Of a stretch of 64,000 nt of DNA, positions 1 through 64,000 are shown piece after piece. Location: NCBI GenBank assembly GCA_963804995.1, contig CAWDSK010000002.1, positions 288,001 to 352,000 of the forward strand, written 5' to 3'. The DNA comes from an uncultured Acidobacteriota bacterium. GTDB lineage: Bacteria; Acidobacteriota; Terriglobia; UBA7540. The position numbers and the translations under genes are program-made. Position 1 is the first letter of the stretch, and each line of letters begins with the position of its first letter. The notes under the pieces were generated by a model. That model was not told the origin of the DNA. It was given only the letters and a program-made list of their open reading frames with translations, and ran no database searches.

Positions 1-396
1 ATACGCCTGACCCTTGGTGGGGTGGTAATAGAACATCAGCAGTACGCCGGTGATAGTCAGGACCAGGAAAAGATAAAATGTGATGCCGCCCATACCCCAG
101 GTATAGCCGTAGCGCACGGCGTCACGATTGATCTTGGAGGGATGCAGGTGCAGGAAGACATTAGATAGCACCCCCAGGGCGCGGCTCCGGGAACTGTCAT
201 CGTGCTTGACACGGAAGATGGACTTATAAAGGGTGGTCTTTTCAGGCCGCTTAAGGCCCTCGATATCCTCTTTGGCCTTACCCTTCAGCACTTCCGTGGT
301 TTCGCGCACCTCCTCGAGCACAGCAGCGATGCCCTTTTTAGAGGGCGCCGCGCCCGGTTCCTCTTTCGGAGGGTTGGCGCCGTGTTCGTCAGCCAT
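1..396 (-). CDS. Cytochrome b N-terminal part (bc complex), runs off the window edge
   Basis: Manual translation from ATG at 396: MADEHG...NVFLHLHPSKINRDAVRYGYTWGMGGITFYLFLVLTITGVLLMFYYHP, typical of the cytochrome b/b6 N-terminus; directly downstream of the Rieske gene. Confidence 0.9.
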   Translation of the reverse strand, partial: MADEHGANPPKEEPGAAPSKKGIAAVLEEVRETTEVLKGKAKEDIEGLKRPEKTTLYKSIFRVKHDDSSRSRALGVLSNVFLHLHPSKINRDAVRYGYTWGMGGITFYLFLVLTITGVLLMFYYHPTKGQAY

Positions 397-412
397 TGAT
401 CTCTCCGCTTCA

Positions 413-561
413 AGCTATCAGCCGTCAGCTTTCAGCCAAACCCTAGGGTGACTGCTGAGCCCAGATTGCAGATTGTTGTTTCCTTGTCAACTCTTCAACT
501 CTCAGCGGTCGGCGCTCAGCTCGTCATTGAGCTGATAGCTGACGGCTGAAAGCTGATAGCT
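413..561. repeat. Heptamer tandem repeats (AGCTATC/AGCCGTC/AGCTTTC) in two inverted blocks
   Basis: agctatc-agccgtc-agctttc-agc at about 413-436 and gctgata-gctgacg-gctgaaa-gctgata at about 531-561. Confidence 0.75.
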
Positions 562-1171
562 ACACGTTAATGTACGAGCCGGCATCATTAAATTGATCCA
601 CGCCCCCCTTGGGCCAGGAATAGAGGCGGCTGGTGTCAACCACGATCTGTCCCGTCGCGTCCAATTCCACATGCGCACGGTCCATGGGTCGGGGAGCCGG
701 CCCTTCAAAGTTAATTCCTTCAGGCGTGTACCCGCTGCCGTGGCAGGGACACTTGAATTTGTGCTCCGCAGGTTTCCAATCTGGGGTGCAGCCGAGATGC
801 GTGCAGCGACCAAAGATCACGAAGATGCGGTCGGCTTCGCGAACCACCCAGATGCGAGCCTGTGCTTTGAAGCGCTCATCTACACCCGGCTGGAAATCCG
901 CGGGATATCCGATTTTGAAGACGGTGCTGGGTTCAAAAAGTGTGCGAGGAAAGAAGAAACGGAGGAACATCAGGAGATTGGCGCCAATGAAACCCCAAAT
1001 ACAACTCCAAATGATTCGCCGCCGCATCGTGTCCGCCGGTGACGCTTCAGCCGTAACGGTTTTGGCCTTGGCAGGAGCAGTCGGTTTAGGAGCGGGTTTG
1101 GCGGGAGCTGCGACGGCAGACGGAGACGGTGGAATAGGAGTAGGAGTGGCTGCGTCGCCCGCATTCGCCAT
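560..1171 (-). CDS. Rieske 2Fe-2S subunit of cytochrome bc complex
   Basis: CTHLGC and CPCHGS motifs, GPAPRPM, RRR plus TM helix; probable start MANAGD at 1171. Confidence 0.93.
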   Translation of the reverse strand: MANAGDAATPTPIPPSPSAVAAPAKPAPKPTAPAKAKTVTAEASPADTMRRRIIWSCIWGFIGANLLMFLRFFFPRTLFEPSTVFKIGYPADFQPGVDERFKAQARIWVVREADRIFVIFGRCTHLGCTPDWKPAEHKFKCPCHGSGYTPEGINFEGPAPRPMDRAHVELDATGQIVVDTSRLYSWPKGGVDQFNDAGSYINV

Positions 1172-1579
1172 AACCAGACCTCGTGGGTTGGCTTTCGTGA
1201 TTACTAGTTCAGGTGAATTCCTGTTAGCCCAGAAAAGAGAAATATAATGGAAGCCCCACAAGTCTGTCAACAATCGATCGCTACGGTTTTCCGAAAAAGA
1301 TGATTTGCTTGACGACCGTCAAGCTATCAACCCTAAACATATCGCAATGTGACAGGTTTTGAAGGGAGATCACGGGCACAGTATTTGTAGCGCCAGCGTC
1401 CCCGGGGCGTTTCAGCGATAGAGCGGCGCCGCGGCGACCTTTGCCCCTCTGAAAAACTGATCTCCGCTGGAGCCAGCGCCGACTGCGTCGGGGCGCGAAT
1501 TACGATGCACCCGGGTTAAGCTGCCGCGGCCCACCGGTCGATCCCCCGATGAACCGATGGCCCGATCGCCCGATAGCTC

Positions 1580-2755
1580 TTATTCCATCGGCATAAACTT
1601 CACACACACGGGCGCCCCGATCTCCAGCACCTGCCCGCTCGGCGTAAGGCGGCCGGTCTTCACATCCAGGTGAAACACCGTAAGGTTATTGGAGTTCTGA
1701 TTCGCAGAAATCACGTAATGACCGGAGGGATCGATCTCAAAACTGCGTGGCTCCTTGCCGCCGCTGGAAACAATTTCGACCGGTGTGAGCGTCCCCTTGA
1801 GGGGGTCAATCGAGTAGACGGCAATGCTTTCATGCCCACGATTCGAGCAGTAGAGGAATCGCCCGGAAGGATTCACTGCGATCTCCGCCGTGTTGCTCTG
1901 GCCCTTGAACTCCTTGGGGAGCGTCGTGATGGTCTGCAATTCCTTCAGCGTGCCGTTTGTCGCGTCGTAAGAAAACGCCGTGACGATGTTCCCCATCTCG
2001 CTGTTCACGTAAAGGAATTTGCCGTTGGGATGAAACGCCATGTGGCGCGGTCCGGAGCCGGCCTTTACTTCACCATAAGGGGGATTGTTGGGTGTGAGCT
2101 TTCCCTGGTTGGCATCAAATCGATAGACAACGACACGGTCAGCGCCCAGATCAGCAGCCAGCACAAAACGGTTGTCCGGCGAAGGCAGAATGCAGTGCGC
2201 GTGCGGGCCCTCCTGGCGCTCGGGATCAATGCCATGCCCTGTGTGCTGGACGATAGATGATGCCTTGCCCAAACGGCCATCGGCGAGAATGGGGAAGGCC
2301 GCCACACTCCCGCTCGAGTAGTTGGCAGCCAGAACATATTTGCCCGTCTTGTCGACAATCACGTGGCAAGGGTCGAGGCCGCCGGAGGCAACTTCGTTCA
2401 GCAAGGTTAGTTTCCCCGTCTTCCGATCTATCGCGAAGGCGCTAACCGCACCGCTTTTCTGACCTGCAAAGTTTCCGATTTCGTTGGCCGCGTAAAGAAA
2501 GCGGTGGTTGGGATGAATAGCCAAAAAGGAAGGGTTCGTCGATTCCGCCGCGAGCCCAAGCGGAGTCAGCTTCCCCGTCGCCGATTCAAACTTGTAAACA
2601 TAAATTCCCTGGCTTTTCGGTCCGGTATACGGCCCGACGTACACAAAATAGTTGTCCATGGTTCCAGGCCTTTCGGCGCCCAGGGCGGAAACCAGCCAAC
2701 CGCTCAGGGCGAGGAGTGTGAAAAGGAGCAGCGCGGAGTAAGGTATGTTTTTCAT
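1580..2755 (-). CDS. 6-phosphogluconolactonase family 7-bladed beta-propeller, with signal peptide
   Basis: RQEGPHAH, GSGPRHMAFHP, SNRGHESI motifs; start MKNIPYS at 2755. Confidence 0.9.
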   Translation of the reverse strand: MKNIPYSALLLFTLLALSGWLVSALGAERPGTMDNYFVYVGPYTGPKSQGIYVYKFESATGKLTPLGLAAESTNPSFLAIHPNHRFLYAANEIGNFAGQKSGAVSAFAIDRKTGKLTLLNEVASGGLDPCHVIVDKTGKYVLAANYSSGSVAAFPILADGRLGKASSIVQHTGHGIDPERQEGPHAHCILPSPDNRFVLAADLGADRVVVYRFDANQGKLTPNNPPYGEVKAGSGPRHMAFHPNGKFLYVNSEMGNIVTAFSYDATNGTLKELQTITTLPKEFKGQSNTAEIAVNPSGRFLYCSNRGHESIAVYSIDPLKGTLTPVEIVSSGGKEPRSFEIDPSGHYVISANQNSNNLTVFHLDVKTGRLTPSGQVLEIGAPVCVKFMPME

Positions 2756-3032
2756 GCCCCCTATGAAAGCGCAGGGCAACGAAAAGCGCAAGGGAAGTTT
2801 TGCCACCCGCGCCCGGGGGACAGGACAATGGCTAGAGGGGAGGTACTGCCCACCCATCTCAATTCCGCAACCCGCTCGCGAGGGTCCGAGATCCGCCGCG
2901 GCGGAAGAGGGGGTGCGAGATCCGCAGGCAGGCGGGGTTCTGTTTCTACCCTTGGAATTGTACGTCCGCAAAGCGTGGATACCTACTCTTGCGGGAATCG
3001 CGTCCCTACGGGGGTAAGCGTTGACTGCAGAC

Positions 3033-4055
3033 CTACGCCGGCACGCGGGTGCTGACCGTGTGGAGCACCAGGTCCGCTAGGGCGGTGACGAATGAAGGGG
3101 AATCGTTCAGGCCTTCCATGGTTTCGAAATGGTGTATGCCAAAGTATTCAGCTTGTTCGCGCGCTTCCACATTGATTTCGTAGAGGGTTTCCACGTGGTC
3201 GGAGACGAAGGAAATGGGCACCACCAGCACACGCTCGGCGCCGCGCACGGCGAGGTCTTGCAAAGATTCGCGGAGGAATGGCTGGAGCCAGCGGCCCGGG
3301 CCGGAGCGGCTTTGGTAGCACAGGCGGTGCGGGTTTGCCCAGCGGCCTCGCTCCATTACCAGCTTGGTTGTGGCTTCGATCTGCGACCGGTAAGGGTCAC
3401 CCTTGTGAATGACGCTCTCTGGAACGCTGTGCGCGCTGAACAGCAGGTGGACGTCTGCGGGCACGCGCGCGGCATGGCCGTTGGAGCGCCGAAAGCGCTC
3501 CAGGCCTTGGTTGATGCGCTCCACTATCGCGTCGAGGTAAAGAGGTTGGTCGTGAAAATCGCGGATCACTCGGACCTGCTGGGCGTGGTCGTGCGGAAAG
3601 TGGCGATGCCACTCGTTCAGGCTGCTGCCCGTGGTGGTCGAAGAGTACTGCGGGTAGAGTGGCAACAGCACAATCTCCTCCGGCGCGAAGGCCTGCAGCT
3701 CTTCTACCGCCACTTTCGTGAGCGGATGCCAGTAGCGCATGGCTACGATCACGCGTGCCGCGAAGGATTTCGAAAGTTCGATTTCGAGCGCCCGGGCTTG
3801 GCGTTCGGTGAGCTCGCCGAGAGGTGACTTGCCGCCGATCTCCTGATAGTGCTTGCGTACCTTGCCCGCGCGCCTTGAGGAAATCAGCTTGGCCAGCGGT
3901 TCGCGGGCTAATCGCGCAAAGGGGAAATCGATGATGTCTGGATCGCAAAACAGGTTGTAAAGAAAGGGTTCGATGGCCTCGAGCGAATCCGGCCCGCCAA
4001 GTTGAAAAAGTACAACCCCCACACGCGTACCCGGACTGCAATTCGAATCGCTCAC
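3033..4055 (-). CDS. hemH: Ferrochelatase
   Basis: LGGP, PLYPQYSSTTTGS, LFSAHSVP, FVSDHVETLYEI motifs. Confidence 0.95.
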   Translation of the reverse strand: MSDSNCSPGTRVGVVLFQLGGPDSLEAIEPFLYNLFCDPDIIDFPFARLAREPLAKLISSRRAGKVRKHYQEIGGKSPLGELTERQARALEIELSKSFAARVIVAMRYWHPLTKVAVEELQAFAPEEIVLLPLYPQYSSTTTGSSLNEWHRHFPHDHAQQVRVIRDFHDQPLYLDAIVERINQGLERFRRSNGHAARVPADVHLLFSAHSVPESVIHKGDPYRSQIEATTKLVMERGRWANPHRLCYQSRSGPGRWLQPFLRESLQDLAVRGAERVLVVPISFVSDHVETLYEINVEAREQAEYFGIHHFETMEGLNDSPSFVTALADLVLHTVSTRVPA

Positions 4056-4381
4056 CCCTTGACAACCTCTCGAAAGCAGGATTGTAAGATTCCGCCGGAC
4101 CGCCTAGTCCCCAGCGTGCTGCTAAGCTGCAGTCAGGAAAATATCCTACACAGTGGGGCTGGAAAACAGCAAGGGAATCCATCATAAGGAGCTGGTTAGT
4201 GGCAGGAAGCGAGTACTCAATCAGCCTTCGTGGCCGCGACTCACTGACCCGAGGCCTCACATCAAAACCTATGAAGGTGACCGCCCGGGGATTCTGGCAG
4301 CGATCCACATGAATGCTTTCGACGTGATCTTGGCAACTCCTCCTATTGCCTTTCAAACGGGAGGGATCATGCAAGGCCACA

Positions 4382-5257
4382 TCACTTTTGCGTTGCCGGA
4401 TGAATATCCGGTTCGATGTAGCCCTTGCGGACTCGAAACAGGAGATCGTTGAGCCCTGAGGGAGAAATGAATCGAGTCCAAATAAATCCGCCGAACCCGC
4501 TGACCCTTACCTGACTCGCACCCAGCTTGGAGGCATAGCTGAAGATCATGTCCGCCAATTCCCCTGGCCCCGACAGATTGTCTATAACTGCCTCAACGGG
4601 ATGAGGCCGGCTGTGAAGTTCCTCAATTGCCTGTTGCACGTGTGATTGAAGAGCCAAACAGGGTTCGGTATGACATTCCAACATCTTTTCGACGGAATAG
4701 AGCGCCGTATAGTTAATCCGATCAACGAAGGCCAAGTAAAGATGTCGTGTGGAAGGGATGAAGTGGACCGGAACCATTTCTGCAATTTCCAGCAGTGGAA
4801 AGGGGACCAAGTCCGCACATTCAAGATAACGGTGGGTCTGATTGAGCGGAAAGACAGGGATTGACCACTGCACTCCCAGCACCTGGGTAACCTGTTCCTC
4901 GGTTGCGGCCCCCATGTGCCGAAGCCATTCCCCGACTCGCCCACTCCCGGAGTCTTTCTGGGCCTTCAAAGCTTTCTGGAGTTGCTCCTTGTCCACATAG
5001 CCGCGCGAAAGCATGAGCAGCCCCAGTGGAACCCTGTGAGGCTTCGTTTGAGGCCGCGTGGCAACTTGAAGTAGTTGCTCGATAGCAGTGGTCAGAGCAC
5101 CATGAAAACAATCTTCGCTGCAATACCACCGGTCGTCGAGCAAGAGACCCCGCTGAGGTTCAAGCCATGCCCGCCACGGCCTCTTGCGATGGGGACATAC
5201 AGGGGATTCACATTGTCGTCGGACCCGCTCAGTCTTCATGTTGGTTATGAAACCCAT
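4382..5257 (-). CDS. MshEN/GspE-N domain protein with Cys-rich N-terminus and no ATPase domain
   Basis: Tandem motifs RVPLGLLMLSRGYVDKEQLQKALKAQ and RVGEWLRHMGAATEEQVTQVLGVQ resemble the MshEN RLGxxLxxxG...LxxQ motif. Confidence 0.7.
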   Translation of the reverse strand: MGFITNMKTERVRRQCESPVCPHRKRPWRAWLEPQRGLLLDDRWYCSEDCFHGALTTAIEQLLQVATRPQTKPHRVPLGLLMLSRGYVDKEQLQKALKAQKDSGSGRVGEWLRHMGAATEEQVTQVLGVQWSIPVFPLNQTHRYLECADLVPFPLLEIAEMVPVHFIPSTRHLYLAFVDRINYTALYSVEKMLECHTEPCLALQSHVQQAIEELHSRPHPVEAVIDNLSGPGELADMIFSYASKLGASQVRVSGFGGFIWTRFISPSGLNDLLFRVRKGYIEPDIHPATQK

Positions 5258-5313
5258 TCAATCTGGACGCTTTACAAAGGTCCCCGCGGATCGTCCTCCG
5301 ATGCGCTCTTTGA

Positions 5314-6183
5314 CTAGCTCCGCAGTGACTCAATCCGTTCGAGTGGGCTAACAATCTCCTTAACACGTAACCCGTAATTGCCGTCCACGACGACAACCTC
5401 ACCGCGGGCGATCACCTTCCCTCCCACAAGTAAGTCGACGGGGTCTCGGACATTCTGGTCGAGCTCAACGACTGATCCCGCATTCAGATCCAGGATGTCG
5501 TGCAATACCATGTGCTTTTCTCCAAAGCGCAGGGTAACGTCCAATTCCACATCCATTAACAGCTCGAGTTTTGGGTCCCGGGCCGGAGCAAAGGGAGCGG
5601 GAGTGGGGGTTGGTGGCGGCAGCTCCAGGGCTGCTGGGACAGTCGGCTGGGGGGGAGGGTTGAGAACCTTTTCCAAATCGGAACTGATCTCAGCGATAAA
5701 GGTAAAAGGCGCCATCGCGGAGCTACTCCATTGCAGACCGATCCGGGCTGCGGGCTCACCCGCCAGGCGTTCCATGCCTGACCACTTAAAGTTCACTTCT
5801 CCGCCGGCTAAGTCTTTGAGGGCGCTCGCCGCTGCTCCTGCAAACTGCCGAAACAACTCGCTGACAGCGTCGCGGTGGTCGTCGCTAAGGGCGGCCGCGC
5901 CGTCTTGGGGTTCTGTCAGCAACAGTTGAGCAAGCCTGACGGCGTCGCCTTTCGACAGCACAAACCCTTGTTCACCGGACAGGTGTTGAGCCGCCTCGAA
6001 ACGGACGCCGAGTCCATCTTCCTTAAGCGTTTTCCAGAGCGCTTGGGTGGCTTCCGGAGAGAGTTCCTGGGGGGTATTGGGGGTACCCGCCACTTCCTGC
6101 AGGACGCGCCCTATGCTTGCGGTCCAGGCTTCGGCATACTCCTGCATTTTCGGACTGCGGGCTGCCTTATTCTCAGTGCTCAT
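5314..6183 (-). CDS. fliN: Flagellar switch protein FliN/FliY-like (extended N-terminus)
   Basis: C-terminal SpoA domain LLMDVELDVTLRFG...IARGEVVVVDGNYGLRV; start MSTENK overlaps the fliM stop. Confidence 0.85.
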   Translation of the reverse strand: MSTENKAARSPKMQEYAEAWTASIGRVLQEVAGTPNTPQELSPEATQALWKTLKEDGLGVRFEAAQHLSGEQGFVLSKGDAVRLAQLLLTEPQDGAAALSDDHRDAVSELFRQFAGAAASALKDLAGGEVNFKWSGMERLAGEPAARIGLQWSSSAMAPFTFIAEISSDLEKVLNPPPQPTVPAALELPPPTPTPAPFAPARDPKLELLMDVELDVTLRFGEKHMVLHDILDLNAGSVVELDQNVRDPVDLLVGGKVIARGEVVVVDGNYGLRVKEIVSPLERIESLRS

Positions 6184-7172
6184 GCGCTCTCCTTGTACAC
6201 AGGACTGGCAGTGTGCACACGTTCCTCCACTTGTGCTGCGCGACGTAGCCCGCAGCGGACCGGGTGGGCGCGAAATAATCTTTTGCCGCTGACCAGCACA
6301 TCGCCAGCTTCCGAAAGAGCGCACCCCAATTTCAGGACGTCCCCACACTCCAGTGAAAGAAGCTGGGAGACGGGGACGCGCCCCTCCGGCAGGACCAGTT
6401 CCACCGGGAAGACGCAATGGTCCAAGTGTCTGCGGATTTGTACGGTGCTATCTGCCGTGCCTCGTTGTTTTCGATAGACAGCCTGCTGCATGAGTTTCCG
6501 TAGGAGGGCATTCGAGACCGCAGCCGGCAGGGCCACATTCAACATCCCGCGCGCCTCAGGCATGCGGATTTCGAAGCTTAGCGACAGGACTTTTTCATTG
6601 GGCGCCATCAGGCGGGAGATTTCAGCCTGCCGAAGCCGTTGATCGAAGCAAAATTGCACCTCCAGCGCAGAGTGCCACGTTGTTTCCAGTTCTCTCCCAA
6701 TGACCTTCACCACACTTTCCAGAATTTCTTCTTCGATCTCAGTGATCTCGCGCACGGTGGCCTCGGCCCGGCCTGGTCCCCCGAGCAACAGATCGATGAT
6801 GGGAAATGCGAGGGGCAGGTCGATCTCGATCGCTGCTGCAACCTCCACTGGGCGGAGAGTCATGGACACCAGATAGGTCACCTCCGGGATACGTTGCAGG
6901 AACTCACCATAGGAGAGCTGTTCTGCCGAGACGAGATTCACCTCGAAGGCGACGCGAAGATAGGCGCCCAGTGAGTAGGTTAGATTCCGCGCGAAGGTTT
7001 CGTGTAATTGACTTACCGAACGGAGTTGGTCCTTCGAGATCTTCGCTGACTGCCGAAAATTGCAGGCCGTGGAGGCGCGGATAGCCACGGCCGGTTTTGG
7101 CTTTTCGGCGATGCGCCCCTGGGCAGCGCGAAATAGTGCGTCGATCTCTTCCTGGGTTAGAATCTTCTCCAT
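6180..7172 (-). CDS. fliM: Flagellar motor switch protein FliM
   Basis: N-terminal ILTQEEIDALF CheY-binding motif, LLGGPG, REITEIE. Confidence 0.93.
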   Translation of the reverse strand: MEKILTQEEIDALFRAAQGRIAEKPKPAVAIRASTACNFRQSAKISKDQLRSVSQLHETFARNLTYSLGAYLRVAFEVNLVSAEQLSYGEFLQRIPEVTYLVSMTLRPVEVAAAIEIDLPLAFPIIDLLLGGPGRAEATVREITEIEEEILESVVKVIGRELETTWHSALEVQFCFDQRLRQAEISRLMAPNEKVLSLSFEIRMPEARGMLNVALPAAVSNALLRKLMQQAVYRKQRGTADSTVQIRRHLDHCVFPVELVLPEGRVPVSQLLSLECGDVLKLGCALSEAGDVLVSGKRLFRAHPVRCGLRRAAQVEERVHTASPVYKESA

Positions 7173-7978
7173 GCTGTCTCCACGGGGCTGGAATATGTTG
7201 GGGGCGGACCTTCTATCGAGGGCGAAGCTTTCTCCAGTAAGGCGCGCATCCTCGCCCGCAGTCGAACTAGGGCGGAGGAGTGAATCTGCGAAACTCGCGC
7301 CTCTCCTACTCCCAGGACGGCTCCCACCTCCTTCATGGTGAGCTCTTCAAAGTAGTAGAGGGAGAGGACCTGGCGTTCCCGTGGCTGAAGCTCACCCACG
7401 GCGCGGGCTAGGAGATCACGCAACTCCCCTTGCAAACACATAGTAAAGGGCTCCTGGTCAGAACGCTCCGGATGCGCCGCCATCGATTCGCGCTCTTGGC
7501 CGGACTCGGTAAACTCATCTTGGAGGCTGCCGAGGTCAAGTCCCCGCAAGTCACCCAGGAGCCGATGCAGTTCCTTCAGCTCCATCCCCAGTTCGACCGC
7601 CAGCTCGGGCTCCGTGGCAGGGCGGCCCATCCGGGCTCGAAGTTTCTGATGGGCCTGCTCAAGTTGACGGGCCTTCTTGCGCAGAGGGCGTGGGCTCCAG
7701 TCGAGGTCGCGCAAGCTGTCGAGGATTGCGCCCTGAATCCGGTGCTTCGCGTAGGTCTTCAGTTCCACATTCTTGCCGGGGTCGTATTTGTGGAGCGCTT
7801 CAATCAGCCCCAGGATGCCGGCCTGCACCAGATCATCCAGTTGGATGTGGGAGGGCAAACGATCGTGAATCCGGCGGGCGATGTAACGAACCTGCGGAAG
7901 CTGCTCCAGGAGCAGGCGTTCCTGATCTGCGGATTCCATATTTGAAGCGGATTCATAAGCTTTCTTGGCTTCTTTCAT
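7157..7978 (-). CDS. fliA: RNA polymerase sigma-28 factor FliA
   Basis: DDLVQAGILGL, RIQGAILDSLRDLDW, LTMKEVGAVLGVGEARVSQIHS; start could alternatively be TTG at 8020. Confidence 0.93.
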   Translation of the reverse strand: MKEAKKAYESASNMESADQERLLLEQLPQVRYIARRIHDRLPSHIQLDDLVQAGILGLIEALHKYDPGKNVELKTYAKHRIQGAILDSLRDLDWSPRPLRKKARQLEQAHQKLRARMGRPATEPELAVELGMELKELHRLLGDLRGLDLGSLQDEFTESGQERESMAAHPERSDQEPFTMCLQGELRDLLARAVGELQPRERQVLSLYYFEELTMKEVGAVLGVGEARVSQIHSSALVRLRARMRALLEKASPSIEGPPPTYSSPVETAWRRF

Positions 7979-8021
7979 GATTCTTCCCCTTTGCTTTTTG
8001 GCACGGGTTCCATCCGCCAAT

Positions 8022-10097
8022 TCACTGCACTACCCCCAGGGATTGAATTGAAACCGCGGCTGGAATCTCCGCGGGGGAGAGGACCACCAGTCTGGGAAGG
8101 AACGGCTCCAGAAGGCGGCGCAGGTGGAAACGGGTCGGACTGCTACAGAGAACGATAGGTGAGGGAACGGTCAGCGGCTCCCCCAGAAGCTTCTTCAGGC
8201 CTTCCATGATTCGGCGAATCAGGGAGGGCTGCAGGGCATTCGACGGTCGACTGGCGAGCTGCGGGTCCAGGATTTGAGCGAGTTGCTCCTCCATTGTTGA
8301 GTCAAGCTGGATGACGGTGAGTTTGCCATCGTCACCGAGCAGGGGTTGAACAAGGGCGCGGCCGAGCGCCTGCCTGACGGTTTCCACTAAGAGAATCGGG
8401 TTCTTGTTCAGGGTTGCCGTGTCGAGTAACGTTTCCAGAATTGTTACCAGGTCGCGCACGGAAACTTGCTCACGCAGCAGTTGCTGTAACACCTTCTGCA
8501 CGTCGCCCAAACTTAGCAATTTGGGAACGAGTTCCTCCACGAGCTTGGGCTGCGTCTCTGCCAGGGCGTTGAGCAGTCGCTTGGTTTCTTGCCGGGTCAG
8601 AAGCTCGTGGGCATGCTGCTTAATGACTTCCGCTAGATGGGTCGCCAAAACCGAGGTTTGATCCACGACGGCGTAACCGGCTGCCAGAGCCCGCTCGCGA
8701 AGGTTCGGCGCGATCCATTTAGCGGGTACCCCGAAAGCCGGCTCCAGGGTTTCACGTCCCTCCAGGGGCTGCGCTGTGGCCTCGGAGCTGATGGCGAGTA
8801 GCCCGTCCTGTGCCATCTCCCAACGCGCGATCTCCACTCCCCGGAAACGGATGACATACGCGCGGGGATTGAGCTGAACGTTGTCGGTAATGTGGACAGG
8901 TGGGACAATGAAGCCCAATTGCAGGGCGAGGTGGCGGCGCAGGGCACGGATCCGAGCCAGCAACTGTCCCCCCTGGGCTTGATCGACTAGGGACACAAGG
9001 CCGTAGCCCACTTCCAGGCTCAGATCGTCCAGCCGCAGGAGGTTCTCCAATTGCTCCTGAGCTTTTTCCGGTGGCAAAGTAGTGGAGGGAGTTACGGCTT
9101 CGGCCGCCTTGGCAGAGGTCGCTTGTTTTGCCCGGCGCGCCAACCAGACCAGAAGCCCTGCCATGAGGAAGAACGGAATCTTGGGCAGCCCCGGGACTAG
9201 CCCCAAGGTGGCCATGACCCCGGAGACGATCCACAAAGGATGGCTGCGAGGAAGCAGTTGCCGTGCGAGGTCAACCCCCAGGCTTGACTCGGAAGAAGCT
9301 CGCGTGGCCACCATCGCTCCGGCAACGGAAACCAGCAGCGAAGGGATCATGGTGACCAGGCCGTCCCCAACCGTGAGAATGGTGTAAGTCTTCAGTGCCT
9401 CGCTGAGCTGGACGCCATGGTAGAAGACTCCAATTAGGAATCCTGCGACGATGTTGATTGCGGTGATGAGCACTGTGGCCAAAGCATCGCGCTGGCTAAA
9501 GCGCGCAGCGCCATCCATGGCCCCATAGAACTCCGCTTCCCGGCCCACCAGTTCCCGGCGGCTGCGGGCCTGGGCCTCGTCAATCAGCCCAGCGCCCAAG
9601 TCAGCGTCAATCGCCATTTGTTTGCCGGGCAAGGCATCCAACGTAAAGCGCGCCGTCACTTCCGCGATGCGTACCGCGCCGTGGTTGATGACCAGGTACT
9701 GAATAGCGATCAACGCCACAAACAGGACAAAGCCCACGATGTAGTTGCCGCCCACCACGAATTGCCCGAAGGCTTCGATCACATGTCCGGCGGCGGCGGA
9801 ACCCTCGTTGCCGTGCATCAGGATGCGGCGACTGCTGGCCAGATTGAGTGAAAGCCGGAATAACGTCAGCAGCAGAAGGAGCGAAGGAAACACAGAGAAT
9901 TGCACCGGCCGCGAGATGTACATCGCGACCAACAAGACCAGCACCGACGCCGTGAGGCTCAAGGAAAGAAGGAGATCGAGGAGGAAGGTCGGCAGGGGGA
10001 CGACCATCACGAACACCATTGCCACCGCAACCAGCGGGACCATCCAGTCCAGGCCTATGCCTTTGTTGACGGGGGCCGGGTTGAGTGTCGGTTTCAT
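8022..10097 (-). CDS. flhA: Flagellar export protein FlhA
   Basis: RIAEVTARFTLDALPGKQMAIDADL, FYGAMDGA motifs. Confidence 0.96.
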   Translation of the reverse strand: MKPTLNPAPVNKGIGLDWMVPLVAVAMVFVMVVPLPTFLLDLLLSLSLTASVLVLLVAMYISRPVQFSVFPSLLLLLTLFRLSLNLASSRRILMHGNEGSAAAGHVIEAFGQFVVGGNYIVGFVLFVALIAIQYLVINHGAVRIAEVTARFTLDALPGKQMAIDADLGAGLIDEAQARSRRELVGREAEFYGAMDGAARFSQRDALATVLITAINIVAGFLIGVFYHGVQLSEALKTYTILTVGDGLVTMIPSLLVSVAGAMVATRASSESSLGVDLARQLLPRSHPLWIVSGVMATLGLVPGLPKIPFFLMAGLLVWLARRAKQATSAKAAEAVTPSTTLPPEKAQEQLENLLRLDDLSLEVGYGLVSLVDQAQGGQLLARIRALRRHLALQLGFIVPPVHITDNVQLNPRAYVIRFRGVEIARWEMAQDGLLAISSEATAQPLEGRETLEPAFGVPAKWIAPNLRERALAAGYAVVDQTSVLATHLAEVIKQHAHELLTRQETKRLLNALAETQPKLVEELVPKLLSLGDVQKVLQQLLREQVSVRDLVTILETLLDTATLNKNPILLVETVRQALGRALVQPLLGDDGKLTVIQLDSTMEEQLAQILDPQLASRPSNALQPSLIRRIMEGLKKLLGEPLTVPSPIVLCSSPTRFHLRRLLEPFLPRLVVLSPAEIPAAVSIQSLGVVQ

Positions 10098-10343
10098 GTC
10101 CAATTCCTAACGAGGCTTTGCCCTACGTGAGCCATCCCGCAGGGCTGGACCGTACTTAGAACCACAGAAAAACACACCGCAACGCCTTCCTCCGAGGTTG
10201 GCGAGCGTCTGAGAGAGAGGGCGTCACTCCGGCCTGATCGACGTTCACCGGGGCGAATCCGGCGCGGCGATCCCAACCCTTGCCGAGATGGTAGAATTTG
10301 CCTCATCGCCACCCCACTCTTGACCCCTTGGTTCTACGTTGGC

Positions 10344-11426
10344 TCATCCCTGTTTCCCCCCGCGAGCTGCGCCTGGATTCATCAGGCCCTGGGTCCGGTA
10401 GATGAAGGCCAAGATTTCCGCGACTGCGGTGTACAATTTCGCCGGAATCGTCTGGCCGACTTGGGTGGCTCGATAGAGGGCCTGTGCCAGAGGCGGATTC
10501 TCCACCAAGGGAATTCCGCGCCAGCGTGCCTCCCGCTTGATCGCCTGAGCGAGTAGGTTTCGCCCCTTGGCCACGACCACGGGCGCTCCCATGCTTTCGG
10601 GCTTGTACTCGAGAGCTACGGCGTATTCGCTCGGGTTCGTCACTACCACAGTGGCGCGTGCCACATCCCGCAGCATTCGACGGCGCCGCATCTCCCGCTG
10701 CAGTCGCCGAATGCGCCCGCGGATAGCCGGATGACCTTCGGTCTCCTTGAAGTCTTCGCGAACTTCATCGCGGGTCATGCGGTGTTGACGCTCGTAGTTC
10801 ATGCGCGCTAGAAGGAGATCGAACCCCGCCCAGAGGGTAAAGACCAGCCCTCCCTTCCAGGCGATTTCGAATATGCGCGTCAGCATCCAGCCCAGCGAGG
10901 ATCTGACCCCCACGCGGGACATGACTAGGATCTGGTTCCAGTCCCGGGTCATGATTGAAACGGCGAGATAGAGGACCAAACAGGTGGGCACCAGCGACTT
11001 CAGAAGGCCTTGCAGCGCACCCACCGAAAAGAGCTTCCCTAAGTTCTGGACTGGGTTCATCCTCTCCGGCTTGGGGGCTAATGCACCCGGCGCCATAACA
11101 AAGCCGCCCAAGGCGAAACTGCCGGCCAAGGCCACTAACCAGCTCAGGAACATGACCGGCGCCGCCCAAACAAAAGTTCTCCAGGCGACCCAATTGAGCA
11201 ACGACGTGCTAACCGTCATATCACTTTGCGTGGCCGTGTTGAGTATTCGCTCAAAGAGTACGCGCCATTCGCCTTTCCAATTCTGGGGATACCACCACAA
11301 GAACAACACCAGAGTCATCAGGGCGAGTGCCGCGGGCAGTTCGCGGCTGCGCGGGACATCTCCCTCCTGCCGGGCCTTCCAGCGCCGTCGGGGGGTTGCT
11401 TGTTCAGTACGGTTTCCCTCTGCCAA
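10344..11426 (-). CDS. flhB: Flagellar export protein FlhB
   Basis: RTEQATPRR, KETEGHP, VVTNPSEYAVAL autocleavage region. Confidence 0.95.
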   Translation of the reverse strand: MAEGNRTEQATPRRRWKARQEGDVPRSRELPAALALMTLVLFLWWYPQNWKGEWRVLFERILNTATQSDMTVSTSLLNWVAWRTFVWAAPVMFLSWLVALAGSFALGGFVMAPGALAPKPERMNPVQNLGKLFSVGALQGLLKSLVPTCLVLYLAVSIMTRDWNQILVMSRVGVRSSLGWMLTRIFEIAWKGGLVFTLWAGFDLLLARMNYERQHRMTRDEVREDFKETEGHPAIRGRIRRLQREMRRRRMLRDVARATVVVTNPSEYAVALEYKPESMGAPVVVAKGRNLLAQAIKREARWRGIPLVENPPLAQALYRATQVGQTIPAKLYTAVAEILAFIYRTQGLMNPGAARGGKQG

Positions 11427-11438
11427 TGGTCCCGCTCC

Positions 11439-12206
11439 CTATCGTGCCAAATGCATGAGTCGCTCGCTCGTCCCCAGTGCCTCCCAGAAATACTTCTGCA
11501 TGATCCCCGGCCAGAAGCGCAGCGCTCCCACCATAACCAGAAACGCCACTACGCTCTTGAGGGAGATACCCACATACATCACCGGGAGCTGCGGCGAGGC
11601 CTTCCCCAGCAAACCTAGCGTCAGATCCACGAGCATCGTCGCCGACAGCGCCGGGATGGCAATTTGTATAGCGACAATCAGCATCCCCCCCGCCGCGCGC
11701 CAGAGTTCCGCGGTGACGGCCGGCGTCGCCACAATGGTTCCCGGTGGACAATACGTGAAGCTCTTGGCAAGACCTCGCAGCATCCAATGGTGAACGTCAA
11801 GCTGCATGAAGATCAGTATGGCCACCGCCTGGTAAAAGTTGGAAAGGACAGATGTCTCGACATCGGTCTGCGGATTAATCACGTTCGCAAGCGAGTGCCC
11901 GACTTGAAAACCCATAATCTGCCCTGCCAATTGCACCCCCTCAAAGACAAATTGCAGCGTGAGTCCCATGATCAAACCGATGACAAACTCCCCACACACA
12001 ATCTGCCAGGCGTTAGTGCCATTCAGGGGAATCAAGTCTGGAGCGACCACCGGGTAGAGCAGAGCAGTCAGCGCCACGGCGATACCTGCCTTGATGCGCG
12101 GTGCAATGGTCGCGCTCCCCAGGAAGGGAGCGAAGATCATGAGCGCACTCACGCGTGCTCCGACCACAACGACCCGGCCCACGATAGCTTCGAGCCCCAA
12201 TTCCAT
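11439..12206 (-). CDS. fliR: Flagellar export protein FliR
   Basis: Hydrophobic; GQIMGFQVG, LGKASPQLPV; fliPQR order. Confidence 0.92.
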   Translation of the reverse strand: MELGLEAIVGRVVVVGARVSALMIFAPFLGSATIAPRIKAGIAVALTALLYPVVAPDLIPLNGTNAWQIVCGEFVIGLIMGLTLQFVFEGVQLAGQIMGFQVGHSLANVINPQTDVETSVLSNFYQAVAILIFMQLDVHHWMLRGLAKSFTYCPPGTIVATPAVTAELWRAAGGMLIVAIQIAIPALSATMLVDLTLGLLGKASPQLPVMYVGISLKSVVAFLVMVGALRFWPGIMQKYFWEALGTSERLMHLAR

Positions 12207-12223
12207 TTGTCACTCCCCGCGTC

Positions 12224-12493
12224 TCACCCGAGCCAGCGGTGGAAATCAGTGAAGAGGTCCAGGGTAAAGCTCACCAGCCTTCGCAACATCCACGGCAAAA
12301 GTATGAAAATGGAGGTGGCCACCACCGCCAACCTCGGTACGGTTGCCACGGTATGTTCCTGGATCGAAGTCATCACTTGCCCAATACTGATCAGCAGGCT
12401 CACCACGGTGGCGATCAAGAGGACGGGCGCCACCAACCATAGAGTTGTCAGGAGGGTTTCACGAGCAAGTTGCACGGCCAAATCTGCAGACAT
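12224..12493 (-). CDS. fliQ: Flagellar export protein FliQ
   Basis: QVMTSIQEHTVATVPRL motif, 89 aa. Confidence 0.92.
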   Translation of the reverse strand: MSADLAVQLARETLLTTLWLVAPVLLIATVVSLLISIGQVMTSIQEHTVATVPRLAVVATSIFILLPWMLRRLVSFTLDLFTDFHRWLG

Positions 12494-12502
12494 TTACCGA
12501 CC

Positions 12503-13264
12503 TCAATAGAAGCTTTTCATTAACGAACCAACCACCAAGTTCCAGCCATCGACCATAACGAAAAGGAGAATCTTCAAGGGGGTGGAAATCACCACGGGTG
12601 GTAATTGCAACATTCCTACAGACGTGGTCACCGAGGCGACGACCAGGTCAATCACCAAGAAGGGAAAGAACAGGATCGTCCCGATTTGAAACCCCGCCTT
12701 CAATTCCGAGAGGATGTAAGCCGGGATGACCACCCGCATGGAAAGATCCTCCGGGCGGCGCGGGCGAGGTTCCTTCGCCAATTCCACAAACAATGCCAGG
12801 TCCTTCTGCCGGGCATACCGCAGCATGAACCGCCGCAAGGGCCCCGCGCCCCGCTCCAAGGCTTCCATCGCCGTGACCTGATTGCTTTGCAGGGGAACGA
12901 TGGCAGTTTGGTAAATCTCCACTCCCACGGGTTGCATCACGAAGTAAGTCAAAAAAAGCGCCAAACCGATAAGAGTTTGATTGGTCGGGGTGTTTTGAGT
13001 CCCGAGTGCCTGCCGGAGAAAATGAAAGACCACTAGCAGCCTCACGAAGGGTGTCATCGCGAGAAGCAGGGCGGGCAAAAGGGTCAGCACCGTCAACAGA
13101 ACGATGATGGTCCAGGGCAGCGACGTCCCGTTGGGGGTCAACCCGGGAATCGTTAAACCGCTGGGTGAGGGTGGTGGTGCTCCCCAGGCCGAGGCGGAGA
13201 AGGCCCCTGCCGCTACACAGGTTGCAGAACACCCCAGGAGACGAATAAGTAATATGCGTTTCAT
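12503..13264 (-). CDS. fliP: Flagellar export protein FliP
   Basis: LRQALGTQNTP, PAYILSELKAGFQIG, PLKILLFVMVDGW. Confidence 0.95.
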   Translation of the reverse strand: MKRILLIRLLGCSATCVAAGAFSASAWGAPPPSPSGLTIPGLTPNGTSLPWTIIVLLTVLTLLPALLLAMTPFVRLLVVFHFLRQALGTQNTPTNQTLIGLALFLTYFVMQPVGVEIYQTAIVPLQSNQVTAMEALERGAGPLRRFMLRYARQKDLALFVELAKEPRPRRPEDLSMRVVIPAYILSELKAGFQIGTILFFPFLVIDLVVASVTTSVGMLQLPPVVISTPLKILLFVMVDGWNLVVGSLMKSFY

Positions 13265-13282
13265 GCCAGAACTCGCCTGACC

Positions 13283-13576
13283 TCAGACCATGCGGGTATC
13301 AGCCGACAGGTGCGGCTCGGTGATAACCTTCCCCTCCTGCACCCGGGCCAAGAGGGTGAGAGAACTTCCGCTCCCAGCCACCAAGAATTCCTGGCGGTCG
13401 AATTCTATGACCGCCAAAAACCGCCGGTCGCCGAGCGACAAAGACTCTCGTACACGTAGCCGCCGACTTTGGCGGGATTTCAGGGCGCGGTGAACCCAAT
13501 GCCAGAGCCCTCGAAAGGCCACCATCCAGCTTGCTTCTGCTCTATCCTTGCCTGGATTCGTGAGAATACCTTCCAT
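13283..13576 (-). CDS. fliO: FliO-like protein
   Basis: LRVRESLSLGDRRFLAVIEFDRQEFLVAG; position just upstream of fliP. Confidence 0.75.
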   Translation of the reverse strand: MEGILTNPGKDRAEASWMVAFRGLWHWVHRALKSRQSRRLRVRESLSLGDRRFLAVIEFDRQEFLVAGSGSSLTLLARVQEGKVITEPHLSADTRMV

Positions 13577-13618
13577 CGTCTACTGCTCCTTCCTCCGGGG
13601 CGAACCAGGAGTGGGGGG

Positions 13619-13897
13619 TCAAACCATCTCGGTAAGACGGACCACCAGCCAATCCTCGATCACATCAAATTCCGCCCACCCCACCATGACGCCGTTCACG
13701 TTCACGGGGACATGTGCACCTTCGTGCCGTCGCGTATCCACAATGGAGTTAACCTCCAGCGAGAGAAGAGCCCGGATTGTGAAGCTCGGAACCTCCAGCG
13801 CCACGCTAAGGCAGCAAGACAGATCCAGCACCTCCGTCCAGAGCTCCCGGAGGGGGGGAACTGACTCAACCACGCGGGTTTGATCTTCGTTTCCCAT
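13619..13897 (-). CDS. Short SpoA-domain (FliM/FliN C-terminal) protein
   Basis: LSVALEVPSFTIRALLSLEVNSIV...VNVNGVMVGWAEFDVIEDWLVVRLTE. Confidence 0.75.
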   Translation of the reverse strand: MGNEDQTRVVESVPPLRELWTEVLDLSCCLSVALEVPSFTIRALLSLEVNSIVDTRRHEGAHVPVNVNGVMVGWAEFDVIEDWLVVRLTEMV

Positions 13898-13900
13898 CGC

Positions 13901-14389
13901 TCAACGTTGTACGAGGAAATCCGTGAAATAAACTTCCTTCACACCTAATTCCGGCGCCCGCTCACGAAGCGCGCGTACTAATTCCTGTTTGAGCTTTTGC
14001 TTGCCGTCGGGTGCCAACAGAGCATCCGAACGCCAGGTCGACAACACGCCCAGAATCGTGTCGCGGAGGCGGGCCGTTGAGATCCCCGGATCTTCCCCCT
14101 TCCCCTCCTTGGCAGAGAGTGGGTTTTCAAGGCCCAGGTCAATCCCAACACGCAGAAACCGACTCTCTTCAGGGTCCGCCAGGTTCACTACGAAGGTCTC
14201 CAAATGCATGACCGCCTTTATCTCCGTAGTCCCTTGGCCTTTGTTGCCAGCAGCGTTGGCTTGTTTCGACGCGTGCTTGCACCCCCAACAGGCGGTTCCG
14301 GCAAACACTAGCAGCCCTACCACCACGCACGCGGCGCGCAGCGATGACTTCTCGCTTTGTATTTCTTGCACTTGAGCGACGCTGGCCAT
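13901..14389 (-). CDS. fliL: Flagellar basal body-associated protein FliL
   Basis: LETFVVNLAD, VKEVYFTDFLVQ. Confidence 0.9.
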   Translation of the reverse strand: MASVAQVQEIQSEKSSLRAACVVVGLLVFAGTACWGCKHASKQANAAGNKGQGTTEIKAVMHLETFVVNLADPEESRFLRVGIDLGLENPLSAKEGKGEDPGISTARLRDTILGVLSTWRSDALLAPDGKQKLKQELVRALRERAPELGVKEVYFTDFLVQR

Positions 14390-14407
14390 ATGCGCACATC
14401 CAGAAAA

Positions 14408-14424
14408 AGCAAGTCGCTGTCCAA
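14408..14424 (-). promoter_or_regulatory. Possible sigma-54 (-24/-12) promoter for the fliL operon
   Basis: Minus strand TTGGACA-GCGAC-TTGC, with GG/GC correctly spaced and two mismatches to TGGCAC. Confidence 0.35.
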
Positions 14425-15269
14425 AGGTAGGAAAAACCTGCCTGCCCTCGCAGGTTGTAAGTGCGGGGGAGAACCCTTTATGTTTGCTGTGGTTCCAGGC
14501 GGGCTATGATTGCCTTTGAGTAACCGGAGTTCCCCATGTAAGAGCTCAGAAGGTTCCAAATTGGGAAACGCTCATTAAGGAGTTCTCAGTTGGCACGCCC
14601 CCTGATCTTTCAAATGAAGGGACGGAGGGTTGTCCCAAAAACCCTAGCGGAAAACTGCCAAGCATCAGCCAAGAGGCTTAGCGCGGCGGAGCCGTAAAAA
14701 TCAGGGGGTGAAAATCGGCTGAAGATGGGAAATCTGGTGGGACCTCGCTCGCTATGCCCCGCGGAGAGCGACAAGTGGGACAGTCCCACTTGCTTACAAA
14801 ACGTCGCGGGCCTGCAAAATTGGAGCAGGCGAGCAGGCGATGCCGGGCCCGACCTCCTCACCCGGCGCCCGGCCGCACGTCCAGATTCCTCGCCTCCGGC
14901 TCTCACGCCAACTCACCCAAGTCCCACCTCAGAGTCTCGATGCATCTGCCGCACTGTGCAGCCGCGACCCAAGGATCGAACCATTCTTATTGTAGTAATA
15001 CCACAAATGGCACAACATTCTTGCTAAAGTAACAACGGTATTGCACTGCAGAGGAGGACACTTCCTTCAAAAACGTGACAGGGAGGGAGGGGAAATCTGC
15101 GTGGGCGGCTGGCGAGTTGCCTTCAGCGAACGCATCGGTGAGAGTCTGGGGCTTGGGCGCCATGCCCCCCACCAAAGAATATAGTCAAGCCACGTCTTCC
15201 TCCATCGCTTTGCTGGCTCGCCTTGTGGTAAGGTGCGCCCTATGAACCGACACGAATAGGAGGAATCAT

Positions 15270-16274
15270 ATGAGACGACGAGAGTTCATGGCTACCACCA
15301 CCGTGGGAGGCGTTCTGGCCGGCACCAGCGCTCGCGCCGCTGCCCCGCAACTGGCGAGCAGCCACTCCCTAGCGGAACTCACTCGCCGGGAGGAGATTGT
15401 GATCGAGCCTGCAGCTCCCGGCAAGCCCCATGCCGGCAAAGTATTGGCGGTAATCCAACCTCACGCTGACGATATTCCACACTTCGCCGCGGGCACCGTG
15501 GCAAAGCTCATTGACGAAGGCTATACCGGCTATCTCATCCGAACCTCCAACGATGACATGGCCGGGGTAGGCACTCCCGCTGAGACCATGTTGAACAACG
15601 AAAGGGACGATGACCGGGTGGCCAAGGTTCTGGGCCTTCGCAAAGTCTTCGATTTCGGTTACCGGAATCATCGCATGGACGGAATTTCGCGCGAGGAGAT
15701 GCGCTGCCGGTTGATCTTCCTTTTTCGCCTCCTGAAAGTTGACACGATCATCTGCTACGACCCCTGGGGTCTCTACGAAGAGAATCCCGACCATTACGTC
15801 ACCGCCCAGGTGGTGGAATCAGCCTGCTGGATGGCAGGTGGGGATAAGGATTATCCGGAACATTTTGAAGCTGGATTGCAACCGCGCATGGTGGGTGAGA
15901 AATACTACTTTGCGCGGGGCCCGCAGCTTGCCAACCGCATTGTCGATATCTCGCCCTACATCGACAAGAAAGTGGAGGCTAACCTCGCGAATGTGACGCA
16001 AGGCCCGGCCGGGCAAAACGGGTCACGCCTGCGAGCTCGACTGGCCGCCCAGGGGCACCGTCTTCCCGTCCTGGGTTCGAGCGATGACAGCGCCAATCGC
16101 CTCTACATCAAGCACATTGTTTTGGACTATGACTCGCTCAGCCTGCGCGGAGTTCCGTCCGACCGGGAAATGGGCCGTGCCTATGGGCTGGAATGGGCAG
16201 AGGCATTTCACTACATCGGTCCCCCTCAGTCTAAGCTCGACCGATACATCTCCGAAAACGCCGTGGCGCTCTAG
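15270..16274 (+). CDS. PIG-L/LmbE family deacetylase with Tat signal
   Basis: MRRREF Tat motif; QPHADD and NPDH metal-binding motifs. Confidence 0.85.
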   Translation: MRRREFMATTTVGGVLAGTSARAAAPQLASSHSLAELTRREEIVIEPAAPGKPHAGKVLAVIQPHADDIPHFAAGTVAKLIDEGYTGYLIRTSNDDMAGVGTPAETMLNNERDDDRVAKVLGLRKVFDFGYRNHRMDGISREEMRCRLIFLFRLLKVDTIICYDPWGLYEENPDHYVTAQVVESACWMAGGDKDYPEHFEAGLQPRMVGEKYYFARGPQLANRIVDISPYIDKKVEANLANVTQGPAGQNGSRLRARLAAQGHRLPVLGSSDDSANRLYIKHIVLDYDSLSLRGVPSDREMGRAYGLEWAEAFHYIGPPQSKLDRYISENAVAL

Positions 16275-16355
16275 GTGAGCGGTGGGTCGGATCGAAATAA
16301 GCTCCCCGATCTCGCGCCGACCGGTGGGGAGCCGGGCGCCTTGCTCGCACCCACC

Positions 16356-16404
16356 GGGCCGGAGGTTTCCTTCCGGCCCCTGGAGTCAATACATTCTTTG
16401 GCTC
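16356..16404 (+). repeat. About 50-bp hairpin element, with an inverted copy at 18922-18969
   Basis: gggccggaggtttccttccggcccctggagtcaatacatt versus the reverse complement gggccggaaggaagcttccggcccctggagtttgtacatt. Confidence 0.65.
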
Positions 16405-16516
16405 ATTTTCTCACCTGAATCGACCGATTACCGATTTGGGGAAGTGTGTCACGGCGGGGGCGGGCAAGCGGAGGATTCTGGTCATCGGGAGATCGGGTGA
16501 CTTGCGATTTCCGAAG

Positions 16517-16742
16517 GGTCGCAGAGTCTCAAAGAGCGTGAGATGCGCTACCCCGAATGGTCACGTAGGTATGAATTTGCCTGGACGGATAGAAGCGGGA
16601 AAGATGGGGTAGCGCAGAGTGTGGCCCTTTCACACTCTGCGGCTCTTAATTTGATAAACATGCAATGCAACGGTATGTCCGCGAGCAGGGCGCATCTGAA
16701 GACGAGCCGCAGAGTCTCAAAGAGCGCGAGACTCTGCGCTAC
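16517..16742. repeat. Three GTAG-type REP palindromes (alternating orientation) upstream of the RAYT
   Basis: GTAG-CGCAGAGT(G/C)T...A(C/G)ACTCTGCG-GCTC at about 16517-16551(-), 16609-16645(+), 16704-16742(-). Confidence 0.88.
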
Positions 16743-16787
16743 CACTCTCTGCAGCTTTTCCTCGGATGACGAACTATAATCGGCCTC

Positions 16788-17309
16788 ATGTCGCGTCTCC
16801 GCCGCCTCGTGTTGTCCGACCGGTATTTCTTTATCACCTGCCGCGTCCTGCCGCACCGGAAGGCGCTGGAGGAATCCGAGTTTGAGTGCTTGGCCAAGGT
16901 GGTGGCCGAGCGACGGGAGAAGCACGGGTTTCTGCTGACGGCCTGGGTTCTGCTTCCGGACCATTGGCATGCCATCTTCTATCCGCGCTCTCCACTCACC
17001 ATCTCGCGGGTTATGGAGTCCATCAAGGTGGGCGCCACCTCGAAAATCAACAGCGCCCGAAGGGAAAGGGGCCTCCTGTGGCAGCCGCGTTTCTTCGACC
17101 GCGCCATCCGTACCGTGAAGGAATATTACGAGAAAGTGGAGTACATTCACCAGAACCCGGTGAAGTCGGGCTTGGTGAGCCGGGCGGAGGACTGGGCGTG
17201 GTCAAGCGTGCGCGAATACTCGGGGACGGTCCATGCGCCCCTGAGCCCGCACCCTATTCTGACGATCAACCGCGTCACGCTACCGGCGGAGCTGCGAACC
17301 CGGATTTGA
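16788..17309 (+). mobile_element. REP-associated tyrosine transposase (RAYT, HUH Y1 family)
   Basis: FFITC, LPDHWH (HUH), LWQPRFFDRAIR, YIHQNPVKSGLV, DWAWSS; flanked by REPs. Confidence 0.92.
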
Positions 17310-17313
17310 GGAA

Positions 17314-17603
17314 GGGCCGCAGAGTCTCGAAGAGCGTGAGACTCTGCGCTACCCCCGTGTGTTGGCATAGGAGAGAATTCGCTTAGACAGATGCAAGCGG
17401 GTCAGATGGGGTAGCGCAGAGTGTATGCCTTTCACACTCTGCGGCTCTTAATATGATAAACATGCACTGTATTATTAACACATGTCTTAACCACCTAACG
17501 TGGTGATCCAGTTTCCCTGGGGGACACAAGCGGTGAACGGAAGCCGCGCCCAACAAACGAAGAGCCGCAGAGTCTCGGAAAGCACGAGACTCTGATGCGC
17601 TAC
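17314..17603. repeat. Three GTAG-type REP palindromes downstream of the RAYT
   Basis: Copies at about 17314-17352(-), 17411-17447(+), 17562-17603(-). Confidence 0.88.
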
Positions 17604-17654
17604 CCGCTCATTTCAAGACACGCAGATGTGCGGAGGGGGGCTGTACTAGCGGCC

Positions 17655-18437
17655 ATGGACATGGAACGTTTTGAACACGCGATTGCTTTGCGCAATGCCG
17701 GTCGTGTTGAGGAGGCGCTGAGGGAGCTTGCCATGCTCACGGAATTGACCCCCGAATCCGAAGGGAAGGCCACCCTGCTGGTTAACCAATCGACGTGCTT
17801 GATAAGCCTGGGCCGGATACAGGAAGCGAGGCGGCAGCTCTCCTCGGCTCGCCACATAGCTCCGAAGACGCAGATACAACTCTACCTGGAATTTGAGGAC
17901 GCTGGCTTATGCTCCCATGAGGGCAAATGGGACAAAGCTCTGGCAATTCTCGACAGCCTGCAACAGAAGCATGGTGACCTGCTGCTCATGACAGAGCACC
18001 GGGAACTCTATGAACAGGTCCAGGTTATCCGTGGCGGGGCGCTGGTGGCGCTTGCCCGTTTTCGGGAGGCGCGCACTATCTTGGAAGAGTGCTTACGATT
18101 TCATCTCGGCGCGGACGACGACCGACACGTACTTGCTAACCTTGGTGCCTGCTATAAGAACTTGGGTGAAAAGGCCCTCGGCAAGCAGGCACTCCTGGAG
18201 GCGCTCCAGAAGGGTGTACAGGGTTCCGATGCAGTCTCCGCACACTACTATTTGGGGACGATCTACTCTGCCGAGAAAGCACATGCTAAGGCCTTGATGG
18301 AGTTTGAGTGGTGCCTGGCTCACGTGGAGGGAGGCCAGATTCCCAAGCGGCACATATGCGAGTGGCTCGCCAGCACAGCCCGAACTCTAGGGATGAGGGA
18401 GGATGCAGAACATTACGAAAAGCTCACCAAAGAGTAG
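17655..18437 (+). CDS. Tetratricopeptide repeat protein
   Basis: Helical repeats (VLANLGACYKNLG, AHYYLGTIYSAEK); probable start MDMERF at 17655 because the longer ORF starts inside a REP. Confidence 0.75.
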   Translation: MDMERFEHAIALRNAGRVEEALRELAMLTELTPESEGKATLLVNQSTCLISLGRIQEARRQLSSARHIAPKTQIQLYLEFEDAGLCSHEGKWDKALAILDSLQQKHGDLLLMTEHRELYEQVQVIRGGALVALARFREARTILEECLRFHLGADDDRHVLANLGACYKNLGEKALGKQALLEALQKGVQGSDAVSAHYYLGTIYSAEKAHAKALMEFEWCLAHVEGGQIPKRHICEWLASTARTLGMREDAEHYEKLTKE

Positions 18438-18513
18438 GCAGGCTGGCGCAGAACGAGCACAGTTCTGCGATTCAGTGCAAATCAAGTCAGTCGGTCCGGG
18501 GAGGGCAACAACC

Positions 18514-18785
18514 ATGCCGACGAATCGCGAAGAAATTATTGCGGACATCCAGGGACACATTCAGAAATTCGGTGGCGGGTTGAGCGAATGGTGTGTGGGC
18601 ACGGCCAAAGACCCTCGTGGCCCGTTTTCCAAGGGCAGTGGCTAGTTGCTAGTGGTTAGTGGCTAGAAGAGCAGTCCCAAGCCATTCGCGACCACTTCGT
18701 AAAGTCGCCGCGGCGACCGGCCTCGAACTCGACCTCGAAGACGCCCCCGAGCCCGGCAAAATCGTCTTCGTCTACTCAAGAATAG
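18514..18785 (+). pseudogene. Small hypothetical gene broken by a heptamer-repeat tract
   Basis: MPTNREEIIADIQGHIQKFGGGLSEWCVGTAKDP stops inside the tagtggc/tagttgc repeats; protein-like remnants (QAIRDHF, GLELDLEDAPEPGKIVFVY) resume downstream in other frames. Confidence 0.55.
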
Positions 18786-18880
18786 GGAATGGGGAATAGG
18801 GAATAGGGAACAGGTGACAGGGAACGGAAGTACAGGGAATAGGGAACAGGTTACAGGGAACAGGTGATAGGGAACAGGGA
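18781..18880. repeat. Heptamer tandem repeat tract (GGGAATA/GGGAACA/GGTGACA)
   Basis: About 14 imperfect 7-mer units read directly from the sequence. Confidence 0.85.
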
Positions 18881-18999
18881 CGAGAAAGAGTGCTGAATTT
18901 GCTTGACCAAAGCCCGGGTCCGAGTCAGAAATGTACAAACTCCAGGGGCCGGAAGCTTCCTTCCGGCCCTCCGCATTTCCCGCAGCATCTTACGCAAGC

Positions 19000-21390
19000 C
19001 TAACCCTGTATCAACGCGATGGAAGATTGCATCACGTTGTCGGCCGTCGTGATTGCCTTGGCATTTGCCTCATAACCGCGTTCGGCCTGGATAAGTTGGG
19101 TGAATGCCGTGGCAATGTCCACGTTGGAAGCCTCCAGCGAGCCTCCGTCCAAGGTTCCACGGCCACCGCTTCCAGGTGTCCCCACGCTAGCAGCCCCGGA
19201 AGCCAAACTCGTTTGGTAGTCGTTCGACCCAAGGCGTGTCAGACCGTCGTAATTCGGGAAGGTTGCGAGCGCAATCTGGTCCAACGAAACAGTTTGGCCG
19301 TTAGAGAGAACCCCGTTGATCATCCCGGAAGAGTCGATGGTGTAGCTCTGCAAAGTTCCGGCGCTATAACCATTCTGATCTTTGGCAGATGTGGCAGAAG
19401 GTTCTGCCGTCTGGGTAATGACGGCATTCCCCGGTGAATTGTAGAGTTGCCAATTGATGGCCATGGTTTTGGCTCCATCAGCCAAATTACTGACGCTGAT
19501 TCCCGCCACGTCTGCTGAAGGCAGAACCAAATTCCCGGACGAGTCGAACTGTAACGTCCCGCTAGCCACTACTTGGGGGTTGCCCGCGGCCCCTACGTCC
19601 GCGGCAGGAATGGTGATCTGATAATTCCAAGTCCCGGCCGCTGACTTATTGAAATTGAAGTTCAGAACATGGCTATTGCCGAGGGAATCATAGACGGTCA
19701 TGGAGTCGCTGAACGTTCCTGCGTCGGCGCCTCCCGCCAGGTCTGCGGCCCCGAATGAACCGGTAATACCGGAGGCGGAATCCCAGGTGGTCGAGGTGAC
19801 CATGGCGTTGCCGCTTGCCCCACTATTAACTGCCTGAAGGTTGAGTGTGGTGGCATTAGAACTGAGGGCCGTAACCGAGGCGTTGGCGACGGTGTTCGGG
19901 CCGTAAGTCGTTCCCGCTGCCTGCCCTCCCACTCCTGACGCGTTGATGGCGCCCACCAGGTTGGCAAGGGTATGTGCGACGTCGGCTCCGATCAGAACGG
20001 TGTTCGGTGCGCTCGCGCCTGTGATGGAATTTTCGAAGGTGTAGGTCGTTCCGCCAATGTTAACAGTCTGGCCCTGGACCGGGAGAGGAACCGGCACGGT
20101 GAGCGCCCCGGTCGCCGTCACCGCGTTCACGCCTCCCGCCAGGTCGGCGCCCCCGAATGAACCGTTGGTCCAAGTGGTGGAGGTGCCGACATTGTTGCCC
20201 AATTGTCCAATGGGAACTGCCGTCAGGGTGAGCGAGGTGGCCGTAGGATTCGAGGCCGCGGCCGAGGCGTTGGCGCCGGCGACAGAAGCGATGTAGTCAG
20301 TGCCTGCATTCGGTCCCGCGTTGATGGCTTCCTCCAGGTGGGTAAGGGTATTCTGGACGCTTGCTGGGTCGATCAGAACGTCGTCGGGGTTGGCGAGGAC
20401 GGTCTGGAAGGTGTAGGCCCTTCCAGCGATGGTCACGGTCTGGCCCGCGGTGGGAACAGCCGACGCAGTAAGCGCCCCGGTCGCCTGCTGAACGGTCACG
20501 CCTCCCGTCAGGCCTGTCCCCCCGAATGAACCGCCAGTCCAGTTGGTCGTGGTGACATCGGTATTGCCGAGGGCCCCAGCATTTTTTGCTTGCAGGTTGA
20601 GTGCGGTGGCTGTGGAACCGGTGGCCGTAACTGAAGTGTTGGCAGCTATGGTGTTGGAGGAATAGGTAGTGCCTGCCCCCGCTCCCAAATTGATGGCGGC
20701 CATCAGGTTGGCAAGTGTCGATTGGACATCGGGTCCGATCAGCACAGTGTCTGCCGCACTTTGGGCCGTGAGGGCTGTAGCGAAAGTGTAGGGCGTTCCC
20801 CCAATGGTAACTGTCTGGCCCGCGGCCGGGAGCGCCAGCGGCACCGTAAGGGCCCCCGTTGCCGTCGCCAGCGAAGTGGCCGAGGCATCCAAGTTCATGT
20901 TCAGTTCCACGTTGGAGGTGGCGTTGGGGGGATAGCTCTGGCCGCTGGAAATGACGATCGGGGAGAGGACTTGGCTGGTGCTGATAGCACCGTTCACGGC
21001 GGTGTAGCCCATTACGTTGTTCCCATTGCTGTCCACAAGATTCCCTTGAGAATTCAAGCTGAAATTGCCCGCGCGGGTGTAAACCTGAGTGCCATTCTGA
21101 CTCAATATAAAGAGCCCGTTCCCTTGGATGGCAACGTCCGTAGGTACGCCCGTCGTGGAGATATTGCCTTGCGTAAGGGGCGATGAGACGGAACTCATCG
21201 TGGTGCCCACTCCCACTTGCACCGGGTCACCGGCCCCGTCTGTGCCCAACATCTGGTAGAACAAGTCGCTGAAAATGGGGGTCCCCGTCTTGAATGCGGT
21301 GGTGTTCAGGTTGGACAAATCATTAGAAATAACCGAGAGGGCCTGTTCCTCGGCATTGAGACCGGAAAGTGACGTGGAAAACGATGACAT
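19000..21390 (-). CDS. flgE: Flagellar hook protein FlgE, enlarged (about 796 aa) by three internal repeats
   Basis: SLSGL...VISNDLSNLNTTAFK, YTRAGNF, LEASNVDIATAFTQLIQAERGYEANAK; SD aggag upstream of ATG 21390. Confidence 0.92.
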   Translation of the reverse strand: MSSFSTSLSGLNAEEQALSVISNDLSNLNTTAFKTGTPIFSDLFYQMLGTDGAGDPVQVGVGTTMSSVSSPLTQGNISTTGVPTDVAIQGNGLFILSQNGTQVYTRAGNFSLNSQGNLVDSNGNNVMGYTAVNGAISTSQVLSPIVISSGQSYPPNATSNVELNMNLDASATSLATATGALTVPLALPAAGQTVTIGGTPYTFATALTAQSAADTVLIGPDVQSTLANLMAAINLGAGAGTTYSSNTIAANTSVTATGSTATALNLQAKNAGALGNTDVTTTNWTGGSFGGTGLTGGVTVQQATGALTASAVPTAGQTVTIAGRAYTFQTVLANPDDVLIDPASVQNTLTHLEEAINAGPNAGTDYIASVAGANASAAASNPTATSLTLTAVPIGQLGNNVGTSTTWTNGSFGGADLAGGVNAVTATGALTVPVPLPVQGQTVNIGGTTYTFENSITGASAPNTVLIGADVAHTLANLVGAINASGVGGQAAGTTYGPNTVANASVTALSSNATTLNLQAVNSGASGNAMVTSTTWDSASGITGSFGAADLAGGADAGTFSDSMTVYDSLGNSHVLNFNFNKSAAGTWNYQITIPAADVGAAGNPQVVASGTLQFDSSGNLVLPSADVAGISVSNLADGAKTMAINWQLYNSPGNAVITQTAEPSATSAKDQNGYSAGTLQSYTIDSSGMINGVLSNGQTVSLDQIALATFPNYDGLTRLGSNDYQTSLASGAASVGTPGSGGRGTLDGGSLEASNVDIATAFTQLIQAERGYEANAKAITTADNVMQSSIALIQG

Positions 21391-21418
21391 GTTTCTCCTC
21401 CTAATTCGATGTGGGCGT

Positions 21419-21703
21419 CTAACTCGAGGTCGTTGCCGAGGTGGCATACTGCTGCACGACCTGGTTGATATCTGTCACTTGCTCGAGTTGGTTCAACTGA
21501 ACAAGCTGCGACATGAAAGTTGTGGGATCCATAGGTTGCGTCGGATCCTGGTTTTGGATTTCTGCAACCAATAGGGTCATGAAATCGTTGGGATTCACAC
21601 CACTGGTAGAGCTCGAAGAACTGGATGACCCTGAACTGTTAGTGCCATTAGTGTTCGTCGTCGCCGCGTATGCGTGAAGACCATTTATCGTCATCGGTAT
21701 CAT
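21419..21703 (-). CDS. flgD: Hook capping protein FlgD (short form)
   Basis: DFMTLLVAEIQNQDPTQPMDPTTFMSQLVQLNQLEQ. Confidence 0.9.
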   Translation of the reverse strand: MIPMTINGLHAYAATTNTNGTNSSGSSSSSSSTSGVNPNDFMTLLVAEIQNQDPTQPMDPTTFMSQLVQLNQLEQVTDINQVVQQYATSATTSS

Positions 21704-21719
21704 TCTCCTTCGGCTCCGG

Positions 21720-24003
21720 CTAAGCCCGAACACTCAGACCGGCTGCCGGATCTGTTGATTCCTCACTCTCCGAAGAACTTCTCGCCGCGCTGCGGGATTG
21801 CGGCGGGTTGTCCCACGGCAGAACTTGATGCTGCGGTGAAGGGGAAGAGCCTGACTGCTGATCGTGCTTCTCCCCCCCGTTCATTCCTCCACCTACGTGA
21901 TCCTGGTAAACGGCAAGGTTTCCCACGCGCAAGTTCCGTTCTCCCAGCGCATGCTTCGAGCGAAGGTAAGCCTGCCGTCAGCAGCGTGTGGGCTTCTTGA
22001 CCCTCGACATGAATCTCCGCCCCCACGGACCCTTCGTGCACGATGGCGCGAACATCCAAGGGGCCCAAGGTGCCAGAGCGAAGCTCCACATGCATTTCCG
22101 CGCCATTGACAGAATCACTGAGCGACGCCGACCGCACAATTTTGCCTGCGCCGCCGTCGTAGTTCTGCCAGGCTGAGAGTGTTGCGGCCGGCTGGCTGGA
22201 AGACCGTGGGGCTTGGGGGGCTGAGTTATCGGCATGGGTCAAGGGAACGCTGGGTGCATGAGCCGTGAGGAGATTCGTGGTCGCATCGGGGGCCGCCAGG
22301 TTGTTGGCGAGGCTGGGAACAACTGCTGGGATGCCTGTAGGATTGTCTCCTGACCCTGGCCCGCCTTGTTGCCCGGATTTCCCATGGTCACTCGTCGATG
22401 GGTCCGAAAGGTTGGAGTGGACCGCGCTATCACCTGAACTGGCAGACACTGCGCCACTGGGCGGAATCCCGTTGGCCTCCGGAGCTGCGTTATTCTGCAA
22501 AATTGTTGCCGGCGTGGCAGGTTGCGAATTCGCGTCGGATGGCGGGACTGTAGCACCGCTTTTAGCTGTGAGGATTGAGTCGCGCAGGTCCGTGGGCTCC
22601 ACCCCGGGGGCCTTCTGCAAGGCAGGATCCAGAGCCGAAGCGTTGGAAAGCGGCCCGGAATGCCCCTCCCCCTTCTCCGGATGGCCGCCAAGGGTTTCAG
22701 GTTTGGTGGTGAGCTGACTCTGGGGAGAGCTGGCCAACACCTGGACCGGTTCACCGCTGGCAGGCACAGCCGTCACCGGGGAACTCACCGGGCTGGCTGT
22801 CTCCGCCACTGCGGGCCGTCCCGACTTAGTTTCCGGGACCTGGAGATTCACCTCTGCTCCCGCGAATTTTGCCAGCCAACTTGACACCTCGGCTAAATCA
22901 GAGGTAACAGGCCGTGCGAATTCAGGCAGGGGCGAAGCGAGTTCCGTGGCCGCAAGGGGCACAGGCGGTTCGAGGGGAGATGCAGACACCGAGGTGCTAC
23001 CTTGAGCCACGGGCGCCGGAGTGGACACTGGCGCGGCTGGCACCGGGACAGGCCTCTGCTGTTCCGGTTGCGTCGAAGGCTGGTCGCCAGGAAGTTGAGG
23101 GAGCGCAGGTGGTGCGGGCACCGTGTTCAGAGTCGCCTGCGTTGGCAGGGGTGTGTTTCGTTCTGAGAAGGGCAGAGACCTCTCCGTTCCCGTTAAGGCT
23201 TGCGATGCATGGCTGGGCACGGGCCCGGTGACTTCTTGGGCGCGGACCCCATTCGGCTCTTTCGACTGGGAAGCTGGCACAGCTAGATTGGGCGCACTCT
23301 TGAACCCCTGAGTTGCTGCGGGGGAGAGTGCCTCTACGATCTGTGGTCCGACAGGCCCGTTCGGGGCAGGGAGTTCCTGAATCTCCGGAGTGCTCACCGG
23401 TGTTGTCATCATCGGCTGAGGGGAAGGAGCGGGGCCCTCTCGATTTGGACCGTCCGTCGGGATTTGTCTCGCGCCGGGCGCAAGCGGCTTTGACGGCTCC
23501 GAGTTGCCTGTCTCTACCTTCCCAACGACCTTACCGACCCTGCCCGAAAGAGTATTCAGGTTAGCCACGCCTGGCAGGGCCGTCGAGGCAGTGGCTGCTC
23601 CCACGTATTGGCCTGGCTCGTCCGCGGAGGAAGCCGGTAGAGTCGTTGCGGAAGTGGACTGAGTGGCAGGCGCGACACCAACCTGGCTAGGAAGAGGCTG
23701 GTTGACCTGGGTGCCCGAGGCAACAGTCGGTGCGGGTTGGCCAGAGCTCGCGACGAACCAACTCAACAAGAGCCCCGCCATCGTGGAGAAGTCGCTCAGG
23801 GAGTTGTCCGTGGGAGGTTTCTGACGCGGTGAGGCCTTCGGATCGCTGCTCGGTGCGTCCAGGATTGGGGTCGGCTCGGCACCCAAGGCACGGCCAAGCG
23901 TCAACGAGAATGACTCACCCCCAGCCGGGACTCCGCCAAGTCCGCCGGAAGCGGGAGGCGTTGGAGTGCTTGCACCTGCGGGTTGAACAAGAGGGGTTTC
24001 CAT
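21720..24003 (-). CDS. fliK: Hook-length control protein FliK-like; apparent +1 frameshift at about 21956
   Basis: Pro/Ser/Ala-rich with C-terminal MHVELRSGTLGPLDVRA...LPSLE; removing one base gives HALGERNLRVGNLAV; lies between fliJ and flgD. Confidence 0.75.
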
Positions 24004-24201
24004 AAGAGCATCGGCCCGTTGGGCCACCGACCTAGGAGCAGGAGTAACGCCAAACACGTTTTCGTCAACGGGAATGCGCCCAGAGCCTGAATCTCCTTGA
24101 GAACTAAAGTAATTTCGATCTGGGCCGAACTAAGGGCGTAGAGGATTTGCTGCGGTCGGACTGTCTGGAGAGGAAATGTTTGCCGATTGACTGGGCAACA
24201 A

Positions 24202-24648
24202 CTAGCTGGATGCCTGCCCGGAATGCACCATGAGGAACCTATCGTCCATCTGTTGTTGCTCTCGCCGGTCTCGAATCAGGCGGTAGGCTGCAAACTGCCG
24301 GTCCCGAAGGTTTTCCAGAATTTTACGCCCCTGCTGGGCTTTGCGGAACGCCTCGAGCTGGCGAACTCGCAACTCCTCGAGTTTCAAGACGTGTTCTCTT
24401 ATTGCCACGATTCGCCGGGCGCGCGCCCGGTCACACGCCATCTCGAATTGAAGTTCGGCTACCCGTAGACCGAGACGCAGCTTTTGCCTTAACTCTCCCA
24501 CGGCCCTAACCCTTTCCTGCTTTGCTTCCTCGCCTTGCTGGCGCGCCTTCGCAACCTCGCGGGTGATGACTTGCAGCCGCAGACGCTCACGACGCTCGAA
24601 GCTTTCGCGATAGCGGAGCACGGCTTGTAAGGAGAAGTGAAATGCCAT
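24202..24648 (-). CDS. fliJ: Flagellar export chaperone FliJ
   Basis: MAFHFSLQAVLRYRE...RREQQQMDD; downstream of fliI. Confidence 0.85.
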   Translation of the reverse strand: MAFHFSLQAVLRYRESFERRERLRLQVITREVAKARQQGEEAKQERVRAVGELRQKLRLGLRVAELQFEMACDRARARRIVAIREHVLKLEELRVRQLEAFRKAQQGRKILENLRDRQFAAYRLIRDRREQQQMDDRFLMVHSGQASS

Positions 24649-24655
24649 GGGTTAG

Positions 24656-25969
24656 TTAGCCAGGCAGCGACTGGAGGGCAGCCAGGGTTTGAGCGAGGGA
24701 AGCCTTCTCATCGCCCCTCTGTTGAAGAAAAGCGGTCAGAGCCGGAAGAACCTCGATGGCCTTATCGAGGGCGGCGTCCAGGCCTTTCTGGTACGCGCCC
24801 ACGCGGATCAAATCTTCGGACGCCGTGTAAGCTGCCAGTAGTTTCCGTAGACGCCGTGCCTTTTCGAGATGCTCAGGCGTGCAAACGGCGGGCATCAAAC
24901 GGCTCAGGCTATCCAGGATAGAGATAGACGGGTAATGGTTCTGGGCGCTCAGGCGGCGATCCAGTACGATGTGGCCATCCAGCAGTGCGCGGACGGCATC
25001 CACCAAAGGATCTTGTTGATCGTCACCTTCCATGAGCACGGTGTAGAAAGCCGTGATGCTTCCGGCGTTGAAGTGGCCGGCGCGTTCAATCAATTGCGCC
25101 AGCAAAGTGAAAACCGAGGGCGTGTAGCCTTTCGCCGTAGGGGGCTCACCGGCGGCCAGCCCGATTTCACGTTGGGCCATGGCGAAGCGCGTCAAAGAAT
25201 CGACCACCAGTAATACGGTCTTGCCCTGGGCGGCAAAATATTCAGAGACGGCTGTCGCCACCAGCGCCGCGCGGATACGGAGCAGGGGCGACTGGTCCGA
25301 GGTCGAGACCACGACAACCGAGCGCCTCAAGCCTTCTTCGCCCAGGGTTCCCTCCAGAAACTCCCGCACCTCGCGGCCGCGCTCGCCGACCAGTGCCATC
25401 ACGGTCACGTCGGCCGAGCTGCCGCGGGCCATCAACCCCAGCAGAGTGCTTTTTCCAACCCCGCTGCCCCCGAAGACGCCCACTCTCTGCCCACGCCCGC
25501 AGGTTAGGAAGGCGTCAATGGCGCGCACCCCGCAACCGAGCGGTTCGCGGATGGACAGCCGATCAAGCGGCAAGGGGCCGGGAGAGTGGAGGGGCCAGTA
25601 ATCCATGGCTCGGTAGTCCGGACGGGAATCCAGCGGCCTACCCACCCCGTCAATGACCCGACCCAGCAACTCTTCCCCCACCCGCAAGGTGGGCTTGGCG
25701 CCCCAAGTGACGATTCGATCCCCATAGCGGATGTCGCTCAGCCTGTCCAGAGGCATGGAGAGCACCGTGCTGCCGCGGAATCCCACCACTTCTCCGGCGC
25801 GGGCTTGACCCGTCGGGCCCAAGACCTCACAGCATTCCCCCAGAGAACAAAAGGGTCCTTCCGACTCCACGATGTGACCCACCGCTTTCGTGACTCGACC
25901 GAACCAGCGTGCCGTGGAGAGGCTCTCTAACCGACGGAAATAGGGGGCCAGAAGGGAGGGGCTATTCAT
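24656..25969 (-). CDS. fliI: Flagellar export ATPase FliI
   Basis: GGSGVGKS, GERGREVREF, DSLTRFAMAQREIG, LDGHIVLDR. Confidence 0.96.
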   Translation of the reverse strand: MNSPSLLAPYFRRLESLSTARWFGRVTKAVGHIVESEGPFCSLGECCEVLGPTGQARAGEVVGFRGSTVLSMPLDRLSDIRYGDRIVTWGAKPTLRVGEELLGRVIDGVGRPLDSRPDYRAMDYWPLHSPGPLPLDRLSIREPLGCGVRAIDAFLTCGRGQRVGVFGGSGVGKSTLLGLMARGSSADVTVMALVGERGREVREFLEGTLGEEGLRRSVVVVSTSDQSPLLRIRAALVATAVSEYFAAQGKTVLLVVDSLTRFAMAQREIGLAAGEPPTAKGYTPSVFTLLAQLIERAGHFNAGSITAFYTVLMEGDDQQDPLVDAVRALLDGHIVLDRRLSAQNHYPSISILDSLSRLMPAVCTPEHLEKARRLRKLLAAYTASEDLIRVGAYQKGLDAALDKAIEVLPALTAFLQQRGDEKASLAQTLAALQSLPG

Positions 25970-26671
25970 GCGGCTTTTTGTGGCCTCTGCGCCAGCAAAT
26001 CAAAGAAGCCCTGCTCGATTTCTTTGAGTTGGGCATCCAGAGTCAAATCGGTCGAGCCCAGTTCAGTTTCCAGGCGGCATTGCCCGGGTCCCAACGTCGT
26101 ATCCCCCATCAGCTCCGGAACAGATTGGAGGTCGGGTTGTTGGGCAAAGAATTGCTGCCAGATCTGGATTTGGTCCGGATGAACTCGCAACCTGACATGG
26201 GTTCCCGCGGCTACTTTGTTCGAGCCCGACACGTACGACTCCCGCCAGCAGCAGAGGATCAACCTGCGCTTCCCGATGCAGGATCTTCCGGGCGATCGCG
26301 AGGGCTAAACCTACTACCTCTGCTTCCACCCGGCCGAAGTAAGTCTCGCGCTCGCGCATAAACTCGCGAATTGCCTGGGCCAACTTTTCACGCTCGGCTG
26401 ACAACCCCTTCTCGTATTCCGCCCGCGTCTTGGCCGCCGCTTCCTCCCACCCTTGCTTGCGGGCACAGGCTTCACGCGCTCGAATCTGCTCCTCGCTGGG
26501 AGCCTGCGAAACCGAGCCTCTTGCTTCTGAACCCCAAAGGCTTTCCAGAGTGGAAGAGTTGCCAGGCGATGAAGCAGGCTTCGCTGCGCCGGGAGCGAGG
26601 GGAGGCGGGTAAACATAATCTTGCGGTTGCGCCCCCGCTTCGTTGATGGCGGGGTTGGGATCAGACCACAT
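25966..26671 (-). CDS. fliH: FliH; apparent +1 frameshift at about 26220
   Basis: Two ORFs join as VVRVGL-D-KVAAGTHVRLRVHP...CRLETELG if one A is removed; lies between fliG and fliI. Confidence 0.85.
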
Positions 26672-27707
26672 ACGCGTCATCTCCAAAACTCTTCAGTGTC
26701 AGTTTCCCATCCGCCTCGAGCTTGCGCGCGTGATGCACAACTTCTTGCTGTGCTTGGGCCACCTGGCGGGAGCGGACGGGCCCGAGCGCCTCCATATCTT
26801 CCTTCATCATCTGGACAGCGCGTGAAGACATGGTCTTGTATATGTGGTTCTTCATCTCTTCCGAAGCACCCTTCAAGGCCAGACACAATGTCTTTTTGTC
26901 AAGGTTACTAAGCAACTCCCTGATGCTCCCTTCCGGTACCGTGAGGAGGTCTTCAAAGGTAAACATCAGGTTGCGAATCTTGAGGCCCAGGTTGGGGTCG
27001 TCCTGCTCGATAGCCTCCAGAATGGTCTTGGCGACGGACGGCTCAATCCGGTTAAGCAGATCTGAAACCGCCTTGACGCCGCCATAGGCGCGGCGGTTTT
27101 GCTCGCCCAGCGCCTTGAGCTTCTTGTTGAGCACCACGGAGATCTTTTGGACCATTTCGGGAGAGAACTGGTGCATTTCCGCGAGTCGCCGAATAACTTC
27201 GGCCTGCGTTTTGTCCGGCAAAAGCAGGAGGACCGCGGACGCCGACCGCATGCCCATGTGGGCCAGAACCAGCGCGATCGTCTGGGGATGCTCGCCTTCC
27301 ACAAACATCACCAACTGTTGGGGGTCGGCTTTTTGCAGCGAATCTAAAGTGGCGTTCCGGGCCTCCTGATAATGCATCACCTCTTCGAGCAAGTGCTGGG
27401 CGCCTTCATCTCCAAAGGCTTTCACCAGCAGTTGCTTGGCATAATCGGACCCGCCCTGGGTGAGGTACTCTTGCGTGATGCTCAGGCGGTGGTATTCCTG
27501 AAGAACCTGGCCGGCGATTTGGGGAGAAATGTATTCGAGGCCGGAGATTTCTTCCGTAAGCATCTGAACTTCTTCTTGGGGGAGGTTCCGATACACCAGG
27601 CTGGCCGCCTCGTCTCCCAGCAGCACTAGAAGAATGGCCGCCTTGCGAACTCCGGTCAGATTCGACTGCTCCGCTGTGGCCTTGGCGAATTGCGTAGCCT
27701 CGCTCAT
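26661..27707 (-). CDS. fliG: Flagellar motor switch protein FliG
   Basis: KAAILLVLLG, EHPQTIAL, MFTFEDL, MSSRAV. Confidence 0.96.
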   Translation of the reverse strand: MSEATQFAKATAEQSNLTGVRKAAILLVLLGDEAASLVYRNLPQEEVQMLTEEISGLEYISPQIAGQVLQEYHRLSITQEYLTQGGSDYAKQLLVKAFGDEGAQHLLEEVMHYQEARNATLDSLQKADPQQLVMFVEGEHPQTIALVLAHMGMRSASAVLLLLPDKTQAEVIRRLAEMHQFSPEMVQKISVVLNKKLKALGEQNRRAYGGVKAVSDLLNRIEPSVAKTILEAIEQDDPNLGLKIRNLMFTFEDLLTVPEGSIRELLSNLDKKTLCLALKGASEEMKNHIYKTMSSRAVQMMKEDMEALGPVRSRQVAQAQQEVVHHARKLEADGKLTLKSFGDDAYVV

Positions 27708-29374
27708 ATCTTCGTCTCCTGCCGCATCCAGTTTTGGATCAGGCGACTGGCGGTTGCAGGTTCCTTCTTAACCTTCTCCAGCAGATTCTTCTTCAGCGCG
27801 ACAGCTTGTTTAACCTCGCTCGGTGACCCTTCCAGTTGAAGTGGAGCAGAACCGTCCAGTCCTGCCGCATCTTCTCCTCCTGCTACACCTTCGGCGCCAC
27901 CCTCTCTAAGCGCAACCTTGCCACTCTTGGACGTTCCGATTTGCTTGGGAAGCTCCCGCAAAGTGGTCACAATCTGTCGCTTGATAGGCCGCAAGATCAG
28001 AGCGTAGACCAGCAGAAACAGGGCGGCGAGCGCTCCGTAGCGAACCACATTAATCCACTTGTCCACCATGGGAACCACCCGCTCAGTCAAAGTGGGCGGC
28101 GGTGGAGATTCCAAAGGAAGCGTCTGGAAAGAAAGGTTTTCGACTGCCAGCTTGTCCCCCCGCGTGGCGTCAAGACCAATTGCCGCGGTGACCAGTTCCT
28201 GGATCTGCTTCATCTCTTCCGGCGTCCGCTTGCGGCGCGTTTCCACCTTCTGCCCGTTGTCTTCCTTGGTTTCCACCGCGTCGTCGACAAGCACGGCGGC
28301 GGCAAGGCGCTTCAGGCTTCCTGCGGGTTGCACCACGTGGCGGACGGTTTTGCTGACTGCGAACGTTTTGCTTTCCGTGCGCATGCCTTGCGTCTGCGCA
28401 GCTAGGGTAGCGGGGGGCTTGGTACCTGTCGCCGCCTGTTTTCCCGGAACGTTGGAGGGGGTTCCCGGAACTCCCCCCGCGTCGGTCTCGCCCTCACGTT
28501 CATCGGAGATCTGGGAGGTGAGGACCACGGTAGCGTTCGGGTCATAGGTTTCCTGCGTGCTGTCGCTGGTGGTGAGGTCATATTCCACCGTGACATTGGC
28601 GCGGGCCTTGCCCGGCCCCACCACCGGCTCCAAGGTAGCGATGACCTTGTGGGAAAGAGCCGTCTCGAAATCTGCCCACTGCCGGGAACGGTTTGCCGAA
28701 CCCCCGCTGCGCGCCAGGATCGGCGTGCCGCCATCGGCATTAATCAAAGTGACGTTTTCAGGCTTCAGGTTATCGACGGCACTGGCCACGAGGTGCGTGA
28801 TAGCTTCCTGGGCGTCGTCCCCCAGTCGCCCGCCTCGGAGCCTGATCACCACCGAGGCCTTGGCCTCGCGTTCCTGTTCAGTGAAGAGCGATTCGTGGGG
28901 CAGAACCAGGTGCACGCGCGCTGCCTCAATCTCACCGATGGTTTGGATGGTTCGCTCCAGCTCGCCTTCGAGCGCCCGCTGATAATTGACCTTCTCGGCA
29001 AAATCGCTGCCGGACCAGTTAGGCTTGTCGAAGAGTTCGAAGCCAAGCCTTCCCGTTTGCGGCATTCCCTCGGCTGCCATGTCGAGTCGCGCCTTATCAA
29101 GCTGATTGGCAGGGACGCGGATACTGCTCCCGTCGCTCGCCAACTCGTACGGGACGTTCTTGTCAGCCAACCGCCGCGCCAGGGATTGCGCATCGCTCGG
29201 TGACAAGCCCGAATAGAGCGTCTTGTAATCGGCTTTCCCCAGAAGAGTGACAAACGCCCAGAGCGTTCCCGCCACGACCGCCGCTCCCACCACCAAGCCG
29301 GCTTTTTGGCGGAGGGTCAGACCCCGAAAGAAAGTGCTGACTTGATTCGTGATTTGGTCCGCAGTCGCAGCCAT
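27704..29374 (-). CDS. fliF: Flagellar M-ring protein FliF
   Basis: GFELFDK, YQRALEGELERTI, ARVHLVLP, KASVV. Confidence 0.96.
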   Translation of the reverse strand: MAATADQITNQVSTFFRGLTLRQKAGLVVGAAVVAGTLWAFVTLLGKADYKTLYSGLSPSDAQSLARRLADKNVPYELASDGSSIRVPANQLDKARLDMAAEGMPQTGRLGFELFDKPNWSGSDFAEKVNYQRALEGELERTIQTIGEIEAARVHLVLPHESLFTEQEREAKASVVIRLRGGRLGDDAQEAITHLVASAVDNLKPENVTLINADGGTPILARSGGSANRSRQWADFETALSHKVIATLEPVVGPGKARANVTVEYDLTTSDSTQETYDPNATVVLTSQISDEREGETDAGGVPGTPSNVPGKQAATGTKPPATLAAQTQGMRTESKTFAVSKTVRHVVQPAGSLKRLAAAVLVDDAVETKEDNGQKVETRRKRTPEEMKQIQELVTAAIGLDATRGDKLAVENLSFQTLPLESPPPPTLTERVVPMVDKWINVVRYGALAALFLLVYALILRPIKRQIVTTLRELPKQIGTSKSGKVALREGGAEGVAGGEDAAGLDGSAPLQLEGSPSEVKQAVALKKNLLEKVKKEPATASRLIQNWMRQETKI

Positions 29375-29385
29375 ACTCTACTTAC

Positions 29386-29685
29386 TCAAAAAGCCATCTG
29401 GGAGACTTGCTGGTAAGCCTGCACGATCTTGTTGCGTACCTGCATCATCAACTGAAAGGAGAGATCCGCTTTCTCGACAGCAATCATGGCCGCATGCAGA
29501 TCCTGCCCGCTGCCCTGCAGAACGTCAGCCACCTGCTGCTCGGCCCCCGACTGCAACTCTCCGGCTTTGTCGATGGCGCTTTCCAGGGTGTGAAAGAAAT
29601 CCGTCCCGCCGCTGGAGGGCTTGCTGACCTCCAGTTGGACATTTCCCCAGTCGATTTTCGGCAAACTTGCGATCGGGTTCCCCAC
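29386..29685 (-). CDS. fliE: Hook-basal body protein FliE
   Basis: MIAVEKADLSFQLMMQVRNKIVQAYQQVSQM. Confidence 0.93.
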   Translation of the reverse strand: MGNPIASLPKIDWGNVQLEVSKPSSGGTDFFHTLESAIDKAGELQSGAEQQVADVLQGSGQDLHAAMIAVEKADLSFQLMMQVRNKIVQAYQQVSQMAF

Positions 29686-29822
29686 AGCCTTATACCTCCC
29701 GGCGCGCCTTCCGCAGCTAGTGCCAGTCCAACTTATTGAAGCTACGTATTCCGCTCTTCTGTTTCACGGTATCGACTTGCCATCGGGCTTATACGAATTC
29801 GTCACAAAAAGTTGGACCGGTA

Positions 29823-30263
29823 CTAGGTCAAGATCTGAATCGATTCCGAGATCATGGATTTGGTGGCTTGGGTTGCCGCCACATTAAGCTGGTAAGCCTG
29901 GGCAGCCCCCATCAGGTTCACCATCTCCTCCACCGGGTTAATGTCCGGAAAAGAGACATAGCCCTGGGCGTCGGCGTCCGGATGACCAGGTTCATAGCGC
30001 CGTATGGGGGGCGCCTTGTCTTGCACCACCTCCGCTACTTTCACACCCCGCACTTGCAGATCACCGAGCCGCGTCAGAGTGTGAGCAAAGTTCGCGGGGT
30101 TCGGCCGGCCGGTCCCAAAGACCACAAGCTGTCTTTTGTAGGGACCCCCCTTGGGCGTACGGGTGGTTTCCGCATTTGCCATGTTGCTGGCCACAACCTC
30201 CGCCCGGGCGCGTTCGGCGGTCAGAGCAGAGGCATTAATGTCAAGAACTCCAAAAAGGTTCAT
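29823..30263 (-). CDS. flgC: Basal-body rod protein FlgC
   Basis: ASNMANAETT, YEPGHPDADAQGYV, EEMVNLM. Confidence 0.95.
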   Translation of the reverse strand: MNLFGVLDINASALTAERARAEVVASNMANAETTRTPKGGPYKRQLVVFGTGRPNPANFAHTLTRLGDLQVRGVKVAEVVQDKAPPIRRYEPGHPDADAQGYVSFPDINPVEEMVNLMGAAQAYQLNVAATQATKSMISESIQILT

Positions 30264-30267
30264 GGTC

Positions 30268-30624
30268 TTATTTCCCTTCGTTGATCGCGGACGCCAGGGT
30301 GTGGATTTCCGTTCGCAGCAGTTCCACGCCGGCGCGGTACTGGAGTTGGGTTCGTGCCAGAGCCAAGCCCTCGCGGTCCAAACTGACGTTGTTGCCGTCC
30401 GGGCGCTCGATCAATCCCTGGACTTCCTCGACGCGCGGCGAGCCCGGGTCACCCTGTAAACCGAACTCGGCCCGGCGCATTTCGCTCTCAAAGTCCAAGT
30501 CCCGGGTGCGATAGCCGGGGGTATCGACGTTGGCCAGATTGCTGGAAACTAGTCCCTGGCGGAACGCCACGAGGTCCAGGTAACGTTCCAGGCGGCGCAT
30601 CATGGGGGTTTCGATCCAGTTCAT
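30268..30624 (-). CDS. flgB: Basal-body rod protein FlgB
   Basis: SNLANVDTPGY, DGNNVSLDRE. Confidence 0.95.
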   Translation of the reverse strand: MNWIETPMMRRLERYLDLVAFRQGLVSSNLANVDTPGYRTRDLDFESEMRRAEFGLQGDPGSPRVEEVQGLIERPDGNNVSLDREGLALARTQLQYRAGVELLRTEIHTLASAINEGK

Positions 30625-31951
30625 GCGGCCCTCCTGGGAGGTAAACCAAATTCGCGAATCTTGTTGCGTACCGTACGCAGGCTAACACCCAGCATGCCTG
30701 CGGCGCGGGTGCGGTTTCCGCCTGTTGCCTCCAGCGTCTTCTTCGAGGAGCGTGCGTTCGAGTTCGCGCAGCGTTACCCCAGGTGAGATTGCCCCCAGGG
30801 GCGGCGCATCCTCTTGAAGATCGGCTTCCGGCAGCAGCTCCACTCCGGCTACGGGTCCGGGAGAAAGCACCAAAGCACGACGAATGAAGTTTTCAAGCTC
30901 GCGCACGTTGCCGGGCCAGTCGTAGACTTGCAGCCGCTCGAGGAGTTCCGGCGAGAGCCCCACCACGTTGGAGCGTGAGGCTGGCGCGTATTTGCGGAGG
31001 AAGTGCTCGACCAAATCGGGAATATCTTCGCGCCGCTCCCGCAAGGGCGGAAGCGAGAGCGGAATCACATTGAGTCGAAAGAAGAGGTCAGCGCGGAATT
31101 TCCCTTCCGCCACCAGCCCCCCCAGAGGCCGGTTGGTAGTGGCAATGACCCGTACGTCCACGGGCAGAGGCCGCGTGTCACCCAGCCGGTCGACTTCCCG
31201 TTCCTGGAGGACGCGCAGCAGTTTAGGTTGCAGGCCCAGCGGCATCTCGGCAATTTCATCCAGCAGCAGCGTGCCCTTATGGGCCAATTCAAATTTGCCG
31301 GCCTTGGAACCCATCGCCCCTGTGAAAGCTCCGCGCACGTGGCCGAAGAGCTCGCTCTCGAGGTAACGTGTCGGGGAATCCCGCGACGTTTACGGCCACA
31401 AAAGGCCGCTGGCTGCGGGGGCTGGAGCGATGGATCAGTCGCGCCAGAACTTCCTTGCCCGTCCCGCTCTCGGCCTCCACCAGGATGTCAGCGTCCGTGC
31501 GTGCCACCTGCCGGGCGCGCTCAATCAGGCGCTGCGTCATGGGGGAATTCCCAACGAATTCCACACTGTTCTGACCCGGCTCCTTGCCCCCGCGCGCCCC
31601 TAGTACGCGCAAGGCAGCCTCTTTCAATTGCTCGAAGGAGACGGGCTTTACCAGATAGTCGCAAGCGCCGGCGCGCATGGCATTGACAGCCTCCGGCACG
31701 TTGGCAAAAGCCGTCAGAAAAATCACGGCTGTCTCCGGCGCCAGGGCCCGCACGCCCTGCATGACGCGCAGACCGTCTCCATCCGGCATGCGCATATCGG
31801 TGACGACCAGTGGGCAGGGCGCGGAGCGGAAGCGCGCGAGCGCTTCCGAAGTTCCCGAGGCGGTAGTCACTCTCCACCCCTGGCGGCGGAAATTCGCTTC
31901 CAGCGCCGCCCGCATGCCGGCTTCATCGTCCACTACTAGAACCTGATTCAT
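30621..31951 (-). CDS. Sigma-54-dependent response regulator (FleR/NtrC-like); two apparent +1 frameshifts (about 31362 and 30743)
   Basis: REC domain ([14 protein letters not shown]), ESGTGKE, repaired [25 protein letters not shown], repaired [27 protein letters not shown] overlaps the flgB ATG. Confidence 0.88.
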
Positions 31952-33204
31952 TCCTCGACTCCTTGGACCGGAAGCACCAGCGTAAAGGTCGTTCCCTGCC
32001 CCTCCCGGCTCTCGACGTGGATCGTGCCGCGATGTTGCTCGACAACTTTCCGGGTAACCGCCAATCCAATCCCGGGGCTGCCGGGATAGGTCGTGAACCC
32101 CGGCGCAAAGATCTTTTCCAAATTCTCCGTGCTGATGCCCACCCCTTGATCGGCAAAGCTGACGGTGGCAGTGGAGCAGGATTCTTCCTCGCGGCGGCAA
32201 ACACTTACCCGCAGCGTCCCGCCCGGTTTCATCGCATGGAAGGCGTTGAGCACCAGATTGAAGAAGGCCTGCTGCAGCCGGGGGGGATCGGCCAGGATGG
32301 GAACCGCGCCTTCCGCCACTCGCAGCTCGACGCGCATTCCCCGCTGCCGCGCCAGCGGGCGAAGGAATTCCACCGTCTCCCTGACCACCCGCGCCATGTC
32401 CACCGGCTGGAGGTTCGCGGGAGGCTGGCTGTGGAAATGCAAGACATTGTTTACGGTGGCCGCCAGCGACCTGAGACCTGCCTGGACGTGGCTGACCCAG
32501 GCTTGCATTTCCGCCTCACCTTCCAAGGCATCCGCCAGGAGCCCGGCGAAAAGTTCCAAACTTCCCAGGGGATTTCGAATCTCATGGGCCAGCAACGTGG
32601 CCATCTCCGCCAGCGCTTGCGACCGTTGCCCTGCTTCCCGTTCACGTTCGAGTTGCTTGGCTTCCGTCATGTCACGAAGGATGAGAATGGAATCGGTCCC
32701 TGTACCGGGGGCGCCCAGCACAGCGCGTGTCACGCCGAGAGTCCGCTCACCCTCCGGGCCCTGGACGGTCCATTCCTGTTCCAAGTGGAAATCTTCATTA
32801 GGAAGCGCAGCGAGCAAGGATCCCAGCATCTGCGGAACTGCCGCCTCCGGTGCCAGCGGTTCCTCGCTGACTGTCAAGAATCGTTGGGCGGCCGGGTTAA
32901 TCATGCGCAGGTTGTTGTTGCTTTCAAACACCAGCACCCCGCACGGCAGTCCTTCCAGAATCCTGCCCAAGTAAGACCGCATGCGTTGGTTTGCTTCCAA
33001 GCTTTCCGCCAAGCTGCGGTTCTTGTTTTCGAGTTCGTGGCGTAGCCGGCCGACTTCTGCCTGGAGCTTCGCGTAGGTCGTTTCGAGCGCCCCTGCGGTT
33101 TGATTAAAAGAGGCAAAGGCCGCGGCCAGCGACTTGCGGGTCGCGCGGGCTGAGCTCCCCGGGGGGGGCAGCTTTTTTTGCCGATCAACAGGCAAATTCT
33201 GCAT
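31948..33204 (-). CDS. PAS sensor histidine kinase (FleS-like)
   Basis: LAHEIRNPL H-box, NLVLNA, DQGVG, IFAPGFTT, GIGLA; no TM segments. Confidence 0.9.
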   Translation of the reverse strand: MQNLPVDRQKKLPPPGSSARATRKSLAAAFASFNQTAGALETTYAKLQAEVGRLRHELENKNRSLAESLEANQRMRSYLGRILEGLPCGVLVFESNNNLRMINPAAQRFLTVSEEPLAPEAAVPQMLGSLLAALPNEDFHLEQEWTVQGPEGERTLGVTRAVLGAPGTGTDSILILRDMTEAKQLEREREAGQRSQALAEMATLLAHEIRNPLGSLELFAGLLADALEGEAEMQAWVSHVQAGLRSLAATVNNVLHFHSQPPANLQPVDMARVVRETVEFLRPLARQRGMRVELRVAEGAVPILADPPRLQQAFFNLVLNAFHAMKPGGTLRVSVCRREEESCSTATVSFADQGVGISTENLEKIFAPGFTTYPGSPGIGLAVTRKVVEQHRGTIHVESREGQGTTFTLVLPVQGVEE

Positions 33205-33220
33205 GGCGTTGACTCACGGA

Positions 33221-33237
33221 AGCACGGAGCGTGCCAA
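33221..33237 (-). promoter_or_regulatory. Sigma-54 (-24/-12) promoter
   Basis: Minus strand TTGGCAC-GCTCC-GTGC between the activator gene and the kinase/regulator/flgB operon. Confidence 0.6.
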
Positions 33238-33239
33238 CC

Positions 33240-34478
33240 TCAGGCTATCCTTCTTAGATTTCTCTCAGCTAGGGGCTCCCCCATCCCCAAGGAGAAATGT
33301 TCGGGCCGGAGTTCTAATTGCTCCTCGGCCAAGATGAATGCCCGCTCGATTGCCTGTCGCAATTCGCGAACATTTCCCGGCCAGGAGTAGTGTTCGAGCA
33401 CCCCCGCGGCATGCGGCGAAAAGGTTTTAGCCGGAACATGCGCTTCCTGGCAGAAGAGGTTCAGGAACTGGCTGCAGAGTGGTGCGATATCTTCACGCCG
33501 CAGCCGCAGGGGCTCAATCTCAATGGGGAAAACCGAGAGGCGATAGTAAAGGTCTTCACGGAAACGTCCCTCTCTGACAAGTCGCGGGAGGTTAGCGTTC
33601 GTGGCGGCGACGACCCGGACATCCACACGCAAGGTGTCGGGGCTGCCCAAGCGCTGGACTTCGCCCTCCTGTAAGAAGCGGAGAAATTTGGCCTGCATCG
33701 AAGCCGGAAGGTCGCCGATCTCGTCCAGCAGAACCGTTCCGCCTTGCGCCAGTTGCAGGCGACCCAGGCGAGACTGGAAGGCGCCGGTAAAAGCGCCGCG
33801 GTTATAACCGAACAGCTCGGCTTCCAACAAAGGTTCAGGAATTGCTGCGCAGTTGACCACCACGAAAGGCCGGTCACGGCGGGGGCTCAATTCGTGCAGG
33901 GCGCGGGCTACTAATTCCTTTCCGGTACCGGTTTCGCCGGTGAGTAAGACGGTCGTCTGCCGTGCGGCGACGAGCCGCACCAAGCGATATACGCGGCGGA
34001 GTGAGAGACTGTGACCTATCATGCCGGGCAGGGGATCAGCGCCCTCCACCCCTGCTGTGGAGCTGCGCAGCGAGTCAAAAATCGGCGCGGGCAATTCGCT
34101 TGGGATTCGGGGCTCGCGGGAGTTTTGGAGCAGGTGAAACATCTCGCTTGGAGTGGGAAGCAGGTTGGGGTTATCCCCAAGGGGCGCGGGACTAATCTTG
34201 GACTCGAGCAAAAGGACTTCGACCTGCGGATACCGGGCGCGAATCACGCTGACAAGTTCACTCGCATCCAGGTCCGGCAAGCAGGGGTCGAGCAAAATGG
34301 TTCTGTACGTGCCCGTCTCGAGCAAAGCGAGAGCCTCCGCACCACCGCCAGCCTCCTCTGCGGATCTGCTGCGCGCAGCCAACGTCTTAAGAATTCTCTC
34401 CCGGAAGAGCGGGTCAGGACTTGCCACCAGAGTGGGGAGACGCTCCCTTTGGGCAGCGTTGAAGGTACTGGTCATCAT
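33240..34478 (-). CDS. Sigma-54 enhancer-binding protein (FleQ/FlrA-like) with atypical REC domain and no C-terminal HTH
   Basis: [29 protein letters not shown]; protein ends about 20 aa after the AAA+ domain. Confidence 0.85.
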   Translation of the reverse strand: MMTSTFNAAQRERLPTLVASPDPLFRERILKTLAARSRSAEEAGGGAEALALLETGTYRTILLDPCLPDLDASELVSVIRARYPQVEVLLLESKISPAPLGDNPNLLPTPSEMFHLLQNSREPRIPSELPAPIFDSLRSSTAGVEGADPLPGMIGHSLSLRRVYRLVRLVAARQTTVLLTGETGTGKELVARALHELSPRRDRPFVVVNCAAIPEPLLEAELFGYNRGAFTGAFQSRLGRLQLAQGGTVLLDEIGDLPASMQAKFLRFLQEGEVQRLGSPDTLRVDVRVVAATNANLPRLVREGRFREDLYYRLSVFPIEIEPLRLRREDIAPLCSQFLNLFCQEAHVPAKTFSPHAAGVLEHYSWPGNVRELRQAIERAFILAEEQLELRPEHFSLGMGEPLAERNLRRIA

Positions 34479-34648
34479 TATCTCCTCGCCGGGTAAGCTC
34501 CATTTGTGTCACGATTTTCTTAGACGGGGATTAGTTTGGAATTAAAGTTCTCTAGGCCGGAGAGTTTGCCAGGTTGCCATGGCGACTCTGTGGCATAGGC
34601 CATCCCATGCACTGGGTCCAGGGGTTTCATGAGAGGAGGCCTCCAACA

Positions 34649-35470
34649 TCAGGTCGTAGGTGCCAAGGGAAGGCGCATGCGAATGCAGCCCGCGCCTGGA
34701 CCATCGGTGACGATCTCAATCCTACCTCCCAGGCCGTCCACAATTCGTTGGTTAATGGCCCATCCGAGCACGCCGTTTTTGGTTGCATGAGAAAACAGCA
34801 AGCCGGGATTTGCGATATCCTCAAGCATTCTGATCTGCATGTACTGCAAGTCCATGCGAGGAGGAACAAGGGCCACACGAGCCTCTCCCTCGGAAGTGGA
34901 AATCTCCACATCCAGGACGTCCCCTCCGGCGCTGTTCTGGATGACCCAAGCGAACAGATTCTGAAATGCTTCGCGCAAGCGGTCCGGATTCAAGCAAACC
35001 TTCGTTGAACCTTCCGTAGTGACTTGAAATCGAATCTCGCGGGTTTCCGCCACCGCTTGGACCTCCCCCTGGACCTCCCTCACCATCTGCTCCAGAGTGA
35101 CCTCCTGTGGTGAACCAGCGGGGGCACTCGATTCGCCCAGGTCCCGGAGTGAAACGATCAACTGTGCCATGTTGTCAGCGAGTTCGAGTGACTGCTCGAG
35201 GATCGCCCGGTATTCCGCTACCGAGTGTTTCCCCAGCAACCCCAACTCGATCCCACCCCGCAAGGCCGTCGCAGTCTGGGCCAGTCGGTGAGCTGTCGCG
35301 GCCAGACATTCACGGCAACGGGTGGGCGTTGCCTGGTAACTTGCCGGAGGGCCAGCCGGGACCAATGCAGGTGTAGCCGGATTTCCTGCCTCGGGCGTCT
35401 CTGTTCCAGCCAAACCGCAGGTAAGTTCAGCCGGAATTACGTTTTGAACCTGCCTAATGTCATTTGGCAT
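34649..35470 (-). CDS. Degenerate histidine kinase-like protein
   Basis: HisKA-like AHRLAQTATALRGGIEL and HATPase-like fold with eroded G boxes; coupled to an OmpR-type regulator. Confidence 0.6.
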   Translation of the reverse strand: MPNDIRQVQNVIPAELTCGLAGTETPEAGNPATPALVPAGPPASYQATPTRCRECLAATAHRLAQTATALRGGIELGLLGKHSVAEYRAILEQSLELADNMAQLIVSLRDLGESSAPAGSPQEVTLEQMVREVQGEVQAVAETREIRFQVTTEGSTKVCLNPDRLREAFQNLFAWVIQNSAGGDVLDVEISTSEGEARVALVPPRMDLQYMQIRMLEDIANPGLLFSHATKNGVLGWAINQRIVDGLGGRIEIVTDGPGAGCIRMRLPLAPTT

Positions 35471-35474
35471 GGTA

Positions 35475-36149
35475 TTAAGCCTCATCCCCGATCTGGTATC
35501 CCACACCGCGAACCGTGTGGATCAACTTTTGCTCGTGGCCGCTATCAACCTTCTTGCGCACATAGTTGATGTATACATCCACGACGTTGGTCATGGTGTC
35601 GAAAGAAAGATTCCACACGTGTTCGATAATCATGGCGCGGGTAACGCAACGGCCGGCGTTGCGCATCAGGTACTCGAGCAGAGCGAATTCTTTGGGCGTG
35701 AGCTCGATAGACTGGCCAGCGCGCTTCACGATCCGTTCCACGCGGTTCAATTCCAAGTCGCCCACCCGGAGCACCACCGCCGCAGGTTGCGCGGCCCGCC
35801 GTAACAGGGCGCGAACCCGGGCGGAAAGTTCAGTGAAGGAGAAAGGTTTGGTCAGATAATCGTCGGCGCCCAAATCCAATCCCTTCACGCGGTCTTCGAC
35901 ACGGTTGCGGCCGGTCAGAATCAGGACAGGCAGGGCCGGCTTGGTTTCGCGAATGTGTTTCAAAACGTCCAGCCCGTCCACACGGGGAAGCGATAGATCG
36001 AGCACCGCCACGTCATACTCAACTTGGCTGACCATGAACTGCGCCTCATCTCCATCCTGAGCCACATCCACAGCGTATTGCTCGGCTTCCAACCCCTTTT
36101 GGACAAAACTGGCCACCGGTTTATCGTCTTCAGCTATTAGGACACGCAT
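35475..36149 (-). CDS. OmpR/PhoB family response regulator
   Basis: VLIAEDD, LDLSLP, GADDYLTKPF, LTPKEF, IHTVRGVGY. Confidence 0.95.
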   Translation of the reverse strand: MRVLIAEDDKPVASFVQKGLEAEQYAVDVAQDGDEAQFMVSQVEYDVAVLDLSLPRVDGLDVLKHIRETKPALPVLILTGRNRVEDRVKGLDLGADDYLTKPFSFTELSARVRALLRRAAQPAAVVLRVGDLELNRVERIVKRAGQSIELTPKEFALLEYLMRNAGRCVTRAMIIEHVWNLSFDTMTNVVDVYINYVRKKVDSGHEQKLIHTVRGVGYQIGDEA

Positions 36150-36616
36150 CTTCTCACCCTATTCCCATTTTGAGTGGGAGAGGCAATGCCCGGCTTCTGG
36201 TCCGTTTTTGCCTCTCTCATGAAGGACTCGCCTTCATTAATCACACCTTAATTCGGCGGGAACGGGGCAAAGGTTGAGGAAATCTCACGGAAGGATTTTG
36301 CTCACGTTAGAAACGGGAAGTTTGTCTGCTTCGAAAGTGCGCCAGGCGTGAATCTCATTATGCGCATGCTCGTGCAAGGGTCTGGCTGAGACAGTTATCT
36401 GCGAGGTCGTTTTCCGATGCCATCGTAGAGGAAACCGAAGCGAGGAAGTGTCTTCCTTCCTTGAACCCAACCTCCCATCATCCCACCAGACACAACGTCC
36501 CAAATCCACTTAAGAGACTTCGCCTCAGGCCGATGAAAGTTAACGGAGAGATACTCGTGGCTTAGCTCCAGCCCACGGGTTCTTACTCCGCGCCGAGTCG
36601 GTGGTTTGGGAAGGCC

Positions 36617-37693
36617 ATGATTAACCGCATGCTTCCGAAAGTGTTGATCGTGGACGACGACCCTGCCGTCCGTATGTTCTTCCGCGAGGTCCTGATGCCT
36701 TTGGCGGCGCGTGTGGCTGAGGCCCCTGACGGTCCCTGCGCGCTCGATGCCATCGAAAGCGGCGACTTCGACATCATCGTGTGCGACGTCTGGATGCCCG
36801 GCGCCTCGGGGCTTGACCTCCTATCCATGGCTCACCAGACACGCTGGGACATTGGATTCATTCTGGTGACTGGGGAAGTCCAGGTCGAAACGGTGATCGC
36901 CGCGCTGCGCCTGCAAGCCGCCGATTTTCTGCTCAAGCCCGTGACGCCGGAAGAATTGACGCGAGCCGTGACGCGGACCTATGAACGGCTGGAGACGCTC
37001 CGGCAAAGGCGCGCTTACCAGGGTTCCCTCGAAACCAGCATCCAGCGCCGGACTGGTGAGCTGAAGGCCGCCCTGATTGAACTGGAATCCAATTACCAGA
37101 TGACGCTGGAAGCTTTGGTGGCGGCGCTCGATGCCCGTGAACATGAGACCTTCGCACATTCCATGCGGGTGCGCACCTACACGCGCATTCTGGCCCGGCG
37201 GGCGGGTTACCCACCGGCGCTGCTGACGGCGCTGGAACAAGGCGCTTTGCTGCACGATATCGGCAAAATCGCTGTGTCGGACGCAATCCTGCTGAAGCCT
37301 GCCAAGCTTACTCCCGAGGAATGGGTGGAGATGCGCAAGCATCCCGCGGCCGGAGACGAAATCCTGAAACGCGTTCCCTTCTTGCGGCTCGCCAGTGACG
37401 TGGTTCGCCACCACCACGAGCGCTTCGACGGCACAGGTTATCCCGATGCCCTGAAGGCTGCGCAGATTCCACTCGGCGCACGGTTGTTTGCCATGGCCGA
37501 CACGCTGGACGCCATGACCTCTGACCGCTCCTATCGCAAGGCTCCGGGGTTTGATGCGGCGCGGGCCGAGGTGGAGCGCATGAGTGGCAAACAATTTGAT
37601 CCCCAGATAGTCGAATTGTTCCTCAAGATTTCCCCCACTATCTGGATGGACGTGCGCGCCAAAGCAGGAAGCGCCTCCGTAGTTGGAAGGTGA
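36617..37693 (+). CDS. Response regulator with HD-GYP domain (cyclic di-GMP phosphodiesterase, RpfG-like)
   Basis: REC domain plus LLHDIGK, HHHERFDGTGYP, FDP. Confidence 0.93.
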   Translation: MINRMLPKVLIVDDDPAVRMFFREVLMPLAARVAEAPDGPCALDAIESGDFDIIVCDVWMPGASGLDLLSMAHQTRWDIGFILVTGEVQVETVIAALRLQAADFLLKPVTPEELTRAVTRTYERLETLRQRRAYQGSLETSIQRRTGELKAALIELESNYQMTLEALVAALDAREHETFAHSMRVRTYTRILARRAGYPPALLTALEQGALLHDIGKIAVSDAILLKPAKLTPEEWVEMRKHPAAGDEILKRVPFLRLASDVVRHHHERFDGTGYPDALKAAQIPLGARLFAMADTLDAMTSDRSYRKAPGFDAARAEVERMSGKQFDPQIVELFLKISPTIWMDVRAKAGSASVVGR

Positions 37694-37930
37694 ATCTTCG
37701 CATCTCGGTCGCCCCAGCAAGATTGATTGCACCTTCCACCACTTTCCCCACGAATCTTCCGGCAAGCCTGCCTGTAAGAAATAAACTGGGCGTTCTATAG
37801 TCACCTCAGCAAGCCAAGGGCAAATCAACACCTCAAGTTCCCACAAATTGTTTTGTAGCTTAGAATGGGCAGCGCACGGCCGCGGCGTTGCCTGCCAACC
37901 CTCGCGAGTTCTGCTCCAAGGAGTGCAGCC

Positions 37931-40117
37931 TTGAAACGCGCCACCGGTTTCCTTTTCGGATTCTTCCTTCTCAGCCTGCCATGGCTTGAGGCTCAGTCTG
38001 CGAAGAAACTCCTGACGGTTCAGCAGGTCGTGCAGAGCGGCAGCATCGTCGCGCCCGGCATTTCCGCGCTCGGTTGGCGTCCGGGCGGGAAGCAGTTGAC
38101 CTTCGTGCGTCCCGGGCCGCCAGGCAACGCCAGTGCTTCGACGCTCTGCGCGTATGACTTGGAGCGCCATGCCGAGACGGTGCTCTTCAATTCCTTGGAC
38201 CACAAAGAAAAGCTCAACCTCAGTTCCTACCAATGGTCTCCGCGAGGTGATGCGATTCTGCTGGAAGGAGACAACGATCTGTGGTTGCTGGAGGCTCGAA
38301 CGGGGCAACTGCGGCGACTGACCCACGATGCCGATACGGAGGAAGTCCCCGCCTTTTCTCCGGCAGGTGACCGGATCGCTTTCGTGAAGAAGCACAACCT
38401 CTTTGTGTTGGACCTCGGCACCGGCGCCGCGCGGCGACTGACCCGCGATGGAAACGACACCGTCTACAACGGCCGGCTCAACTGGGTCTACGAGGAGGAG
38501 TTGGCCAATCGCTCCACGGCGCGAGCTTTTGAATGGTCGCCGGACGGCAAGCGCATCGCCTACTTGCGCCTCGACGATGGTCCCGTTCCCGATTACCCCA
38601 TTACCGATTACCTGGCGACGCACGTGCGCCTGGATCACGAGCGTTTTCCGCAAGCAGGCGATCCCAATCCGCGAGCTACGCTGCACATCATCACATTGGA
38701 GGATGCCGCCGCGCAGCCCGCAACCTTTACCCCGAACGCGAAGCTGGTGGAATACCTTGGCCCCTCCTTCACGTGGACTCCGGATTCGACGGCACTCTGC
38801 TTCCTGGCTATCAACCGCGCGCAAACTGAGGTCACCGTGCATCGCTGGGAGCCCGGCACAGGGAAGGATAGCGTTCTGTTCATCGAGCATGACTCTTACT
38901 GGGTGAATTCGCTTGAGCCTCCGCGCTTCTTGAAAGGTGGCCATGAGTTCCTGTGGGTTTCCGAGCGGGACGGATGGCAGCACGTCTATCTGTACACGGC
39001 GGAGGGAAAGCTGGTCCGGCAGATTACCCGCGGGGCGTGGATGCTTGACCGGCCGGTGTTCCTGGATGCTCCCCTTTTCCAGGTGGACGCGCAGGAGCAT
39101 TGGCTTTACTTTGCCGCCACCCACCCCGATCCGCGCGAGAGGCAGCTCTACCGCATTCATCTGGATGGCAGCGGCATGGAGCGCCTTACGACGGAGCCCG
39201 GCTCGCATACGCTCAACCTTTCGCCCGATGGCCGCTTTCTGGTCGATCAATTCTCCACCCCGGATTCGCCGCCGGTCGCGCGCCTGCTGAGTTCCGAGGG
39301 GAAGGACGTGGCCACTCTTGATGCCCCGGCACATCACCTGGACAACTATGCCTTGGGCAAGCGCGAGTTCCTGGAAGTGAAGGCTCCGGATGGCGCCACA
39401 CTTTATGCGCAATTGCTCAAGCCCCCGGACTTCGACCCCACGCGCCGGTATCCGGTGGTGGTCGATGTTTACGGCGGGCCGCATATTCAGCTTGTCCAGA
39501 AGCACTGGGATCCGAACAGCCTCTTCGAGCAACTCCTCGCTGAAAACGGGTTTTTGGTTTGGACGCTCGATAATCGAGGCTCCTGGGGGCGCGGCCACGC
39601 CTGGGAGTCTGTGATCTTCAAAGACTTGGGGAAGCACGAACTGGAAGATCAACTGACCGGCGTCGAATATTTGAAATCGCTCCCTTACGTGGATGGCGCG
39701 CGTATCGGGCTGCGCGGGTGGTCCTACGGCGGCTACATGACGCTCTACGCGCTGACCCATGCGCCGGAAGTGTTTAAGTGCGGCTCGGCGGGAGCGCCAG
39801 TGACGGATTGGAAGTTCTACGACAGCATCTATACCGAGCGCTACATGCGCACGCCCGGCGAAAACCCAGAGGGCTACAAAAGCTCGTCGCCGCTCGAGGC
39901 CGCCGCAAATCTGCGGGCTAAGCTGCTGATCATCCATGGCACGTCCGACAACAATGTGCATCTGCAAAACACCATCAACTTCCTCGATGCGCTGATCCGT
40001 GCCGGCAAGCCTTATGAGATTCATTTGCAGCCGGGACAGAAGCACGGCTTTCAGGGAAACATACCCCGAACCTATGTCGACCAGCGCATCCTGGACTTCC
40101 TTAAGCAAGGTTTGTGA
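37931..40117 (+). CDS. S9B dipeptidyl-peptidase IV family, secreted
   Basis: WVYEEE, GWSYGG, HGTSDNNVH, QKHG; TTG start with signal peptide (ORF opens at 37865). Confidence 0.93.
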   Translation: MKRATGFLFGFFLLSLPWLEAQSAKKLLTVQQVVQSGSIVAPGISALGWRPGGKQLTFVRPGPPGNASASTLCAYDLERHAETVLFNSLDHKEKLNLSSYQWSPRGDAILLEGDNDLWLLEARTGQLRRLTHDADTEEVPAFSPAGDRIAFVKKHNLFVLDLGTGAARRLTRDGNDTVYNGRLNWVYEEELANRSTARAFEWSPDGKRIAYLRLDDGPVPDYPITDYLATHVRLDHERFPQAGDPNPRATLHIITLEDAAAQPATFTPNAKLVEYLGPSFTWTPDSTALCFLAINRAQTEVTVHRWEPGTGKDSVLFIEHDSYWVNSLEPPRFLKGGHEFLWVSERDGWQHVYLYTAEGKLVRQITRGAWMLDRPVFLDAPLFQVDAQEHWLYFAATHPDPRERQLYRIHLDGSGMERLTTEPGSHTLNLSPDGRFLVDQFSTPDSPPVARLLSSEGKDVATLDAPAHHLDNYALGKREFLEVKAPDGATLYAQLLKPPDFDPTRRYPVVVDVYGGPHIQLVQKHWDPNSLFEQLLAENGFLVWTLDNRGSWGRGHAWESVIFKDLGKHELEDQLTGVEYLKSLPYVDGARIGLRGWSYGGYMTLYALTHAPEVFKCGSAGAPVTDWKFYDSIYTERYMRTPGENPEGYKSSSPLEAAANLRAKLLIIHGTSDNNVHLQNTINFLDALIRAGKPYEIHLQPGQKHGFQGNIPRTYVDQRILDFLKQGL

Positions 40118-40177
40118 GGGGCGAGTTGAAGAAGTTGAAGAATGAAGATCTCCCGGCTTTTTCAATAAGTCCTTTTC

Positions 40178-40435
40178 TTTTCATAAACATCATGGGTTAG
40201 CGACTATAACTAGCTTATTTTTCATAAACATCATGGGTTAGCTCAAAACCGACATTTTTTCTACATGTGTTTTCAACAACATAATGGGTTCATCCTTCAT
40301 TTTTAATTCCCCCTATTTTGCTGCGCCCAAGCCCTTTGGACGATATATCTGATTTAATTTCAAATACTTAGACACGTGGACATTGTTGCCATTTTACCGC
40401 TAAGTACCTTTGTTTTCTGATATATCATGGGTTAG
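40178..40435. repeat. AT-rich region with four direct repeats of about 23 bp (TTTTCATAAACATCATGGGTTAG)
   Basis: Exact copies at 40178-40200 and 40219-40241; degenerate copies at about 40270-40290 and 40413-40435. Confidence 0.8.
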
Positions 40436-40836
40436 AACGTCCTCTTCGCTCGCTTCCCCCGGTTCCATCCTGCCCCCCCGTCGTTGATTTTCAGGTGCAG
40501 ATTGGTGAGGCGGCTGACTTCCCGGAAGCTGGAATCTCCTTTTAGAGCTCACAGCTCACAGCCGACAGCTTACGGTTAACGGCGCGCAGCGGTCGGAGTT
40601 TTGGAATCAGAAGTCAGCGTATCCCGACTTGTCGGGACTCGCAAAAGGCGCTCGCTGCCTACAGCTTCTCCCAGCCCCCAGTACCCAGATTAACATTTAC
40701 CTTAGGGGTAACTGCAAGTGGAAGATTTACGACTTGGGCTACCGGTAGCCCAAAAATGAAAGAGATCGGGCAAATCGCCCGTCGCCGAGAAGAAATATGC
40801 GTGGAGAAAACTAAAAGTGCCCCAAGGGCGGGCGCC

Positions 40837-42133
40837 TCAGGCCGCACTTCCACCCGAGGCCCTCGCCCTCGCGTACAAGAGGACCAGCGACAATCCCAGG
40901 AGCGCCCAGATTTGATGCACCATGACGATGGGCTCCCACCAAAACTGGCGGGAAATTACCAGTGGAATAGTTCCTTGGGAACTGAGTATGTGCAGCAATG
41001 CCCCACCCGGGACGAGGAAAACTGCCACCAGGGCGAGACTGATTCGGGCAGCCGCGGCGAATTCGGAATGTAACTTGGCAAAGGCCCACGCCAGCGGAAG
41101 GACCAGAACGGCAGCTTCGTACGACCGGTGGTAAAGGGGGAGCAGACTCAGAACCGCCACCGTGCTCGCTTCAACGAGCTCCGTCGCGGAGTTTCGCTTT
41201 CGCGTGAAATAAAGGAAGGCTGCGACAAGCACTCCCGTGAGCGCATACGCCAATACATTGGCGGCGAGCGTACTGGGGAACATCGCGAAGAGCAGCACTT
41301 GCAAATTAATCATCGTGAATCGCATGGCGTTGGCACCGGTGAAATCTCCGCCTCCCCCAGGCACTTGGAGCCGTTGTAAGTTGGCGCTCAGGTCGGCCCA
41401 CCAGTGATTATCATGCATGCCCATCCAACCCACGGCGACCGCCATCACGACGGCTGTGCCGGCAAAACAGTATGCGCCTAAGCTCTTATCGCGCCGGATG
41501 AGCAGATAGTACAGCAGCAAGGCACATCCCAAGGGCGGTTTCAGGCAAAGGCTTATCGCCAGGAGCAAACCCGCCAGCCGTGGGCGCTGGCGCAGCGACG
41601 CCCACACCGCCAGGCCCGCGAGCGCGACTGAGAAAACCGCCGGATTCGCCAGATATATTCCCGTATGAAAGGGTGCGAGAGCGAGAGCCGCAGCCACGAA
41701 AAGCAACTTCCAATGGTTCGGGAGGGCTAACACAGAAGCCAGCATGAGGACGAGTAACACGACCGAGGCGGCTTCGGCTAGTATCCATGCTGTCATCGCT
41801 AGATGCCACGGTAGCATCGCAAAGGGTGCGATTAGCGGCAAGGTGGTCGGCGGATAGACGGGGTCGAGCGCGCATCACGCGATTAAATGAATCGGAAATG
41901 TCAAAGGGCTCCCCGCCGAGGGAGGTCCAGATGCGAACCAGGTTGGCGGCCTGGTAAGGTGGCGAGCCTTGCACCCAGGCCCGCGCCGCAAGATAAGGAC
42001 TGGCAAAATCATTCCACTCCAACCCAGGGTCGAATCCCCGGACCGGTCCCCGGATGAGAAACTCCGCGACGGCCATAAACAAAATACACAGAGCCAGGAC
42101 TCGGTACTTGTCGACTTCTCGAAAAGCAGACAT
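40837..42133 (-). CDS. GT87/DUF2029-like membrane glycosyltransferase; apparent +1 frameshift at about 41862
   Basis: NDFASPYLAARAW...G..PY, repaired VYPPTTL, LCLKPPLG, multiple TM helices. Confidence 0.75.
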
Positions 42134-42297
42134 CCCTCTCCTGACCTCCGGCCCTTGCGGGCGAAACGCCAGATGGTCGGCGCTTTAAACACAGATTTCC
42201 TTTTCGGCCGGGAGACTTATTCTCTCGTTAGGCAACAGTATATCTCACAGCGTCGTTCCAGGAAGTCTGTTGCATTGCGCCTTGGCGCCCCGAACGC

Positions 42298-42863
42298 CTA
42301 AAAGCTTTCGTCCAGGCTGATCTCCGTGAGGATCTGGTTGAGTTGGTCAGTGGCCTGCTGATTCTTGCCCTGCAGGTCGGCGAGTTGGCTGCGCAGCGCG
42401 GCGAGGCGGTCTTCCTGCACATCCAACTGGTGCGTGTAGCGTTGCAGCAGGGATTTTTCCTCCGGGCTTCCCTTGAGCGCCTTCATGTTCTCGCGGATGC
42501 GCCCCTGGTCAGCCGTAATCGAGTCCACTTCCTGCTGGCGCGATTTCAACTGCGCGTCGAGCCCCGCGATCACCCCCTTCTGGTCCAGCACGCGCTTGAA
42601 CGCCTGTTCCATGGCCGGCGTCAGACGCTTCTGCTCAGTCAGCACGGCGATGTATTCGCTTGAGACGTTGCTCAGCACGATTTCCGCGGTCTCGGGATGA
42701 AACTCCTCCACCACGAGTTGTGCACCCTTCTTCGCTTCCACCGGCACTCGGAAGCGATAGAGGGATGCTGTCGTCTCGTCCGGCTTCACGCCGTCAGCGA
42801 GCTTCCAATCCTCGCGCGCCGGGTGCTCGATGATGACCACGCGCGCCGTCGTGTCAGAGGAGC
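42298..42863 (-). pseudogene. C-terminal fragment of a DUF4139-like coiled-coil protein, truncated at a REP
   Basis: VIIEHP...YRFRVPV...DQGRIRENMKAL; protein-like sequence begins exactly at the REP edge and the 5' part is absent. Confidence 0.65.
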
Positions 42864-42996
42864 GTAGCGCGGACCTCCGTTTTTGAGGTCCGCGGCCCTT
42901 CCTGCGAAAAATCACAGATGACCATGAGGGGGGCTGCCCGCGGATTCGGTAGCGTGAACTTAAGGAAGAGCCGCAGACCTCAAAAGCGGAGGTCTG
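42864..42996. repeat. Inverted pair of GTAG REPs (REPIN); second REP split by the intron
   Basis: GTAG-CGCGGACCTC-cgttttt-GAGGTCCGCG at 42864-42898; gagccgcagacctcaaaagcggaggtctg|cgctac completed at 44910-44915. Confidence 0.85.
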
Positions 42997-44909
42997 GTGC
43001 GCCGGGATAAACCGGCAGAAAGCAGAGAATGAAAATTTCTCACGAGGAAGGAGCAGCGATCCACTCGGCCCCGAGTTTTGCGCTGGGCGTCGTGAGGCGC
43101 ACGGTGAAGCGTAAACAGGGGAATAGGTGGGCTGGGTATTGAGCTTCGAAAATGTCCAATCAGGACGCCGACGTTTTCAGACTAAACGGAAGGCAACATG
43201 AGGCCGGGACGCCAACGCGAGTTCCGGCACAGTCCTGCGTAGTCGTAGACCCCAGACACGCCTAGACACTTTCTGCACGAGAACCGGGAGACCTCGGAGG
43301 CGCCGGCCGCCGTAGATCGTGGCCGGACGGCGGGAAAAGGCGATGGCCGTACAGCCCGCCTGCACGCTTTCGAGGAGTCGGACAGCGGAACAGTACCGAT
43401 GAATCATTTGAACAAAGACGGGAAGCCGTTGGCGGAGAATGAGGAGGGAAGGCCGCTGATCAAGGAGAACACCCGTTGGCCTAACACGCACCCGACACAG
43501 AGCGGGGCACGCGTGTCCCAGGGACTCGCGGGTGTGCGGAAAGCCGCGAAGGAACACAGGGAGATGAAGTTCACGGCCTTGCTCCACCACTTAACGGTCG
43601 ATCTGCTGCGGGAAAGCTTTTACGCCTTGAAGCGAAAAGCTGCACCGGGAGTAGACGGCATGACGTGGCAGGAGTATGAAAGCGGGCTGGAAGGTCGACT
43701 CGTCGATCTGCACAGCCGGGTCCACCGCGGAGCATTCCGAGCGAAGCCCTCGCGAAGGGCGTATATCCCGAAAGGCGACGGGCGGCAACGTCCGTTGGGG
43801 GTTGCGGCACTGGAGGACAAGATCGTCCAACAGGCCGTGGTCACCATCCTCAATGCGATTTACGAGGAAGACTTTCTGGGCTTCTCGTATGGCTTTCGAC
43901 CGGGATGCAGCCAGCATCAAGCGCTGGACGCGCTCTCGTACGCGCTCACGGTGAAGCACGTGAACTACGTTCTTGACGCGGACATTCGTGGATTTTTCGA
44001 TTCGATATCCCACGAATGGATGCTCAAGTTCGTGCAGCATCGCGTCGCCGACCCCCGGATTCTCCGGCTCATCCAGAAATGGCTGAAAGCCGGGGTGAGG
44101 GAGGAAGGCGAATGGTCGGAGACGGAGATGGGTACGCCACAAGGGGCGGTGGTCTCGCCCCTGCTGGCGAATATCTATCTGCACTACGTCTTTGACCTGT
44201 GGGTGCAGGCGTGGCGCAAGAAGCACGCCCGGGGAGACGTGGTCGTGGTGCGGTATGCCGACGATACGGTCCTTGGATTCCAATCGCAGACGGAAGCCGA
44301 CCGCTTTCTGGAGGATTTCCGGGAGCGGGTGGGGAAGTTTGGATTGGAACGGCATCCTGACAAAACGCGCCGGATCGAGTTCGGGCCGTTTGCCGAACTT
44401 TACCGGAAACGGAGAGGAGAAGGTAAGCCGGAGACGTTCGACTTTCTGGGCTTCACGCATATCAGCGGGAAGAACCGGAGGGGGCAATTTACCGTGAAGC
44501 GGAAGACGATCAGCAAGCGCCTGCGGGGGAAGTTGCAGGAACTCAAGCAACAACTCCGGCAGCGTCGGCACGATCCCATCGCGGATACGGGTAAATGGCT
44601 CCGGTCGGTCGTGCAAGGCTACTTCAACTATCACGCGGTACCGGGAAACCTCGACCGCCTGCGAATCTTTCGGGAACGGTTGACCCGACTGTGGCGAACA
44701 CAACTGCGTCAACGCAGTCAACGCCACCGCCTCAACTGGGACCGACTGGGGAAGCTTGCGGCCTGCTGGTTGCCTGCTCCGCACGTTGTGCATCCTTGGC
44801 CATCCCAACGGTTCGCCGCCACACATCCGAGATAAGAGCCGTATGCGCTAACCAGCGCACGTACGGATCCGTGCGGGGGGTACCGGGTAACCGGTATCCC
44901 TACCGCAAC
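42997..44909 (+). mobile_element. Complete group II intron (1913 nt)
   Basis: 5' GTGCG; domain V gAGCcgtatgcgctaaccagcgcacgtacggatc; domain VI ending ccctaccgcAAC; RT ORF inside. Confidence 0.93.
43399..44835 (+). CDS. ltrA: Group II intron reverse transcriptase/maturase (no endonuclease domain)
   Basis: AAPGVDG, RPLG, SYGFRPG, GTPQG, RYADD, FDFLGF, GYFNYH; exact start uncertain. Confidence 0.95.
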   Translation: MNHLNKDGKPLAENEEGRPLIKENTRWPNTHPTQSGARVSQGLAGVRKAAKEHREMKFTALLHHLTVDLLRESFYALKRKAAPGVDGMTWQEYESGLEGRLVDLHSRVHRGAFRAKPSRRAYIPKGDGRQRPLGVAALEDKIVQQAVVTILNAIYEEDFLGFSYGFRPGCSQHQALDALSYALTVKHVNYVLDADIRGFFDSISHEWMLKFVQHRVADPRILRLIQKWLKAGVREEGEWSETEMGTPQGAVVSPLLANIYLHYVFDLWVQAWRKKHARGDVVVVRYADDTVLGFQSQTEADRFLEDFRERVGKFGLERHPDKTRRIEFGPFAELYRKRRGEGKPETFDFLGFTHISGKNRRGQFTVKRKTISKRLRGKLQELKQQLRQRRHDPIADTGKWLRSVVQGYFNYHAVPGNLDRLRIFRERLTRLWRTQLRQRSQRHRLNWDRLGKLAACWLPAPHVVHPWPSQRFAATHPR

Positions 44910-44915
44910 CGCTAC

Positions 44916-45010
44916 ACTGGCGCCGTCACTCAGCAATCGAGAGAGATTGTCGTAAGACGTGTCCACACCATTCGGCCGCGTCAGGGAAGTCCGCCGCCCC
45001 GCAAAGCTCG
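44916..45010 (-). pseudogene. Short RHS/YD-repeat remnant
   Basis: Minus frame AGRRTSLTRPNGVDTSYDNLSRLLS resembles a YD repeat. Confidence 0.45.
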
Positions 45011-45244
45011 GGGTTAGGGATTCGGGGTTGGCGATTGGGGGGTGGCGCATACGTGGCGTATTTTGACATGTATGCGGTCACTACGTTTGGTTTATGTGTA
45101 GCGGTTGCGAAGAGACCCCTCATTCGTTTTTCAGCACCCCACTTTTATCCTTTCAGCACCACCGGCCAATCCCTTGTTCAGCACCACCGCATTATTCCCT
45201 TTTCAGCACCACCCCGGCGCTCTGAGCGCCACCCCTCCTCATCT

Positions 45245-45343
45245 GAGGCGGTCTCACAACTAGCAAATTCACGGTTTTTACGACGAATAATCAATAACTT
45301 ACGCTGTGCAAAAGTCAGAAATACCTAGTTTTGAGACAGCCTC
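45245..45343. mobile_element. 99-bp MITE with 19-bp imperfect TIRs and 4-bp TSD (ATCT), inserted in a palindrome
   Basis: atct|gaggcggtctcacaactag...ctagttttgagacagcctc|atct. Confidence 0.75.
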
Positions 45344-45615
45344 ATCTGAGGCGGGGAGTGTTTTTAAGAACTCCCCTCCTGATTTCCGTGGCGGTCCGAC
45401 CGCCGGGGTGGTTACGGTGGGTGGCACCTTGGGCGCCGGCGAGGTTATCCGCGTTGCGGCGCACTTCCGCAATATAGGGAATTGATTTGACAATCGATAC
45501 AGGGTTACCTATCCTGAATTGCTTCGGCTCAGACAGCTCGAAACTCTCGGCGAACCCCGCAAGGTCCACTTAGGTTTTTCCGAGGCCGCATACCACCCAT
45601 AAAGGACAACCCTTC

Positions 45616-46776
45616 ATGCCTGGCATTATTAAAGAGAGACTCTTCACTCCCGGTCCTACTCCTCTGCTAATGGAGGCGCAGGCACGTACCCTGACGGCGG
45701 CCAACGTTCACCATCGCACCGAAGCGTTTCGCAAAATCATGACGGAGACGCTCGGTTTGCTGAAGTACTACTACGGCACCCAGAACGACGTGCTGATTTT
45801 CGCGAGTTCCGGGACGGGGGCCATGGAAGGCTCGCTGACGAACCTCCTCTCCCCGGGCGAGCGTGTGCTGGTGGGCACGGCCGGCAAGTTCGGCGAACGC
45901 TGGTTGGGACTCGCCCAGGCCTACGGGATCGAAGCGGTGAAGGTGGAATCGCCTTACGGGCAGCCTGTGAACATCGACGCCATGAAGCAGAAGCTGGCCA
46001 CGGACGGTCCCTTCCGCGCCGTGTTCATCCAGGCCACGGAAACTTCCACGGCGGTGATGAACGATGTGCGCGCGCTAGGTGAGGCGGTGAAGAATTATCC
46101 CGAAACCGCATTGGTGGTTGACGCCATCACCGGCCTTGGAACCTCCGATCTGCGCATCGAGGAGTGGGGGCTTGACATTGTGATTGGCGGCTCGCAAAAG
46201 GCGGTGATGATTCCCCCCGGCCTGGCGTTTGTGAGTGTCAGTGAAAAGGCCTGGGGGCTGATTGCGAAGTCCAAGCTGCCGCGCTTCTATTTCGATTTCT
46301 CCAAGGAACGCAAGAACCAGGCGAAGGGTGAGACGGCTTACACGCCAGCCACCACGCTCATCATCAGCCTGCACGCGGCGCTCGAGTATATTCAGAAGCT
46401 GGGTCGCGAGAATCTGATTGCCAACGCGGCGCTGCTGGCGGAAGCTTCACGCGCCGCGGCGCAGGCGCTGGGGCTGAAGCTGTTTGCATCCAGTTCGCCC
46501 GCCAACGCCGCCACGGCTGTTTGCGCGCCCGCGGGCCTCGATTCCGGCTCCATCGTCAAGGAATTGCGCACGCGCTTTGGCGCCGTGATTGCCAACGGCC
46601 AGGGCAGCATGAAAGGCCTGATTTTCCGCCTGGCGCATCTGGGCTACTACGACATCACTGATCTGTTCGCGATCTTCGCGGCGCTCGAAATCGTGCTGTT
46701 GAAGCTGGGGCAGAAAGTGGAACTCGGTTCCGGCGTGCGCGCCGTGGAAGAGGTTTATCTGCGGCACGAGGCGTAA
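45616..46776 (+). CDS. Class V PLP aminotransferase (serine-pyruvate/alanine-glyoxylate family; probable phosphoserine aminotransferase role)
   Basis: LFTPGPT, SSGTGAME, VVDAIT, GSQKAVMIPPG; adjacent to serA. Confidence 0.9.
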   Translation: MPGIIKERLFTPGPTPLLMEAQARTLTAANVHHRTEAFRKIMTETLGLLKYYYGTQNDVLIFASSGTGAMEGSLTNLLSPGERVLVGTAGKFGERWLGLAQAYGIEAVKVESPYGQPVNIDAMKQKLATDGPFRAVFIQATETSTAVMNDVRALGEAVKNYPETALVVDAITGLGTSDLRIEEWGLDIVIGGSQKAVMIPPGLAFVSVSEKAWGLIAKSKLPRFYFDFSKERKNQAKGETAYTPATTLIISLHAALEYIQKLGRENLIANAALLAEASRAAAQALGLKLFASSSPANAATAVCAPAGLDSGSIVKELRTRFGAVIANGQGSMKGLIFRLAHLGYYDITDLFAIFAALEIVLLKLGQKVELGSGVRAVEEVYLRHEA

Positions 46777-46780
46777 AAGC

Positions 46781-46914
46781 TGTCCGTGGTCCGTTGTCTG
46801 TTGCCAGCAGTCAATTGTCAGTTTTCCGTTCGGCCCTGCCCCCCTTGTAAGTATGGATGGGTACTTGAAGGGGGGTGCTAAGACAACTGACAACGGACTA
46901 CGGACAGCTGACAC
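46781..46914. repeat. Inverted blocks of heptamer repeats (GTCCGTT/GTCAGTT and AACTGAC/AACGGAC)
   Basis: Read directly from the aminotransferase-serA spacer. Confidence 0.7.
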
Positions 46915-46953
46915 CAAACAGAAACACACCAATCTATTGTGGGAATCAAAATC

Positions 46954-48534
46954 ATGAAAATTCTCATTGCTGACAATGTCTCGGAGCGTGCCGTTGAAAT
47001 CCTTAAAGCGGAGGAATCCTGGAACGTCGTCTTCCTCCCCAAGAAGCCGGGGGCGACCGCTGCCGAGGAGGTGCGCGACGCCGATGCGTTGATCGTGCGC
47101 AGCGCCACCAAGGTGACTGCCCAGTTGCTTCAAAATGCTGAGCGGCTGCGCGTGATCGGCCGCGCCGGGGTGGGCGTGGACAACGTGGACCTGGACGCCG
47201 CTACGCAGAAAGGCGTGGTGGTGATGAACACGCCGGGCGGCAACGCTGTGAGCGTGGCCGAACACACGCTGGCGCTGCTGCTGGCGCTGGCCCGGCGCAT
47301 CCCGCAGGCTGACGCCTCCATGAAGCGGGGCCAATGGGAAAAGAAGAAACTCCAGGGGACGGAATTGCGCGGCAAGACGTTGGGGCTGGTCGGCGTAGGG
47401 CGGATCGGCTCCGAGGTGGCACGCCTGGCGAAAGCCTTGGAGATGGAACTGATCGCCTACGATCCCTACGTCTCATCGCTTCTGGCAGGTGAGTTGGAAC
47501 TCAAGCTGGCCACGCTCGAGGAGGTGCTGAAGACAGCCGATTTTATCAGCCTGCACGCCTCCTCGACGCCGGAGACCCACCATCTGATCAATGCCCGGAC
47601 GCTGGCGCTCGCCTCACCCGGGGTGCGCATTGTGAACTGCGCGCGCGGCGAACTGATCGATGAAGCTGCTTTGCTCGCGGCGCTGGAATGTGGACTGGTG
47701 GCCGGCGCGGCGCTCGATGTTTTTGAATCCGAGCCTCCCAAGGATTCCAAGCTCGTCGCCCATCCCAATGTTATCTCAACGCCACACATCGCCGGGTCGA
47801 CCGAGGAGGCCCAGGAAATCGTGGGCATCCGCATCGCCGAGCAGGTGCGAGATTTCCTGCTGCTGGGTGTGGCGCGCAACGCCGTCAACATGCCGGCAAT
47901 CTCCCCTGAGGAATTTAAGAAGCTCGAACCCTACATCCAGCTCGGGGAAAAGCTGGGGGCGTTTGCGGCGCAGATTGCGGGCGAAAGAATCCGTGAGGTG
48001 CAGATCAGTTACGACGGCGGGCTGGTGGAGCTCAATACCCACCTGGTGAAGAACGCGGTGCTGAAGGGAGTCCTCTCGCACGCGCTCTCCGAACCGGTAA
48101 ACCTGGTTAACGCCGGGGCGCTCGCGCAACAGCGGGGGGTGGAAGTGGCGGAACGGCGCAGCGGGCGGCGCGCGGCATTCTCTAACTCGCTCGGTATCGC
48201 GCTTACGACGGAGGGGGAATCCGCCACAGTGCTGGGGATGGTGGGGCTGCGCGGCGTCCTGCGCATTCTGGGCATCAACGACATCGATATCGAAGCACCC
48301 CTGCGCGGCGTGCTCCTCTACATTCGCAACCAGGATGTGCCGGGGGTCATTGGACGCGTGGGCACGATTCTGGGCGACCGCAAAATCAATATCGCCAACT
48401 TTGCCTTGGGACGAAACCCCCAAACCCAGCAGGCGCTCGGCCTGGTCAACGTGGATAATCACGTGCCTGACGAGGTGCTGAACGAAATCCGGGCCATCCC
48501 CGCCGTGCGCACGGCTCGGGTGGTGGAAGTCTAG
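46954..48534 (+). CDS. serA: D-3-phosphoglycerate dehydrogenase with ACT domain
   Basis: GRAGVGVDNVD, GVGRIG, NCARG, TPHIAGST, C-terminal DVPGVIGRVG ACT domain. Confidence 0.96.
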   Translation: MKILIADNVSERAVEILKAEESWNVVFLPKKPGATAAEEVRDADALIVRSATKVTAQLLQNAERLRVIGRAGVGVDNVDLDAATQKGVVVMNTPGGNAVSVAEHTLALLLALARRIPQADASMKRGQWEKKKLQGTELRGKTLGLVGVGRIGSEVARLAKALEMELIAYDPYVSSLLAGELELKLATLEEVLKTADFISLHASSTPETHHLINARTLALASPGVRIVNCARGELIDEAALLAALECGLVAGAALDVFESEPPKDSKLVAHPNVISTPHIAGSTEEAQEIVGIRIAEQVRDFLLLGVARNAVNMPAISPEEFKKLEPYIQLGEKLGAFAAQIAGERIREVQISYDGGLVELNTHLVKNAVLKGVLSHALSEPVNLVNAGALAQQRGVEVAERRSGRRAAFSNSLGIALTTEGESATVLGMVGLRGVLRILGINDIDIEAPLRGVLLYIRNQDVPGVIGRVGTILGDRKINIANFALGRNPQTQQALGLVNVDNHVPDEVLNEIRAIPAVRTARVVEV

Positions 48535-48663
48535 CGCTGTGCCGCTTGACAGGAGTAGCGGTTAACGGTAGGGTTTGCGTCAGGGAGCTGAACAGGCGTC
48601 AACCGAACGTCTGAATAGAAAAATGCAGGGGAGGGCCCGTCTCCCGGGTGTCTGGAGGCGTTC

Positions 48664-49848
48664 ATGAGCGCTGTCGCTGAACCTGTTGCCATTCCTGCGG
48701 AGCGAATGCCGGCTCCTCAACCTCCGGTGACCAAGGACCGCCTGCTTTCCCTGGACGTGTTTCGCGGGATCACGCTTGCGGCCATGATCTTCGTGAACGC
48801 TCATGTCGATGGGCTCGGATACCCCCCCATCATGCACGCCCACTGGCATGGGTGGGGGCTTGCCGATCTTTGCTTCCCCTTTTTTCTTTTCATAGTAGGG
48901 GTGGCCATCCCTTATGCCTTTGCCAGTCGGCTGGACCGCGGGGTGAGCCCCAGCAAGCTGTACAACCATATCGTTTCCCGGTCGGCTATTATTTTTGCGT
49001 GCGGGCTCTTCCAGAACTGTATTCCCCTGGACGACGATCCGTGGTTCCATTTCTCCACCTTCCGCATTCTCGGAACCATGCAGCGAATCGCCTTGTGCTA
49101 TCTCATCGTTTCCATCATGTATCTGAAGAACGCAAAAACCAGGGGACTCGCCGTGATTACGGGGTCGCTGCTGGTGTTTTATTTCATCATGCTGAAGTTC
49201 GTGCCAGTGCCCGGCCACGGCGCCGGCATACTGGCGAGAGATGGTAATTGGGTGCAGTTTATCGACATGCATCTGATGCGGGGCCACCTTCAAACCCCCA
49301 ACTTTGAAGGGAAAGGCGTGTTGAGCACGCTGCCCGCTATTGCCAATACGCTGATAGGAGTCATGGTGGGCATGCACCTCCGGTCAGCGCGGTCGGCGCT
49401 CGAAAAAATAGCTCAGTTTTTCTTGATCGGAAACGTGATGATGTTCCTGGGTTTATTTTGGAGTATTTGGTTTCCCATCAACCAAAACCTCTGGAGCAGT
49501 TCCCTGGTGCTTTTCATGTGTGGAATGGCGACGGTCATCCTGGCTGGCTGTTACTATGTGGCGGACGTCCGGAAAGTCACTTGGTGGACCAAGCCCTTTG
49601 TCATTCTGGGGGTCAATTCCCTCGCGGTTTACAATGGAACTTGGATATTCATGTCGGTCCTGGACAAAATCAAGGTGCATCCAGCGGACGGCACCGTCAT
49701 TTCCGTGTGGCACCTGATCTATTACCGTGGCTTTGCTTCCTGGGCGGGCCCGGTGCCGGCTTCGCTGCCCTTTGGCTTTTCCAATGTCCTCTTGTTCCTC
49801 GCCCTTCTAACCTGGATGTATAAAAAACGAATTTTCCTCAAGGCTTGA
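48664..49848 (+). CDS. HGSNAT/NagX-like membrane acyltransferase
   Basis: RLLSLDVFRG, ADLCFPFFLFIVG, GTMQRIALCY, PINQNLWSSS. Confidence 0.85.
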   Translation: MSAVAEPVAIPAERMPAPQPPVTKDRLLSLDVFRGITLAAMIFVNAHVDGLGYPPIMHAHWHGWGLADLCFPFFLFIVGVAIPYAFASRLDRGVSPSKLYNHIVSRSAIIFACGLFQNCIPLDDDPWFHFSTFRILGTMQRIALCYLIVSIMYLKNAKTRGLAVITGSLLVFYFIMLKFVPVPGHGAGILARDGNWVQFIDMHLMRGHLQTPNFEGKGVLSTLPAIANTLIGVMVGMHLRSARSALEKIAQFFLIGNVMMFLGLFWSIWFPINQNLWSSSLVLFMCGMATVILAGCYYVADVRKVTWWTKPFVILGVNSLAVYNGTWIFMSVLDKIKVHPADGTVISVWHLIYYRGFASWAGPVPASLPFGFSNVLLFLALLTWMYKKRIFLKA

Positions 49849-49865
49849 GGCGGGCCATTGAATCG

Positions 49866-50324
49866 ATGGCGACCTGGGTCTTCAAAATCAACACCAAGCG
49901 GGGCTGGGAATTCGACCAGTATTTTCGCTCCCGCACGCGCGGCGTCTTCGAAATGGGCGATGAAGGCTGGATTCGCAGCGCCTCGAGCCTGCGTTACCTT
50001 CGGGAAGAAGTGAAGCGCGGCGACCTGTTTCTTTGCTATGAGACGGACCGCAAACAGGTGCTGGGAGTGGCCCGCGCCGCTTCTGACGGCCGCGATGTGG
50101 GCCTGGGATCGTTGATCGATTTCTGTCCGCCGCGCCAGGCCGTGCGCCTGCAGAACCCTCTTACGCGGAACCCGGACCTCGATCACATTCTTGCTTTCAG
50201 TCCCCAGCGGGGGCGCGGGACAGTGCAGAGGATCGACGCCGATGAGTTCCGCCGCTTGCGCCGGATCATTCTTAAGAAGAATCCCGGGCAAGCCGAGAAG
50301 TTGCGTGTCTTGCTGGGCGAATGA
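49866..50324 (+). CDS. EVE/PUA-like domain protein
   Basis: WVFKIN...VKRGDLFLCYET...VLGVARA pattern. Confidence 0.55.
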   Translation: MATWVFKINTKRGWEFDQYFRSRTRGVFEMGDEGWIRSASSLRYLREEVKRGDLFLCYETDRKQVLGVARAASDGRDVGLGSLIDFCPPRQAVRLQNPLTRNPDLDHILAFSPQRGRGTVQRIDADEFRRLRRIILKKNPGQAEKLRVLLGE

Positions 50325-50402
50325 CCCGCCGCCTCTTTGGCGAAGGCGTCTCCGGCCGGCACGGCGCGATATACACAATCTTTAATTGAGGAGGATAATC
50401 TC

Positions 50403-50768
50403 ATGACCAAGTTTTTTTCCGGACTGCTGCTCGGACTTCTGGGGTCCGTGCTGATCCTTACGGCCCAGCAGCGCCCTAGCCAAAAGGTAATTCCACCGCA
50501 GGTGATTCTGGACAACGCCAAAGTTAGAATCGTCCGCTGGGTCTTGAAGCCGGGCGAAGGAACGCCGGTGCACCAGCATGTCCTTGACCACGTCTCGGTG
50601 GTTATTCACGGCTCGACAACGCGCTCCTTCCCCACCGAGGGTGCGCCCAAAGATACAACCCAAACTTCCGGACAGGTCGAGTTCGTCCCGGGGACCGGCA
50701 GCAGCCACTCTTTCACGAACGTCGGCCATGAAACCTGGGAGTCGATTGCCATTGAATTGAAGAAGTGA
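50403..50768 (+). CDS. Secreted cupin-domain protein
   Basis: Signal peptide; LKPGEGTPVHQH...HSFTNVG. Confidence 0.8.
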   Translation: MTKFFSGLLLGLLGSVLILTAQQRPSQKVIPPQVILDNAKVRIVRWVLKPGEGTPVHQHVLDHVSVVIHGSTTRSFPTEGAPKDTTQTSGQVEFVPGTGSSHSFTNVGHETWESIAIELKK

Positions 50769-50840
50769 ACCGGCTTTGGTTCGCTTCGAATCACGCCGGC
50801 TGCGCAGGGTGGAGGAGCCGCAACCAAACGAGAATCATAG

Positions 50841-50972
50841 CCCTCTCCGAGGGGAGAGGGTGGACCGCAGCCGGCGTACTCATCAGCCGGGGCGGGACGG
50901 GCCTACGCCCACCGAAGGGGCAAATAGGAACAGTAAACAACTTCAGCTTCGGCCCGCAGGCGGGTGAGGGGT
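50841..50972. repeat. CCCTCTCC...GGGTGAGGGG dispersed repeat carrying an internal insert
   Basis: Matches copies at 54776-54848 and (inverted) 55107-55180. Confidence 0.75.
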
Positions 50973-51101
50973 CACTTTCGGGAAGTAGCTCAATATTCTT
51001 GCTAAAAAAACGAGGAGTTACGGTATTGCATTGCAGGGTGGAGTTACTCCGCATTCCATAAACGCCTGGAGTCGCACCTTCCAGCGAACGAGAGGCGAGA
51101 C

Positions 51102-52448
51102 GTGAATAGCCGAATCTCGCAATTCTTCCAGATCGAAGCTCACGGCACGACGATTCAGCGCGAGATCCTGGGTGGAGCCACCACCTTCCTCGCCATGTCT
51201 TACATCATCTTCGTGCAGCCGGGCGTGCTGTCGCTCGCGGGCATGAATTTCCAGGCGGTGCTGACCGCCACGTGCCTATCCGCCGCGGCGGCCACGCTGC
51301 TCATGGGCCTGGTGGCAAACTACCCCGTCGCGCTCGCGCCCGGCATGGGCGAAAACTTCTTCTTCGTCTACACGCTCTGCGGAGCCGTGCCCCTGGGCTT
51401 CGGCCTCACCTGGCAGCAGGGGCTGGCCGCCGTGCTTCTGGCGGGAATCTTTTTCATCGCCATCACCCTGACGGGCCTGCGCGCTCAGATCGTGAACTCC
51501 ATTCCCCATTCCTTGAAGTGCAGCATGGCGGCGGGTATCGGGATATTCATCACCCTCATCGGGCTTGAGTACGGCGGCCTGGTGGTGGGATCGCCGGGCA
51601 CGCTGGTGCGCCTGGGCGACCTGCACCAACCCGCCGCCATCGTGACCGTGCTGGGCCTGCTGGTGGTGATCGCGCTGCTGGGATTCCGAGTGCGCGGCGC
51701 CATCCTGATCGGCATCCTTTCGACCACCGTGCTCTCCATGCTTTTCGGCCTGGTCCATTACCAGGGGATCTTTTCGGCGCAACTTCATCTCGCGCCCACG
51801 TTCTGGAAATTCGATCTCCGCGGGCTGCTCGGCGTCTCACCGGCGCGTTTCGGCGCGGCAATATTTGTGCTTTTCTACCTGGCGCTTTTTGATACGGTGG
51901 GTACTCTGGTGGGAGTGGGCCAGCAAGCGGGTCTGGTCCGTGACGGCAAGCTGCCGCGCGTCGATCGCGCCCTCTTCTCGGATGCGGTGGGGACCACGGT
52001 GGGCGCGGCTCTGGGGACTTCCACCGTCACCTGCTACATTGAGTCTGCCGCGGGGGTTTCTGACGGCGCGCGCACGGGCCTGGCAAGCGTCGTCACCGGA
52101 CTACTGCTCGCTGCTTCCCTTTTCTTCAGCCCGCTGGCTGCCATGATTGGGGGCGGGGTCAAGGTGGGGCAGGCGACGCTCTATCCGACGCTTGCGCCCG
52201 CGCTGATTGTGGTGGGCTCGATGATGCTGAAGTCCTTGCGTGAGATTCCCTGGGAAGACCCCACGGAGTACCTGCCGGCGTTTCTCATTATCGTGGGCAT
52301 CCCCTTCACCTTCAGCATCGCGAATGGCATCGCCTTCGGACTCATCGCCTATTCCTTCGCGAAACTCGCCACCGGCCGCTGGCGTGAGTGCCCTACGCTC
52401 ACCTACATCTTCGCCGCCCTCTTCGTGGTCCAGTTCTGGATTCTTTAG
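51102..52448 (+). CDS. NCS2/AzgA-family purine permease
   Basis: GATTFLAMSYI, LAPGMG, FDTVGT, YIESAAG, GARTGL. Confidence 0.93.
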   Translation: MNSRISQFFQIEAHGTTIQREILGGATTFLAMSYIIFVQPGVLSLAGMNFQAVLTATCLSAAAATLLMGLVANYPVALAPGMGENFFFVYTLCGAVPLGFGLTWQQGLAAVLLAGIFFIAITLTGLRAQIVNSIPHSLKCSMAAGIGIFITLIGLEYGGLVVGSPGTLVRLGDLHQPAAIVTVLGLLVVIALLGFRVRGAILIGILSTTVLSMLFGLVHYQGIFSAQLHLAPTFWKFDLRGLLGVSPARFGAAIFVLFYLALFDTVGTLVGVGQQAGLVRDGKLPRVDRALFSDAVGTTVGAALGTSTVTCYIESAAGVSDGARTGLASVVTGLLLAASLFFSPLAAMIGGGVKVGQATLYPTLAPALIVVGSMMLKSLREIPWEDPTEYLPAFLIIVGIPFTFSIANGIAFGLIAYSFAKLATGRWRECPTLTYIFAALFVVQFWIL

Positions 52449-52469
52449 AGGCAGCGCGAAGCCGGAACG

Positions 52470-53516
52470 TTACACCGCCGCCGCGGCGGCATTCATCGTG
52501 GCGCGCGTTCCCTTCCAAATATCGAGATAAGGTTTAAGTTCCTGCATCATGGCTTTGAACTGGGGCAGGCTGAGGGACTGCGCGCCGTCGCTCATGGCCT
52601 TTTCCGGGCAGGGGTGGACTTCCACAATCAAGCCGTCCGCGCCCACCGCCACAGCGGCGCGCGCCAGGGCCGGCACCAGGCTCTGCCGGCCCGCGGCGTG
52701 ACTGGGATCGACGATCACCGGCAGGTGCGTGAGCTCATTCAGCACCGGCACCGCGGAGATATCGCAGGTGTTGCGCGTGGCGGTCTCAAAGGTGCGGATA
52801 CCGCGCTCGCAAAGGATGATGTTGGGATTGCCGTGCGCCGTGATGTACTCCGCCGACATCAACAGCTCCCGGATGGTCGAGCTCATGCCGCGCTTCAGCA
52901 GCACCGGGCGCCGGCATTTACCCAGCGTCTTGAGCAGCGCGAAGTTCTGCATGTTGCGCGCGCCCACCTGCATGATGTCAGCGTACTCGGCGATCAGCGG
53001 AACGTCGGACTCGCTCATCACCTCCGTGACGATGGCGAGACCCGTAGCCGCGCGCGCTTTGGCCAGCAGCCTCAGCCCGGCTTCTTCCATTCCCTGAAAA
53101 TCATAGGGGGAGGTGCGGGGTTTGAACGCGCCTCCGCGCAGAATCTTGCCGCCTACCGAGGCCACGAATTCCGCCGCGGCCATGATTTGCTTCTCACTCT
53201 CCACTGAGCACGGTCCGGCCATGACCACGAACTCGTCACCCCCGATGGAAACTCCGTTAATAGGAATCCGCGTCCGCTCCTGCTTGAACTCCTTGCTCAC
53301 AAACTTATAGGGCGATGAGATTCGCATGGCGCTGGCAACCCCCGGTGCAACTTCGATCGCTTCCAGACACTCGGTCACATCACCCATTCCGATCACGCCA
53401 ATCACCACGCGTTCCTCGCCTTGGATCGAGTGGACCTTGTAACCGAACTCGCGGATGCGTTCGCAAACATGCTCGATCTGTTCCTTGGTGGCATTCGGTT
53501 TCATTGAGATGATCAT
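52470..53516 (-). CDS. aroF: DAHP synthase (type I-beta, with N-terminal regulatory domain)
   Basis: [40 protein letters not shown]; start MIISMK at 53516. Confidence 0.95.
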
Positions 53517-53532
53517 TGCCTTGTCCCCCCTG

Positions 53533-53566
53533 AAAACACAAAAGCCCACTCCATTTCGAGTGGGCT
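53533..53566 (-). terminator. Intrinsic terminator of the aroF attenuator
   Basis: AGCCCACTC-gaaatg-GAGTGGGCT followed by TTTGTGTTTT, about 17 nt before the aroF start. Confidence 0.85.
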
Positions 53567-53609
53567 GGCCTTTCTAGAATCCCTTTTTTCTTTTCAGACC
53601 AACGCCACC

Positions 53610-53681
53610 CTACTGGATCGGAGCAAAGCTCCAATACCAGTAGCTAAAGTACCTAAACGAATTGGCGTAGGTCCCGTACAT
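53610..53681 (-). CDS. Aromatic-rich leader peptide MYGTYANSFRYFSYWYWSFAPIQ
   Basis: Manual translation; 10 of 23 residues aromatic (5 Tyr, 3 Phe, 2 Trp); lies upstream of antiterminator/terminator and aroF. Confidence 0.85.
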   Translation of the reverse strand: MYGTYANSFRYFSYWYWSFAPIQ

Positions 53682-53690
53682 CAGAGGGGC

Positions 53691-53719
53691 AGTATACCGC
53701 AAGCGGTGAGAGGGCGCAA
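53691..53719 (-). promoter_or_regulatory. Sigma-70 promoter of the leader-aroF transcript
   Basis: TTGCGC-17 nt-TATACT, 9 nt before the leader ATG. Confidence 0.65.
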
Positions 53720-53750
53720 GATTTCTGTGGGTTTAGGAGTGACTCATTTT

Positions 53751-53915
53751 GAGGTGCCACGGGCGTCCGAAGGTGTGAAGAAATAGTATTTTTACCGCGG
53801 AGGCGCTGAGACGCAGAGAAAAGGACCTTTATTTTCATTCCTCTGCGCCTCAGCGTCTCTGCGGTAAGGAGGTTTTAGACGATTTTTTCACACCTTCGGA
53901 CGCCCGTGGCACCTC
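53751..53915. repeat. Composite palindromic element (28-bp outer inverted repeat with an inner cgcagag-type hairpin pair)
   Basis: gaggtgccacgggcgtccgaaggtgtgaa ... ttcacaccttcggacgcccgtggcacctc. Confidence 0.75.
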
Positions 53916-53968
53916 GCATTGGGGGGGGTACGGCCAGTACACCTTGGACGTGTTAAAATAGGCGAACC

Positions 53969-53999
53969 AAAAAAAGAGGGCCTCCACGGAGGAGGCCCT
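53969..53999 (-). terminator. Intrinsic terminator-like hairpin
   Basis: Minus strand AGGGCCTCC-loop-GGAGGCCCT followed by CTTTTTTT. Confidence 0.6.
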
Positions 54000-54673
54000 G
54001 CGAGTCAAGTGTATCGACGGTCCGGGTGTGGTGAGCGGGGGAGGGGAGCCCCTCAGCATTACCCTCTTCCCGCTCACTTACATCCCGGAAACTCCCCGGA
54101 AACCCGTTCGGCGGTCCCACCAATCTGTTCATCGGGTCTCTATAACATCTTGGTCGCTGATGGCCAGCATTTCCGCCTAATTTGTTTCCGTCTTAATCAC
54201 GGCTCCTTCTGATGCTTGAACCACATGCAGAAGCAACCTTGATGTTGGGGGTCTGCACCAGAACCCCAGTTGCGTCCATGATGAATTGGGCAAGGCAGCA
54301 GGTCAAGAGGTTCAGAGGGGAGAGATGAAAATAGTTCGGATGGCTATACAATCCCTAGTAGCTTTTTGCTCTGCGTACCTAGATATTGTATGTCCTTGTG
54401 ATCTACCCTGCCCCTAGTGGTTCGAGCCCCTGGGCCCCGCGCTTCGGCACTCTTTACATCCAGGTCCACTGTTTTTCAAGTCGGCATTATCTCCGACTGT
54501 AGAATCTCCTTCCAGTGGCAGGCGCCTGAACACCCGGAAAGCAAAGTCATCAGAGGGCCGTGCCCGCCCAGGCTCGTCCAAATTACGCCCATAAGGACGG
54601 GTGACGATCTGCGGCTCCGCCGCTTGCTGTGCGGAAAGGCTGCGCCTTTCCGTGGCACGCGTGATCTAACCGA

Positions 54674-54724
54674 CCTCCTCCGCGCCGTCTGGAAGGCTCA
54701 GCCTTCCAGACGGCGCGGAGGAGG
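54674..54724. repeat. Perfect 25-bp inverted repeat
   Basis: cctcctccgcgccgtctggaaggct-c-agccttccagacggcgcggaggagg. Confidence 0.85.
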
Positions 54725-54775
54725 AGAAAGTGTGTCCTCTGGACCGAAAGGGCAGACCGCTTCTTGGATCTACCG

Positions 54776-55180
54776 CCCTCGCCCCCTTGGGGGAGAGGGT
54801 GGACCGCCGCCGGCGTTCTCATCAGCCGGGGCGGGACGGGTGAGGGGGTCTAAGCCGTGAATATCGGAGATAGGATGAAGTTCGTATCTCTCCGCCGCAA
54901 GATTCGGTCACCGGCGCACCGCGTAGTGCAAAGTGATCGAGCGCGCCAGTTGCACGTCGCCCCCACCGAAACCGAGCCAGCGGCAAGGTGCTGGCTGCAA
55001 CGTTCGGGAAGCACCGGAGATGTGGGTGGAGAAAGTGCTGCGCGGCGTAGGGTCGGTGCCGGAGGTCTTGGCTGAAGGGGTGCCGGAGAGCGCCTCGAGC
55101 CTCGACCCCCTCACCCGGCCCGCCCCGGCTGGTGAAAGCGCCGGTTGCGGTCCACCCTCTCCCCCAAGGGGGCGAGGGCA
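54776..55180 (+). pseudogene. Inverted repeat pair (about 73 bp) enclosing an internally deleted DUF559-like nuclease remnant
   Basis: Repeats at 54776-54848 and 55107-55180; between them RARQLHVAPTETE...CWL and EAPEMWVEKVL fragments. Confidence 0.5.
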
Positions 55181-55316
55181 GAGATTCTTGATTGGGCACT
55201 TTGAAAATGTGGAAACTCCAGGGAAGGGCAGAGCCCTTGTCGCCGCGGCGACCGAAGCCCATCAAATGCCAGCGTTGCTCGCTAATTTGGACAGCCTTGC
55301 GTGCCCGCAGCCCCCT

Positions 55317-56849
55317 TCACTGGGTTACGCCGCGTTTTTTGGCGACCCAGTCCTCCCACTGGCCAAATCCCTTCATTTGCTCGTCCAGCTTGGTGTCACG
55401 CAAAAGCTTTTCCACTTCCGCGCGCGTCTGGCGCGGCGCCGGACGGCCGGGGCTCTCCGCCAGTCCCCAGATCAGCACGGCGGCAATGGCGGCGTTGGTT
55501 TTGGCCTCACGGGGATTCACCGCGTCATAGACATCCGATTCGGCGTGGTAATTCGGCAGGTAGGGAGCCCACTCCTGGCGCGCCACCAGGTTGGGAACGC
55601 CGGAGATGAGAAAATCGAAGTTGTCCGTGCCGTCGATAGCCTCCAGGGTGTCGTCGGTCGCGTTCAGGCTGGCCACCGCGGCGAGGGCCTGGTCGACGGG
55701 CGGGCGCAGCTCGGCGCGGCCATTCAGATAGAAACCCAGGGTACGGCCGGAGCCGGTGTCGTAGGTGAGCATGGCCACGTGACTGCCCATCTCAGCGGCG
55801 TGCCGCTGGACGTAGGCTTCAGAGCCAAGCAGGCCTTGTTCTTCTCCGGTGAAGAGCACAAATCGCACGGTGCGGCGCGGCTGCAGGTCCAGGGCTTTGA
55901 AGCTGCGCGCGATGTCGATGACCATGGTGGAGTTGACTCCGTTATCCTCGGCGCCCGTGCCCAGGTCCCAGGAGTCCAGGTGCGCGCCGATCAGGACGAT
56001 CTCCTCAGGCTTCTCGCGGCCGCGGATTTCCGCCACCACGTTGCGCGCTTCAAAGGGGCCGCCCACGCGGCTGGGCAGGTCCAAGCGCAGGCGCACCGGC
56101 CCCAGCTCCGCCAGCCGAGCCAGGCGCGCCGCGTGATCACGCCCTACGATGGCGGAGGGAACCGACACCACTTCGCCGCCCAGCCCCATGGGGTGGCGAT
56201 AGAGCAACAGTTTCTGTTGTGATGATTGCACCAGGAGCGCCGCGACGCCCGACGCCCGCGCCGTCGCCAGCAGGTTGCCGTCGCGCGTGTATTCGGCAAA
56301 CAGATCGGCTTCTGTCTTCATTTCCGGCGAAAGCACCAGGGCGATGGCGCCCCGCGCGCGGTCGCCCAAGCGTGCGAACGCTTCCGAACTCCCATCGCCC
56401 GCGTTCACCAGGGGAGCTTCGAGAGCGTGTCCGCCGGGCGTGGGAGCGGTTGAGGGCGCTGAGGCCACGCGGACGGGGAATTCGACGGGCGCCAAGCACT
56501 GTGCCTGGTCATGCCCTCCCTCCCAGGCGCCGGGAATCGTATAAGTCTCAGTCCACACGGAATCCACCCCGGCGGCGCGGAAACGAGCCACAGCCCAATC
56601 CACCGCGCGCTCACAGGCTTTCGAACCCGTGGGACGGCCGCCGATGCCGTCACAGAGTTCGCGCAGATCGTCGAGCATGGGGGTGGGGCCGAGCTCGCGT
56701 CCCGCCAGGAGTTCAGCCGGGCGCGCTTCTGCAGCCTCACGGCCGGCCGGAACCTGTGGCGGTCGGGCGCCCATCTGCGGCAAGAGCCAAACCAGCCCGC
56801 CGACGAGCGCCAGGGCGAACCAGGTCTTTCGTAGAGCATGCACGTGCAT
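55317..56849 (-). CDS. M28 family metallopeptidase (carboxypeptidase Q-like) with PA domain
   Basis: GAHLDSWDLGTGAEDNG, FTGEEQGLLGS, YHAESD; signal peptide. Confidence 0.92.
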   Translation of the reverse strand: MHVHALRKTWFALALVGGLVWLLPQMGARPPQVPAGREAAEARPAELLAGRELGPTPMLDDLRELCDGIGGRPTGSKACERAVDWAVARFRAAGVDSVWTETYTIPGAWEGGHDQAQCLAPVEFPVRVASAPSTAPTPGGHALEAPLVNAGDGSSEAFARLGDRARGAIALVLSPEMKTEADLFAEYTRDGNLLATARASGVAALLVQSSQQKLLLYRHPMGLGGEVVSVPSAIVGRDHAARLARLAELGPVRLRLDLPSRVGGPFEARNVVAEIRGREKPEEIVLIGAHLDSWDLGTGAEDNGVNSTMVIDIARSFKALDLQPRRTVRFVLFTGEEQGLLGSEAYVQRHAAEMGSHVAMLTYDTGSGRTLGFYLNGRAELRPPVDQALAAVASLNATDDTLEAIDGTDNFDFLISGVPNLVARQEWAPYLPNYHAESDVYDAVNPREAKTNAAIAAVLIWGLAESPGRPAPRQTRAEVEKLLRDTKLDEQMKGFGQWEDWVAKKRGVTQ

Positions 56850-57008
56850 GGCTTATCCCTTCAGATTACATGAATGCCAATCGCCGCCCTGCTCAGCCGC
56901 CTGACAAGCCGCTGAGAAGACCGAATGGCAACGATATGTGAATCCTCAGGGAAGTCAAGAGTGGCATAGTGGGCCTGAAAGTTGCGGAGCGAGGGATCGA
57001 CAGATGCT

Positions 57009-57269
57009 GGGCTGAAGAGACTGCGGAAAAACTCGTGGCGCTGTCATTCTGAGCCCGCATTTTGGGCGAAGAACCCCCGTAGTTCGCTCTGCTCACGGCC
57101 TTCAGAACTGCCGAGGTCCTTCGCTGCGCTCAGGATGACAGTATCGGCGGGTTTTTCGGTAGTGTCTCAGTTTGATGATGTAGCGGCGAGTTTACCTCGC
57201 CATATGGCGGCGTAAAGCCGCCTCCATCAAACTGAGACACTACCGGTTTTTCCGCAGCCCGTAAAGCCC
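57009..57269. mobile_element. Nested miniature elements, including an 87-bp MITE (57158-57244) with 20-bp TIRs and 8-bp TSD
   Basis: ggtttttc|ggtagtgtctcagtttgatg...catcaaactgagacactacc|ggtttttc; outer ends ctgcggaaaaac/gtttttccgcag; inner tgtcattctgagc...gctcaggatgaca. Confidence 0.8.
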
Positions 57270-57397
57270 GGCGCTAAAATGGCCACGCTGAGGATTTGCC
57301 GCTGTGACGGACATCGACGGCCATTTCGGTCTTTCGCGCCGTTTCCAGCCGGTCCGCCACCTGCCCTGAGTACCCCGTCGGTGGTATGATTTAGATC

Positions 57398-57562
57398 ATG
57401 AGCATCTACGCGACACTTTGGAAGTTGAAGTTCCCCTTTGCGGATTTGTACGAACGAATCTGCTCTGCTTTGCGAGGCAATCGGGCGCCAGTGATTGCTG
57501 AAATCATTCTTCCGGATGGGTCAAACCAAATCATTCGCCACCGACCAAAACCCGCGCAATAA
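57398..57562 (+). CDS. Small hypothetical ORF, possibly a deletion remnant (MSIYATLWKLKFP...)
   Basis: 54-aa ORF by manual translation; protein-like composition. Confidence 0.35.
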   Translation: MSIYATLWKLKFPFADLYERICSALRGNRAPVIAEIILPDGSNQIIRHRPKPAQ

Positions 57563-57840
57563 CATTGTAAATCGCCTTGGTTGATCTAAGTGGTGCCGCG
57601 GAGGAGAGCCAGGTACGCCCACCTCCCCGCTCGCTTTTGCGGCCATTGTTCTGTAGAATCCGCGCCACAGGAGAGTTTCACTGGCGCTTATGAAGACCTG
57701 CCCAACTTGCCAGCAGACCTACTCCGATGATGTGGAGTTCTGTCCGCGCGACGGGGCGGAGCACGCTGCTGTAGCGGCGGTCTCCGACCGCCGACGGCGA
57801 TCGGAGATCGCCGCTACAACCGCGCTGAGGATTTACCGCT

Positions 57841-60783
57841 GTGACTGAGATCGACGCCCATCTCGCTGCGAGTCTTTCACGCCGTTTCCGGCTTATCCGG
57901 CAATTGGGCGCGGGCGGCATGGGAGCGGTCTTCCTCGCCGACCAGATCGGTGTGGGCAACCGTCCCGTGGCGCTCAAAGTCCTGAACCGCAAGTTGCTGG
58001 ATGACCCTGAGTTCCTGCTGCGCTTTCAGAGTGAAGCGGCTTCCACGGGGCGCATTCATCACCCGAACGTCGTCACCATTTACGAATCCGGCCAGGCCGA
58101 TGACGGCACGCCCTACATCGCCATGGAGTACCTCGAAGGCGAATCCCTCCGTCAGGCCCTCGCGCGGCGGGGCGCGCTTCCCGTTGCGGAAGTTGCGGAT
58201 ATTCTCCGGCAAGCGGCGCGGGGCCTGAACGCCGCGCACAAGCTGGGCATCATTCATCGCGACCTCAAACCCGATAACATTTTCCTGACATATCCCGACG
58301 ACGACGCTGTAGCGCGGGTGTCCCCACCCGCGAACGCGCCGGTGTCCCCACCGGCGAATGTTCAGGTAAAACTCGTCGATTTCGGCATCGCCAAGCTGCG
58401 CGAATCCGGCCCACACACACAGACCGGCATGGTCCTCGGCACGCCTGCGTATATGTCATTCGAGCAGGCATCCGGCATGAGGAGCGATGAACTCAACGCG
58501 CGCTCTGACATCTATTCGCTTGGCGTGGTGACTTACGAAATGCTCACCGGCCGCACGCCGTTTCATTCCGGCACGCCGGTCGGGTACCTGCGCATGCACA
58601 TGCAGGAAGACCCGCCGCCATTCCGCACCGTCAAACCGGATTTCCCCGCGCTGCCCCAACTAGAAAGTGCGGTGATGAAGGCCCTCACCAAGGACCGCAA
58701 CCAGCGCTACAGTTCGGTGTTGGAATTTGCACAGGAGTTCGCACAGGCAGCCGAAGCCGGTTCTCACATTGCTGCACAGCCCGAGGCGCAACGGCAAGCC
58801 ACCAAGACTCAGCCGCAAACCACCGTCACGCCTGTACCCAAGACAATTGTTCCCGCTGCCGTGGACGGCACGGTTGCCGCCAAAGCCATCCCCGAAGCTG
58901 CTCACCCCTCACGACGAAAATGGCTCGTCACCGGGTCCCTTGTCGTTTTGCTTATTGCCGGAGCCGGGGGCTTCTGGTATCGGGCAAGGTTCGGATGGAG
59001 ACCGGCACGAGGACAAGTTGAGTCTGCTTCCGCTGTGCCCTTTAGCCCGTTCGTAATCGAACATACACTTGCGGGCGACAGCGGCGAGGTTATATCCGTC
59101 GCCTTCAGCCCTGACGGGAAATTGCTTGCCTCGGGTGGCAGGGACAAGACGGTCAAGCTCTGGGACGTGGTCTCTGGGACGCTGAGGAAAACGCTGACCG
59201 AGACCACCTGGGGAGGGGTTGGTCCTGTTGCCTTCAGCCCGGATGGCAAGCTCCTGGCCTCTGGAAGTGACGCCGGACCGATTAAGCTCTGGGACGTGGC
59301 CTCTGGGACGCTGAGGAAAACGCTTAGCGGACACAGCGTTGTCTACTCGGTCGCCTTCAGTCCGGATGGCAAGCTCCTGGCCTCTGGAAGTGACAACGTT
59401 AAGCTCTGGGACGTGGCCTCTGGGACGCTGAGGCAGACGGAGAGCGGACACCACGGCCTTGTCAACTCGGTCGCCTTCAGCCCGGATGGCAAACTCCTGG
59501 CCTCCACAATCATTGAGTTTCCCAGTCAGGATGGGAAATGGCTGGCCTCCAGAAGCGTTGACTTTATGCTCTGGGATGTGGCGTCCGGGACGCTGAGGAA
59601 AACGCTGACTGACTCCCACATGGGGTTTTCCCTCGCCTTCAGCCCTGATGGAAAACTCTTGGCTTCGGGAAGCGGTGACAAAACAACAGTCAAGCTCTGG
59701 GACGTGGCCTCCGTGATGCTGAGGAAAACGCTCGCTGGGCACGAAGACTCTGTCGACTCGGTCGCCTTCAGCCCTGATGGAAAACTCTTGGCTTCGGGAA
59801 GCGGTGACAAAACAGTCAAGCTCTGGGACGTGGCCTCTGGGACGCTGAGGCAGACATTGACCGGACATAACTCATGTGTCAATTCCGTCGCCTTCAGCCC
59901 GAACGGGAAACTGTTGGCCTCCGGGAGCGCCGACAAGACCATCAAACTATGGCGGCGTGAGGAAAATATCACTGGTTCAACCGGACGAGAGACCGGGGTC
60001 GAAGCCACAACCTCGCAAATGGTCCGAACCCCAGGAGAAATACGGGAGAATGCGAAAGATGGTCTCAGGTATGTTTGGATTCCACCCGGGACGTTCATGA
60101 TGGGCTGCTCGCGAGGAGACAACGGATGCATGGACGACGAAAAACCATCACACCGGGTGACCATCACCAATGGTTTTTGGATCGGGCAGACGGAGGTTAC
60201 GGTCCGGGCCTATAAGCGCTTCGCGGCGGCCACGAGGCGGCAAATGCCACGTGAACAGATTCGTGACGAGCCACCGCCCAATCCCGGGTGGGGTGATGAG
60301 GCCATGCCCATTTTCAATGTGACATGGGGTGATGCCCAAGCATATTGCAGTTGGGCGGGCGGGAGGTTGCCGACCGAAGCCGAGTGGGAGTATGCGGCGC
60401 GTGGTGGGAGCACCACAACGCTTTATGGACCGCTGGATGAAATTGCATGGTACCGTGGCAACAGTGGCGGCCAGAGCTTAAACGAAAAAGTTTACGGCAT
60501 GCACGAAGTGGGCCAGAAGCGCGCCAACGGATTCGGGTTGTACGACATGCTGGGTAACGTTTGGGAATGGGTGAACGACTGGTACAGCCCGAACTACTAC
60601 CACACCAGTCCGTCTCAGGACCCTGCAGGACCCGAGAGCGGGACAGAGCGAGTTCTTCGCGGCGAGTCCTGGTTCAACAATGCCAGTGACATTGGCGTAT
60701 CTGGCCGCAGCAGGGATGAGCCAAGCGGAAGGGAAAGCGGCTACGCAGGATTTCGTTGTGTCGGAAGAGTGTTTGCTCCCTAA
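57841..60783 (+). CDS. Ser/Thr protein kinase - TM - WD40 propeller - FGE/SUMF1-like domain fusion
   Basis: LGAGGMG, VALK, HRDLKPDN, DFG, GTPAYMS; seven AFSPDGKLLAS repeats; RLPTEAEWEYAARGG, DMLGNVWEW, GFRC. Confidence 0.93.
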   Translation: MTEIDAHLAASLSRRFRLIRQLGAGGMGAVFLADQIGVGNRPVALKVLNRKLLDDPEFLLRFQSEAASTGRIHHPNVVTIYESGQADDGTPYIAMEYLEGESLRQALARRGALPVAEVADILRQAARGLNAAHKLGIIHRDLKPDNIFLTYPDDDAVARVSPPANAPVSPPANVQVKLVDFGIAKLRESGPHTQTGMVLGTPAYMSFEQASGMRSDELNARSDIYSLGVVTYEMLTGRTPFHSGTPVGYLRMHMQEDPPPFRTVKPDFPALPQLESAVMKALTKDRNQRYSSVLEFAQEFAQAAEAGSHIAAQPEAQRQATKTQPQTTVTPVPKTIVPAAVDGTVAAKAIPEAAHPSRRKWLVTGSLVVLLIAGAGGFWYRARFGWRPARGQVESASAVPFSPFVIEHTLAGDSGEVISVAFSPDGKLLASGGRDKTVKLWDVVSGTLRKTLTETTWGGVGPVAFSPDGKLLASGSDAGPIKLWDVASGTLRKTLSGHSVVYSVAFSPDGKLLASGSDNVKLWDVASGTLRQTESGHHGLVNSVAFSPDGKLLASTIIEFPSQDGKWLASRSVDFMLWDVASGTLRKTLTDSHMGFSLAFSPDGKLLASGSGDKTTVKLWDVASVMLRKTLAGHEDSVDSVAFSPDGKLLASGSGDKTVKLWDVASGTLRQTLTGHNSCVNSVAFSPNGKLLASGSADKTIKLWRREENITGSTGRETGVEATTSQMVRTPGEIRENAKDGLRYVWIPPGTFMMGCSRGDNGCMDDEKPSHRVTITNGFWIGQTEVTVRAYKRFAAATRRQMPREQIRDEPPPNPGWGDEAMPIFNVTWGDAQAYCSWAGGRLPTEAEWEYAARGGSTTTLYGPLDEIAWYRGNSGGQSLNEKVYGMHEVGQKRANGFGLYDMLGNVWEWVNDWYSPNYYHTSPSQDPAGPESGTERVLRGESWFNNASDIGVSGRSRDEPSGRESGYAGFRCVGRVFAP

Positions 60784-60942
60784 CCCTTTTCCCTTTCCCT
60801 TGACGCCTTGTTGAGCGCATGTGGACCCCTTGCACTCCACTTGTCAATGCCCGAGAATTGAGCCCGGAGGCGGAAAACAAAGGCCACCACGGTGTAGCGT
60901 TTGCGCTTGCATCACGCTCTGGTATACAGCCCGGAGGCAAAA

Positions 60943-61287
60943 GTGGACAAAACCGATGAATTCGTGCGTGCCCGCAGCCGACTGACTGGCCTAAAACAGA
61001 ACATCCCGCCGGAATACGGCTACGTCCAAGAAGATTGCGTTAACGAGTACCATAAGGTTTTGGACAACCTGACCCAACTGGGATGTGATCTGGAGGAGTT
61101 TAAGATTCCTGACCAGTGGATGGAAACTTACACTTGGCAGGTCCCCGATGGCGAGGGCTATGAGACCAGGTATAGCAGCACGCGTCAGGTAATAAGGGAG
61201 AAGTTCCTGATGAAACTTGACTCGGTCCTGTACTACCTTTCGTCCCTGGCTTCATCGAAAAGTCAGGGTCCGATTGGCTTCAGATGA
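60943..61287 (+). CDS. Hypothetical protein
   Basis: GGAGG SD before GTG; ends in a PIGFR motif; lower GC than the flanks. Confidence 0.65.
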   Translation: MDKTDEFVRARSRLTGLKQNIPPEYGYVQEDCVNEYHKVLDNLTQLGCDLEEFKIPDQWMETYTWQVPDGEGYETRYSSTRQVIREKFLMKLDSVLYYLSSLASSKSQGPIGFR

Positions 61288-61390
61288 TGCAGGAAGTATA
61301 TCGAATTTACAGGGATAATGATGTAGGTTTTCAACCTTCGGCTAGATGTCAATGTAGGTAATCTTCTCATTAAATTACGGAGCGAAACAA

Positions 61391-61708
61391 ATGGAGCAAC
61401 CCAAAGAGCGAAGCACCCAGGTAACGGTTACGTTTCAGTATAAGGGGCCAACTGATACAAGGCCGTGGGATGAAGGACAAGTCGCGGATCTTACCTTTAA
61501 GGTCCCGTATGGAACACCGATAGTTACTGTGCCCATACCGGCCGTAGGAGATAGCGTCAGCTTAGAATTGCAAAAAAAAATGAAATCGTACAAAGTCTTA
61601 ACGCGACATTTCTCCTATGATGAAGTTGAGGGCAGCCTGCTTATCGCAATAAACATAGTTGTCACCGATATAAGTAGTAACGAAATGTTGGAACGGTTGA
61701 AAGTGTAG
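61391..61708 (+). CDS. Hypothetical protein (AT-rich)
   Basis: 105-aa ORF with GGAG SD. Confidence 0.6.
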   Translation: MEQPKERSTQVTVTFQYKGPTDTRPWDEGQVADLTFKVPYGTPIVTVPIPAVGDSVSLELQKKMKSYKVLTRHFSYDEVEGSLLIAINIVVTDISSNEMLERLKV

Positions 61709-61709
61709 C

Positions 61710-61990
61710 TTTTCTCATGCCTGATGCCCTTGGCATCTCACGCCTTGTTCATGAGCGTTCTTTCCACCGCTTTCGGGTTTCGATCAATCACCGTCAAGTA
61801 GGCGCGCACCGCGCTTTCCGGCCGCCTGCGCCCTTGCTCAAAAGCAGTGACAAGTGACGAGTGGCGAGAATAACAATCCTCGAGTGGGGCCGGAGGCAAC
61901 GCGGCGCCCCACGAACACGGGCAACATCTCTGTCACCGCGTCCTATCCGTGGCCGGTTCTGGCTTCTTAACGGTCGACGGCATAAAGGGT
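61710..61990 (-). pseudogene. Degraded HigA/XRE-type antitoxin
   Basis: Minus frame FEQGRRRPESAVRAYLTVIDRNPKAVERTLMNKA*; pieces repeated at 62821-62936 and 63577-63650. Confidence 0.65.
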
Positions 61991-62034
61991 GATGGCGTCG
62001 CCACCCCACCAGTTTAGCGCTGCCAATACGTGAG

Positions 62035-62364
62035 TCACGGTTTCGCCGCGGGCAGCCGATCTTTCAGAATCTCTTTCAGGTCCTGATTCCCGTGCAGAAT
62101 GGCGATCACTTGCAGTGGCTTGCTTTGAGGACGGTAGACGATGATGTAATTCGGGTACTTGGGAAGGGTCCAGAAAAGCACCGGCAGAGGTGTAATATCC
62201 CGCCTTTTATGCCCCATGAAGGGATATCCAGCGAGCCTGTGGCAGGTGGCGATAATCTCCGCTTCCACCCGGTCGGCGGCTTGCCCGCTGTCTTCCTCAA
62301 TGAACCACCAGATGGCATCAAGATCTTCGGTTGCCTGAGGGGTGAGTTGGAAGGGCGCACTCAT
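62035..62364 (-). CDS. RelE/ParE family toxin
   Basis: LTPQATEDLDAIWWFI...YIIVYR...VIAILHGNQD. Confidence 0.9.
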   Translation of the reverse strand: MSAPFQLTPQATEDLDAIWWFIEEDSGQAADRVEAEIIATCHRLAGYPFMGHKRRDITPLPVLFWTLPKYPNYIIVYRPQSKPLQVIAILHGNQDLKEILKDRLPAAKP

Positions 62365-62636
62365 TCCCGCGTCTTCAAGCGTGCGGCGCGGCGCTGATGC
62401 AGCATCTCAACCGCCGCCTGACCGTCCATGAGTTCGCCGCGCTCCGCTTGCGCAAAGCCGGTGGCAATATGGGCCGCCACTGCTGCACGTTGCTCCGCCA
62501 GCCAATCCTCGCTGTGGAGTTGTGCGCGGATGATCTCGAACGCCTGGTCCAGCACCTCGCCGGAGTCGTGATAAACTCCGGATCGGATGGCCAAGTCGAT
62601 CGTTTGCTGATGTTCCGGCTTCAGTTCAATAGTCAT
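62361..62636 (-). CDS. ParD-like antitoxin
   Basis: MTIELKPEHQQ...SGVYHDSGEVL...GFAQAERGEL; ATGA overlap with the toxin. Confidence 0.8.
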   Translation of the reverse strand: MTIELKPEHQQTIDLAIRSGVYHDSGEVLDQAFEIIRAQLHSEDWLAEQRAAVAAHIATGFAQAERGELMDGQAAVEMLHQRRAARLKTRE

Positions 62637-62947
62637 GGCCGTGCCTCCGTGGGTGTGCCGTCGCCTCCCACCCATTCGGCTTCCCCTTTTCCGGTCAAAT
62701 CTAATAGTACAACATCACATCCTTGATGTCTTGCAGCTCCTCTAATATCCGGTAACCATGGTGTCGCCGCGGCTGAAAGTCCGCCAATCTTGAAGGCGGA
62801 CGACCCTTCCTGACCGTGCGTTTTCTCATGCCTGATGCTCTTGGCATCTCACGACTTGTTCCTGAGGGCTTTTTCCACCGCTTCGGGGTTTCTCCCGTCA
62901 AGCAGGCGCGCCCGGCGCTTTCCGGACGCCTGTGCCAGCCGGTCGTC

Positions 62948-63238
62948 TCAGCGATAGTTGCCGGTATGGAGCAACGCTTTGACCTCATTGTGATTCCCCA
63001 GGAAAGAGACGAACAAGTCCGATGGCCGGTCCTGAAAGATGAAGCGTAACGAAACATTGCCGCGACACTCGAAAATCTTGTCGCCCAATTTACGAATCCC
63101 CAGGCCGCTGTGCACATGCGGGCGGCCAAAGGCCTCCGGCAACTCGCACAGCGCTAACAGGCACTCGGCTCTTTCGTTCTTTGGCAGGTTCTGTAAGCGA
63201 CGTAACACCGTGGGGTCAATCGACAGAAGCTTACTCAA
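62948..63238 (-). CDS. RelE/ParE-like toxin (divergent)
   Basis: PHVHSGLGIRKL...FECRG...LRFIF...FLGNHNEV; overlaps the upstream antitoxin. Confidence 0.7.
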   Translation of the reverse strand: MSKLLSIDPTVLRRLQNLPKNERAECLLALCELPEAFGRPHVHSGLGIRKLGDKIFECRGNVSLRFIFQDRPSDLFVSFLGNHNEVKALLHTGNYR

Positions 63239-63509
63239 GCAGGTTCCTCAGTTGCTCGGTTGAAATGGTCAGCAATTTCCCTGACCGCTTGAGCCGGCGA
63301 TAGCGTTTATCAGTCGAGTCCGCGAACGCCGCAATCTGCTCTGGCGTCGCCCCGTATTCGCGTTGCGCGTAATCGGTGGGTTCCACCTCAACCCTGCGCA
63401 GAGCAATGATTTCGGCCCCGCGGATAATTCCGATGTCCTCCCCGCGGGCGGCAGCTTCCAGCCAGCGGCTTAGATTCTTTTTGGCGTCCGTAATGGTAAG
63501 AGTCTTCAT
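63231..63509 (-). CDS. Phd/YefM-like antitoxin
   Basis: MKTLTITDAKKNLSRWLEAAARGEDIGI. Confidence 0.8.
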   Translation of the reverse strand: MKTLTITDAKKNLSRWLEAAARGEDIGIIRGAEIIALRRVEVEPTDYAQREYGATPEQIAAFADSTDKRYRRLKRSGKLLTISTEQLRNLLE

Positions 63510-63672
63510 AGAGTCTTTATACAGTCTCTAAAGGGCTTTGTCAATCCCCTCCCGCGGGTGGCGACCTGAGGCATCGGGGCGCGCCACGAACCCGGGCAAC
63601 ATCTCTGTCACCGCGTCCAATCCGAGGCTTGTTCCAGGTTCTTAACGGTGGCACAGGCACTCCTGATGGTTG

Positions 63673-63960
63673 TCATTCGCTGGGCGGAATTTGCTGAGCG
63701 CCGTGGATGACGGCAAGCACGTCGATTTGATCAGGCTTGATGTAGTAGATGATTCGAAAGGGGCCTTCCACTACCTGCCGGATTTGGGGGACGCCGAATT
63801 CCGCGACCTCGCGCCCCGATAGGGGGAACTCAGCGATCTGCTGGGAGCGGCGTGTCAGGCGGTCCACAACGCGCAGAGCGTATTCAGGTGAATTTCGTGC
63901 GACGTAGGCTTGAAGGGCACGCAAATGATCGCGCGCCGTGTCGGTCCAGTGAACTTTCAC
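63673..63960 (-). CDS. RelE/ParE family toxin
   Basis: MKVHWTDTARDHL...FPLSGR...FRIIY...VLAVIHGAQ. Confidence 0.9.
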   Translation of the reverse strand: MKVHWTDTARDHLRALQAYVARNSPEYALRVVDRLTRRSQQIAEFPLSGREVAEFGVPQIRQVVEGPFRIIYYIKPDQIDVLAVIHGAQQIPPSE

Positions 63961-64000
63961 TTTTCGAGGCCAAACTCTGCGCGGACGGTTTCGACGCTGG
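63957..64000 (-). CDS. C-terminus of a probable antitoxin (partial)
   Basis: SVETVRAEFGLEK* with GTGA overlap onto the toxin start. Confidence 0.6.
   Translation of the reverse strand, partial: SVETVRAEFGLEK

What the first reader, a model, noticed from the sequence alone, without database searches (positions are those of the whole stretch)
42864..44915. Group II intron inserted into a RAYT-type GTAG-REP hairpin
Seen: removing 42997-44909 restores gagccgcagacctcaaaagcggaggtctg|cgctac, the inverted partner of the REP at 42864-42898. It has the same GTAG-CGCAGA...TCTGCG-GCTC architecture as the REPs around the RAYT at 16.5-17.6 kb. A candidate EBS1 (CAGACU, 43178-43183, in a stem-loop) pairs with the 5' exon GGTCTG. 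Domain V has an AGC triad, not the CGC triad of IIC introns, which are the class known to target hairpins such as terminators and attC sites. Inference: an endonuclease-less, non-IIC intron uses a multicopy REP family as a renewable safe-harbour target, so one mobile element parasitises another.
Basis: partly seen in the sequence, partly recalled or inferred. Interest (0 to 1): 0.8.

Follow-up and report, generated by a model that had tools for sequence, protein, structure and literature searches.

The report
Intron that homes into REP repeats
A self-splicing mobile intron has copied itself about forty times in this bacterial genome, always into the same spot of a short repeated DNA hairpin (REP) that its guide RNA can base-pair with, and relatives with altered guides have taken up other repeats, so this is ordinary intron homing aimed at a target type I did not find described.

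Summary
Observation confirmed. Window 42997-44909 is an intact, endonuclease-less group II intron (IIB-type, most likely class E). The genome holds 40 copies at >99% identity. All 37 with both flanks readable sit at the same nucleotide of a REP hairpin, in two REP families that flank RAYT paralogs elsewhere. The subfamily at the window's own RAYT is unused (0 of 60).

Targeting is largely explained by canonical pairing. EBS1 (43178-43183), a 4-nt EBS2 (43153-43156) and EBS3 (43245) covary with targets across relatives and predict which REP, which arm and how often. Insertions favour the G-rich strand (31:4 against 82:132 for free sites), which fits lagging-strand-template homing. A need for the hairpin itself is neither shown nor excluded.

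The nearest relatives also sit in REPs. Most 73-85% relatives use other repeats, so REP use is a repeated retargeting, not a family trait. Literature searches found no group II intron described in REPs. The scan has reported this same intron from other copies in this genome four times, and a similar case in another genome. New variant of a known kind; interest 0.6.

The parts
42997..44909 (+). Group II intron, 1913 nt, IIB-type, class E-like; one of 40 copies in the genome
43399..44835 (+). Intron-encoded RT/maturase, 478 aa, YADD, no endonuclease domain detected
43178..43183 (+). EBS1 (CAGACU), preceded by delta U at 43177
   Evidence: d3 loop; covariation
43153..43156 (+). EBS2 (UGUC), pairs with target -12..-9
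   Evidence: covariation and occupancy
43245..43245 (+). EBS3 (G), pairs with C at +1
   Evidence: covariation
44836..44869 (+). Domain V, 34 nt, AGC triad 44837-44839, non-GNRA loop
44872..44907 (+). Domain VI with bulged A at 44902
42970..42996 (+). 5' part of the interrupted REP (inverse-REP strand); IBS1 42991-42996, IBS2 42985-42988
44910..44915 (+). 3' part of the interrupted REP: IBS3 (C), stem base and the complement of the GTAG foot
42864..42898 (+). Intact GTAG-REP, inverted partner of the interrupted one (REPIN/BIME-like doublet)
16788..17309 (+). RAYT (NF047646 above cut-off) flanked by a sister REP subfamily that the intron does not use

Best explanation
A recently expanding class E-like (IIB) group II intron retrohomes into REPs because its guide sequences match the REP consensus. 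The intron RNP pairs EBS1 (6 nt), EBS2 (4 nt) and EBS3 (1 nt) with the 3' arm of the inverse-REP strand. The protein probably also reads the 3' exon (+2 to +5, the complement of the GTAG or CTGG foot). It reverse-splices into single-stranded lagging-strand template and primes on the nascent lagging strand, as RmInt1 does. Some 250 intergenic REPs give many cheap sites, hence 40 copies. Within the family, point changes in EBS1/EBS2 switch the target among several multicopy repeats, and REPs were gained or lost several times. SHOWN (genomic): copy number, fixed register, three covarying pairings, occupancy graded by pairing, strand bias. INFERRED: splicing and mobility, fork-coupled priming, protein reading of the 3' exon, harmlessness.
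For: 37 of 37 readable copies in one register. On the G-rich strand, occupancy is 16 of 32 with full EBS1 and EBS2, 8 of 17 with EBS2 3/4, 3 of 13 with 2/4, 3 of 11 with one EBS1 mismatch and full EBS2, and 0 of 34 with both weakened. The mirror site on the other arm offers IBS1, IBS3 and a hairpin but is empty (0 of 237); 0 of the 142 such sites checked have the C-10 needed by EBS2. The window-RAYT subfamily is equally a hairpin, has an EBS1 mismatch and is empty (0 of 60). EBS2 covariation: 121 of 232 Watson-Crick pairs against 59±6 shuffled, 0 of 2000 shuffles as high. EBS3: 56 of 56 rows with C+1 have G; 9 of 14 non-C rows are compensated, 3 wobble, 2 mismatch. Strand bias 31:4 against 82:132, Fisher 1.7e-8. 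The REP family occurs in 5 of 5 congeners, the intron junction in 2 of 5. Precedent: RmInt2 homes to IS inverted repeats and its protein reads distal exons (PMC4615759, passages).
Against: Pairing alone is not enough: sites matching EBS1, EBS2 and EBS3 but lacking the REP 3' exon are empty (0 of 246 and 0 of 221 on the two strands). Protein readout, hairpin and selection against genic insertions cannot be separated. Sites with the right 3' exon but no inverted arm are also empty (0 of 4 and 0 of 5; 0 of 30, p=0.02 at the loosest score, not significant at three stricter ones). Leading-strand assignment rests on weak contig-level GC skew; with local 150-kb skew the agreement is 29 of 40. The EBS1 statistic (136 of 145) is inflated because boundaries were chosen by pairing. 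No splicing or mobility data.
Confidence: 0.68

Rival explanations
1. The RNP needs the folded REP (stem-loop, or stem plus GTAG foot) in addition to pairing, a convergence on IIC-type structure recognition in a class E intron.
For: All 37 occupied sites fold with IBS1 in the stem; matching sites without an arm are empty (0 of 30, p=0.02 at the loosest threshold; 0 of 9). 32 of 52 non-redundant metagenome relatives with this EBS1 type have a folded target, against 9 of 59 other homologs. REP use recurs in several lineages.
Against: Hairpins with poor EBS1 or EBS2 are never used. IBS1 lies inside the stem, so folding competes with pairing. Relatives at 82-85% identity home to unstructured repeats. 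15 of 52 relatives with this EBS1 type lack an inverted arm. The test loses significance at stricter scores.
Confidence: 0.2
2. The intron homes by pairing alone to any EBS1/2/3-compatible site, and purifying selection removes the non-REP (mostly genic) insertions.
For: Occupied sites avoid long open frames (4 of 40 against 262 of 400). Selection-driven dynamics are argued for bacterial introns (PMC3522654, passages).
Against: None of 467 pairing-compatible non-REP-exon sites is occupied although some must be intergenic (the intergenic share was not counted). +2, +3 and +5 are invariant in 37 of 37. Copies are very young (0-6 differences from consensus).
Confidence: 0.09
3. The copies were spread as cargo of an intron-carrying REPIN moved by RAYT, or are an assembly artefact, rather than independent retrohoming events.
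For: 30 of 40 copies lie in a REP doublet; several contigs end in or next to the intron and some copies are tandem.
Against: Flanks differ in loop, spacer and foot and belong to two REP families. 31 distinct sequences among 37 copies. The strand bias is opposite to that of free REPs. Congeners show the same register with other EBS1 variants.
Confidence: 0.03

Closest known systems
Bacterial class E (IIE) group II introns, e.g. S.me.I4 of Sinorhizobium meliloti pRmeGR4b and Cl.be.I2 (PMC5894124, PMC3753933, passages)
   Same: No En domain, AGC triad, 6-nt EBS1 with EBS2 and EBS3. The IEP is 57% identical to the disrupted RT on pRmeGR4b, taken to be S.me.I4, against 35% to the RT taken to be RmInt1.
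   Different: 40 near-identical copies in one genome, all in REPs. Genomic evidence that EBS2 matters for homing, which Nagy et al. left open after finding it dispensable for splicing. Domain V loop folds as 4 nt, not the 5 nt described.
RmInt1 and RmInt2 (class D, IIB3) of S. meliloti (PMC4615759, passages)
   Same: En-minus, three EBS pairings, relaxed EBS2, orientation bias to the replication fork, homing into repeated mobile DNA; RmInt2 uses IS inverted repeats.
   Different: Different IEP class; the target is a ~35-bp non-autonomous REP, not an IS; 40 copies against 7-10.
Class C (IIC) introns inserted after terminators or in attC sites (PMC1702495, PMC7923331, passages)
   Same: En-minus, many sites per genome, a palindrome at the target.
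   Different: IIC has CGC, a 3-4 bp EBS1, no EBS2, and a stem-loop upstream of IBS1. Here: AGC, 6-bp EBS1, EBS2 present, IBS1 inside the stem, and hairpins without sequence match are unused.
REP-targeting insertion sequences IS1397, IS621, ISKpn1, ISPpu9/10, ISPa11 (PMC1525189, passages)
   Same: Insertion at a fixed point of a REP consensus; removing the element rebuilds the REP.
   Different: These are DNA transposases; here an RNA-guided retroelement does it, and the guide can be read off and followed through evolution.

Membership tests
Group II intron | GUGYG start, AY end, domains V and VI with bulged A | tested here: met
   ends shared by 38 full-length copies
Group II intron | RT/maturase ORF in domain IV | tested here: met
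   TIGR04416 339 bits against cut-off 300
Group II intron | Self-splicing or retrohoming activity | not testable with these tools
   Contigs of 4 public runs showed no exon-exon or lariat joint, but they hold mostly relatives
Class E (IIE) | IEP groups with class E references | tested here: met
   57% and E 1.9e-121 to the disrupted RT on pRmeGR4b against 35% to the other; split from RmInt1 and three other G000 RTs with bootstrap 100. The names S.me.I4 and RmInt1 are inferred from PMC5894124; one class E reference only; no class F/g or C reference in the tree.
Class E (IIE) | No endonuclease domain | tested here: met
   RVT_1 is the only Pfam hit; the ORF ends at domain V
Class E (IIE) | IIB-type exon recognition: EBS1, EBS2, EBS3 | tested here: met
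   covariation
Class E (IIE) | 5-nt loop in domain V (Nagy et al. 2013) | tested here: inconclusive
   Folds as a 4-nt non-GNRA loop on a 6-bp distal stem; two plasmid relatives show 5-nt loops by eye
Class E (IIE) | alpha-prime at a stem-loop tip and an extra bulge in DId3 | not tested
   Only an unconstrained fold of 42997-43400 was run (z -3.3); tertiary contacts were not mapped
Class C (IIC) | CGC triad and shortened domain V | tested here: not met
   AGC at 44837-44839, 34-nt domain V
Class C (IIC) | 3-4 bp EBS1 and no EBS2 | tested here: not met
   6-bp EBS1; EBS2 covaries and predicts occupancy
Class C (IIC) | Requirement for a target stem-loop | tested here: inconclusive
   0 of 30 arm-less matches occupied, p=0.02; not significant at stricter thresholds
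RAYT-associated REP (target) | Multicopy short palindrome with a tetranucleotide foot, in inverted doublets | tested here: met
   200 GTAG-foot and 49 CTGG-foot sites; 30 of 40 insertions have an inverted partner within 260 bp
RAYT-associated REP (target) | Flanks a RAYT gene | tested here: met
   Both families abut NF047646 genes above cut-off at G000 C5:58401 and C6:722270
RAYT-associated REP (target) | Cleaved or mobilised by the RAYT | not testable with these tools
   needs biochemistry

The most novel reading that the evidence does not exclude
Class E introns of Acidobacteriota have repeatedly evolved into specialist parasites of RAYT-REP systems. They recognise the folded REP or its foot as well as its sequence, retune EBS1/EBS2 as REP families diverge, and by separating the GTAG foot from the stem they remove REPs from the RAYT-replicated pool: a three-way coevolution of intron, REP and RAYT.
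Probability: 0.22. Interest if true: 0.8.

Novelty: new variant of a known kind. Interest (0 to 1): 0.6.

Why it matters
It adds REPs to the known refuges of bacterial group II introns (IS elements, terminators, attC sites) and accounts for a high copy number: 40, against a maximum of 29 in the Enterobacteriales survey read here. One genome with about 250 graded natural targets works as a ready-made homing library. It gives genomic evidence that EBS2 matters for class E homing, a question Nagy et al. 2013 left open. It offers a test of saturation against selection, since about half of the ideal sites are filled. It also shows how single changes in a guide move an intron between repeat families, and each insertion should disable a REP as a RAYT substrate, which bears on REPIN turnover.

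Tried and rejected
1. Window RAYT as the source of the target: rejected, its subfamily is 0 of 60 occupied.
2. Loss of EBS2 replaced by hairpin reading: my first scan missed EBS2; a register-by-register test found it.
3. A loose inverted-arm test on homologs is weak: background is 4447 of 13416 (33%), and the homologs score 21 of 59.
4. Public runs: 20 listed, 4 laid, contigs only, no splice or lariat joint; uninformative.
5. Megablast of an S. meliloti relative against plasmids did not list pRmeGR4b; the record was then searched directly.
6. The AU test for a single REP clade did not finish; only the quick tree is reported.
7. Five tips (L089, L090, L123, L132, L150) in the tree carried an unrelated RT picked by my script and were dropped. 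One search also left out near-duplicates, most of the Xer-like-target rows, the outgroups and pieces under 300 aa (45 of 92 rows kept).
8. Class search of 401 genomes for this EBS1 loop: 2 of 401 match, including G000; an exact pattern misses variants such as the one in G065.
9. The ORF at 42298-42861 has no significant Pfam match.
10. Literature; none of the listings or passages read describes a group II intron in REPs. Subscription papers (Toro 2002, Simon 2008), the Zimmerly database and all supplements were not seen and may list such flanks.

Full report
Observation. The window holds a 1913-nt group II intron at 42997-44909 (+): GTGCG start, Rfam group-II-D1D4-6 at 43032-43252 (170 bits, the only Rfam hit in the window), a 478-aa RT/maturase at 43399-44835 (TIGR04416 above cut-off, RVT_1 the only Pfam family), domain V with AGC at 44837-44839 and domain VI with a bulged A at 44902. 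Its flanks are the two halves of a REP that is the inverted partner of the GTAG-REP at 42864-42898. The host is probably Acidobacteriota, inferred from the titles of the closest homologs.

The genome. G000 (7.55 Mb, 9 contigs) has 40 copies above 99% identity, 38 full-length and 2 cut by contig ends. Among the 37 copies of equal length there are 31 distinct sequences, 0-6 differences from consensus, and all ORFs, EBS1 and EBS2 are intact; one further copy has a one-base frameshift. All 37 copies with both flanks readable sit in the same register of a hairpin, with C, G, C and A invariant at +1, +2, +3 and +5. The other three show one REP half at a contig edge. Two REP families are used: a GTAG-foot family (22 of 191 sites; 0 of 9 for a minor variant) and a CTGG-foot family (13 of 49). 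Each abuts a RAYT gene that passes NF047646, at C5:58401 and C6:722270, and an intron copy sits in a REP next to each. The REP subfamily around the window's own RAYT (16788-17309) mismatches EBS1 at -5 and is unused, 0 of 60. Four of 40 insertion points lie in stop-free frames of 600 nt or more, against 262 of 400 random positions, and 30 of 40 have an inverted partner REP within 260 bp.

How the site is read. EBS1 (43178-43183) pairs with -6..-1. Across 29 distinct EBS1 sequences in relatives, 136 of 145 positions are Watson-Crick against 47±6 shuffled. This figure is inflated because chose boundaries by pairing, but the same match is visible, where boundaries came from the GUGYG motif alone. 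A 4-nt EBS2 (43153-43156) pairs with -12..-9: 121 of 232 Watson-Crick pairs over 58 EBS1/EBS2 combinations against 59±6, with a second peak of 102 at -13..-10 from lineages with a shifted register. Rows are related, so these are not independent events. EBS3 is G43245: 56 of 56 rows with C at +1 have G, and of 14 rows with another base 9 are compensated, 3 wobble and 2 mismatch (five rows read by eye). Occupancy follows pairing. On the G-rich strand it is 16 of 32 with full EBS1 and EBS2, 8 of 17 and 3 of 13 as EBS2 weakens, 3 of 11 with one EBS1 mismatch, and 0 of 34 with both weakened. The mirror site on the other arm of the palindrome is empty (0 of 194 and 0 of 43), and none of 142 such sites examined has the C at -10 that EBS2 needs.

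What pairing does not explain. Sites that match all three EBS but lack the REP-type 3' exon are empty (0 of 246 and 0 of 221); with that exon and an inverted arm, 24 of 52 and 4 of 67 are filled; with the exon but no arm, 0 of 4 and 0 of 5. A weight-matrix comparison gave 37 of 263 against 0 of 30 (p=0.02), then 0 of 12, 0 of 6 and 0 of 3 without significance. Protein readout of +2..+5, as shown for the distal exons of RmInt1 and RmInt2 (PMC4615759, passages), is the simplest addition. A hairpin requirement or selection against genic insertions cannot be excluded.

Replication. Occupied sites lie 31:4 on the G-rich strand of their contig and free sites 82:132 (Fisher 1.7e-8; 25:1 against 56:102 on the four contigs with clearer skew). 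Taking the G-rich strand as leading-strand sequence (general knowledge), the intron enters the lagging-strand template, as RmInt1 does. The skew is weak, and with a local 150-kb window the agreement is 29 of 40.

Relatives. Of 79 homolog loci (63-93% identity), 59 non-redundant ones could be mapped and only 9 have a folded target. The nearest (92-93%) and one at 83% are in REPs. Others at 73-85% follow a TGAAAA-containing repeat. A metagenome scan for introns with this type of EBS1, blind to flanks, gave 91 loci, 63 mapped, 52 non-redundant: 37 have an inverted arm (background 33%) and 32 fold with IBS1 in a stem; 8 of the 15 without an arm have a G-rich target, and the three of these placed in the tree form a distant 51% lineage. 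The GTAG-foot family is present in 5 of 5 congeners tested (10-136 copies), the intron junction in 2 of 5 (6 and 3 copies). In G302 EBS1 is CGGACU and the six sites end in CCG. Identical flanks seen in more than one call were counted once. On a 45-row IEP tree the 12 REP-labelled rows need 6 changes, at least 5 forced by well-supported branches; some of these come from degenerate REPs that my rule did not label, the direction is unknown, and the AU test did not finish.

Class. [quoted passage not shown] A tree separates the window IEP and the former from the latter with bootstrap 100. Matches to solved RTs of other classes are far weaker, about 1e-39 (their class labels are recalled). Class E is likely but rests on one inferred reference.

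Comparison with print. IS elements in REPs are known (PMC1525189, passages), as are IIC introns at terminators and attC sites (PMC1702495, PMC7923331, passages) and RmInt2 in IS inverted repeats. Nagy et al. found EBS2 dispensable for class E/F splicing and proposed a role in homing (PMC3753933, passages). Leclercq and Cordaux list at most 29 copies of one intron among 90 Enterobacteriales genomes (PMC3522654, passages). A survey of GTAG repeats does not contain the word intron (PMC3733652, term search). Also consulted: PMC4424553, PMC8266576, PMC2936281 and bioRxiv 10.64898/2026.09.22.753630 (passages) and PMC3552965 (parts 1-2 of 4). Searches found no report of a group II intron in REPs; subscription papers and supplements were not seen. 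Earlier notes of this scan describe the same intron from other copies in this genome, an ORF-less REP-homing intron in it, and a case in another genome. They were read after my reading was recorded and are not independent support.

Verdict. A real, well-supported feature: a class E-like intron burst aimed at RAYT-type REPs by canonical guides, with repeated retargeting among repeats in its family. The mechanism is probably conventional; the target class and the built-in test of EBS2 are the new parts. New variant of a known kind, interest 0.6.

Noticed in passing
G000 C1:441116 (-), C5:460087 (+): 5' remnants of sister introns in other REP families: one with EBS1 CAGAGC in a CTGG-foot family that flanks RAYT-like genes at C2:467480 and C3:777560, one inserted just after a GTAG foot in a different register. 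The same junction types recur in other genomes (L199, L218, L211, L239, L240).
   Followed up: partly
G000 C2:652257, C1:206552, C6:842676; L003, L011, L017, L030, L232-L234: Related introns or remnants; most follow a repeated TGAAAA-containing motif of unknown nature, while C6:842676 has another target and EBS1.
   Followed up: no
L005-L008, L020-L024, L029, L032-L078 (most): Most 73-78% relatives insert, in either orientation, into one ~31-bp imperfect palindrome resembling a tyrosine-recombinase site, with at least three EBS1 types.
   Followed up: partly
window 42298-42861 (-) and 44916-45050 (-): The REP doublet lies between an ORF that begins at the REP and looks 5'-truncated (no other copy in the genome, no significant Pfam match) and a weak RHS-repeat fragment (E 0.07); possibly a rearrangement junction.
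   Followed up: partly
G000 C6:2168574-2172663 and C7:1-3886: Tandem intron copies at contig ends; several contigs break inside or next to the intron.
   Followed up: no
L002, L012, L083-L140 (many): Many REP-targeting relatives have extended, non-canonical 5' ends (G plus 1-3 extra bases before GCG) instead of GUGCG.
   Followed up: no
L080, L082, L091, L130, L131, L146, L151, L164, L165: A distant lineage (51% IEP identity where measured) has nearly the same EBS1 but inserts at the end of a G-rich repeat without an inverted arm.
   Followed up: no
window 45035-45260: A multicopy non-coding repeat downstream of the intron, with many 75-97% matches genome-wide and short tandem CAGCACC units.
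   Followed up: no
G000 C9:153936-154739, C6:293962-296970, C5:1086931 and 1126081, C3:1125753, C1 (three places), C4:160691: Other RT families at 32-36% identity, some multicopy.
   Followed up: no

Follow-up and report, generated by a model that had tools for sequence, protein, structure and literature searches.

The window analysed here is a 64,000-nucleotide stretch of one contig from an uncultured acidobacterium. On its minus strand lies aroF, encoding a type Iβ DAHP synthase, preceded by a short leader region with a predicted promoter, a small open reading frame (uORF) and an intrinsic terminator (Table 1). The aroF protein scores 496 bits against the NCBIfam model NF006421 (cut-off 335), is also over the cut-off of TIGR01361, and matches the PDB entries 1rzm, 3pg9 and 4grs over its full length; it carries the N-terminal extension seen in Thermotoga-like enzymes. 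Its closest named relatives are in assemblies labelled Terriglobia or Acidobacteriota, at 87–90% protein identity. In the ORF map aroF is the last gene on its own strand and adjoins a convergent permease gene, and it is therefore likely to be transcribed as a single gene.

Table 1 Features of the aroF leader and of neighbouring elements in the window
Feature	Position	Strand	Basis or remark
aroF, type Iβ DAHP synthase, 348 aa	52470..53516	-	NCBIfam and PDB matches
-35 box TTGCGC (predicted)	53714..53719	-	Sequence and conservation in homologues
-10 box TATACT (predicted)	53691..53696	-	9 nt upstream of uORF start
Leader uORF MYGTYANSFRYFSYWYWSFAPIQ, 23 codons	53610..53681	-	ATG at 53681, TAG ends at 53610
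Segment 1, protector arm within uORF	53663..53673	-	Pairing potential with 53607-53597
Candidate pause hairpin (inner hairpin)	53610..53643	-	Minimum-energy fold; over the Tyr-Trp-Tyr-Trp-Ser-Phe codons and stop
Segment 2, antiterminator 5' arm	53596..53610	-	Begins at final base of stop codon
Segment 3, antiterminator 3' arm	53558..53571	-	Overlaps terminator left arm
Intrinsic terminator, 9-bp stem and imperfect U-tract	53533..53566	-	Stem 53566-53543, U-tract 53542-53533
Long nested inverted repeat	53760-53920		Between upstream RNA and aroF promoter
Upstream structured RNA, about 300 nt	54271-53970	-	Just upstream of aroF promoter
Promoter boxes of upstream RNA	54306-54301, 54283-54278	-	
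Terminator of upstream RNA	53999-53977	-	
Group II intron fragment	43032-43252	+	Rfam RF02005, 170 bits

The first-pass annotation of this DNA had described a promoter with TTGCGC and TATACT boxes separated by 17 nt, a near-leaderless ORF of 23 codons (five Tyr, three Phe and two Trp), and a terminator with a U-tract just before aroF. All three are present as described. The terminator was recovered independently by a terminator scan, and the promoter boxes are retained in homologues. The linker between uORF and terminator is 43 nt, and a purine-rich ribosome-binding site lies between the terminator and the start of aroF at 53516. An alternative TTG start for the uORF, giving 30 residues, was discarded on account of its overlap with the promoter.

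The promoter does not appear in a consensus promoter scan of the window, its -35 box matching the consensus at three of six positions. Among 88 homologous leaders, searched for promoter boxes with a loose regular expression, 82 have a -10 box 7–12 nt upstream of the uORF start, and 67 of these 82 have TTGC at -35. None of the 88 has a Shine-Dalgarno-like word upstream of the uORF, while 81 of the same loci have one upstream of aroF (using a slightly wider pattern). Because the -10 box is so close to the start codon and there is no Shine-Dalgarno-like word, we infer that the uORF transcript is leaderless or nearly so, and that its translation would be of the leaderless type.

An NCBIfam scan of the leader peptide gave no match. 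The covariance models of Rfam gave no match to the leader at gathering score, and only sub-threshold, chance-level matches at E values up to 10. Metatranscriptome contigs from three runs, compared at 80% likeness, include none over 53404-53739, which is evidence neither way.

The DNA on the far side of the promoter contains two further elements. The separate structured RNA just upstream is kept in at least eight same-genus loci and is predicted to form two long hairpins, with two-sided changes at 11 of 51 predicted pairs. It has no Rfam match, and its core 17-mer has no exact match in 100 other genomes of the class. Near-identical contigs covering 54009-54266, with the flanks uncovered, were found in three metatranscriptome runs from two studies, a hint that this RNA is abundant. 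No match to 6S RNA was found in the genome (which is 92% complete), and the predicted fold of the upstream RNA is not the single rod of a 6S-like RNA. The nested inverted repeat that follows gives chance matches to microRNA models and partial matches to unrelated contigs, and is likely to be a repeat element. Elsewhere in the window is a fragment of a group II intron.

A second DAHP synthase, 54% identical to the first, is encoded in the genome. It stands last in a trpC-F-B-A cluster (G000:C5:195027-200045), where it is preceded by a short chorismate-mutase-like ORF; trpE, pheA and tyrA are separate genes. The trp gene names were assigned by reading the sequences, without a family scan. A scan for a leader plus terminator found none at the second DAHP synthase and trpC cluster, or at trpE, pheA or tyrA, and a covariance model of the leader found no second copy in its own genome. 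A -10 box, an aromatic-rich uORF and a terminator occur together before just one of 4770 heuristically called genes, namely aroF; in the same control, 375 genes have an aromatic-rich uORF alone and 14 have one with a -10 box.

Alignment of relatives, proposed in the first-pass annotation as a check, does reveal a conserved aromatic-rich uORF. A full aroF orthologue with upstream DNA was obtained from 21 of 24 same-genus genomes, and all 21 loci keep the layout: an aromatic-rich ORF of 21–23 codons starting 9 nt past the -10 box, followed beyond its stop by the same segment and then by the same terminator. A wider pool of 110 aroF loci was reduced to 103 distinct loci (including the window) by removing six duplicates and one locus without upstream DNA. 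A uORF, defined as 10–45 codons with at least four and at least 20% aromatic residues, is present in 88 of the 103, and 85 of the 88 also have the terminator, bearing in mind that these loci and genomes are related and hence are not independent samples. Among the carriers are records with the names Bryobacterales, Bryobacteraceae and Acidiferrales, and the aroF proteins compared range down to some 64% identity.

The 15 loci without a passing uORF are of several kinds. Six have no leader, and have a -10-like box immediately before aroF (L023, L048, L050, L053, L059 and L088). In two, aroF follows a pheA-like gene (L026, L027), and two more (L028, L029) lack a passing start but have an aromatic-rich frame and a terminator. 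In L064 and L067 the leader has been deleted between promoter and terminator, so that the terminator directly follows the -10 box, and the leader of L073 is decayed. Premature stops occur inside the aromatic block both in L073 and in L074, and L064, L067, L073 and L074 thus form a natural decay series. The remaining two are L080, which is truncated, and L089. In a protein tree (FastTree, with no formal test) the losses are scattered in several separate places among the carriers. An inverted repeat, ACACCGC-N-GGTGGTG, is conserved upstream of the aroF promoter in six loci, four of which have lost the attenuator (L048, L050, L053, L088) and two of which keep it (L103, L104). It is possibly a transcription-factor site that has replaced attenuation.

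A covariance model (R1) built on 62 leaders was used to search 150 other genomes of the class at an E value of 1e-4. It matched 37 of them: 18 of 21 in the genome's own family, 14 of 21 in family f6, three of 21 in f7, one of six in f8 and the single genome of f72. Families f2, f3, f4, f5, f9, f10, f70 and f71 gave no match at this threshold, which does not show that leaders are absent there, because divergent leaders were seen by direct reading (L024, L028, L029).

Codon statistics were calculated for 87 leaders, leaving out L074 with its premature stop. Of the leader codons, 17.6% are for Phe, 11.9% for Tyr and 7.7% for Trp, against 4.0%, 2.8% and 1.6% in the ORFs of the genome, which amounts to 4.4-, 4.3- and 4.8-fold enrichment. 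The enrichment is specific to the reading frame: aromatic codons take a share of 37% in the leader frame, against 7.6% and 5.9% in the two remaining frames. There are about 5–10 aromatic codons per leader. Phe is found in all 87 leaders, Trp in 84 (three lack it), and five lack Tyr; all three residues are found together in 79. At aligned columns Phe, Tyr and Trp substitute for each other. UUU accounts for 73% of leader Phe codons, compared with 37% genome-wide.

In 76 of 83 loci the last aromatic codon starts 14–25 nt ahead of segment 2. The position of the stop codon, by contrast, floats relative to segment 2, from 22 nt inside it to 8 nt before it. What is kept is the spacing that a stalled ribosome would need, and the uORF thus appears from these patterns to be under selection as codons.

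We now turn to the RNA structure. The leader as a whole folds with z = -5.05, and none of 200 shuffled sequences was equally stable. In this genome the predicted energies are -15.5 kcal/mol for the protector (segment 1 with segment 2), -20.7 for the antiterminator (segment 2 with segment 3) and -17.4 for the terminator. Pairing and covariation were counted on 62 of the 85 leaders, near-duplicates having been thinned by hand. The terminator is paired in 98% of alignment cells, and its covariation exceeds that of all 500 shuffles. The protector is paired in 73% of cells, with two-sided changes at eight of its ten pairs in the 62 sequences; protector and inner hairpin together are paired in 68.8%, again with covariation above all shuffles, and the inner hairpin by itself in 62.7%. 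The antiterminator, 53596-53610 with 53571-53558, is paired in 83.7% of cells, compared with 33–48% for partners slid along the sequence. Its covariation is not above that of shuffled alignments (42–270 of 500 reach it), because its core is nearly invariant. Thus, of the covarying stems that the first-pass annotation looked to relatives to supply, the terminator and the protector with its inner hairpin stand out from shuffles but the antiterminator does not. An alignment-free comparison also bears on the latter: the duplex of a leader's own segments 2 and 3, anchored on motifs, is stronger than cross-species duplexes in 65 of 83 cases. (A comparison in which the duplex was optimised within a window, giving 74 of 84, was discarded as biased.) The pairing of the segment after the stop with the left arm of the terminator, which had been proposed as the antiterminator, is possible by its predicted energy, and in most leaders the own partner is favoured over foreign ones.

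Folding of the alternative structures, also suggested earlier, was carried out with the ribosome modelled as a mask extending to 12 nt past the A site. When the ribosome stands on the stop codon, full-length folds favour the terminator in 85 of 85 leaders. When averaged over ribosomes on aromatic codons, however, the antiterminator is favoured at equilibrium in only 35 of 85, and the remaining leaders would need a kinetic switch. In this genome, read-through is favoured with the ribosome at codons 12–16, which include Phe12, Tyr14, Trp15 and Tyr16, and at codon 18, while Trp17 is borderline.

As only 35 of the 85 switched in full-length folds, co-transcriptional snapshots were added, in which the RNA is folded before the right arm of the terminator has been made. 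With the ribosome on aromatic codons these form the antiterminator in 84 of 84 leaders; with the ribosome at the stop (and the same 12-nt mask) it is lost in 67 of 84 and survives in 17. The antiterminator also forms in snapshots with the ribosome at early, non-aromatic codons, and folding alone therefore cannot single out the aromatic codons.

In naked RNA, equilibrium folds predict termination in 74 of 85 leaders, but not in this genome, and only 22 of 84 naked snapshots have the antiterminator below 0.5. In this genome the naked RNA adopts the antiterminator rather than protector plus terminator, the protector losing to the more stable antiterminator. The protector of the first-pass annotation is therefore a conserved and covarying pairing among homologues, but is not the predicted winner in the naked RNA of the genome in which it was noted.

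On the basis of the conservation, the frame-specific aromatic enrichment, the fixed spacing and the folding with a modelled ribosome, the leader is very probably a ribosome-mediated transcription attenuator of aroF, of a leaderless kind, as had been suggested at the outset. The features of a classical attenuator (codons for the end products, a terminator, a mutually exclusive antiterminator and a suitable ribosome geometry) can all be recognised as predicted elements of the sequence. We envisage that transcription would start 1–3 nt upstream of the AUG and that a ribosome would load without a Shine-Dalgarno site. When an aromatic aminoacyl-tRNA is short, the ribosome would be delayed on the aromatic codons; this is predicted to leave segment 2 available for pairing with segment 3, so that no terminator forms and polymerase enters aroF. 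When aromatic tRNAs are ample, the ribosome would reach the stop and cover segment 2, the terminator would form, and the RNA would end near 53535. Judging by the codons, tRNA-Phe, tRNA-Tyr and tRNA-Trp could all feed the switch. Phe is probably the strongest input, and there is about an even chance that all three amino acids act.

It may be that only one or two of these inputs, Phe and perhaps Tyr, matter, and that it is chiefly the hairpin which preserves the codons for Trp and Arg. Such a reading falls within attenuation and is not an alternative to it, and we would place its probability a little below one half. Phe alone is universal in the leaders, and UGG and CGG exchange at a position that is paired in the inner hairpin; moreover the aroR leader of C. 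glutamicum encodes Phe-Tyr-Phe, yet Tyr is summarised as being without effect on transcription there (PMC11802643). However, Tyr and Trp are enriched to the same degree as Phe, and Trp is the commonest residue eight codons upstream of segment 2 (50 of 82 leaders). It is also relevant that trpE, the trpC operon and pheA showed no leader plus terminator in the genome scan, which leaves the aroF leader as the only candidate of the strict type for an attenuator of this pathway in the genome.

Other readings replace the charged tRNA as the signal, or remove the signal altogether. The nascent peptide could itself be the sensor, arresting, in the manner of TnaC with Trp, when a free aromatic amino acid or a pathway metabolite binds in the exit tunnel. 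In many leaders the pattern aromatic-Arg-aromatic-Trp does recur, and a Pro is conserved four codons ahead of segment 2. But leader length ranges from 14 to 27 codons with no invariant residue column, so that the alignment offers no invariant residues at a fixed distance from a stall site such as TnaC would lead one to expect; the aromatics interchange and the stop floats; and the predicted effect of stalling is to switch on a biosynthetic gene, as fits the sensing of shortage and not of excess. We regard arrest as very unlikely. A general slowing of UNN decoding, through tRNA modification by MiaA/MiaB or through ribosome stress, would be sensed by the same codons, given that those for Phe, Tyr and Trp all start with U, and loss of MiaA is described as slowing Tyr and Trp decoding and raising trp attenuation in P. 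aeruginosa (PMC13434334). It may act as a secondary input, but that it outweighs aromatic supply is highly improbable: among the enriched Ser codons AGC/AGU predominate (55%) over UCN, UUA/UUG Leu codons and Cys codons are rare, and the genes controlled belong to the aromatic pathway. Finally, the leader could have no regulatory role, being a remnant, a constitutive damper, or a small protein with a job of its own. The decayed and deleted leaders among relatives, and the several clades without a leader, are what this would predict, but the frame-specific enrichment, the fixed spacing and an alternative pairing conserved to about 64% aroF identity are not, and neither the sequence nor the length of the peptide is conserved as would be expected of a protein. 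This we find barely credible.

Ribosome-mediated attenuation of aroF therefore remains the preferred reading, and it can be compared with known systems. The classical enterobacterial leaders are led by Shine-Dalgarno sites. The leaders trpL, pheL, hisL, thrL and ilvL share a logic of 1:2, 2:3 and 3:4 helices, with control codons for the end products of their pathways, and leaders with several inputs at a shared first step are represented by thrL (Thr/Ile) and ilvL (Ile/Val/Leu). The acidobacterial leader resembles all five in its predicted helices and its control codons for pathway end products. None of these five classical leaders is known to be placed at a DAHP synthase gene, whereas the leader described here is.

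The closest parallel is in C. glutamicum, where a Phe-Tyr-Phe leader peptide is reported before aroF (Mentz 2013, PMC4046766). This leader, named aroR, is reported to respond to Phe and not to Tyr (Neshat 2014, as summarised in PMC11802643). Going by these descriptions, the two systems share a leader peptide with aromatic codons and an attenuator directly before a DAHP synthase gene; they differ in phylum, and in that aroR has only its Phe-Tyr-Phe codons while the acidobacterial leaders have the larger aromatic block described above, usually with Trp. A second parallel is uORFC-13-1, a predicted uORF with an intrinsic terminator found only before aroF, with 24 representatives from Acholeplasma and environmental DNA (Brewer 2021, PMC8632094). 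It shares this arrangement with the leader described here, but by its description it has a ribosome-binding site and a Phe-coding run of U, with no Tyr/Trp block described (PMC8632094). The text supplement of that article contains no Acidobacteria terms. For Vibrio and Thermus, putative attenuators derived from a database have been listed ahead of DAHP synthase-tyrA operons (PMC1173090), and Shewanella aroF is listed as an attenuator candidate (PMC2659441). The accessible parts of PMC4833913, PMC2965389 and PMC3082878 do not describe the element, and their supplements could list it. In the literature searched, we found no description for Acidobacteria of an aromatic aroF leader or of its Trp component; the attenuator surveys of Vitreschak (2004) and Lopatovskaya (2010) and the Merino database could hold a prediction. 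The earlier remark that no such element was known in this lineage is thus upheld for the literature searched, but aromatic attenuation of aroF as such is known in Corynebacterium and predicted in Acholeplasma. The new points are the lineage, an RNA family that no Rfam model matches, and the Trp codons; the concept and the mechanism are already known.

Related leaders may occur more widely in the phylum. A phylum-wide search with the leader model gave weak matches (E values of 1e-6 to 1e-2) in 31 of 150 genomes. Of these, 27 loci were examined, leaving out L126 and L139, and 15 downstream proteins were subjected to a family scan. Aromatic leaders precede genes of the pathway in 16 of the 27 loci. 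Four have Trp/Phe-rich leaders before DAHP synthase, all in one genus; 11 have Tyr/Trp-rich leaders and terminators before genes resembling anthranilate synthase (trpE), several with Tyr beside Trp; and one has an Ala/Phe/Tyr leader before a gene resembling chorismate mutase/prephenate dehydrogenase (tyrA). The trpE-like and tyrA-like proteins score below the curated cut-offs. Leaders of these last two kinds come from other Acidobacteriota classes (L117, L120, L121, L123–L125, L127, L129 and L132–L135). In a further two loci (L136, L137), short Cys-rich ORFs with terminators precede a NirA-family sulfite reductase gene and cysH. These are candidate cysteine attenuators to judge from their sequences, and recall the polycysteine leaders described for mycobacteria. 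L144 has a short ORF and terminator before gltB (the large subunit of glutamate synthase), with no obvious control codons. The remaining eight loci are unrelated terminators.

Common descent of these leaders with the Terriglobia leader is possible. The fullest interpretation would be that a single leaderless uORF acts as a three-input OR gate for the charging of tRNA-Phe, tRNA-Tyr and tRNA-Trp where the shikimate pathway begins, and that it belongs to an old scaffold found throughout the Acidobacteriota, re-coded and moved among aroF, trpE and tyrA-like genes, with similar-looking Cys-rich leaders ahead of genes of sulfur reduction. We put this forward tentatively, as an idea somewhat more apt to be wrong than right.

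The mechanism is a textbook one, and our understanding of attenuation is unchanged by it. The work does yield an alignment for a new RNA family, together with a small ORF that is missed by family libraries, and the leader would provide a compact sensor of aromatic shortage that could be used in reporter work. A survey from 2010 noted a function for almost none of the attenuators predicted in Acidobacteria (PMC2965389). The aroF leader gives the Acidobacteriota, which are abundant soil bacteria, a concrete and testable regulatory element. With them, the lineages having a leader peptide at DAHP synthase would number at least three and, should Trp count, theirs would be the first single leader found in the literature searched that reads Phe, Tyr and Trp together.
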